A DNA stretch of 32,000 nucleotides from Thermodesulfobacteriota bacterium (GCA_040755255.1 JBFLZZ010000015.1:1-32000); one strand, 5' to 3'. Shown: positions 1 through 32,000, numbered from the stretch's first letter. Numbers and translations are program-made. Notes: generated from the sequence alone by a model not told the origin.

Positions 1-107
1 CCCGCCTCCACCGATTCCACCTTGCAGGTGAATTTGGCGAGGCCGACGCCGGCGGCGGCGAAGAGAAAGGTCGCGGCCATGGCTGTGATCAGGATTGTTT
101 TGGTCAT
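1..107 (-). CDS. 5' end of a small exported protein gene that runs off the left edge (MTKTILITAMAATFLFAAAGVGLAKFTCKVESVEA...)
   Basis: ATG at 107-105 with AAGGAG 7 nt upstream. The N-terminus is hydrophobic and signal-peptide-like. The frame is open to position 1. It is absent from the ORF track because it is truncated. Confidence 0.45.
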   Translation of the reverse strand, partial: MTKTILITAMAATFLFAAAGVGLAKFTCKVESVEA

Positions 108-219
108 TGCTTCACTCCTTTGCCTGTATTCCGCGTCTTCCCGGGTGTAGGGAAGACGCACCAGAGGCTGCCCGCTCACGGCAGCCAAACCAGCGGCCCG
201 ATGCCGCAAATCGTGTCGT

Positions 220-735
220 TCATTTCAGCAGGGGGGCTATGTCCTGTTCGAGTTGGTCTTTTTCCACCAGGCCCATGTAGCTTTTCACCACGATTCCGTC
301 CCGGTTGACGAGAAAGGACTGGGGGATGCCGGCGATGCCGCCGAAGGCGCGGGCGGTCTTGGTGTTGCCCATGGCCACCGGGTAGGTGATACCCGTCTTC
401 TTGGCGAATTTGTCCACCGCCTTGCGGCTGCTTTCGTCCATGGCGATGCCGATCACCGAGAAGCCCTTGGCGCCGTGCTCGCTCTGGAGGCTGACCAGCG
501 ATGGGATCTCCTCGCGACAGGGTCCGCACCAGGTTGCCCAGAAGTTGATGAGCAGGATCTTGCCCTTGTGCTGGCTGGAGTCGATCACCGTATCGTCGAT
601 GGCCGAGGGCAGGGCGAACTGCGGCATCTGTTCAGGAACGCCGGCGTGGACGGCTCCGGCCGCGGTGAACAGGGGCAGCGAAAAAAAGCTGGCAACCAGC
701 AGGATTTTCCATAAAGATGATGAGCGCTTATCCAT
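220..735 (-). CDS. Periplasmic thiol:disulfide oxidoreductase, TlpA/ResA/DsbE-like thioredoxin fold
   Basis: N-terminal signal peptide followed by the WATWCGPC CxxC motif, at the typical length of 171 aa. ATG confirmed at 735-733. Confidence 0.9.
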   Translation of the reverse strand: MDKRSSSLWKILLVASFFSLPLFTAAGAVHAGVPEQMPQFALPSAIDDTVIDSSQHKGKILLINFWATWCGPCREEIPSLVSLQSEHGAKGFSVIGIAMDESSRKAVDKFAKKTGITYPVAMGNTKTARAFGGIAGIPQSFLVNRDGIVVKSYMGLVEKDQLEQDIAPLLK

Positions 736-825
736 AGAAGATGTCGTTCCTGGTTGGAGTGATGGGCAAACCTACCCAATCAAGCATGCGATTGCAACCG
801 TTTTACCGGAAAAAGCGTCAGAATT

Positions 826-2280
826 ATGACAGGACAGGAGCGAAAAAAGTTCCCGGAAACACCCTGGCCGGCTTTTCTGGTGGTGGCTACCGGTGTCCTG
901 CTCTCCACCATGGACAGCAGCATGGTCAATCTGGCGCTGCCATCGATCATGGCCGAATTCCACAGCTCCCTGCGCCATACCGAATGGGTGATCGCCGGCT
1001 ATCTGCTGGTGATCACCGCGACCCTGCTGCTCTGGGGGGCGATTGCCGACCGCCGGGGCCGGCGGCGCACCTATGTCGGCGGACTGCTGTCGTTTGCCGG
1101 CGGCGCGGTCTTCTGCAGCCGGGCTCCTGACCTCACCCTTCTCATCGTCTTCCGGCTGCTCCAGGCGACCGGCGCGGCGATGATGATGGCAACCGGGCCG
1201 GCGATCATCCGCGAGGTCTTTCCCCGGGACAGGCTCGGCAAGGCCTACGGGTTGATCGGCATCGCCGTCTCGCTGGGGTTGATGAGCGGGCCGTCGGTGG
1301 GTGGGCTGCTGCTGCAGATCGGCTCCTGGCGGAACCTGTTCCTGCTGCCGGCCTTCCTGGCGCTGTGCGCGGCGGCCGCCGCCCTGCGGGTGGTTCCCGA
1401 CGGGGTGCGCTATCGGCAGGAGGCCGGTTTCGATTATCTCGGCGGATTTTTCTGGGCGGCCGGGCTGGCGGTGCTGGTCGGCACCCTGACCTACGCCAGT
1501 TCCCCGACCCGGTCCCCTCTTTATGCCTCCCTCGGCCTGCTGTTAGCTTCCGCCTGTTTCGCCAGCTTTCTTGTCGTCGAACGCCGCTCGCCGACACCGC
1601 TGCTGCTGCTGGATCTGATCGTGGAGCGCTATTACTGGACCGCGGTGGTCTGCTCTTCCTGTTCCTTCATCATGCTGTTCACCGTGACCATGCTCATGCC
1701 GTTCTATCTCGATCGGGTGGTGCGCCTTCCCGCCATGGCCATCGGTCTGACGATGATGGCGGTGCCCGTTGCCGCCGTGGCGGCGGCGCCATTGTCCGGT
1801 TCGCTTTCCGATCGCATCGGCTGCCGACTGCTGACCACCGCCGGTCTGCTCGTCAGCAGCCTCGGACTCGTCCTGTTGGCGGTGTTTGCCCTCGGCGGCA
1901 GCGTCCCGGCCGCCGGATTCTGTCTTCTTCTCATCGGCGGCGGCCAGGCGACCTTTCTCTCCCCCAACAGCTCGTCGCTGCTGGGGCGCGTGCCGGCGGC
2001 GGCAACGGCCGCTTCGGCGGCGGTGCTGGCCACGGCGCGCAATCTGGGCATGCTGATGGGGATCGGTTTGAGCGGGCTCCTGTTTTCCGCTTTTTTCGGC
2101 AGGATGACCGGCGGACTCGATCTCCGCGACTTCAGCGGCGTCCACCAACCCGCCTTTTTGTACGCCATGCGCTGGACCCTGCTGAGTGCGGCCGCCATCG
2201 GCATGGGCGCGGCCTGGCTGTCGTGGGGCCGGGAGAAAGGCTCACAGGGGGAAAGGGAACCCGGTCCGATCCCGGATTGA
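826..2280 (+). CDS. MFS transporter, 14-TMS DHA2/EmrB-like drug:H+ antiporter type
   Basis: 484 aa and highly hydrophobic throughout. An MFS motif-A-like loop (GAIADRRGRRR) follows the second hydrophobic span. ATG at 826. Confidence 0.85.
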   Translation: MTGQERKKFPETPWPAFLVVATGVLLSTMDSSMVNLALPSIMAEFHSSLRHTEWVIAGYLLVITATLLLWGAIADRRGRRRTYVGGLLSFAGGAVFCSRAPDLTLLIVFRLLQATGAAMMMATGPAIIREVFPRDRLGKAYGLIGIAVSLGLMSGPSVGGLLLQIGSWRNLFLLPAFLALCAAAAALRVVPDGVRYRQEAGFDYLGGFFWAAGLAVLVGTLTYASSPTRSPLYASLGLLLASACFASFLVVERRSPTPLLLLDLIVERYYWTAVVCSSCSFIMLFTVTMLMPFYLDRVVRLPAMAIGLTMMAVPVAAVAAAPLSGSLSDRIGCRLLTTAGLLVSSLGLVLLAVFALGGSVPAAGFCLLLIGGGQATFLSPNSSSLLGRVPAAATAASAAVLATARNLGMLMGIGLSGLLFSAFFGRMTGGLDLRDFSGVHQPAFLYAMRWTLLSAAAIGMGAAWLSWGREKGSQGEREPGPIPD

Positions 2281-2387
2281 CGAGGCGGGCACTCTCCGTC
2301 CTTGCGCGGCACAGGGTGACGAAGCGATCCGGACCAGCCCCGGCACTGCATTCTCTTGCTGTGGTTTCTTGAACGTCGCGGATGCCG

Positions 2388-3407
2388 TCAGGCGGTGATG
2401 TTGATCAGCCCTGGCTGCTCTCCCCGGTTTTCCGGCAACAGGCGGTCACGCAGCCGCTGGAGGAGGCGCACCTCCTGATCGCGGCTGACGAGGGAGACGG
2501 CGGAAAAACCGAGCGCCCCGAGCCGGCCTTCAAGCAGCGGCAGACCCTTGGCGATATGGGCGGCGGCGGCCGGGTCGGCGACGGTGAAGGAGCCGTCGAT
2601 CCTGTCATCCCGGATGAGAAAGCCGGCATGGAGGTCGCCCAGGTTGCTCATCTGCAGGAAGAAATCGAGCTGGAGGCGGTCGCTGGCCGCGGCCATCGTC
2701 CACTGCCCCCTTCCGCCGCCATCGTCGAAGAAGGCCGGGTAGATGTAGTAGCCGGCGGGCGGTTCCGCGCCGTTCATGGCGGTGAGGGTTTCGGCCAGAC
2801 CGATGAACTGGTCCAGCCGCCGGAAAACGTCGCGGGCGTTGGCCGCCGCGGGAAGCTGCCGCGCCTGGTCCAGCAGGCCGCTGATTTCCTTGAGGAGACT
2901 GTCGATGGAATGAGGGTGGCCGGGCTGGAAGGCGATGAGGGTGCGCAGCACCCGTTCCAGGGAGGCATCCGCATTGCTGGTGAAGAGACGCAGCCGGTCG
3001 GCCAGCTGGGCGAGCCGGTCGGCCAGCGCGGTGCCCGGCAGCAGGGCGAGCAGTTCCGCTACCATGGCCGGCGGCGGCTGTTCCCCGCCCAGGTTGCCGG
3101 CGATGAGCAGCAGCAGTTCCTGGCCGGCCGCCCTGGCCTGCGGCGCGAGACCCAGCCAGGGCGGGACGCCGTTGCCCTTTACTTCCAGCCAGAGGTGCTC
3201 GTTGATGGGCAGGGAGATTGCCGAACGGGCGGTGAGGCGCTGGCCGTTGACATCGAGAAGATAGGAACCGTCGCTGTTGCTGCCGAGGACGAGGGCCCGT
3301 ACGATCTGGCCCTGGCTGAGAGTGATTCCTTTCTGACCCGACTCCCGCGCCGGGGAGGGCGACGCGGTCGCGGCAGGCGGGATGGCGGGGGGCTGCCCGA
3401 TTTTCAT
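2388..3407 (-). CDS. Hypothetical protein with a FliK/Flg_hook-like C-terminal domain
   Basis: Start moved to ATG 3407 (MKIGQPP...). The longer ORF (to 3554) would overlap the upstream kinase, which stops at 3436. The C-terminal segment RLQLDFFLQMSNLGDLHAGFLIRDDRIDGSFTVADPAAAAHIAKGLPLLEGRLGALGF fits the hook-length-control C-terminal pattern as I remember it. Confidence 0.6.
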   Translation of the reverse strand: MKIGQPPAIPPAATASPSPARESGQKGITLSQGQIVRALVLGSNSDGSYLLDVNGQRLTARSAISLPINEHLWLEVKGNGVPPWLGLAPQARAAGQELLLLIAGNLGGEQPPPAMVAELLALLPGTALADRLAQLADRLRLFTSNADASLERVLRTLIAFQPGHPHSIDSLLKEISGLLDQARQLPAAANARDVFRRLDQFIGLAETLTAMNGAEPPAGYYIYPAFFDDGGGRGQWTMAAASDRLQLDFFLQMSNLGDLHAGFLIRDDRIDGSFTVADPAAAAHIAKGLPLLEGRLGALGFSAVSLVSRDQEVRLLQRLRDRLLPENRGEQPGLINITA

Positions 3408-3435
3408 GAGGTTGCCCTGTCCCTGCCGATTCCGT

Positions 3436-5361
3436 TCATGTACAGGGAAGGCGGATGACCACCTCGGCGCCGGGTGAGGTGTTGTGCAGGGAGAAGGTGC
3501 CGTTGTGGGCCTTGATGATCCGTTCCACCAGGGTGAGCCCCATGCCGGTGCCATAGGTCTTGGTGGTGAAGAAGGTTTCGGAAACCTTGCCGAGGAAATT
3601 GTCCTGGATGCCGGTGCCGGTGTCGCGGATAAGGGCGACGAGCTGGTCGTCCTCCCTGCTGATGGAGATGGAGAGTTTGCCGCCGTCGGGCATGGCGTCC
3701 ATGGCGTTGCGGAAGAGTTGCAGCAGCATCTGGCGGATACGGCGCCGGTCGAGGAGGAGGCGCGGTTCGTCGGCCGGCGCTTCGACGGCGATGGTGATGT
3801 GCTGCGCTTCCATGTCCCGCTGCAGCAGCAGCAGGGTTTTTCTGGTGATATCGGAGAAGAGGGCGGCTTCCTTCATCGAGGTGGTGTCCTCGACGAAATC
3901 ACGCAGGTCGGCGAGGGTTTTCTCCAGCCGTTCGCTCTCCTTGATGATCACTTCGCTGTACTTGCGCAGACTGTCGTCCAAGGTTCGGCGATTGAGCAGG
4001 CGGGCGACGCCGCCGATGGCGGTCACCGGGTTGCGGATGTTGTGCACCATCTGCGCCGACATCTGGCCGAGGGCGGAATAGCGCTCGGCCTGCACCAGCT
4101 GGTCCTTGTTCTTGGCCAGCTCCTGGTACAACTCCTCCAGCTCCCGCAGCTTTTTCTGCATGTCGATGTAGAGGTGGCTGTGTTCGATGGCAAGGCTTGC
4201 CTGACTGGCGAAAAGCTCCAGGGCGTTTAAGTGGCTGTCCAGAATCGGCGACCGGGTGACGAAATTGTCGGCGATGATCACCCCGAAGGAGCGTCCCGGG
4301 GAAAAGAGCGGCACGACGATGAAGTTTTCCTCCTTGAGGAGGTCGATGAGCTGATCGGGGCGAGGCAGCAGCGGCGAGGTTTCGAGGATCGGGTTGCGCC
4401 GGTCGAAGGCGTTGGGGTAGCTGGGATGATTGGTCTGCAGGGCGTGCCGGTCGTGGAGAATGGGGCGGCCGCCGTTGCCGGCGTCGATACGGATGGAGCG
4501 GCGTTCCAGGGCGGAGCGGATCAGGATGTTGCTGTTGTCGGAAACCGGGATGCGCATCTGGCGGATGATGACGTTGACGTCCTGATCCTCGAAGGCGCAG
4601 CTGGTACTCAGGTTGTGGACGATGTCGAGGAATTTCAGATCCTTTTGCTGCATCTCCTGCCAGACCCTGGCCGCGGTTTCCCGGCAGGTGGTGCCGATGG
4701 CGAGTCTTCCCTCCAGATATTTGCCGGCGTCGTCGAACAGGGCGAGAAAAGCGCGGTTGAACCGCAGACCCTCGTTGGCGGTGATGCCGACCAGGATGGC
4801 GAGCAGCAGTTTGTCGAGCTCGACGGTGCTGAGATAGACCGTGTTCATCTTCAGGGAGAGCTGGTGCATGAGCTGGATGCGGAAGTGGGCTTGCTCCAGC
4901 TCTTCCTGGTACTTGCGGTTCTCGAAGATCAAACGTCGTTTTTCGAGGTTCTTGCGGACGACGAAGAGGATCTCGCTGAATTTGGCCGGCTTGGCCAGAT
5001 AGTCGTCAGCGCCCTTGCGGATGCAGTCCATGGCGACGTGCAGATCGGCGACGCCGGTGAGCATGACAATGGCCAGATCGGGGTAGCGGGACTGCAGCTC
5101 GGGAATGAGTTCGGCGCCGCTGGAATCGGGCAGGCCGATGTCGAGCAGCACCATGGCGACCTTGCGATTGGCAAGGCAGGCGTGCAGGTCGGCGGCGCTG
5201 CCGCCTTCGACCACGGCCAGGTTGTTTTCCTCGAGATACTGCGCCAGCGGTGCCCGGATGGCGGGATCATCGTCGATGATCACCACCACCTCACCGTTGG
5301 TGAGCAGCTGGCCGGGGGCGAGGGAGATGTGCTGTGGCGAGATGGAGTAGGGGGTCAGCAT
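3436..5361 (-). CDS. Soluble hybrid sensor: receiver (REC) + GAF-like + HisKA/HATPase histidine kinase
   Basis: REC signatures: VVVIIDDD, LLDIGLPD, KP. H-box: MVHNIRNPVTAIGG. ATPase boxes: FRNAMDAM, RDTGTGI, GTGMGL. There are no TM spans. Start set to ATG 5361, not 5499. The 5499 start directly abuts a terminator hairpin (5501-5527), and TTGACA/TATGAT promoter-like hexamers lie between 5499 and 5361. Confidence 0.85.
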   Translation of the reverse strand: MLTPYSISPQHISLAPGQLLTNGEVVVIIDDDPAIRAPLAQYLEENNLAVVEGGSAADLHACLANRKVAMVLLDIGLPDSSGAELIPELQSRYPDLAIVMLTGVADLHVAMDCIRKGADDYLAKPAKFSEILFVVRKNLEKRRLIFENRKYQEELEQAHFRIQLMHQLSLKMNTVYLSTVELDKLLLAILVGITANEGLRFNRAFLALFDDAGKYLEGRLAIGTTCRETAARVWQEMQQKDLKFLDIVHNLSTSCAFEDQDVNVIIRQMRIPVSDNSNILIRSALERRSIRIDAGNGGRPILHDRHALQTNHPSYPNAFDRRNPILETSPLLPRPDQLIDLLKEENFIVVPLFSPGRSFGVIIADNFVTRSPILDSHLNALELFASQASLAIEHSHLYIDMQKKLRELEELYQELAKNKDQLVQAERYSALGQMSAQMVHNIRNPVTAIGGVARLLNRRTLDDSLRKYSEVIIKESERLEKTLADLRDFVEDTTSMKEAALFSDITRKTLLLLQRDMEAQHITIAVEAPADEPRLLLDRRRIRQMLLQLFRNAMDAMPDGGKLSISISREDDQLVALIRDTGTGIQDNFLGKVSETFFTTKTYGTGMGLTLVERIIKAHNGTFSLHNTSPGAEVVIRLPCT

Positions 5362-5382
5362 GGCTGGCGGTTGTCCTTCCCC

Positions 5383-5414
5383 ATCATACTGCGGGTTTCG
5401 GCGATTTCTGTCAA
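5383..5414 (-). promoter_or_regulatory. Putative sigma70-type promoter for the REC-GAF-kinase gene
   Basis: On the minus strand, TTGACA (5414-5409) and TATGAT (5388-5383). The spacer is 20 nt, longer than canonical, so this is tentative. Confidence 0.3.
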
Positions 5415-5500
5415 GAAGGAATGATTCCTGGCCGGTAAAGCGCCGGCGTGCCGTATCCGGCAGCCGGCGGAGAGGGCGGATGGATGGGGAGGCCGACATG

Positions 5501-5527
5501 AAAAAGCCCCGTCTGGCGGGGCTTTTT
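5501..5527 (-). terminator. Bidirectional intrinsic terminator closing the sulfur-trafficking cluster
   Basis: AAAAAGCCCCG-tctgg-CGGGGCTTTTT: a 6-bp GC stem extended by A/T, with a 5-nt loop. The U-tract is present on either strand. It lies 26 nt downstream of the 57-aa ORF stop. Confidence 0.75.
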
Positions 5528-5552
5528 CATGAAAAGACGATCCGGATGGCGG

Positions 5553-5726
5553 CTACCACCAGCAGATGGTCTGGTCGGCGGCCATGATGGCGTCGACCAG
5601 TTTGTCGTAATCCGGAGTGGTGCCGTAGAGATTGATGCTGCTGTTGTCGCGGCCCTCGGAGACGATGGCGACGAGCTTCTTGGTGGTCTCGTTCGGTTCG
5701 GAACGGTAGATGTGCAGGATCTTCAT
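5553..5726 (-). CDS. 57-aa protein, last gene of the cluster; possible miniature DsrH/TusB-like protein
   Basis: Hand translation: MKILHIYRSEPNETTKKLVAIVSEGRDNSSINLYGTTPDYDKLVDAIMAADQTICWW*. ATG at 5726-5724 with GGAG-containing upstream sequence (aGGAGtacGGAGcagacacc). It starts 24 nt after the upstream gene stop, has GC3-rich codons, and is followed by the terminator. It falls below the 60-aa cutoff of the ORF track. Confidence 0.65.
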   Translation of the reverse strand: MKILHIYRSEPNETTKKLVAIVSEGRDNSSINLYGTTPDYDKLVDAIMAADQTICWW

Positions 5727-5750
5727 GGTGTCTGCTCCGTACTCCTGGGA

Positions 5751-6050
5751 TTAATAGGTGCCGTAGGGGACGATGATGCTCATCTCCCGCAGCTTCTGAC
5801 CGAGTTCCTCGATGGTGAGCGGAGTCAGGCCGTTGGTGTCGCAGTTGGCCTGGACATTGGAGTAGACTTCGCCTTCCATGTCGCGAATCCAGTCGAGGTT
5901 TTCCGAGTTGTAGTCGTCGAACTTGTCCAGGGTGGCGTCGACGACGGCGCAGTAGGAGTAGTGGTTTTCCACGGCAAGACCGAGGGTCGAGCGCATGCAG
6001 TCGAGGGCGAACCCCTTGTTGGGGACCATGAAACAGATTTTGTGGGACAT
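5751..6050 (-). CDS. 99-aa conserved-hypothetical-type small protein of the sulfur cluster (possible DsrF/TusC-like fold)
   Basis: AAGGAG RBS 5 nt before the ATG at 6050, and 14 nt after the dsrE-like stop. The sequence starts with a beta-strand-like ICFMV. The family assignment is weak. Confidence 0.7.
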   Translation of the reverse strand: MSHKICFMVPNKGFALDCMRSTLGLAVENHYSYCAVVDATLDKFDDYNSENLDWIRDMEGEVYSNVQANCDTNGLTPLTIEELGQKLREMSIIVPYGTY

Positions 6051-6064
6051 GGGGCTTCTCCTTC

Positions 6065-6379
6065 TTACAGGGTCAGGTACTTTTCGTAGTCTTCGATGAT
6101 GGCGCCGTGCTGGGCCTGGGTCGCCATCTTCTCCTGGGTGAGACCGGCAGGGATGACCGCGACGTCAAAGCCCATTTTCTTGTAGCTGTCGGCGCAGATG
6201 GAGACGTCGTCGGCCAGTTCGCACAGATCCTTGAAATCCGGCTTCTGGGTGAGCATGGTGCCGCTCCAGGTGAAGAACACCTTGACCTTGATCCCCTTGT
6301 TCTTGGCCGCCTTGACGACGCCCTTGATATGATCCCAGTTGTTGGGATTGGTGACGAAGATGCCTAAGCTGTTAGCCAT
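6065..6379 (-). CDS. DsrE/DsrF-family small sulfur-relay protein (104 aa)
   Basis: N-terminal LGIFVT strand. The Cys-containing segment VSICADSYKKMGF resembles the DsrE/TusD active-site C-x(n)-G loop. GAGGAG RBS. Confidence 0.75.
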   Translation of the reverse strand: MANSLGIFVTNPNNWDHIKGVVKAAKNKGIKVKVFFTWSGTMLTQKPDFKDLCELADDVSICADSYKKMGFDVAVIPAGLTQEKMATQAQHGAIIEDYEKYLTL

Positions 6380-6392
6380 GTTGTTCTCCTCA

Positions 6393-6438
6393 TGAAAGAA
6401 AAATGCCGCACCGTTGGCAGGAACTGACGGTGCGGCAT
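6393..6438 (-). terminator. Intra-cluster hairpin plus U-tract between tusA-like and dsrE-like genes (attenuator or partial terminator)
   Basis: Perfect 12-bp inverted repeat ATGCCGCACCGT (6403-6414) / ACGGTGCGGCAT (6427-6438) with a 12-nt loop. On the minus strand it is followed by TTTTTCTTTC, then the GAGGAG RBS of the next gene. Confidence 0.6.
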
Positions 6439-6457
6439 ACTTGGTTAGTCGATCGGA

Positions 6458-6700
6458 TCAACCCTTCTGGATGAAGAAGCGGAAGAAGCCGTCGCCGTCC
6501 AGGGCGCCCAGGAACTTGTGGCCGGAGCGTTCGCACCAGCCGGGCAGATCGTTCTTGGAACCCGGGTCGGTACCCTGGATCTCCAGGACCTGGCCGCTGC
6601 TGATGTTGTTGATCGCCTTCTTGGTGCGCAGGAGCGGCATGGGGCAGCTCAGGCCCTTAGCATCCAATACTTCATCGGCTTTCAGTGTGTTCAGATCCAT
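6458..6700 (-). CDS. tusA: TusA/SirA-family sulfurtransferase (80 aa)
   Basis: The canonical motif LDAKGLSCPMPLLRTKKAI (CPxP) at the expected position. AGGAGG RBS. Confidence 0.9.
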   Translation of the reverse strand: MDLNTLKADEVLDAKGLSCPMPLLRTKKAINNISSGQVLEIQGTDPGSKNDLPGWCERSGHKFLGALDGDGFFRFFIQKG

Positions 6701-6803
6701 TGTTTACCTCCTGTCTTTGGGTTTGATGCTCTCTCTCAGCGACTCTACCCGCTGGTCTGCGGCGGGCGTCGCAAGAAATCCGTGGTAGCCGTTCCGCCGG
6801 CTG

Positions 6804-8051
6804 TCACATCTCCAGGGTGAACTTGTTGGTATCCTCGTTCCAGTCGACGATGACGTACCAGGCGGCCATGGCCAGGAAGATCAGGGCGAGGGTGCCGCCG
6901 TAGCCGAGGGAATCCGGCATGTAGACGTAGGAGCCGAGTTTGCTGCCTTCCTCGATGCTGCCTTCCAGGTTGTACTTTTGCACCAGCAGGGAACCGAGCG
7001 CGCAGGTGATGCCGAAGATCGGGGTGACGATCCACAGCTTGATCTGGCCCTCGCCCACCCGCCACAGGGTACCGGTGCCGCAGCCGCCGGCCTGGATGGC
7101 GCCGAAGCCGAAGAGGATGCCGCCCAGCACGCCGCCCCAGCCGAAGGTGCCGCGGACGTAGTGCATCCAGTAGTAATCCATGGGGTTGCCGTCAAGGTCG
7201 GCGAAGCCGATGTACTTGCTTTTGATGATCGCGCCGCCGATGGCGAGGATGACGACGGAAAGCGCCACCGATTTCGCCAGTTCGCAGTCGCCGGTCATGT
7301 GCGGTTCGCGGAAGCCCTGAATCATGCACCAGCGGCCGCGCTGGAAGGCGTAGCCGAGCAAGGCTGCGATGATCAGCACGCCGCCCAGTTTGGAGACGTC
7401 GCCGTTGGCGTACTTGTAGGCACCGCCGACCAGAGCGGCCAGGGCGATGATGCCGAGGACCGTCTGCAGGGCGTTCGGCAGTTCGATGGTCTTGCCGCCG
7501 CCGACGCCCCAGGTGACGTTTTCCATTTCCCAGTAGACATACTTGAGGCCGATGACGGCGCCGGCGATCAGGCCGACCATCATGGCGAAACCGTGGGCGG
7601 AGAGGTTGCCGATGGCGTTGTAGAAGCCGCCGACGTTGCAGCCGCCGGCCAGGGTGGCGCCGGCGCCCATGAAGATGCCGGCGACGATCGCCTTGACCAT
7701 TTCGAGCTTGGGCGGGATACGGAAGGCGAAATTGCCGCCGAGACAGGCGGAAAGAAAGGCGCCGCCGACGAAGCCGAGGCCGATGACCGAACCGGAGTGG
7801 GTGAGAAAGGCGTTGGGGGTATCGCTCTCGAAGACATCGGCAAAACCCAGGGTCTCCCACAGGCCGCTGCCGTAGATGATCCATTCGCCCCAGTTCCGCA
7901 CTGCGCCGACCGCCCCCCATGGCCGATCCCAGGCCAGCATCATGATGCTGAAAAGCGCCACCAGAATGCCGACGGTGTTGGCTTCCCAGTTGTCCCGACA
8001 AAGCTTCTTGTACAGCCCCTTCGCTTTCTCCATCATCAGGTTTTCACTCAT
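6804..8051 (-). CDS. YeeE/YedE-family sulfur-compound (thiosulfate/sulfur or selenium) transporter
   Basis: Polytopic membrane protein with two sulf_transp-type motifs (TLAGGCNVGGFY and IQAGGCGTGTLW). Start moved to ATG 8051 (MSENLMMEKAK...), which has GGAAGGAGGAAAGGAG immediately upstream. Confidence 0.9.
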   Translation of the reverse strand: MSENLMMEKAKGLYKKLCRDNWEANTVGILVALFSIMMLAWDRPWGAVGAVRNWGEWIIYGSGLWETLGFADVFESDTPNAFLTHSGSVIGLGFVGGAFLSACLGGNFAFRIPPKLEMVKAIVAGIFMGAGATLAGGCNVGGFYNAIGNLSAHGFAMMVGLIAGAVIGLKYVYWEMENVTWGVGGGKTIELPNALQTVLGIIALAALVGGAYKYANGDVSKLGGVLIIAALLGYAFQRGRWCMIQGFREPHMTGDCELAKSVALSVVILAIGGAIIKSKYIGFADLDGNPMDYYWMHYVRGTFGWGGVLGGILFGFGAIQAGGCGTGTLWRVGEGQIKLWIVTPIFGITCALGSLLVQKYNLEGSIEEGSKLGSYVYMPDSLGYGGTLALIFLAMAAWYVIVDWNEDTNKFTLEM

Positions 8052-8150
8052 ACGGTTTCTCCTTTCCTCCTTCCTGACTTCCTGAGCGTTGGCGGCGATC
8101 GGCAGTGGCCCGTCGCCACCCAATAAATGAATACTCATTCAGAAGATCAC

Positions 8151-8179
8151 CTATTACTCTCTCCTTTTTTTTTTGTCAA
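8151..8179 (-). promoter_or_regulatory. Putative promoter of the yedE-tusA-dsrE cluster, with a homopolymeric A-tract in the spacer
   Basis: On the minus strand, TTGACA (8179-8174) is followed by nine further A residues (T run at 8165-8174 on plus). The best -10 candidate is a weak TAATAG at 17 nt. The local sequence is AT-rich in a GC-rich genome. Confidence 0.3.
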
Positions 8180-8327
8180 GCGGGGAAAATCGGTCGCGGC
8201 GGGTTCGGCGATGGAAAAATCGTGCGGGACGCCGGCGGCCGCCATGGTGCGGCAAAGGCTGTATTCCGGAGGGACGAGGCAAAAAGGAGGGAAATCGGCG
8301 ATTACCACGCTGTGCCGGCAGAGGGGG

Positions 8328-8660
8328 TCAGGGCCGCAGCTGCAGCTGCGCCAGCATGGTGTCGACGAAATGGAGGAGATACTCCCGCTGGCGCGGGGTG
8401 GCGTAGCTGACGCAGTCGCAACGGATGATGCGGCGGCTGCGGACGAGCAGTTCGAAGCTGACGCCGTCTTCGGTCAGCTCGACGGCAAAGAAGAAGGGGG
8501 CGCAGTCGCCGTGGCCGAGTTGGGCTTCTCCCGACAGGTCGCCGGGCAGCTCCAGCCAGTGGATGCCCTCGACCCCGCCCGGTTGACAGGTGTCGGCGAG
8601 ATAGGCGGAGATTTTGCCGAGTTCGGCGCGGTTCAGTTCGTCGACAACGATTTTTCGCAT
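8328..8660 (-). CDS. Hypothetical 110-aa cytoplasmic protein containing Cys residues, family not recognised
   Basis: GC3-rich codons. It is co-directional with and immediately upstream of the sulfur cluster. It has no TM spans or signal peptide. Cys motifs: DTCQP, GDCAP, RCDC. Confidence 0.6.
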   Translation of the reverse strand: MRKIVVDELNRAELGKISAYLADTCQPGGVEGIHWLELPGDLSGEAQLGHGDCAPFFFAVELTEDGVSFELLVRSRRIIRCDCVSYATPRQREYLLHFVDTMLAQLQLRP

Positions 8661-8874
8661 GCGGACCGGTCCTGGTGGAGGGAGGATGACATGACCACAG
8701 GCACGGCATCCTAATAAATTGTTGCCGGGCGGGCGAGAATTTTTTACGCTCCGGACCTACCTCCATCCGCGGATGGTGGGGAAGGGGCGGACTCGGCACC
8801 GGCCGGCCCTCGTACCCGCCGGTCCCGGGAGGGAAACGGGATCGTTTCATCAACCATCGAACGGGAGAACGCAC

Positions 8875-9219
8875 ATGTCGCAGGACTGCCTTTTCTGCAA
8901 GATCGCCCAGGGGATCATCCCCGCCAACAAGCTGCACGAGGATGACGATGTCGTCGCCTTCTGGGACATCAGCCCGCAGGCGCCGAAACATTTCCTGGTT
9001 ATTCCGAAACGGCACATCGCCGGGCCGGCCGCGGTGGACATCGGTACCGAGGCCCTGGTGGGACGGATGATCCGCGTCGCCGGCGAACTGGCGGCGGAAT
9101 GCGGCATCGGCGGCGGGTACCGGCTGGTGATGAACAACGGCGCCGAGGCCGGTCAGACCGTTTTTCATCTCCATCTGCATGTGCTGGGCGGCAGGCCCAT
9201 GGGTTGGCCGCCCGGCTGA
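8875..9219 (+). CDS. HIT-family (histidine triad) nucleotide hydrolase/transferase
   Basis: CLFCKI N-terminus and the histidine triad HLHLHVLGG. Start set to ATG 8875, which has GGGAG 7 nt upstream. Confidence 0.9.
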   Translation: MSQDCLFCKIAQGIIPANKLHEDDDVVAFWDISPQAPKHFLVIPKRHIAGPAAVDIGTEALVGRMIRVAGELAAECGIGGGYRLVMNNGAEAGQTVFHLHLHVLGGRPMGWPPG

Positions 9220-9406
9220 TGGTATCCTGAAAACGCCGATCTCCTCCGTCGTGGCGGGACCGCGGGTGCTCGACGCACCTGGTGTACGCCTCCGCGTCCT
9301 CGCCGCCGCCACTCCTTGTACATCGGAGTTTTTGCTTAGCCATCTCAGAGGCTGCGATGGACTTTTTGCGGGATCATCCCGGTTGAAGGATGAAGGCGAA
9401 GGGGAG

Positions 9407-10096
9407 TCAGGCTGCGTTGATCGCGGCCAGGGCAGCGGCGGCGAGTTCGGCCACCGATCGGGAAACGAGCCGGTCCCGGGCGGGAAGGTAGAGGGCGACC
9501 TCGCCGCGGTCGCCGGCGAGTGCCCGCAACCGCTCTGCCGCGGCGGCGATCCCCAGCCGGCCGGCGCCATGGGCGGCAAGGCCCCGCACCCCGGTGTCCG
9601 GGGAGTCGAGGTACGGGAGGAGGTGGCCGGCCGCCCCTTTCTCAAGAAGAAGGTCGCGGCGGAATTCGGCCAGACGGGCGATGGCCCACAGCAAACCGCG
9701 CTGCATCGGCTCGTACTCGAGGTAGGAGCCGTCTTCGCGCATGTAGGAGACGAGAATGTGGCAGTACTCGGCGGCGATGCCGGCATGGCAGGCCATGATC
9801 TCGGCCATGGATTCGGTGGCCCCCCAGCCGATGCCGCCCGATTCGTCGTTGAGGCTCCACATGAAGCGGCGCATCACCACCCGGGCGGCTTCCATGTCCT
9901 CGTCGGCCAGGCGGGCGACGGTGGGGCCCATGGCCATCACCGCGTGCCAGCGGACCGTCTGGTCGGCATGGCAGATGCCGGAAAAAAGGGGGTTGACCAG
10001 CTGGCGCGCCTCCACTTCCGCGCAGGCGGCCAGCATCTTCTCCAGGGGGCCGCTACGCAAGAGATGCAGGATATGGCGTTTTTCGCTGATCTTCAT
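9407..10096 (-). CDS. HEAT/armadillo-like repeat protein, function unknown
   Basis: All-helical repeat character with C-terminal HEAT-like repeats (LLPYLDSPDTGVRGLAAHGAGRLG). It lies directly downstream of fprA. The start is uncertain because a GC hairpin abuts the ATG and there is no SD. Confidence 0.65.
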   Translation of the reverse strand: MKISEKRHILHLLRSGPLEKMLAACAEVEARQLVNPLFSGICHADQTVRWHAVMAMGPTVARLADEDMEAARVVMRRFMWSLNDESGGIGWGATESMAEIMACHAGIAAEYCHILVSYMREDGSYLEYEPMQRGLLWAIARLAEFRRDLLLEKGAAGHLLPYLDSPDTGVRGLAAHGAGRLGIAAAAERLRALAGDRGEVALYLPARDRLVSRSVAELAAAALAAINAA

Positions 10097-10105
10097 GGGA
10101 AAGAA

Positions 10106-10129
10106 GCGGCCGGCGGAGATGCCGGCCGC
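10106..10129 (-). terminator. Terminator-like GC hairpin between fprA and the HEAT-repeat gene
   Basis: Perfect 9-bp stem GCGGCCGGC / GCCGGCCGC with a 6-nt loop. On the minus strand it is followed by TTCTTTCCC, then immediately by the ATG at 10096. Confidence 0.45.
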
Positions 10130-10277
10130 CCATGGTCACGGTTGACGGGCTGGCTCAGCCGCTGCTCAGGAGTAAACCATCACAGGGGGAAGCCTCTACG
10201 TTTGTCGGATGAGCCGAGATCCGTAAGGAGGGCAGGGTGCCGGAGCGGATTCGGTGCCCTGTGCCCCCTTGCGCCGC

Positions 10278-11477
10278 TCATTCCTCGGTGGCGGCGATCA
10301 CCGCCTTTCCGATGCGGTTGCCCATTTCCACGCACTGCTTCAGGGTGTCGTGGGCCGGGACGTACTTGACCCGCAGTCCCTCCTCGATGATGTCGAACTT
10401 CATCTCGGTCATCGCCTCGTTCATCAGTTTCACCGCTTCGCCGCTCCAGCCGTAGGAACCGAAGGCGGCGCCGATCTTGTTGGTGGGCCGCAGGCCGCGC
10501 ATGTACATGAGGAAACCCGCCATGCGCGGCAGCATGCCGTTGTTAAGGGTGGCGCAGCCGAGGATCACCGCCTTGGCTTCGAGCACGTCGGTCATCACCT
10601 CGCTGCGATGGTTCACCGACAGATCGACCATCTTGACGGAAACCCCGGTTTCGGCGATGCCGGCGGTGACCGCCTTGGCCATCTTCTTCGTGCTTTCCCA
10701 CATGGTGTCGTAGATGACCAGGGCGCGGCGCTTGCCCTTGTTCTGCGACCAGCGGGCATAGGCATCCATGATGTCGCCGATGTGGGAGCGCCAGATGAGG
10801 CCGTGGTCCGGGGCGATCATCCGGACGTCCAGCTTCATCTCGGTCACCTTGGCCAGCAGCTTCTGGACCAGGGGAGAGTAGAGGGTGAGGATGTTGGCGT
10901 AGTATTTCTGCGCCTGTTCCATCAGGAAGGTGTGGTCCACCTCGTCGTCGAACCGTTCGCTGGTGGCGAAGTGCTGGCCGAAGGCGTCGCTGGAAAAGAG
11001 CAATCCGTCCTCGGCGACGTAGGTGAACATCGAGTCCGGCCAGTGCAGCATCCGCGTTTCCAGGAAGTGGAGGGTTTTGTTGCCGAGGGAAAGCGTGTCG
11101 CCGGAGGCCACTTCCACCAGGGGCCAGTCGGTGGGGTGAAAATGCTCCATGATCGCCTTCTTGCCCATCTTGGAGCAGAAGATCTTCTCCGGCCTGACCC
11201 GCTCGACGATCTGCGGCAGGGCGCCGGAATGGTCCATCTCCACGTGATTGACGATGAGATAGTCGATCTTTTCCGGCTCGGTCAGCTGGGAGATGTGGTG
11301 CAGCAGATCGCCTACGTGGGATTTCTTCACCGTATCGATCAGGGCGATTTTTTCGTCCTTGATCAGGAAGGCGTTGTAGGTGGTGCCCTTGTAGGTGGAA
11401 TAGCCGTGGAAGTCGCGGATATTCCAGTCGATGGCACCGACCCAGTGGATGTTGTCGGCTATCGTTTGTGGGTTCAT
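10278..11477 (-). CDS. fprA: Flavodiiron protein (FprA / rubredoxin:oxygen oxidoreductase type; O2/NO reductase)
   Basis: Metallo-beta-lactamase-like domain with the diiron motif NHVEMDHSG (HxExDH), followed by a flavodoxin-like C-terminal domain. 399 aa. Confidence 0.95.
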   Translation of the reverse strand: MNPQTIADNIHWVGAIDWNIRDFHGYSTYKGTTYNAFLIKDEKIALIDTVKKSHVGDLLHHISQLTEPEKIDYLIVNHVEMDHSGALPQIVERVRPEKIFCSKMGKKAIMEHFHPTDWPLVEVASGDTLSLGNKTLHFLETRMLHWPDSMFTYVAEDGLLFSSDAFGQHFATSERFDDEVDHTFLMEQAQKYYANILTLYSPLVQKLLAKVTEMKLDVRMIAPDHGLIWRSHIGDIMDAYARWSQNKGKRRALVIYDTMWESTKKMAKAVTAGIAETGVSVKMVDLSVNHRSEVMTDVLEAKAVILGCATLNNGMLPRMAGFLMYMRGLRPTNKIGAAFGSYGWSGEAVKLMNEAMTEMKFDIIEEGLRVKYVPAHDTLKQCVEMGNRIGKAVIAATEE

Positions 11478-11502
11478 GGCAATCCTCTGCTGGGTAATAG
11501 GC

Positions 11503-12015
11503 TTATTCCTTGGCGGCCGGCATGACGAACCGGCGCGCCGCGAGTTCGGTGTCCAGCACGAACAGGCCGCTTACGTCGGTGCCGATCAGTTTCAGCCGGT
11601 CGACCAGGGTGGCGGCGGTCGATTCCTCCTCCACCTGTTCGGAGATGAACCATTGGAGGAAGTTGTTGGTGGCGTGGTCCTTTTCCTTGATGGCCAGGTC
11701 GACGAGACCGTTGATCAGGCCGGTTACCTTCTGTTCGTGTTCGAGCACCTGTTGAAATACCTCCAGGGTGGACTTCCACGTGGCTGGCGGCTGGGCGATG
11801 GCCTGCAGCACCACCCGGCCGCCCCGGTCGCTGACGTAGTTGAACATCTTCATGCCGTGGAACATTTCCTCCTGGGTCTGCTGCTTCATCCAGTTGACGA
11901 AGCCCGGCAGGCTGATCGAGTCGAAATGGGTGGCCATGGACAGATAGAGATAGGCGGAGAAGAACTCGGCGTTGATCTGGTCGTTCAACGCCTTTTCCAT
12001 TTTCTTGCTCAGCAT
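11503..12015 (-). CDS. ftn: Ferritin (non-heme, FtnA-like)
   Basis: LNDQINAEFFSAYLYLSM and QEEMFHGMK ferroxidase-centre motifs. 170 aa. Confidence 0.9.
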   Translation of the reverse strand: MLSKKMEKALNDQINAEFFSAYLYLSMATHFDSISLPGFVNWMKQQTQEEMFHGMKMFNYVSDRGGRVVLQAIAQPPATWKSTLEVFQQVLEHEQKVTGLINGLVDLAIKEKDHATNNFLQWFISEQVEEESTAATLVDRLKLIGTDVSGLFVLDTELAARRFVMPAAKE

Positions 12016-12016
12016 G

Positions 12017-12391
12017 TCATGCCCTCCAGAGTCCGTGCAGGTTGCAGTATTCGCGGGCGGTGACGCCGCTTTCGGTTACCGGGAAGAAGGCCTCGGCCTT
12101 GTCGCCCGGTTTGAGGAACTGCCGCCAGGCCTTGCCGCCGGCGATGAGCTCGATCCACTCGATGTAGTGTTTCTCCTCCATGGGATGGGCGACCGCGCCC
12201 ACCTTCACCAGGTAGCCGTCGGCGGTCTTCTCGATCACCGGCACGTGTTTTTCCTTGGCGGCGTCCACCGTGTTTTCCGTCATCAGCCGCATGGGCTGGC
12301 CGCAGCAGACCAGTTCGCCGGCGCCGGCATGGAGCATCTCGACGATGTTGCCGCACAGTTCGCATTTGTACACTTCCAGTTGCTTGGTCAT
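12017..12391 (-). CDS. dfx: Desulfoferrodoxin (2Fe superoxide reductase)
   Basis: N-terminal desulforedoxin Cys cluster CELCGN...VCCGQPM. C-terminal SOR centre-II ligands ([24 protein letters not shown]). The start of ftn is 1 nt after the dfx stop. Confidence 0.95.
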
Positions 12392-12439
12392 GATCCTACC
12401 TCCTGTGTTCGGTTGAAAAGGGTGACGAAGGAAAAGGGC

Positions 12440-13015
12440 TTACCAGTTTTCGCCGAGAAGTTCGAAGTGGGCCTGGGTATGGGCGCATGCCGGGCAGATG
12501 CCGGGGGCCTCGTGTTCTTCGTGGAGATAGCCGCAGTTGCGGCAGCGCCAGGTGGTTTTCCCGGCCCGCTTGAATACCTTGCCTTCCCTGATGTTGGCCG
12601 CCAGCGCCAGATAGCGTTTCTCGTGCTGCTTTTCCGCGACGGCGATGGCAAGAAAGGCGGAGGCGATCTGGTCGAAACCCTCCTCGCGGGCGATGGCGGC
12701 GAACTCCGGGTACATGTGGGTGTGTTCGTGATTTTCGCCGGCGGCGGCGGCGACGAGATTGTCGGCGGTGGAGGCGATGCAGCCTGCCGGAAAGGCGGCG
12801 GTGAACTCCACCTCACCCCCCTCGAGGAACTTGAACAAACGCTTGGCGTGCTCCCGTTCCTGATGGGCGGTCTCTTCGAAGATGTCGGCGATCTGGACGA
12901 AACCTTCCTTTCTGGCCTTGGAGGCAAAGTAGGTGTAACGGTTGCGGGCCTGGGATTCACCCGCGAAGGCGGTGAGAATGTTCCGTTCGGTTCGGCTGCC
13001 CCTGAGCGTGGTCAT
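12440..13015 (-). CDS. rbr: Rubrerythrin
   Basis: Diiron ExxH motifs (EREHAKR, ENHEHTH, EKQHEKR) plus a C-terminal rubredoxin-like CRNCGY...CPAC. Start set to ATG 13015, which has AGGAGG upstream. Confidence 0.95.
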   Translation of the reverse strand: MTTLRGSRTERNILTAFAGESQARNRYTYFASKARKEGFVQIADIFEETAHQEREHAKRLFKFLEGGEVEFTAAFPAGCIASTADNLVAAAAGENHEHTHMYPEFAAIAREEGFDQIASAFLAIAVAEKQHEKRYLALAANIREGKVFKRAGKTTWRCRNCGYLHEEHEAPGICPACAHTQAHFELLGENW

Positions 13016-13273
13016 CGGTTGGACCTCCTGTCTTTTTTTTTGATCGGAAAATCGTGCCTGCGGCGGCTGTACCGCAGCGCCTTGCCTTCTGTCGTCTGCT
13101 CCGAGTCCGGAGGTCACCGTTCCGGAATGGAGATGATCATAGCAAGAGAGGGCGATGGAATTCCAGCACTATGTTGGTCGGATCGGCCCGGAAACAGGAC
13201 CAAAGAAGTCTTCTTTCTGTGCCTGGCGGCAAGCACAGGCGGTGCGGCTGGCTCCAGGCGCAAACCGCCGGGG

Positions 13274-13669
13274 TCAGCTGGCCGCACAGTGCGGACAGAG
13301 TCCGATGAATTCCGTGTGATGGCGCAGGATGTGATAGGGGGTCGAGGCCCGCACCTGCTCTTCCAGCCGGTAGTCGGGGGCGATGTCGATGTCCTCGACC
13401 TTGTTGCATTTGAGACAACGGATGTGGTAATGAACCTCTGCGTTGCCGTCGAAGCGTTTCTGGGAGCCGCCCACGTCGATTTTCTGGATGATGCCGCAGT
13501 CGGACAGGATATCGAGGTTGCGGTACACGGTTCCCAGACTGATTTTCGGCATCCTGCGGCGGAGAATCTGGTACATCTCGTCGGCCGTGGGATGGCTTTT
13601 CAGTTTGCGAAGCTCCTCGAGGATGACCTGTCTCTGCTTGGTCATACGCAGACAGCCGGCGGTCGTCAT
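13274..13669 (-). CDS. perR: Fur-family regulator, PerR-like
   Basis: wHTH N-terminal domain, HYH metal motif, and CLKC...CPHC structural Zn site. It heads the rbr-dfx-ftn-fprA genes. Start set to ATG 13669 (GGGAGGA RBS). The longer ORF start would lie inside the operator. Confidence 0.85.
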   Translation of the reverse strand: MTTAGCLRMTKQRQVILEELRKLKSHPTADEMYQILRRRMPKISLGTVYRNLDILSDCGIIQKIDVGGSQKRFDGNAEVHYHIRCLKCNKVEDIDIAPDYRLEEQVRASTPYHILRHHTEFIGLCPHCAAS

Positions 13670-13683
13670 GATTTCCTCCCTCT

Positions 13684-13698
13684 TGAGAATCATTATCA
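13684..13698. promoter_or_regulatory. Fur/PerR-box (7-1-7 inverted repeat) in the perR leader
   Basis: TGAGAATCATTATCA matches the 7-1-7 consensus TGATAATnATTATCA at 14 of 15 positions. It sits 15 nt upstream of the perR start, in an AT-rich divergent region shared with the sat-like gene. Confidence 0.65.
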
Positions 13699-13911
13699 CC
13701 AGGATACTAAGAACTCGGATAGTTTACAATAAAAAATATCTTCCCTTGCAAGAAACGCGGCGGCGAACAATTCCGCCCAGAATGGCACAAAAGTCGGCGC
13801 GTTTCCAGTAAAAACGATAAAATAACTCCTGCATGACGGGCGCGCCGGCTCCCGGCCCGCTGCCGGACGGCGGCGCCGCCCGAAAACGGATGAAATCAAG
13901 GAAAAGACGGT

Positions 13912-15618
13912 ATGAGCGACCTGCACCACAACGACTACGCGGAAAGTCTGCTGGTCCATTTCCGCAGGGTGGAAAACCTGCGCGAGGAGGCCCTGGGCCT
14001 TCCCTCCCTCGACCTCAACGCCAGACAGCTCTGCGATCTTGAACTGCTGCTCAACCGGGCACTGTACCCGCTGGCGGGATACAATACGGAGGAGGAGTAC
14101 CAAAGCATCCTCGACACCATGCGGTTGCCCGACGGCACTCCCTGGCCGATTCCCGTCTGTCTCGACGTCAGTGCCCGCTTCGCCGAAGGGCTCCAGGCCG
14201 GCCGGCGCATCGCCCTCAACGACCCGGAGGGCTTTCTGCTGGCGGTGTTGAGCATCCGTTCCATCTGGCAGCCCGACAAGGCGGCGGAGGCCCGGGCGGT
14301 TTACGCCAGCGACGATCCCGGCGCCCATCCCGGGGTGCGGCGGCTGCTGGAGGAGGTAGGGCCGTGCTACCTGGGGGGCAAGCTCGAAGGGCTGCACCTG
14401 CCCATCCATTACGATTTCGCCGAACTGCGCCTGGCCCCCTCCGAGGTGCACCGCCGTTTCTACCAGAACGGCTGGCGCAAGGTCATCGGCTACCATTCCC
14501 GGTCCTGCATGCACCGGCGGGAGCGGCAGATGGTCCTCGCCTCGGCCCGTGAGGCCGGCGCCAACATCCTGCTGCATCCGGTGGTCGAGCCCGGCAGTCT
14601 GGAAAACATGGATCACTACACCGGCGTCCGCTGCCACCAGAAGATCGCCGACCGCTTCCCCCGCAACATGACCATGCTGGCGATCATGCCCTACGCCAGC
14701 CGGATGGCCGGGCCGAAGGAGGCGCTCTGGCAGGCGATCATCCGCAAGAACTACGGCTGCAGCCATTTCCTCGTCAGCGAGGACCATGCCGATCCCCATG
14801 CCGGCACCGATCGTCTCTTCTATCCCCGGCACGCGGCCCAGGAACTGGTGCAGGGGCTGGAGGGAGAAACCGGCATCGTCATGATGCCGGCGGTGGAGAT
14901 GGAATACGTGGAGGAGCGGGCTCAGTACATTCCGGCCGCCGAGGTGACCGCGGAGATGAAGGTCCTGCAACTCTCCGAGGACGAATTGCGGCGGCGGATG
15001 GAGCGGAGTCTGCCGGTGCCGGAGTGGTTCACTTACCCGGAGATCGTCGCCGAACTGCAGTATGCCTACCCCCCCCGGCTCAAGCAGGGCTTCACCGTGT
15101 TCTTTACCGGGCTTTCCGGCTCGGGGAAATCGACCCTGGCCAAGGTGCTGTTCGCCCGCTTTCTGGAAATGCGCGACCGGCCGGTGACCCTGCTCGACGG
15201 TGACATCGTCCGCAAAAACCTGTCCAGCGAGCTCACTTTTTCCAAGGAACACCGCAATCTCAACATCACCCGCATCGGTTTTGTCGCCAGCGAGATCACC
15301 AAGAACGGCGGCATCGCCATCTGCGCCCCCATCGCCCCCTACCCGGAATCGCGCCGCGCCGCCCGGCAGATGGTGAGCAGGTACGGCGGCTTCGTCGAGA
15401 TTCACGTGGCCACCCCCATCGAGGTATGCGAGGCGCGCGATCGCAAGGGCCTCTACGCCAAGGCCCGCGCCGGCAAGGTCAAGGGGGTCACCGGAGTTTC
15501 CGACCCCTATATCGCCCCCGAGCATCCGGAACTGGTCATCGATACCAGCGATGTCAGCCCCACCGAGGCGGCCCAGGAAGTGCTCCTCTATCTGGAAGAG
15601 CAGGGCTATCTGGCCTGA
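13912..15618 (+). CDS. cysC: Fusion of an ATP-sulfurylase-like domain (degenerate motifs) and adenylylsulfate (APS) kinase
   Basis: C-terminal domain from about residue 390: P-loop GLSGSGKST, LLDGDIVR, and a typical CysC core. The N-terminal roughly 390 aa has sulfurylase-like architecture (LYPLAGY, LLHPVV), but the catalytic motifs are changed (see findings). Confidence 0.9.
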   Translation: MSDLHHNDYAESLLVHFRRVENLREEALGLPSLDLNARQLCDLELLLNRALYPLAGYNTEEEYQSILDTMRLPDGTPWPIPVCLDVSARFAEGLQAGRRIALNDPEGFLLAVLSIRSIWQPDKAAEARAVYASDDPGAHPGVRRLLEEVGPCYLGGKLEGLHLPIHYDFAELRLAPSEVHRRFYQNGWRKVIGYHSRSCMHRRERQMVLASAREAGANILLHPVVEPGSLENMDHYTGVRCHQKIADRFPRNMTMLAIMPYASRMAGPKEALWQAIIRKNYGCSHFLVSEDHADPHAGTDRLFYPRHAAQELVQGLEGETGIVMMPAVEMEYVEERAQYIPAAEVTAEMKVLQLSEDELRRRMERSLPVPEWFTYPEIVAELQYAYPPRLKQGFTVFFTGLSGSGKSTLAKVLFARFLEMRDRPVTLLDGDIVRKNLSSELTFSKEHRNLNITRIGFVASEITKNGGIAICAPIAPYPESRRAARQMVSRYGGFVEIHVATPIEVCEARDRKGLYAKARAGKVKGVTGVSDPYIAPEHPELVIDTSDVSPTEAAQEVLLYLEEQGYLA

Positions 15619-15640
15619 TGGCGATCGGCGTGCTCCGGTC

Positions 15641-16297
15641 ATGACCGCGGGGAACGGCGCGCCGGTGAAGGTCTTTCTTCCCGGCTGGGGCTTCGACGCC
15701 GCCCTGCTCGATTTCGCCGGGCTTTCCGGCTGGTGGTCGCCGCCCGGACCGGTGCGCGGCTGGCCGGATGCCATCGACGCGCAGGTCGGCAGCGCTCCCG
15801 GGCGTCGGCTGCTGCTGGCCGGCTGGTCCCTGGGCGCCGGCGTCGCCCTCTCCTATGCCCTGGCGCATCCGGGCCGGATCGACCGTCTCGTTCTGCTTGC
15901 CCTGCGCCGAGGATGGCCGCCGGCGGAACTCGCCGCCATCCGCGCCGGCCTTGCCGTGGACTCGGCGGGATTCATGACCGATTTCTACCGGAAATGCTTC
16001 GCCGGCCAGCGGGGGGAATGGCAGCGGTTCAAGGATGGATGCATGCCCGCTCTGCTTGCCGCTCTCGATCCGGCGGCGCTCAGCCAGGGGCTCGATGTTC
16101 TCGCCGCCGCGGCGATGCCGGCGGCCGTACCCCTGCCGCCGGAGCTGCGCGGCCGGGTCGTCCAACTCCACGGCCGCCGCGATCTCGTCGCCCCCCTTGC
16201 CGATATCGCCGAGCTGCCGGGCGTCTCCCCCATCATCCTTCCCCATGCCGGGCACGGGTTGCCCTTTGCCGATGAGTGCCGAAGACTGTTCGTTTAA
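15641..16297 (+). CDS. Alpha/beta hydrolase, BioH-like pimeloyl-ACP methyl ester esterase candidate
   Basis: Nucleophile elbow GWSLGA and C-terminal PHAGHG His motif. It lies immediately upstream of bioC and overlaps it. Start at ATG 15641, 22 nt after the sat-like/cysC stop. Confidence 0.7.
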   Translation: MTAGNGAPVKVFLPGWGFDAALLDFAGLSGWWSPPGPVRGWPDAIDAQVGSAPGRRLLLAGWSLGAGVALSYALAHPGRIDRLVLLALRRGWPPAELAAIRAGLAVDSAGFMTDFYRKCFAGQRGEWQRFKDGCMPALLAALDPAALSQGLDVLAAAAMPAAVPLPPELRGRVVQLHGRRDLVAPLADIAELPGVSPIILPHAGHGLPFADECRRLFV

Positions 16298-17060
16298 GCA
16301 CAGGGTGCGATCCAGATTTTCGCGGGCCGCCGCCACCTACGACGAGGCCAGCGACGTGCAGAGGGCGGCGGTCGACCGCCTGGCCTCGCTCTGGCCGCCG
16401 GCCGAGGGCGTCCGCCGCATCCTGGAATTGGGCTGCGGCACCGGCCTGCTCACCGAACTGCTGCTCCATCGTTTTCCCCGGGCGAGGGTGGTTGCGGTGG
16501 ATTTCTCCCTGCCGATGCTCACCCGCGCCCGCGCCCGCGCCCGGGTGGGTGATGGACGGGTGGATTTCGTCTGCGCCGACGGCGAGGAGTTTGTCGCCGG
16601 CAGCCGGCACTCCTTCGATCTGGTGACCTCCAATGCCGCCCTGCAGTGGTTCGCCGACCCGGAAAAAACCCTGGAAAGGCTTCCCCGGCTGATCAGTGGC
16701 GGCGGCCGTCTGGTCTTTTCCTGTTTCGGGCCCGGGACCCTGACCGAGCTCGATCAGGCGCTCGCGGCGACCACCGGCCGATCCATTGCCGCCGCCGGTT
16801 TTACCGGTTTCGCCGCCATGGAACGATGGCTGCGCTCCTCCTTCGCCAGGGTGGAAGGGGAGATCGTCAACTACCGGCGGCACCATGCCGATGTCCGCGC
16901 CCTGCTGCGTTCCCTGCGCGACACCGGCACGGCGGTGCCGGTCCGGGGCGGCCGTCCTCTCACCCCCGGCCGCCTTCGCGCCCTGGACCACTGGTTCAGG
17001 GCGCATGCCGGCGGTTGCCGGGTCACCTACGAAGTGTTCTTTTTCCGGTGCTCGCCATGA
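16272..17060 (+). CDS. bioC: Malonyl-ACP O-methyltransferase (BioC-type class I SAM methyltransferase)
   Basis: N-terminal F..AA.TYDE.SDVQ signature, SAM motif I ILELGCGTG, and position next to bioD. The start (16272) is uncertain within about 30 nt. Confidence 0.8.
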   Translation: MSAEDCSFKHRVRSRFSRAAATYDEASDVQRAAVDRLASLWPPAEGVRRILELGCGTGLLTELLLHRFPRARVVAVDFSLPMLTRARARARVGDGRVDFVCADGEEFVAGSRHSFDLVTSNAALQWFADPEKTLERLPRLISGGGRLVFSCFGPGTLTELDQALAATTGRSIAAAGFTGFAAMERWLRSSFARVEGEIVNYRRHHADVRALLRSLRDTGTAVPVRGGRPLTPGRLRALDHWFRAHAGGCRVTYEVFFFRCSP

Positions 17061-17752
17061 ACAACGCCCTGTTCGTCACCGCCACCGACACCGGTGTCGG
17101 CAAGACCCTGGTCTGTGGCTGTCTCCTCCATTGCCTGCAGGATCTGGGCAGGAAGACGGTCTATCAGAAATGGGTGGCCTCCGGCCTGGCCGAGCCGCCC
17201 ACCGACCTGGATATCATCCGTCGCCTGGCGCCGGCGGCGCTGCCCGACCGACCGGAACTGCATCTTCCCTATGGCTTTGCCTATCCCGCCTCGCCGCATC
17301 TGGCGGCGCGCATGGCGGGGGGGAGGGTGGAGGCGGCGGTGATCGCCCGTGCCTTTGCCGAACTGCGGAGCCGGCACGAGGTGGTGGTGGAAGGGGTTGG
17401 CGGTGTACTGGTTCCGCTCAACGACGGACTGCTGCTCGCCGACCTGCTGGCCGACTGCCGGCCGCCGACCCTGGTGGTGGCCAGAAGCGGCCTCGGCACC
17501 ATCAACCATACCCTTCTGACCCTGGAGGCGCTGCGGGGGAGGGGGATCGAAGTGGTCGGGGTGGTGTGCAGCGATGAACGCGATGGGCTCGACGAGCGGA
17601 TCGTCGCCGACAATATGACCACGGTGGCGAGCCTCGGGCGGGTGCCGGTGTTCGGCCGCCTGCGCCGGCATTCGACGGTGGAGGAGGCGGCCACGGCCTT
17701 CATGCCGCTGGCCGCGGCCATCGTCCGAGCTTTGGGGTGGCTCGAAAAATAG
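17057..17752 (+). CDS. bioD: Dethiobiotin synthetase
   Basis: LFVTATDTGVGKT P-loop, EGVGG, and INHTLLT motifs. ATGA start/stop overlap with bioC. Confidence 0.9.
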   Translation: MNNALFVTATDTGVGKTLVCGCLLHCLQDLGRKTVYQKWVASGLAEPPTDLDIIRRLAPAALPDRPELHLPYGFAYPASPHLAARMAGGRVEAAVIARAFAELRSRHEVVVEGVGGVLVPLNDGLLLADLLADCRPPTLVVARSGLGTINHTLLTLEALRGRGIEVVGVVCSDERDGLDERIVADNMTTVASLGRVPVFGRLRRHSTVEEAATAFMPLAAAIVRALGWLEK

Positions 17753-17758
17753 TTCCGC

Positions 17759-17971
17759 TCAGACGCAGGTGCAGGTGATCCGCTCCTCCGGCACCCCGAG
17801 CTTTTTGAGGAGGAGGCCCAGCGGGCAGAACCTGGTGAAACCGTACTGGAGAAGATTCGCCCCGACAAAGGCGGTGAAGAAGTGCCAGTAGGGATGCACC
17901 CAGATGCCGAGCGCCAGGCTCGCCAGGATGAAGCTGCCCGCGATCACGTGGATCCAGTCGTTGACGATCAT
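17759..17971 (-). CDS. DUF2892-type small inner-membrane protein (YgaP transmembrane-domain-like)
   Basis: 70 aa with two hydrophobic helices and the conserved G.TRFCPLG motif. C-terminal CTC. AAGGAG RBS. Confidence 0.8.
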   Translation of the reverse strand: MIVNDWIHVIAGSFILASLALGIWVHPYWHFFTAFVGANLLQYGFTRFCPLGLLLKKLGVPEERITCTCV

Positions 17972-18044
17972 CGAAGTTCTCCTTGCCTATGTAATCGTTG
18001 CCGATCGAGTTGTCTGCGCGGGCGCACCCGCCGGAGCCCCCTTC

Positions 18045-18827
18045 CTAGCGCCGCAGCTCCCGGGGGGGGCGGCGCAGGGCGCGTTCGGTGAAGATCGCGT
18101 CGGGCAGATTGATGTTGTACTTGATGTCGCTGAACTCGGAGACCGTCGCCCCGCCGCTCAGCACATCCTCCACCCGCGACCTGATCACCGTGGGCAACCC
18201 CTGGATTTCCCTGATTTCCATGGCCTCCATCCGCCGGTACAGCCGCTTGTCCCTGTCCAGATATTCGCTCTTGACCGGCAGGAAGGTCTTCTTGTCGATC
18301 CAGACCGTGTAGGAGGAGAACTCCACCTTGTCGGGGTTTTTGGGCGTGCTCTTCAGCAGGTAGAACCGGTCGGTTTCCTGGACGAGCTGGTGGGTATCCT
18401 TGTAGATGGAACGGCCCGAGATGTCCTCGTAGAAGAGATGGGAGCCGGCAAGGCCGCTCCGTTCGTCGCCGGCGGCAATGCGCTTGACCAGGGACGAGGC
18501 CGGCAGGTACAGCCAGCGGTCGTCGTCGCGGTCCAGGTGCTTGTGCACCATGAGGACCATCCTGCGGAGATCGGCGGGCTGTTCGAGGTGGAGGTAGTAC
18601 TTCTGTTCGCCGCCGTCGGCCGCGTCGCGGCGGAGAAGGACGAACTGCCGTTGGCGTTTTTCGCCCTGCCTGTCGGTGATGGTCATGTGCACGGTGGCGC
18701 GGCTGTCGTCGCCGGCATAGTAGGCGGCGCGGTTGGCGCGGGCGGCGATATCGTCCGCCGTCGGCGGTTCGGCGTCGACCCGGACGGCGAGCAGCAACAG
18801 GGGAAGAACGAACAGCCATCGTTTCAT
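18045..18827 (-). CDS. Periplasmic LolA-like / outer-membrane lipoprotein-sorting-like protein
   Basis: Start set to ATG 18827 (MKRWLFVLPLLLLAVRVDA signal peptide). The beta-rich body has the pattern I associate with LolA-like (outer membrane lipoprotein-sorting) family proteins. The family call is moderate. Confidence 0.7.
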   Translation of the reverse strand: MKRWLFVLPLLLLAVRVDAEPPTADDIAARANRAAYYAGDDSRATVHMTITDRQGEKRQRQFVLLRRDAADGGEQKYYLHLEQPADLRRMVLMVHKHLDRDDDRWLYLPASSLVKRIAAGDERSGLAGSHLFYEDISGRSIYKDTHQLVQETDRFYLLKSTPKNPDKVEFSSYTVWIDKKTFLPVKSEYLDRDKRLYRRMEAMEIREIQGLPTVIRSRVEDVLSGGATVSEFSDIKYNINLPDAIFTERALRRPPRELRR

Positions 18828-18869
18828 GATCGGCTTCCTTTGGCGGGTATCCCGGCAGGGTACTCGGGG

Positions 18870-18886
18870 ACGGATTTCAAATCCGT
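18870..18886. promoter_or_regulatory. Perfect 17-bp palindrome (candidate operator) between the arsR-like and lolA-like genes
   Basis: ACGGATTTCAAATCCGT, nested inside a longer stem GGCAGGG (18854-18860) / CCCTGCC (18888-18894). A CGGATTTC half-site recurs at 19252-19259, just upstream of the putative arsR-like promoter. Confidence 0.4.
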
Positions 18887-18902
18887 TCCCTGCCAAGCCG
18901 GG

Positions 18903-19190
18903 TCATCCGTCCGGGCAGAAGAGCTGACGCATGGTTTTGATCAACTCCGAGATGTGTTCGTCGGCGATACGGTTGTGGATGAAATTGGCATCCTTGCGGA
19001 AGGAAATGATGCCGTGGCTGCGCAGGATGTTGAGATGCTGGGAGACGTTGGCGTTGGTGGTCTTCACTTCCTTCTGCAGGTCGCCGACGGTGAGTTCCTT
19101 GCCGTCGAGGAGGCAGAGGATCTTCAGCCGGATGGGGTGGGCCATGGTTTTCAGCAGACCGGCAATCCTGGCAATGTGTTCGTCGTTCAT
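18903..19190 (-). CDS. ArsR/SmtB-family regulator of the two-Cys YgaV/BigR/SqrR (persulfide-sensing) type
   Basis: wHTH core HPIRLKILCLL...VSQHLNILRSHGII. It has only two Cys, one in the ILC helix before the HTH and one 4 residues from the C-terminus (LFCPDG). The ELCVCD As/metal site is absent. Confidence 0.8.
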   Translation of the reverse strand: MNDEHIARIAGLLKTMAHPIRLKILCLLDGKELTVGDLQKEVKTTNANVSQHLNILRSHGIISFRKDANFIHNRIADEHISELIKTMRQLFCPDG

Positions 19191-19214
19191 TGTGGAGATA
19201 CCATTTACTTTTCC

Positions 19215-19243
19215 AATTTAATTCTGATCATCCCTGCTGTAAA
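19215..19243 (-). promoter_or_regulatory. Putative sigma70 promoter of the arsR-like operon
   Basis: On the minus strand, TTTACA (19243-19238), a 17-nt spacer, then TAAATT (19220-19215), in an AT-rich stretch about 25 nt upstream of the ATG. Confidence 0.35.
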
Positions 19244-19414
19244 GCACCGGGCGGATTTCGTCTCACTGTCGGCCAAAATGCGCCAACCGGTTGTTTTGGT
19301 GAGAAATATCCTGCTGCACCACCACCACTCCGTTCTATATAGCATGGGGAAGGAGGAAAACCTAGGGGCAGAGAGGCTTTTTTCCCAACATCCGGGGCGC
19401 GGCCGCCGGCCGTC

Positions 19415-20218
19415 TCACCTATCACCCGGGTCGACCACCACCGGCGCGCCTTCGGCGAGGCCGAGGAGGGAGGCGGCGTTGCCGTTGGCAACGGCGATTT
19501 CGAGAACGCCGCGGCTGTTGATCAGGGCGATGGCGCCCTCCCCGGAGGCGCGGTAATGGGGAGAAAGACCGTCGATCGTCCAGCCGTGGCAGTGGACGCG
19601 GATGTCCCGTTTTCCGGCGGCGAAAAGAAGGAGGTCCCGATCGCGGATCGAGGTGGCGCAGTTGCCGAAGCGGTCGATGGCGACGATCTCCCCATGCAGG
19701 CGGCCCCCCTGCTGGCGGGCGGCAGGCATGGGGAGGGTGAGTAAACTGGCCGGCGTCACCGGCGGCCCGACCTCTTCCACGGGCAGCCCGCCGGCGAGAC
19801 GGGCGCCGGTCGGCGCGAAGATGTCGCGGCCGTGGAAGGTAGAGGAAACAGCGGGGAGGAAGAGATCCGCCCGGGTCACCTGCCTGGCCGTCGCATCGGG
19901 TTCGGCCGCGAGGATCGGGGTGAGCAGACCGTTGTCCGGGGCGAGAAAGATGCGTTTTCCTGCCTTGAGCGCCACGATGCGGCGGTCGCTGCCGACGCCG
20001 GGATCAACCACGCAGACGTAAACGGTATCGTCCGGAAAATAGCGGTAGCCGGCGGCAAGGAGCAGGGCGGCCTGGCGGACGTCCCCGGGTCGGATGCCGT
20101 GGCTGAGGTCGACGATGGTGAGCCCCGGCGCCAGGGTGAGCAGCACCCCCTTCATCACCCCGACATACTCGTCGGTAAGACCGAAATCGGTGAGCAGGGC
20201 TACCGGGCGCGGGTTCAT
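19415..20218 (-). CDS. SAM hydroxide adenosyltransferase / S-adenosyl-L-methionine hydrolase (DUF62, fluorinase/chlorinase-related)
   Basis: N-terminal LLTDFGLTDEYVG, VDPGVGS, APDNGLL and FHGRDIFAP motifs typical of the family. Confidence 0.85.
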   Translation of the reverse strand: MNPRPVALLTDFGLTDEYVGVMKGVLLTLAPGLTIVDLSHGIRPGDVRQAALLLAAGYRYFPDDTVYVCVVDPGVGSDRRIVALKAGKRIFLAPDNGLLTPILAAEPDATARQVTRADLFLPAVSSTFHGRDIFAPTGARLAGGLPVEEVGPPVTPASLLTLPMPAARQQGGRLHGEIVAIDRFGNCATSIRDRDLLLFAAGKRDIRVHCHGWTIDGLSPHYRASGEGAIALINSRGVLEIAVANGNAASLLGLAEGAPVVVDPGDR

Positions 20219-21186
20219 GGTTGCCGGATGAGCTGGTGCACCGCGACGATCTCCACGTCTGCGGGAGGATCGGCGATGAAGCGCCGCAGGGAGTCCAGGG
20301 TCGGCTGCTTGGGGTGGCCGATGGCGATGGCGCCGCCGTGCTGGCGGGCGATGCGCACCGCTTCGCCAAGTTGGCGGGCGATGGCCGCCGGGTTGAGATC
20401 GTTGTCGAGAAAGACGTCGCGCCTGCCGGCGGCAAGCCCGGCGGCGCGCGCGACATCGTAGCCGACGCTGTTGGCGGTGGTGGAACTGTCCAGGAAGAAC
20501 AGGCGGTTGTCGGCGAGCAGTTGGACGAGGGTGGTCATGGCCCGGCGATCTTCGGTGAAACGGGAACCCATGTGATTGTTGACGCCGATGGCGCCGGGAA
20601 CGGCGGCCAGGTCGTCGGCGAAGATTTTCGCCATGGTGGCGGCAGGCATGGCGACCTGCAGGGCGCCGGCGCCCGGATCCCAGCTGCGGTCCTTGGGTTC
20701 GAGGGGCAGATGCAGGAGGATGTCGCTTCCCTTGGCCCGGGCCGCCCGCAACAGTTCGCCGGCAAAGGGCGCGTGGGGGAGAAAGGCGAAGGAAAGCCGG
20801 ACCGGCATGGCGATGAGCGCCTGCCCCACCTGGCGGTGGTAGCCCATGTCGTCGATGATGATGGCCAGACGCGGATGATTGCCGGCAGGAGGTGCCGCAA
20901 CCGCCGCCGCCGGGGGAGGGGGCTGGTCGGCGGGCGCAGGCAGGGCTGCCTGCGGCGGCGTCTTCGGTTCGGGGGCAGGTGCCGGACGCTGCTTGCTCGG
21001 TGTCGGTGCCAGCGTCGGCACCGGCGCGGTCTTCCTGCCCCGATCCGGCGGCGGGCCGACAAAGAGGATGTAGAAGACGGCGGCGCCGGTCAGGGTCACC
21101 AGCAGCGTCAGGAGAACGGTCTTTACCAGGGCGGGCCGCAGGGTCGACCGTTTCTTTTTCGGTTTTTTTTTACCGGTGGGGGGCAT
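20215..21186 (-). CDS. Divergent polysaccharide deacetylase family protein (YibQ-like) with an N-terminal membrane anchor and a Pro-rich linker
   Basis: Lys-rich N-terminus plus one TM span and a PAPxP linker. Then LAIIIDDMGY...FAFLPH...LLHLPLEP, typical of YibQ. ATGA overlap with the downstream gene. Confidence 0.8.
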   Translation of the reverse strand: MPPTGKKKPKKKRSTLRPALVKTVLLTLLVTLTGAAVFYILFVGPPPDRGRKTAPVPTLAPTPSKQRPAPAPEPKTPPQAALPAPADQPPPPAAAVAAPPAGNHPRLAIIIDDMGYHRQVGQALIAMPVRLSFAFLPHAPFAGELLRAARAKGSDILLHLPLEPKDRSWDPGAGALQVAMPAATMAKIFADDLAAVPGAIGVNNHMGSRFTEDRRAMTTLVQLLADNRLFFLDSSTTANSVGYDVARAAGLAAGRRDVFLDNDLNPAAIARQLGEAVRIARQHGGAIAIGHPKQPTLDSLRRFIADPPADVEIVAVHQLIRQP

Positions 21187-21287
21187 GTTCGGAGCGGTCG
21201 GATGTCAGGGTTCAGTGGACAGCCGTCCGACAGCAGGGCGGAACGGGTTGTTTGTTTCTCCCAGACTGCCGACTGCCGACTGCGAAT

Positions 21288-22286
21288 TCATTTGTTGCGG
21301 TCGAGAACATAGCCCGCCAGGGCGGTGAGCAGGCTCCTGGCGCGGCATTCGGGAAAACCGGCCAGGGCGGCGACCGCCTCGCCGGTGAGGGCGGCGGCGG
21401 TTTCCCGGGCGCGGGCAAGGCCGCCGGCGACGAGTTCCTTCATCTCGGCGAAATCCCCCGGATCGCGCCGGGAAAGAAGCTGGCGTATCCTGGCGGCCTC
21501 GCCGGCCCCGCCATCCTGGAGGGCATACAGTACCGGCAGGGTCAGTTTGCCTTCGAGAAAGTCGTTGCCCACCGCCTTGCCGGTGGCTGCCGGATCGCCC
21601 TGGTAATCGAGCAGATCGTCGACGATTTGGAAGCAGACGCCGAGATTGGCGCCGTAGGTGGCCAGACGGCGGCACTGCTCCTCGGTGGCGCCGCCGGCCA
21701 GGGCGCCCACCTCGCAGGCCGCCTGGATGAGGGCGCCGGTCTTGCCCCGGACCACCGCGAAATAGGTCTCGGTATCGGCGGCGGCCTTGCCTCCGGCGAC
21801 GTCCATCTGCAGAAATTCCGCCTCGACCATGGCCGCGGTGGCCTGGCCGATGGCCGCCATGCAGCCTCTGCCGCCGGCGGCCCCGGCCATGGCAAAAGCC
21901 CGGGCGTGCAGGTAGTCGCCGGCAAGGATCACCCGGGAATTGCCCCATACGGTGTTGGCGGTGGCCCGGCCGCGCCGCTGGGCTGCGCCGTCGATGACGT
22001 CGTCGTGGAGCAGGCTCGCCGCGTGCAGGTACTCGAGCGGGATGGCGAGATCGTAGCGGCCCCGGTCACGGGTGGCGGCGCCGGTGACCAGGTCGGCGGT
22101 GAACAGGGTGAGGGCGGGCCGGATGCGCTTGCCGCCGGCGAGCAGGAGATGGCCCAGGATGGCGGCGAGATCCGGGCTGGCGATCCGGTCGATATCCTCG
22201 CGGATCCGCTGGTCGATGGCCGCCGCTTCCAGGCCGAGGCTGGCGAACAGGTTCTGCTGATCCGATGGACTGAGGGGAGTGGGCAT
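21288..22286 (-). CDS. ispB: Long-chain trans-polyprenyl diphosphate synthase (IspB-like)
   Basis: First DDxxD in LLHDDVIDGA and second in FQIVDDLLDY. 332 aa. Confidence 0.9.
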   Translation of the reverse strand: MPTPLSPSDQQNLFASLGLEAAAIDQRIREDIDRIASPDLAAILGHLLLAGGKRIRPALTLFTADLVTGAATRDRGRYDLAIPLEYLHAASLLHDDVIDGAAQRRGRATANTVWGNSRVILAGDYLHARAFAMAGAAGGRGCMAAIGQATAAMVEAEFLQMDVAGGKAAADTETYFAVVRGKTGALIQAACEVGALAGGATEEQCRRLATYGANLGVCFQIVDDLLDYQGDPAATGKAVGNDFLEGKLTLPVLYALQDGGAGEAARIRQLLSRRDPGDFAEMKELVAGGLARARETAAALTGEAVAALAGFPECRARSLLTALAGYVLDRNK

Positions 22287-22374
22287 GAAGACAGGCTCCG
22301 GGGTATGCGGTCAGGTGCATGGGTCCTGCAGATCGTTGAGGACCTGTATTCCCGTGCACCCACGCGTGCGTCCA

Positions 22375-24345
22375 CTACATACCCTGTTCTCGGTCGTTTG
22401 GCAATGTGTCCTCCTCGCCGTTCCCCGTTGCGGTGGCGGCGAAAAATCGCGCCACCGCGGCGAGATCGCGACTCACCGGCGCCGGCGGCAGACTGCGGAG
22501 GAAGCGCCTGCCGTAGCCCTTGCCGAACAGGCGGGTGTCGAGGATGGCGATGACCCCCCGGTCGTCGCGGTTGCGGAGCAGGCGGCCGACCCCCTGGCGC
22601 AGGGCGAGAATGGCCCGGGGGATCTGCAGGTCGAAAAACGGGTTGCCGCCCTCGCCGCGGATGCGCTCGATCCGCACCTGCAGCACCGGGTCGCTGGGCA
22701 CCTCGAAGGGCAGTTTGTCGATGATGACGCAGCTCAGGGCCTCGCCGGGGACGTCTACCCCCTCCCAGAAGCTGGCCACCGCCAGCAGCACCGAATGGGT
22801 GTTGTCCCGGAACCGTTCCAGCAGCGTCTTGCGCGGCGCCTCGCCCTGGACGAAGATGTCGTAGGGCAGCTGCCGCCGGAGCTCCGGCGCGCAGGCCTGC
22901 ATGGCGGTGATGGAGGTGAACAGCACCAGGGCGCGGCCGCGGGAGAGCGCCAGGATGTCGCGGATCATGGCGCGGGCGGCAGCGGCGTAGGCAGGTTCGG
23001 TCGGCAGCGGAAAATCGTTGCCGGGTACGAAGACCAGCGCCCGATTCCTGTAGTCGAAGGGGGCTTCCACCACCAGGGTTTCCGCTTCGGCGGGAATGCC
23101 CATCCGTTCACGGAAATAGGTGAACGATCCGTTCACCGCCAGGGTCGCCGAGGTGAAGACCGCGCTTCTGACCCGGCCGTAGAGTTCGGCCATGTGGCCG
23201 GCGACCTCGATGGGCGAGGCGCCGAGGGCGACGCTCCGTTCCCGCCGTTCGTACCAGTAGACCAGGGTGGAGTCCAGACATTCCCGGAACACCGCCAGAT
23301 CGTGCAGCATGGCGGAACAGCGTGCTTCGAGACCGCTCCAGGCGTCGGCGCCGCGGCTGCTTGCGCGGCAGTGGTCGCCGGCCTGTTCGATGGCCGCGGC
23401 GGTGGCGTCGATGGTTTCGTGCCAATGGCCGCACCGTTCGATGAAGGGCACCAGCGCCATCCGGCCCCGTTCCGGAGGGAAGGCGGCGGCGAAATCCTCG
23501 GCCCGGCCCTTCAGGCGCCGGCCGAGCTTTTCCGCCTCCCTGGCGTCGGTGGTGGCGGCCTTCGCCAGGTCGGCGGCCAGATCGAGCAGCCGGTAGTGGC
23601 TGAAACCGATGCCGAAGTACTGGGTGGCGATGTCTTCCAGGTGGTGCGCCTCGTCGAAGATCACCGATTCGTAGCGGGGCAGCAGTTCGGCGTTGCCCTG
23701 TCGGCGGATGGCGAGATCGGAGAAGAAGAGATGGTGGTTGACGATGACCAGGTCGCAGCCGGCGGCGCGGGTCCGCTGGCGGGTGATGAAGCAGGCGCGG
23801 AATTCCGGGCAGGCGGAACCGAAGCACTGGCCGGCGGTGGCGCTCATCTCCCTCCAGACGGGGTCGTCGTCGGCGAGCCAGTCCAACTCCGCCCGGTCGC
23901 CGCTGTCGGTATCCGCCACCCAGCACCGCAATCTGGTCACCCGTTCCGCCTCGGCGACGAGGGAGAGTTGCGGCGAGGCCATCGTCTGCTGCCAGCGGTA
24001 CAGGCAGAGATAGTTCTGCCGGCCCTTCAGGCAGATGGTTTTGAGCCGCGGCGCCAGGTGACGGCGGAGAAAGGGGATGTCCTTGTCGAGGATCTGATCC
24101 TGCAGGTTGCGGGTGGCGGTGGAGATGACGATCTTCTGCCCGGAAAAGGCGGCGGGAATCAGGTAGGCCAGGGTCTTGCCGGTGCCGGTGCCCGCCTCGG
24201 CCATCAGGCAGTTGGCGCCGGTGGCTGCGGCCGGCAGCTGCAGGGTGCGGAATATGGCCGTGGCCAGCTGGTGCTGGGCGGGACGCGCCTCGAAGTTGGC
24301 GAGGAAGCGGCCCAGGGGGCCGGAGGCGGAAAAAAGATCGTCCAT
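22375..24345 (-). CDS. dinG: DinG/XPD-family ATP-dependent DNA helicase with an Fe-S cluster domain
   Basis: Walker A GTGTGKTLAYLIPA, DEAH box FDEAHHLED, and Cys cluster C-x(n)-CFGSACPEFRAC. Start ambiguous: ATG 24345 preferred, ATG 24399 or GTG 24456 possible. Confidence 0.85.
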   Translation of the reverse strand: MDDLFSASGPLGRFLANFEARPAQHQLATAIFRTLQLPAAATGANCLMAEAGTGTGKTLAYLIPAAFSGQKIVISTATRNLQDQILDKDIPFLRRHLAPRLKTICLKGRQNYLCLYRWQQTMASPQLSLVAEAERVTRLRCWVADTDSGDRAELDWLADDDPVWREMSATAGQCFGSACPEFRACFITRQRTRAAGCDLVIVNHHLFFSDLAIRRQGNAELLPRYESVIFDEAHHLEDIATQYFGIGFSHYRLLDLAADLAKAATTDAREAEKLGRRLKGRAEDFAAAFPPERGRMALVPFIERCGHWHETIDATAAAIEQAGDHCRASSRGADAWSGLEARCSAMLHDLAVFRECLDSTLVYWYERRERSVALGASPIEVAGHMAELYGRVRSAVFTSATLAVNGSFTYFRERMGIPAEAETLVVEAPFDYRNRALVFVPGNDFPLPTEPAYAAAARAMIRDILALSRGRALVLFTSITAMQACAPELRRQLPYDIFVQGEAPRKTLLERFRDNTHSVLLAVASFWEGVDVPGEALSCVIIDKLPFEVPSDPVLQVRIERIRGEGGNPFFDLQIPRAILALRQGVGRLLRNRDDRGVIAILDTRLFGKGYGRRFLRSLPPAPVSRDLAAVARFFAATATGNGEEDTLPNDREQGM

Positions 24346-24505
24346 GGTATCCGTCGCTGCCGGCGACGGTGGAGAAAGCCGTCCGCCGGCCTGCTGCATT
24401 TTGTGTTTGAAAATCGGCGCCCCCGTATATAGAGTGAAGGCAGGCCGTGCGTTCACCGACGGAAGAACTTTACGCCGCGGCGTTCACCCCAAAGGAGGAA
24501 AAGGC

Positions 24506-24973
24506 ATGCAGGATATCAAAAAAATTCTGGTCCCGGTCGATTTTTCTGAGAACTCGGCGAAAATAGTCGAAGCCGCCCTGTTTTTCCGCGGCAAATGCGA
24601 TGCCGCCATCTGTTTCGTCTTCGTCGTGCAGAGCTTCGAGGACTATTCCGGCTTTTTCGTGCCGCACATGCCCATCGCCACCTTTGAGCAGGAACTGCTG
24701 GACAGCGCCGAGAAGAAGATGAAGGATTTCCTCCGCGATCTGGTCGGCAACGATGTCCCCTACGCCTGGAAGGTACTTTCCGGCGACGTCGCCGAGGAGA
24801 TCGTTTCCCACGCCGAGGCGGAACGGGTGGACCTGATCATCATGGGCACCCATGGCTACAAGGGACTGGAGAAGATCCTCTTCGGCAGCGTCGCGGAGAA
24901 GGTGGTGAAGACCGCCGGCTGCCCGGTGATGACCATCAACCCGTACAAGATGGGGAGCAAGCCTGCCGCCTGA
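24506..24973 (+). CDS. Universal stress protein (UspA family)
   Basis: KKILVPVDFSENS, IIMGTHG and GSVAEKVVKTAGCPVMTI motifs. AAAGGAGGAAAAGGC precedes the ATG at 24506. Confidence 0.9.
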   Translation: MQDIKKILVPVDFSENSAKIVEAALFFRGKCDAAICFVFVVQSFEDYSGFFVPHMPIATFEQELLDSAEKKMKDFLRDLVGNDVPYAWKVLSGDVAEEIVSHAEAERVDLIIMGTHGYKGLEKILFGSVAEKVVKTAGCPVMTINPYKMGSKPAA

Positions 24974-25070
24974 CCCGGTACGCCGGTACGCGGGGGGGCG
25001 GAATCTGTGGAAACCACCCAGGCTGGCTGCGGGTATGCGGACCGTTCCGGCTCGCTTCATCCCCCCCTTC

Positions 25071-25167
25071 CTCGTAATGAAGGGGGAGGGGCAACCTTCG
25101 GCGTCATCGCGAGAGCCGCAGGCCCGTGGCGATCCAGTCTGCATCCCGGTTTCCTCCATCCGGGTGC
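25071..25167. repeat. Copy A of a multi-hairpin intergenic repeat
   Basis: A 61-bp core (25107-25167) matches 27722-27782 at 54 of 61 positions by hand alignment. It is preceded by a hairpin (outer stem 25071-25078/25106-25113, inner stem GAAGG/CCTTC) equivalent to the one in copy B. Confidence 0.8.
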
Positions 25168-25354
25168 ATGCCGTCGATGGCAAACTCTTACGATACGGGT
25201 AAGTGATCACGGGGAAGCACCCGAATAACCATCCTGAACCGCGCAATTTGTAAGCGGCCACAGGGTGCGGTAGATCCGCGAAAGAGGTCTGGCCGCCATA
25301 CGCCAGGTATGCGGACGGGCCGATGACAAGGGAGATGCCGTGCCCTGTGACCGC

Positions 25355-26341
25355 TTATGACATGCAGGGGTTGAACAGGGCGAGGGTGAAGCCGCTTTCC
25401 GGCCCGGCCGCCGCCGGCAGCCGGCAGAGCAGGGCCAGGGCCTGGTGGCTGCTGCCGCCGCTCAAACGGTACAGTTCGAGCCGGCCGGCGATCCGTCCCG
25501 TGCCCGCCAATTCCTGCCATTGCCGCAGCCGCGTGTCGAGATCGGCGGCAGGGCTGCCGGGGAGGGCGGCGGCAAGGGCGGTGCGCTGCGGCCCGCTTTG
25601 CTGCCGCCATTTTGCCAGCGCCGCCGCGTCGGCCAGCCGCGGCAGTTCCACCGCGAACAGTTTCTCGACCCCGCGTCCCGATTTTTTCCAGGTATCGGTC
25701 ACCAGCTCGAAGACCTCCCGGCAGTTGGTGGCGAGCAGGGCATGGCTGTCGGCGTCGGCGAGATGCAGGTGTCCCCAGGCCCGCACCATGGCCGCCGGGT
25801 CTCCCCGATGGCCGCCGCCGGCGGCGCCGTCGTCGGTGGCGGCTTCGTCGTCATTCCCGTCTTCCCCGTGCAGCAGGCCGAAGAGCCCTGCCTGTTTGCG
25901 GCGGATCTCGCGCAACTGGCGCTGCAGGTCCGCCTCCTGCAGCCGGGAGAGCGCATCCAGCTGCAGCAGCAGGCGCGCCCGCCACAATCCTTCCCTGCTG
26001 CCGCTGTCTGCCGCCGGTACCCCGCTGCCGGCGAACCGGCCGATCAGTTCATGCACCGATTCCCCGTCGGCAAAGACGCGGCCGGCGCTCTGCGAGTAGA
26101 CGCGGCCGCGGGAATATTCCTCGCCCTGGCGGGACAGTTCCTGTATCATGGCCAGAAATCGCGGCTCGTCGTCGCCGAGCGGCGCCGGCAGCAGCCGGTC
26201 GATATGGGTTTCCAGGCCGCCGGCGGCGGTGAGGGGTTTGGCCGTCGCCTGATAGAGGCGCAAGCGGTCGAACAGGGCGAGCAACGGTGCCGCCTCTTCG
26301 TCGAAGAGCAGGATGTCGGGGAAAATCAGGGCGTTGTTCAT
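25355..26341 (-). CDS. Hypothetical 328-aa protein, family not recognised
   Basis: Long GC3-biased ORF, helical, with an acidic low-complexity centre (GEDGNDDEAATDDG). No SD precedes its ATG. Confidence 0.6.
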   Translation of the reverse strand: MNNALIFPDILLFDEEAAPLLALFDRLRLYQATAKPLTAAGGLETHIDRLLPAPLGDDEPRFLAMIQELSRQGEEYSRGRVYSQSAGRVFADGESVHELIGRFAGSGVPAADSGSREGLWRARLLLQLDALSRLQEADLQRQLREIRRKQAGLFGLLHGEDGNDDEAATDDGAAGGGHRGDPAAMVRAWGHLHLADADSHALLATNCREVFELVTDTWKKSGRGVEKLFAVELPRLADAAALAKWRQQSGPQRTALAAALPGSPAADLDTRLRQWQELAGTGRIAGRLELYRLSGGSSHQALALLCRLPAAAGPESGFTLALFNPCMS

Positions 26342-26660
26342 GGCTGGAGAAGAAAGGAAAAAGGTTGAGCGGCCGCTTCTGCTGGCGGTGCTTGCCGTGC
26401 TGTTTCTCGTGAGCAGTATCCGTTACTATCCCGGCGACCCTGCCGCGACCCTGGTCGACACCGCCCGCCATCTCCTGGCCACGGTGCCGCTGGTGCTGGG
26501 GTTCACCCTGCTGGTGCTCTCCCTCCTGCACCGCCTCGCCGGCATCGCCTTCAACCTGAGCAACGGCCTCAGGTTCTTTCTGCTGGCCGGACTCTTCGTC
26601 GAATTCCTCTACGGCATCTACCATTACCTGACGGTGAGCGGGGGGCTGCCGCCCTCCTGA
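26340..26660 (+). CDS. Small membrane protein (about 106 aa, about 3 TM spans), unknown family
   Basis: Typical codon bias and three hydrophobic segments. Candidate starts are ATG 26340 or ATG 26313. Both overlap the divergent gene's start region. Confidence 0.55.
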   Translation: MAGEERKKVERPLLLAVLAVLFLVSSIRYYPGDPAATLVDTARHLLATVPLVLGFTLLVLSLLHRLAGIAFNLSNGLRFFLLAGLFVEFLYGIYHYLTVSGGLPPS

Positions 26661-26702
26661 GCGGGGCGCTGCCTCTGCTTCGTTTCCCGGCCGCCGTGCG
26701 GC

Positions 26703-27497
26703 TCAGCGGATCATCGATCCCTTGCGGTGCACCCCGGAGGGGGAGGTGGTGTTGGGGAACAGCATGCAGCGCGGCTGCAGCAGGGTGCCGGGGTTGGTCA
26801 CCGAGTTGCAGCCGGTCTGGACGTCGTCGCCCATGATCGCCCCCAGCTTGCGCAAACCGGTATCCACCGAGGAATCGCTGGTCTTCACCGAGACGGTGCC
26901 GGGAACGAAGCGCAGGTTGGCCAGTTTGGTGCCGGCGCCGAGATTCACCCGGTTGCCGAGGATGGAATCGCCCAGATAGGCGAAGTGGCCCGCCTTGGCG
27001 TCATCGAGGAAGATCGTGTTCTTGATTTCGGTGGTGTGGCCGAGGACGCAGCGGTCGCCGGTGGCGCAGTTGCCGCGGACGTAAGCCCCCTGGCGGATCT
27101 CGGTGCAGTCGCCGATCCATACCGGCCCCTTGATCATCGCCCCGCTCTCCACCAGTACCCCCCTGCCCAGGACGATGCCGTTGCCGATGAGAACGGCGCC
27201 GGCCATGATCACCGTCGCCCCCTCCAGGAGTATGCCGCCGCTGCTTACCAGCAGCCGGCCCTTGGTGGCGTCGTCGAAGACGATGTCCGTCGGTTCCATG
27301 ACGATCCTGCCCTGGTGCAGCACGACGTGGTCGGTCAGGCCTCTGCCGGAGCACAGGGAACGGGGGATCTGTTCCCCGGCCTGCTGTTCCAGGAAGGACG
27401 GCAGCCGGCGCAGGGCCTCCCACACCGGCAGATCGCGATCGAACAGCGGTGCCAGCCGGGACGGGATGGTGTCGAAAAAGGTTCTCGGGGTCAGCAT
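26703..27497 (-). CDS. Left-handed beta-helix (hexapeptide-repeat) transferase-like protein
   Basis: Start set to ATG 27497 (MLTPRTFFD...). There are repeated [LIV]-G-x4 hexapeptides through residues about 90-230 (VIMAGAVLIGNGIVLGRGVLVESGAMIKGPVWIGDCTEIRQGAYVRGN...). Confidence 0.8.
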   Translation of the reverse strand: MLTPRTFFDTIPSRLAPLFDRDLPVWEALRRLPSFLEQQAGEQIPRSLCSGRGLTDHVVLHQGRIVMEPTDIVFDDATKGRLLVSSGGILLEGATVIMAGAVLIGNGIVLGRGVLVESGAMIKGPVWIGDCTEIRQGAYVRGNCATGDRCVLGHTTEIKNTIFLDDAKAGHFAYLGDSILGNRVNLGAGTKLANLRFVPGTVSVKTSDSSVDTGLRKLGAIMGDDVQTGCNSVTNPGTLLQPRCMLFPNTTSPSGVHRKGSMIR

Positions 27498-27691
27498 GGC
27501 GGCGCAATCTCCTGTTAGGTTTCCCCCAGGGTTATACCGCAAACCGGGCAAAGGGAAAGAGGAATTTTGCGGACGGTGGGTCGCGGGCAGGGGAAGCTTG
27601 CCGGCGGCGGTGTTCTGCCCATTCCGACGCTCCGGGAATTGTCGCGTAGAGGTGGGATCGAGGCCGGACTGGATCGTTTCGTCGCCTTGCA

Positions 27692-27782
27692 CTTGCGAAG
27701 ACGGGGAAATCTCCGTCGATTTCGCGAGGGCCGCAGGCCCGTGGCGATTCAATCAGCATCCCCGATTCCTCCATCCGGATGC
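27692..27782. repeat. Copy B of the multi-hairpin intergenic repeat
   Basis: The core 27722-27782 is about 88 percent identical to copy A. The preceding hairpin is CTTGCGAA-GACGG-loop-CCGTC-(gat)-TTCGCGAG. It has the same orientation as copy A. Confidence 0.8.
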
Positions 27783-27882
27783 CACCGGCCATGGGCAACT
27801 CACGCAATCGCAGGGATCGCGGCTTGGATGGGATTCACGGGCGATCCTTCTCCGAAAAAGTCATGGTCGATTCGGAATGGAT

Positions 27883-27908
27883 GCCGGAAAAGTCAAGGCC
27901 TTTCCGGC
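27883..27908 (-). terminator. Stem-loop just after the tag stop (possible terminator without a clear U-tract)
   Basis: GCCGGAAA (27883-27890) / TTTCCGGC (27901-27908): an 8-bp stem with a 10-nt loop, 8 nt downstream of the tag stop. Confidence 0.35.
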
Positions 27909-27915
27909 CCCGCCG

Positions 27916-28503
27916 TCACCCCGCAAGCTCCCGCCAGCGGAAACAGTCGGTGGTGTGGTCGTTGACCATGCCCACTGCCTGCATGTGGGCGTAGCAGATG
28001 GTGGAGCCGACGAAGCGGAAGCCCCGCCCCTTGAGGTCGCGACTGAGCGCGTCGGAGATCGGCGAGGTGGCGGGGATCTCTTCGATGCGCCGCCAGCCAT
28101 TCCGGATCGGTCTGCCGTCGACGAAGCGCCACATGTAGTCGGCAAACGAACCGAACTCCTGCCGCACCGCCAGGAAGGCGCGGGCGTTGCTGATCGCCGC
28201 CGCGATCTTCAAGCGGTTGCGGACGATGCCGGGGTTGGCGAGCAGCGCCGCCACCTCGGTATCGCCGAAGCGGGCCACCCGTTCGGGGTCGAAATCGGCG
28301 AAGGCGGCCCGGTAGTTTTCCCGCTTTTTGAGGATGGTGAGCCAGGAAAGGCCGGCCTGCGCCCCCTCCAGGGTCAGGAACTCGAACAGCCGCCGGTCGT
28401 CGAAAACCGGCACCCCCCATTCCCGGTCGTGGTAGTCCCGGTAGAGGGGGTCGCTGCCCGCCCAGGCGCAGCGCACAACTCCGGATGGGGTTTTCTCCTG
28501 CAT
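27916..28503 (-). CDS. tag: DNA-3-methyladenine glycosylase I
   Basis: RCAWAGSDPLYRDYHDREWGVP, FEFLTLEGAQAGLSW and CYAHMQAVGMVNDH motifs. Confidence 0.95.
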   Translation of the reverse strand: MQEKTPSGVVRCAWAGSDPLYRDYHDREWGVPVFDDRRLFEFLTLEGAQAGLSWLTILKKRENYRAAFADFDPERVARFGDTEVAALLANPGIVRNRLKIAAAISNARAFLAVRQEFGSFADYMWRFVDGRPIRNGWRRIEEIPATSPISDALSRDLKGRGFRFVGSTICYAHMQAVGMVNDHTTDCFRWRELAG

Positions 28504-28552
28504 GGGTCGGCTCAGTCCCGGCCGCGGGTCAGATAGTCGAGAATCTGCGCCA

Positions 28553-28987
28553 TCAGCAATCGATCTTTTTCCGCAGTGCCTTGCTCTCGCCGCGCTGTTT
28601 CTTGGCGTCCAGCCGCCGCTGCCGCGCCGCCCGGCCGGGCCGGGTGGGCCGCCGCCGTTTCGGGATGAAGGTCGCCTCGGCGATCAGTTCGGCGAGCCGC
28701 CGCAGCGCCTCCGCTCGATTCTGCTCCCGGCTTCTGAACTCCTGGGCCTTGATCACCACCACCCCCTCCGCCGTGATCCGTCCGTCCGCAAAGCGCAGCA
28801 GTCTGGTCTTGTGCTGTTCGGGCAGGGAGGAGGCGTGGATGTCGAAGCGCAGGTGCACGGCGGTCGAGGCCTTGTCGCCGTGCTGGCCGCCCGGTCCCTG
28901 GGCGCGGACCTGGCAGAACTCGATCTCGGATTCGGCAAGGGCGAGGGTGGCGGTGATCCGCAGCTGTTTTTCCTGAGAGGCAGACAT
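28553..28987 (-). CDS. arfB: Alternative ribosome-rescue factor ArfB (YaeJ-type peptidyl-tRNA hydrolase)
   Basis: GGQ motif region RAQGPGGQHGDKASTAVHLRFDI plus a basic C-terminal tail (KRRRPTRPGRAARQRRLDAKKQRG). Confidence 0.9.
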   Translation of the reverse strand: MSASQEKQLRITATLALAESEIEFCQVRAQGPGGQHGDKASTAVHLRFDIHASSLPEQHKTRLLRFADGRITAEGVVVIKAQEFRSREQNRAEALRRLAELIAEATFIPKRRRPTRPGRAARQRRLDAKKQRGESKALRKKIDC

Positions 28988-29055
28988 GGTGGGAAGGGCT
29001 GTCTCCCCCGGGATGGCGATGCTGACCGGGGGAAACGGAAATTGGTGCTCTAGTG

Positions 29056-29244
29056 TTATTCGCGACCGATTCTTTTCGGGTCTGTCCCGGCTATCTCGAA
29101 CATCGTTTCCAGGCGGACAAGCCTGTCGTTGATCCGGCGCAGATCGTCGTCCATTCGGTCAACCTTGTTCATGAGGGTAGTGAGTCGTTCACTCATCACC
29201 AACCCGCCGCGTAATGCCTCCAGGATCTTTTCACTGACGCTCAC
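29056..29244 (-). CDS. Small coiled-coil protein (62 aa from GTG 29244, or 46 aa from ATG 29196)
   Basis: The GTG at 29244 has GGAGG 6 nt upstream. The heptad-like sequence KVDRMDDDLRRINDRLVRLETMFE is paralogous to the C-terminal tail of the upstream RHH protein. Confidence 0.45.
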   Translation of the reverse strand: MSVSEKILEALRGGLVMSERLTTLMNKVDRMDDDLRRINDRLVRLETMFEIAGTDPKRIGRE

Positions 29245-29527
29245 GGCTGGCCTCCAGGATTTTTTCGTGGGTGGAATCCAATTTTTTTTCCAGTTCATCC
29301 ATCCGCCGGACCACTTCCTGGGCGGTTTGCCGCAGAGTGTCGGCCAAGGCCTCCAGGATGGCCATATCGCCCTCCGAAACTTTATGGTCGAAGGCGTTCA
29401 CCGCCTCGCGAACCACCTCGGCGAAGGAAACCTTCCTCTCCTGCGCGATCCGTTCGAGCCGCCGGATCATGCTCGGTGGCATCAGGACGGGTTTCCGCTG
29501 CATTGTCTCGTGTTGGGGTGTTGCCAT
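29231..29527 (-). CDS. Ribbon-helix-helix (CopG/Arc-like) DNA-binding protein with a coiled-coil tail
   Basis: Start set to ATG 29527 (GGAGGA 5 nt upstream). The RHH pattern is KPVLMPPSMIRRLERIAQERKVSFAEVVREAV, followed by a helical tail. Confidence 0.7.
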   Translation of the reverse strand: MATPQHETMQRKPVLMPPSMIRRLERIAQERKVSFAEVVREAVNAFDHKVSEGDMAILEALADTLRQTAQEVVRRMDELEKKLDSTHEKILEASRERQ

Positions 29528-29674
29528 GAATTCCTCCATGTCGGGGGTGTCCTTAAACGTCATCGTAGCGCATGCGCAGGCCATGTGCAACAGGAGCCGC
29601 CGCACCTGGACGGAAGGCAACCCCGGGCGGGGCCAATTTTTTTCGGCGACTGTCGTTGAGCCGCCCGTCGGGGC

Positions 29675-30106
29675 TCATGGCCAGCGGGGGCGGGTGTCCG
29701 GGGGTGGACCGCCGGCATCGGGGCCGGCTGGTGGAGGCATGTCCCGGCGGGCGAGCTCGATCTTGTCGACCAGTTCGTCGAGTTCGATGGGTTTCAGGCA
29801 GTAGTCATAGGCGCCGTGCTCGATGCCCTGCACCCCGCACTGGATGGAGGCGTGGCCGGAAAGCAGCAGTACCGCGGTGCGCGGCCATTTCTGCCGGATT
29901 TCCTTGAGCAGCAGCAGGCCGCTCCGGTCCGGCAGCATGACGTCGAGAATCACCACGTCCACCGGGCGATTCTCGAGGATCCGGCCGGCGCCGGCGCAGT
30001 CCGTCGCGGTCTCTACGGCGTAGCCGCGCCGTAGCAGCCGTTTTTCCGTGGCGTCGAGGAAATCCTTTTCATCGTCGACAAGCAGCAGCTGCAGGGTTTT
30101 GGTCAT
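29675..30106 (-). CDS. Stand-alone CheY-like response regulator receiver with a Pro-rich tail
   Basis: Only the last 143 codons of the 700-aa ORF are credible: MTKTLQLLLVDDEKD...VILDVMLPDRSG...LLLSGH...CLKPI. GGAGGT RBS. ATGA overlap with the upstream gene stop. Confidence 0.85.
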   Translation of the reverse strand: MTKTLQLLLVDDEKDFLDATEKRLLRRGYAVETATDCAGAGRILENRPVDVVILDVMLPDRSGLLLLKEIRQKWPRTAVLLLSGHASIQCGVQGIEHGAYDYCLKPIELDELVDKIELARRDMPPPAGPDAGGPPPDTRPRWP

Positions 30107-32000
30107 TGTAGTACCTCCGTGAGTGCGGTTTCCGGCAGAATCTTGGCGAGATCGGCGGTTATCCTGCGGCGGTAGCGGTCGATGGAGTCGCCGTCCGCCA
30201 TCACCATGTCGATCTGGCGGGTATGGATGAGCAGGTAGCCGAGGGCGACGAGGCGGGAGCGTAAAAACTCGGCCGGCCGTTTTTCCAGACGGGCGGTGAG
30301 GGTGTCGCGGACCGTCTCCACCCGGAAATCGAACCGGTCCAGGATCTCCGCCAGGAGATTGATCCGCAGGAAACGGCGCCTCTCGTCGGCGGCCCCTCCC
30401 TTGAATTGGAAGCTGACGTAGTTTTCCGTCTGGTACTCCCCCAGGTTCGCCTCGGCCAGGGCGAAATGGTAGCCGAGGCGGACGCTCAGGTTGCAGAAGT
30501 TCCGGGAGATGAGAAAGTAGTTTTTCCCCCCCATGCCCGATCGCACCGCCGGGTCGAGGCGGGGGTTCATGGTGGACTGGAAGATGATCGAACCCAGGCC
30601 GCCCAGGCTGACCGGCGGCGGACCCTGCCAGGGCAGAGCGGTCATCCCCTGCCAGATCGCCAGCATCGGCCGGGAGACGATCTGGGCGATATCGACGAAG
30701 TGGCCGGCCGGGTCGACGCCGTCGGCAAAACCGTCGTCCAGGTTGATGATCCACCACTGGAAAGGGGTGTCGACCACCAGCTGCTTGGCGGCGCGATGAT
30801 CGAAACCGTAACGGCCGCCGAGATCGAACATCTCCTGCACCGCCTTTTCGTGGCAGAAACGGGTGATGTCGTGCAGGGTCTGGCAGGCAGCGGGGCTGAA
30901 GAAGGGTGAGGCCGGATCGGTGAGGTTTAAGGGGGTGATGTGCCGGAGGGTCTCCTTGAGGATGGTATGCACCGGGCTGCCGGTCATCAGATCCGGTTTG
31001 GCGCGGCCGGCGGCGAGGATCTCCTCGACCCTGCCGGCGAAGACGCGGCGGCCGCCGGCGTCGAGGGTGACCAGGTCGCCGTTGTCGAGAACGGCACAGG
31101 CGCCGGCGGCGTTGAAGAGGGCCGGCACCCCGAATTCCCGGGCGACGGTGGCGAGATGGGCGGCGCTCTGGCCGGTTTCGCTGATGATGCCGGCGGCGCG
31201 GTTGACCAGTACCGCGTACTCCGGCGCCGGCGAGGGGACGACCAGGATCGCGTCCCTGGGAAACTGCAGGAGATCGACGGAAGAGCGTACCTTGTGCACC
31301 GGGCCGCAGGCCGCGCCGCGGCTGGCGGTGATCCCCCGGGCGATGAGCGGCGGCGGCAGGCCGGCGGGCAGGGGCGGCGGCGTGTTGCCGGCCGCGTCGA
31401 GCAGGGTGTCGTCCAGGGCGCGGCTCTGCAGGATGTAGAGTTTGCCGGTCCGGTCGAAGGACCATTCGATGTCCTGGGGGTGGCCGAAGTGCTCTTCCAG
31501 GCGCATGGCGACCCCGGCGAGTTCCGCCAGACGGCCGCGGTCGAGGAGCGGCATCGGTTCGCCGGCGGGGTCCCGACCGCGGCGGGCGCTGACGTCGGTG
31601 TGCACGATGTCGTGGGGCGGCTTGCGGCAGAGGAGGTAGAGGTCGGCGGGGGCGCTGCCGTCCACGGCGCGGGAGGCGAGGCCGGCGACGGCATGCACCG
31701 CCATCCGTTCCCCGGATTCGCGGGTATAGAGGATGCCGCTGACCTCGGCGTCGACCATCGCCAGACAGCCGACGCACATGGTCACGTCCTGATGGCGGAA
31801 CCCGCGCTGCTGCCGGTAGAGGATGGCCTGGCTCCGGTATTTGCCGGCGAGGATGTCCTTGTAGGTCTGGCCGAGGAGGTCGGCATGGACGTCGAGCTGG
31901 GTGCGGTACTGGCCGGCGAAGGAGACCTGCATGCCGTCTTCGCCCAGGGCACTGGAACGCATGGCCACCGGGATCTCGCCGCCGCTTTCGGCGGCGAGAC
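30103..32000 (-). CDS. PEP-utilizing (pyruvate,water-dikinase-like) protein: ATP-grasp PEP/pyruvate-binding N-domain + swivel His domain + unknown roughly 300-aa C-terminal domain; N-terminus lies beyond the window
   Basis: VAMRSSALGEDGMQVSFAGQY (PPDK_N signature), IEWSFDRTGKLYILQSRAL, and mobile-domain His in ETGQSAAHLATVAREFGVPA. The frame stays open to position 32000. Confidence 0.85.
   Translation of the reverse strand, partial: LAAESGGEIPVAMRSSALGEDGMQVSFAGQYRTQLDVHADLLGQTYKDILAGKYRSQAILYRQQRGFRHQDVTMCVGCLAMVDAEVSGILYTRESGERMAVHAVAGLASRAVDGSAPADLYLLCRKPPHDIVHTDVSARRGRDPAGEPMPLLDRGRLAELAGVAMRLEEHFGHPQDIEWSFDRTGKLYILQSRALDDTLLDAAGNTPPPLPAGLPPPLIARGITASRGAACGPVHKVRSSVDLLQFPRDAILVVPSPAPEYAVLVNRAAGIISETGQSAAHLATVAREFGVPALFNAAGACAVLDNGDLVTLDAGGRRVFAGRVEEILAAGRAKPDLMTGSPVHTILKETLRHITPLNLTDPASPFFSPAACQTLHDITRFCHEKAVQEMFDLGGRYGFDHRAAKQLVVDTPFQWWIINLDDGFADGVDPAGHFVDIAQIVSRPMLAIWQGMTALPWQGPPPVSLGGLGSIIFQSTMNPRLDPAVRSGMGGKNYFLISRNFCNLSVRLGYHFALAEANLGEYQTENYVSFQFKGGAADERRRFLRINLLAEILDRFDFRVETVRDTLTARLEKRPAEFLRSRLVALGYLLIHTRQIDMVMADGDSIDRYRRRITADLAKILPETALTEVLQ

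Follow-up and report, generated by a model that had tools for sequence, protein, structure and literature searches.

A stretch of 32,000 nucleotides from a Thermodesulfobacteriota genome (GCA_040755255.1 JBFLZZ010000015.1:1-32000; in the following, the window) carries a group of five genes, raising the question whether these encode a new kind of sulfur-trafficking system or a known one, and which function they would fulfil. The five minus-strand ORFs that a sequence-only reading had placed at 5553-8179 were all found there. They comprise a yedE-like gene (longest ORF 6804..8138, 444 aa; likely gene 6804..8051), tusA (6458..6700, 80 aa), a DsrE-like gene (6065..6379, 104 aa; DsrE type II), chp1 (5751..6050, 99 aa; DsrF type II) and chp2 (5553..5726, 57 aa; DsrH type II). 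Pfam matches, homologue families and an independent gene call on a second assembly of the same organism, which contains the same five genes, indicate genuine genes rather than chance ORFs. For the DsrE-like protein, chp1 and chp2, hundreds of conserved homologue clusters each were found, with nearly identical lengths. The predicted Shine-Dalgarno sequences were present upstream of all five genes (GGAGGA/AAGGAG, AGGAGG, GAGGAG, AAGGAG and AGGAG). The affiliation to the Desulfuromonadales has to be corrected, since the exact protein sequences belong to a Thermodesulfobacteriota MAG of the Desulfobulbales type, with Desulfobulbaceae and Desulfurivibrio as nearest relatives.

The five genes are the already-described YTD (yedE-tusA-dsrEFH type II) sulfur-carrier cluster of Desulfobulbales, and the window is one more orthologous instance of this known system and no new kind. 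Members of all five families lie side by side, as determined from the ORFs, Pfam, the family-level assignment of DsrE and the seed matches, and their content and order, as stated in the sequence-only reading, match the published yedE-related, tusA, dsrE-like, chp1 and chp2 genes (PMC9751629, PMC12998232). Compared to the published seeds, chp1 showed 39% identity (E 3e-25) and chp2 49% (E 4e-22), and the lengths of the published YTD HMMs, 99 for chp1 and 57 for chp2, equal the sizes in the window (PMC9751629, PMC12998232). The sizes of 104, 99 and 57 aa are the family norm and not the local miniaturisation that had been proposed. The DsrE-like protein, chp1 and chp2 are 64-73%, 55-57% and 61-65% identical to the orthologues of three type II strains (D. 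dismutans AMeS2, Desulforhopalus singaporensis DSM 12130 and Desulfopila aestuarii DSM 18488), and the DsrE-like protein is 77% identical to a D. alkaliphilus protein. Table S5 of PMC13293266 gives each of these four strains as a (YeeE-)TusA-DsrEFH type II carrier. In addition, 78 of 80 related loci retain the order tusA-dsrE-chp1-chp2. The dsrE-like, chp1 and chp2 genes were re-identified in 2026 as coding for a DsrEFH-like heterotrimer, "DsrEFH type II" (PMC13047784, PMC13293266). These two papers arrive at what the sequence-only reading had suggested, a reduced DsrEFH-like relay that is linked with an importer in the membrane, while the statement that the cluster has no biochemical characterisation is outdated, the complex of the small proteins having been characterised in 2026 (PMC13293266).

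The proposed Pfam comparison assigned the YedE-like protein to Sulf_transp (8.9e-44) and TusA to its own family, and DsrE at the family level (PF02635). The YedE-like protein contains at least eight hydrophobic segments. Its most likely start is Met30 (position 8051), giving 415 aa, because a strong Shine-Dalgarno sequence is located there, the alignments of relatives begin at about residue 9-40 and the independent gene call also comprises 415 aa. In a PDB sequence search it matched YeeE of Spirochaeta thermophila (6LEO; E 5.5e-15), its two halves having changed places relative to YeeE, and the three cysteines of YeeE have equivalents in C242 (RGRWC), C324 (AGGCGTG) and C138 (AGGCNVG). Among the 80 loci, yedE lies inside the fetched flanks in 74, in variable orientation. 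The arrangement of the window, with yedE co-directional and directly upstream, is a minority type (7/80 Desulfobulbales loci), and 63/80 loci are divergent; in four Desulfurivibrio loci yedE is about 5 kb away from the cluster. The minority orientation is a point absent from the 2026 papers (PMC13293266, PMC13047784).

The 80-aa protein was confirmed as a canonical CPxP TusA, with a Pfam score of 84.4 bits compared to a cut-off of 28.6 (PF01206; 4.9e-24) and Cys19 in the motif SCPMP. The PDB sequence search revealed similarity to Ta1170 (2.1e-15) and to E. coli TusA/YhhP (4.5e-12), and the score against the E. coli TusA equivalog model stayed below the cut-off (58.6 vs 78).

The assignment of the three small proteins is more gradual. 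The window copy of the DsrE-like protein itself does not reach the Pfam threshold (E 0.037; 14.6 bits vs 22.7), and all 20 aligned members of its family match PF02635 at E<=1, the best with 4.5e-6. The family HMM reached 6.3 bits against Allochromatium vinosum (A. vinosum) DsrE, a score matched by 1 of 2000 shuffles. Altogether, fold and sequence tests support the proposed membership of the 104-aa protein in the DsrE family. Its sole invariant cysteine, Cys62 in VSIC(A/V)DSY, is found in 20/20 aligned relatives and is probably the counterpart of Cys67 in Electronema aureum (E. aureum) and Cys78 in A. vinosum, judged from the motif hhhC-x7-G and a Pfam match over residues 19-76. For chp1, neither Pfam nor NCBIfam gave a match. 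The AlphaFold2 model (pLDDT 96, pTM 0.87) shows a strand-helix alternation, and its top Foldseek matches in the PDB are DsrE-family proteins, namely 3pnx (E 0.013, probability 0.99-1.0), 2fb6 (TMq 0.67) and 2qs7, with no PDB match at or under 1e-3. The model is in line with a DsrE-family-like fold for the 99-aa protein; sequence similarity of chp1 to DsrF and TusC was at chance level.

The family of chp2, likewise without a Pfam match, comprises 237 representative clusters at E<=0.001, and among those listed nearly all have 54-61 aa. The AlphaFold2 model (pLDDT 95.8) shows a strand-helix-strand-helix-strand order, for which Foldseek found neither DsrH nor TusB in the PDB. The family HMM and the stretch of A. 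vinosum DsrH used align with each other over their last 19 residues (7.8 bits, reached by 0/2000 shuffles), which weakly suggests a relation of the 57-aa protein to DsrH by a signal confined to the C-terminus. The sequence profiles of the small proteins did not reach DsrEFH (2HY5) or TusBCD (2D1P) in the PDB, and hhalign against TusB, TusC and TusD gave non-significant probabilities below 2%. The expectation of a single conserved cysteine in each small protein holds true for the DsrE-like protein and fails for the other two: chp1 is without an invariant cysteine, and the cysteine in the C-terminal ICWW of chp2 is variable, distant members having Ser, Val or Thr in its place. The missing invariant cysteine of chp1 and the dispensable one of chp2 fit scaffold roles.

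A comparison with the cluster of E. aureum GS, which also occurs in Desulfurivibrio, Desulfocapsa and others, showed the same five families, the same tusA-dsrE-chp1-chp2 order, one invariant cysteine in the DsrE-like subunit and similar subunit sizes, with a chp2 of 6516 Da compared to 6814 Da for E. aureum DsrH type II. The differences concern a DsrF-like protein (chp1) about 1.5 kDa smaller and the position of the catalytic DsrE cysteine (62 instead of 67). Type I DsrEFH (A. vinosum, 2HY5) and TusBCD (E. coli, 2D1P) likewise consist of three adjacent small subunit genes with the sulfur-binding cysteine on one subunit (DsrE/TusD), TusA as donor and DsrC/TusE as acceptor, and a DsrE-like fold is reported in the literature for type II as for these. 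In contrast, the window subunits have 104, 99 and 57 aa compared to 130, 136 and 102 aa in the PDB chains, and the smallest comprises three strands and two helices only. By sequence they do not fall into type I/TusBCD, given the sub-threshold DsrE-like score and the lack of Pfam matches for chp1 and chp2. Furthermore, it is type II genes that typically have yedE and tusA in their neighbourhood, and type II co-occurs with reductive and not with oxidative dsrAB (PMC13293266).

Based on these relationships, the cluster very probably encodes a YTD/DsrEFH type II relay that passes sulfur from the YedE-like protein via TusA and the DsrE-like protein to DsrC. The YedE-like channel would let a reduced sulfur species, most likely polysulfide-derived sulfane sulfur, through the membrane, and Cys19 of TusA would accept it as a persulfide. 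From there it would be handed to Cys62 of the DsrE-like subunit and, one-way, from the DsrEFH-like complex to DsrC. The steps from TusA to DsrC are modelled on experiments with proteins of the cable bacterium E. aureum, where DsrE, F and H type II co-purify 1:1:1, TusA transfers sulfur to DsrE in vitro in a reaction abolished by Cys67Ser, and DsrEFH type II passes sulfur on to DsrC one-way (PMC13293266). Finally, DsrC would supply reductive-type DsrAB/DsrMK, by which the sulfane sulfur would be oxidised to sulfite, either for a net oxidation of sulfide or sulfur or as the oxidative part of a disproportionation. Since dsrC and dsrAB do not occur within the 32-kb window, DsrC as acceptor is assumed from related genomes; reductive dsrAB is also present in 73.9% of the genomes carrying the cluster (PMC13293266). 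Regarding the physiological direction, reverse-Dsr sulfur oxidation is argued for by PMC13293266 and disproportionation by PMC13047784 and PMC9751629, and the cluster alone is described as an unreliable marker (PMC12998232).

The original YTD proposal goes further and regards the cluster as a disproportionation-specific module, a dedicated entry point for elemental sulfur disproportionation. This is conceivable and, in our view, somewhat doubtful. The cluster occurs in every S0 disproportionator surveyed in PMC12998232 and is up-regulated under such conditions, and Desulfurivibrio and Desulfocapsa are among the close relatives. However, many non-disproportionating sulfate reducers also have the cluster and some disproportionators are without it (PMC13293266, PMC12998232), and as the oxidative branch of disproportionation the same observations also fit the relay to DsrC. 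A thiosulfate uptake and decomposition system of the YeeE/YeeD (TsuA/TsuB) type, in which YedE would import thiosulfate, TusA bind and split it and the DsrEFH-like proteins accept the products for assimilation or thiosulfate disproportionation, appears unlikely. The known pair (S. thermophila 6LEO, 8J4C) also combines a three-cysteine Sulf_transp protein with a TusA-family partner, and the significant similarity of the YedE-like protein to S. thermophila YeeE/TsuA with all three cysteines present speaks for it, as do the higher abundance of YTD proteins in Desulfolithobacter during thiosulfate disproportionation (PMC9751629), the role proposed by PMC13047784 and a Sat-CysC fusion gene 6 kb from the cluster. 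Nonetheless, besides the swapped halves of the transporter and the extra DsrEFH-like genes of the window, the scores remain far under the NCBIfam cut-offs (76-79 bits vs 400-645 for TsuA; 20 vs 147.5 for TsuB/YeeD), and thiosulfate did not persulfidate TusA, DsrEFH type II or DsrC of E. aureum in vitro and did not serve these orthologues as sulfur donor (PMC13293266).

That the cluster acts outside energy metabolism, supplying sulfur in the manner of TusBCD for tRNA 2-thiouridine or some other biosynthetic thiolation, is highly improbable. Such a relay would share the architecture of E. coli TusA and TusBCD, in which a single catalytic cysteine goes with three small subunits, and the C-terminal motif of chp2 is weakly TusB-like (2.6 bits, 32/2000 shuffles). 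Against this stand the non-significant hhalign results described above and the frequent co-occurrence with reductive dsrAB; tusE, mnmA or any tRNA-modification gene was not found nearby, and linkage to a membrane transporter is unexpected for such a role. Selenium, imported and passed on as by a YedE/YedF pair, had been kept as an alternative in the sequence-only reading; its probability is close to negligible, and this alternative gained no support. In its domain order the YedE-like protein runs parallel to the selenium model YedE/FdhT of NCBIfam (positions 5-381 of 387), and a TusA-like partner with weak similarity to YedF is present as well. However, the scores are far under the cut-offs (96.6 vs 350 and 18.6 vs 200 for YedE/FdhT; 37.3 vs 79 and 29.4 vs 110 for YedF), the partner being a single-domain TusA of 80 aa and not a YedF equivalog. 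A selenium-metabolism context is also absent, with no selD, selA, selB or selenoprotein genes found in the window, and the other partners are a DsrEFH-like set, the type shown to carry sulfur to DsrC.

For the transcription of the relay genes, the sequence on the minus strand offers several signals. The AT-rich region described 5' of the unit was recovered, with a GC content of 0.33 over 8120..8179 compared to 0.60 for the cluster. In this stretch, a sigma-70-like promoter is plausible at 8151..8179, where TTGACA (8179..8174), a 17-nt spacer and TAATAG (8156..8151) were read by eye. It escaped a consensus promoter scan owing to the final G of the -10 hexamer. At the other end, the claim of a clean terminator agrees with a strong 15-bp hairpin 3' of chp2, the last gene (5497..5531; AUGAAAAAGCCCCG-CCAGA-CGGGGCUUUUUCAU), with A and U runs on its flanks (-29.7 kcal/mol, z -4.23; 0/200 shuffles fold equally well). 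Since this intrinsic terminator is symmetric, it is possibly bidirectional. Transcription would probably start in the AT-rich region 5' of yedE and end at this hairpin.

A second, terminator-like hairpin, missing from the sequence-only reading, lies between tusA and the DsrE-like gene (6394..6438, minus strand). A 12-bp stem (6438..6403) is followed by UUUUCUUUC, and the hairpin with its U-run folds with -28.1 kcal/mol (z -4.16; 0/200 shuffles fold equally well). In 50 of 75 related loci this intergenic region contains a hairpin of <= -12 kcal/mol with T4 or a longer T run behind it, compared to 4.7% of dinucleotide shuffles; the 2026 papers on the cluster (PMC13293266, PMC13047784) do not mention the hairpin. 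It probably shifts the proportion between the transcript's two halves. In E. aureum, the expression of dsrEFH-like is higher than that of tusA (PMC13047784), to which a simple terminator role is ill-fitting.

Two neighbouring genes on the same strand are conserved beside the cluster. Downstream, 3436..5361 encodes a cytoplasmic hybrid sensor kinase with the Pfam domains REC-GAF-HisKA-HATPase and 641 aa from Met47, a length also obtained in the independent gene call. Orthologues with at least 45% identity were found in 35/80 loci, directly after yedE in 32 loci of the divergent type and after chp2 in three of the window type. Upstream, 8328..8660 encodes an orphan protein of 110 aa, conserved in the motifs GHxxCGPF and NLHCxC and invariant at His50, Cys53, Cys81 and Cys83, for which Pfam and PDB sequence searches gave no match. 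A homologue lies inside the dsrE flanks of about 6 kb in 34/80 loci, mostly alongside the kinase. The kinase went unmentioned in term searches of the texts of PMC13293266 and PMC13047784, and the 110-aa protein is likewise absent from both papers. Both genes stay beside the cluster despite at least two rearrangements of the gene order, and they could form a dedicated sensing or regulatory module for intracellular sulfane sulfur. Through the conserved tusA-dsrE hairpin, the carrier-to-complex ratio could in addition come under post-transcriptional control. As a tentative extension that we put forward with rather low confidence, cluster, kinase and 110-aa protein may constitute a larger seven-gene unit in one Desulfobulbales sub-lineage.

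The main value of these results is confirmatory, as a reading of the raw sequence independently reached the hypothesis for which publication and biochemical support came in 2026. The kinase, the 110-aa His/Cys protein, the tusA-dsrE hairpin in two thirds of the loci and the variable orientation of yedE are modest new leads, which could help to understand the control of relay expression, a point unaddressed in the current literature. More generally, the cluster bears on the question how bacteria with a 'reductive' Dsr pathway, such as cable bacteria, Desulfurivibrio and sulfur disproportionators, oxidise sulfur.

The cluster comprises five co-directional ORFs on the (-) strand in 5553..8179. 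Here, ORF calling reproduced the arrangement described in the sequence-only reading, with a yedE-like gene (6804..8051), tusA (6458..6700), a DsrE-like gene (6065..6379) and the genes chp1 (5751..6050) and chp2 (5553..5726). The YedE-like protein matched Pfam Sulf_transp (8.9e-44), and the 80-aa TusA, carrying Cys19 within SCPMP, matched Pfam TusA (4.9e-24). For the 104-aa protein the Pfam DsrE match remained below the threshold (E 0.037), and for the 99-aa and 57-aa proteins no match was obtained in Pfam or NCBIfam. All five ORFs are genuine genes. Conserved homologues of nearly equal length form hundreds of clusters for each of the small proteins, and the independent gene call of another assembly contains the same five genes. 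The lengths in this call, 415 aa for YedE and 641 aa for the downstream kinase, agree with the starts inferred from where the alignments of relatives begin. The longest ORFs of yedE and of the kinase are over-extended at the 5' end by 29 codons (8052..8138, (-)) and 46 codons (5362..5499, (-)), the shorter starts being backed in both cases by homologue alignments and the independent gene call. The apparent ATG of the over-extended kinase ORF falls on the terminator hairpin, at its 3' end.

The regulatory signals claimed from the sequence were found as well. Shine-Dalgarno sequences precede all five starts, the region upstream of yedE is AT-rich (GC 0.33 across 8120..8179), and a putative promoter upstream of yedE can be read from the sequence (TTGACA, 17 nt, TAATAG), which was unflagged by the consensus scan. 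A 15-bp hairpin with A and U runs on either side follows the last gene (5497..5531, (-)). The stem and loop rules of the promoter and terminator scan are unsuited to these elements, none of which it flagged. They were therefore tested by folding, which gave a dG of -29.7 kcal/mol and a z of -4.2 for the hairpin 3' of chp2. No known RNA family of Rfam was found in the whole window, including the leader and intergenic regions.

In gene content and gene order, the five genes correspond to the published YTD cluster (PMC9751629, PMC12998232), as suggested in the sequence-only reading. This identity was tested against the supplementary seed sequences of PMC12998232: the 99-aa protein showed 39% identity to a chp1 seed (E 3e-25) and the 57-aa protein 49% identity to a chp2 seed (E 4e-22). 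The corresponding HMMs comprise 99 positions for chp1 and 57 positions for chp2 (PMC12998232). What the cluster is and how it is built are shown here for the window itself. Two papers from 2026 give dsrE-like, chp1 and chp2 a new reading, that of a DsrEFH-like complex (PMC13047784, PMC13293266). The former modelled a double heterotrimer and termed it a divergent, non-orthologous analogue; the latter introduced the name DsrEFH type II and purified the proteins of the cable bacterium Electronema aureum as a 1:1:1 complex. In these experiments, the TusA persulfide gave one sulfur to DsrE, a transfer abolished by Cys67Ser, and DsrEFH type II handed sulfur one-way to DsrC (PMC13293266). Consequently, the statement that the cluster has no biochemical characterisation is outdated.

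Reportedly, about 985 genomes carry the cluster. Table S5 of PMC13293266 names among its carriers D. alkaliphilus, D. dismutans AMeS2, Desulforhopalus singaporensis DSM 12130 and Desulfopila aestuarii DSM 18488. The latter three are represented among 80 related loci compared with the window (as L011, L069 and L077), and their identities to the window were 64-73% for the DsrE-like protein, 55-57% for chp1 and 61-65% for chp2. The mass of the DsrH-like protein in the window, 6516 Da, fits that of E. aureum DsrH type II (6814 Da). The idea of miniaturised DsrEFH partners holds, except that it describes no local peculiarity, since small size is the norm for the whole family.

The three small proteins differ in how far the DsrEFH assignment can be followed. 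Homology of the 104-aa protein to DsrE is supported by the comparison of families: Pfam DsrE was matched by all 20 aligned relatives at E<=1, with 4.5e-6 as the best value, and the family HMM aligned at a sensible position in A. vinosum DsrE, scoring 6.3 bits, which one of 2000 composition-preserving shuffles reached. The sole invariant cysteine among the aligned relatives is Cys62 in VSIC(A/V)DSY. Profile searches against PDB sequences with the three small-protein families returned neither DsrEFH nor TusBCD.

The 99-aa protein likely has a DsrE-family-like fold, as judged from its confident AlphaFold2 model (pLDDT 96, pTM 0.87), in which strands and helices alternate. The best Foldseek matches in the PDB were of the DsrE family, i.e. 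3pnx (E 0.013, prob 0.99-1.0), 2fb6 (TMq 0.67) and 2qs7. These matches are weak; none in the PDB reached 1e-3, and A. vinosum DsrEFH (2HY5) was absent from the best 50. Comparison with DsrF and TusC sequences remained at chance level, and the chp1 family contains no invariant cysteine.

For the 57-aa protein, the label DsrH rests mostly on gene position and the published complex, to which a weak C-terminal signal is added. Over its final 19 positions (vDYekLvddIfesDkVicW), the chp2 HMM aligns with the 19 residues (VDYAGFVDLTTECDTVQAW) that end the stretch of A. vinosum DsrH compared; this C-terminal alignment scored 7.8 bits, which none of 2000 shuffles reached. With E. coli TusB the same C-terminal register was obtained, and 32 of 2000 shuffles scored as high. 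A resemblance of the N-terminal ILHxYRSxP to DsrH/TusB (ILHTVNKSP / LHTLHRSP), noticed by eye, was unsupported by a targeted HMM test with shuffles. The AlphaFold2 model of chp2, confident at a pLDDT of 95.8, describes a minimal strand-helix-strand-helix-strand unit, for which Foldseek found no DsrH or TusB and nothing relevant in the PDB. A profile search against 1.84 billion representative proteins yielded 237 clusters. The best 150 of these are almost all 54-61 aa long, with a few longer ones of up to 217 aa, and include no full-length match to a DsrH-sized protein (~100 aa) that would bridge the families. In P0362 (217 aa) and in P0503 (131 aa), two of the longer ones, the 57-aa match lies at the N- or C-terminus; the longer family members are probably miscalls or fusions and may be gene-call read-throughs. 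The C-terminal motif ICWW often has Ser, Val or Thr in place of its Cys in distant members, while Trp56 is invariant. This replaceability agrees with the published finding that DsrH type II is not persulfidated.

For the proteins of the window we favour a relay of sulfane sulfur, with its transfer steps inferred from the biochemistry of E. aureum. Sulfur would pass from the YedE-like channel to Cys19 of TusA, from there to Cys62 of the DsrE-like protein within a trimer with chp1 and chp2, and finally to DsrC and the Dsr system. The window itself contains no dsr, apr or qmo genes. A Sat-CysC fusion of 568 aa with PUA_2, ATP-sulfurylase and APS_kinase domains is encoded about 6 kb from the cluster (13912..15618, (+)).

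The main rival is thiosulfate uptake of the YeeE/YeeD type. The YedE-like protein aligns with S. thermophila YeeE (6LEO) at an E of 5.5e-15 with the halves swapped. In this alignment, residues 226-349 correspond to YeeE 6-116 and residues 63-163 to YeeE 218-318. C242, C324 and C138 (415-aa numbering) occupy what we take to be the positions of the three essential cysteines of YeeE, all of which are kept. The NCBIfam YedE/FdhT model is collinear with the protein, as would suit selenium handling. The scores lie far under the cut-offs of both the TsuA and the YedE/FdhT model, placing the protein outside the thiosulfate (TsuA) and selenium (YedE/FdhT) equivalogs, and the TusA protein is far under the cut-offs of the NCBIfam YedF models. 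'YedE-related' is the right label for the transporter.

Thiosulfate was not a sulfur donor for the E. aureum proteins (PMC13293266), and selenium handling is unlikely. The same applies to tRNA thiolation: comparison of the family alignments with single E. coli TusB, TusC and TusD by hhalign gave positionally sensible short pieces that were not significant. The literature disagrees on the transported substrate of the sulfane-sulfur relay and on its physiological direction, which may be either net oxidation or disproportionation's oxidative branch (PMC13293266, PMC12998232, PMC13047784).

The 80 loci are the best related ones drawn from one-genome-per-species contigs, and 78 of them retain the order tusA-dsrE-chp1-chp2; the other two are located at contig ends. 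Since nearly all are labelled as Desulfobulbales lineages or carry broad labels only (Desulfobulbia, Desulfocapsaceae, Desulfurivibrionaceae, Desulfobulbaceae), the earlier mention of Desulfuromonadales was wrong. Exact matches to the three small proteins were obtained in an NCBI MAG with the label Thermodesulfobacteriota bacterium (locus tags AB1568_06715 and AB1568_06720, on a contig of 81,996 bp). The nearest named relatives are Desulfobulbaceae bacterium A2, at 89%, and Desulfurivibrio alkaliphilus, at 77%. The position of yedE is more variable: it is co-directional and directly upstream, as in the window, in 7 loci and divergent in 63. In four Desulfurivibrio loci it lies about 5 kb off, in agreement with the entries that Table S5 of PMC13293266 gives as 'TusA-DsrEFH type II'. 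Identity of YedE to the window was 67-79% for the co-directional type compared to 52-63% for the others, while that of the DsrE-like protein was similar in both groups. This split suggests two YedE lineages or a rearrangement.

Two neighbours accompany the cluster. One is a cytoplasmic hybrid sensor kinase (3436..5361, (-); REC-GAF-HisKA-HATPase by Pfam), without mention in PMC13293266 or PMC13047784. Of the 80 loci, 35 encode an orthologue at 45% identity or more: in 32 of these, of the divergent type, it directly follows yedE, and in the other 3, of the window type, it follows chp2. Directly upstream of yedE, an orphan protein of 110 aa (8328..8660, (-)) carries GHxxCGPF and NLHCxC motifs, with His50, Cys53, Cys81 and Cys83 invariant in its family. 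It has neither a Pfam nor a PDB sequence match, and a homologue adjoins the cluster in 34 of the 80 loci. Its identification as the published 'chp3' was rejected, the chp3 seed being unrelated and its HMM comprising 159 positions. Both genes occur in 29 loci and neither in 40, several mixed cases being located at contig ends (raw counts, uncorrected for phylogeny). They have stayed near the cluster despite the two or more rearrangements that separate the arrangement types. Further genes in the window are an oxidative-stress island (10278..13699, (-)) with a flavodiiron protein (ODP + flavodoxin), a ferritin-like protein, desulfoferrodoxin, rubrerythrin and a Fur/PerR-family regulator, a peroxiredoxin (220..735), and, near the cluster, a HIT and a HEAT-repeat protein.

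A second hairpin lies between tusA and the DsrE-like gene (6394..6438, (-)), with a 12-bp stem followed by UUUUCUUUC and a z of -4.16 on folding. Of 75 related loci, 50 have a comparable hairpin, followed by a T-run, in the same spacer, compared to 4.7% of dinucleotide shuffles, and the stem sequence varies among loci. As a partial terminator, it would lower the expression of dsrEFH relative to tusA. In E. aureum dsrEFH is expressed higher than tusA (PMC13047784), the opposite of this expectation; alternatively, the hairpin may act in the processing or stability of the RNA.

Altogether, the observation is confirmed and the earlier interpretation is largely right, yet the cluster had been described in print before and has since been characterised. 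What remains as modest new leads are the kinase, which is conserved, together with the 110-aa protein and the tusA-dsrE hairpin.
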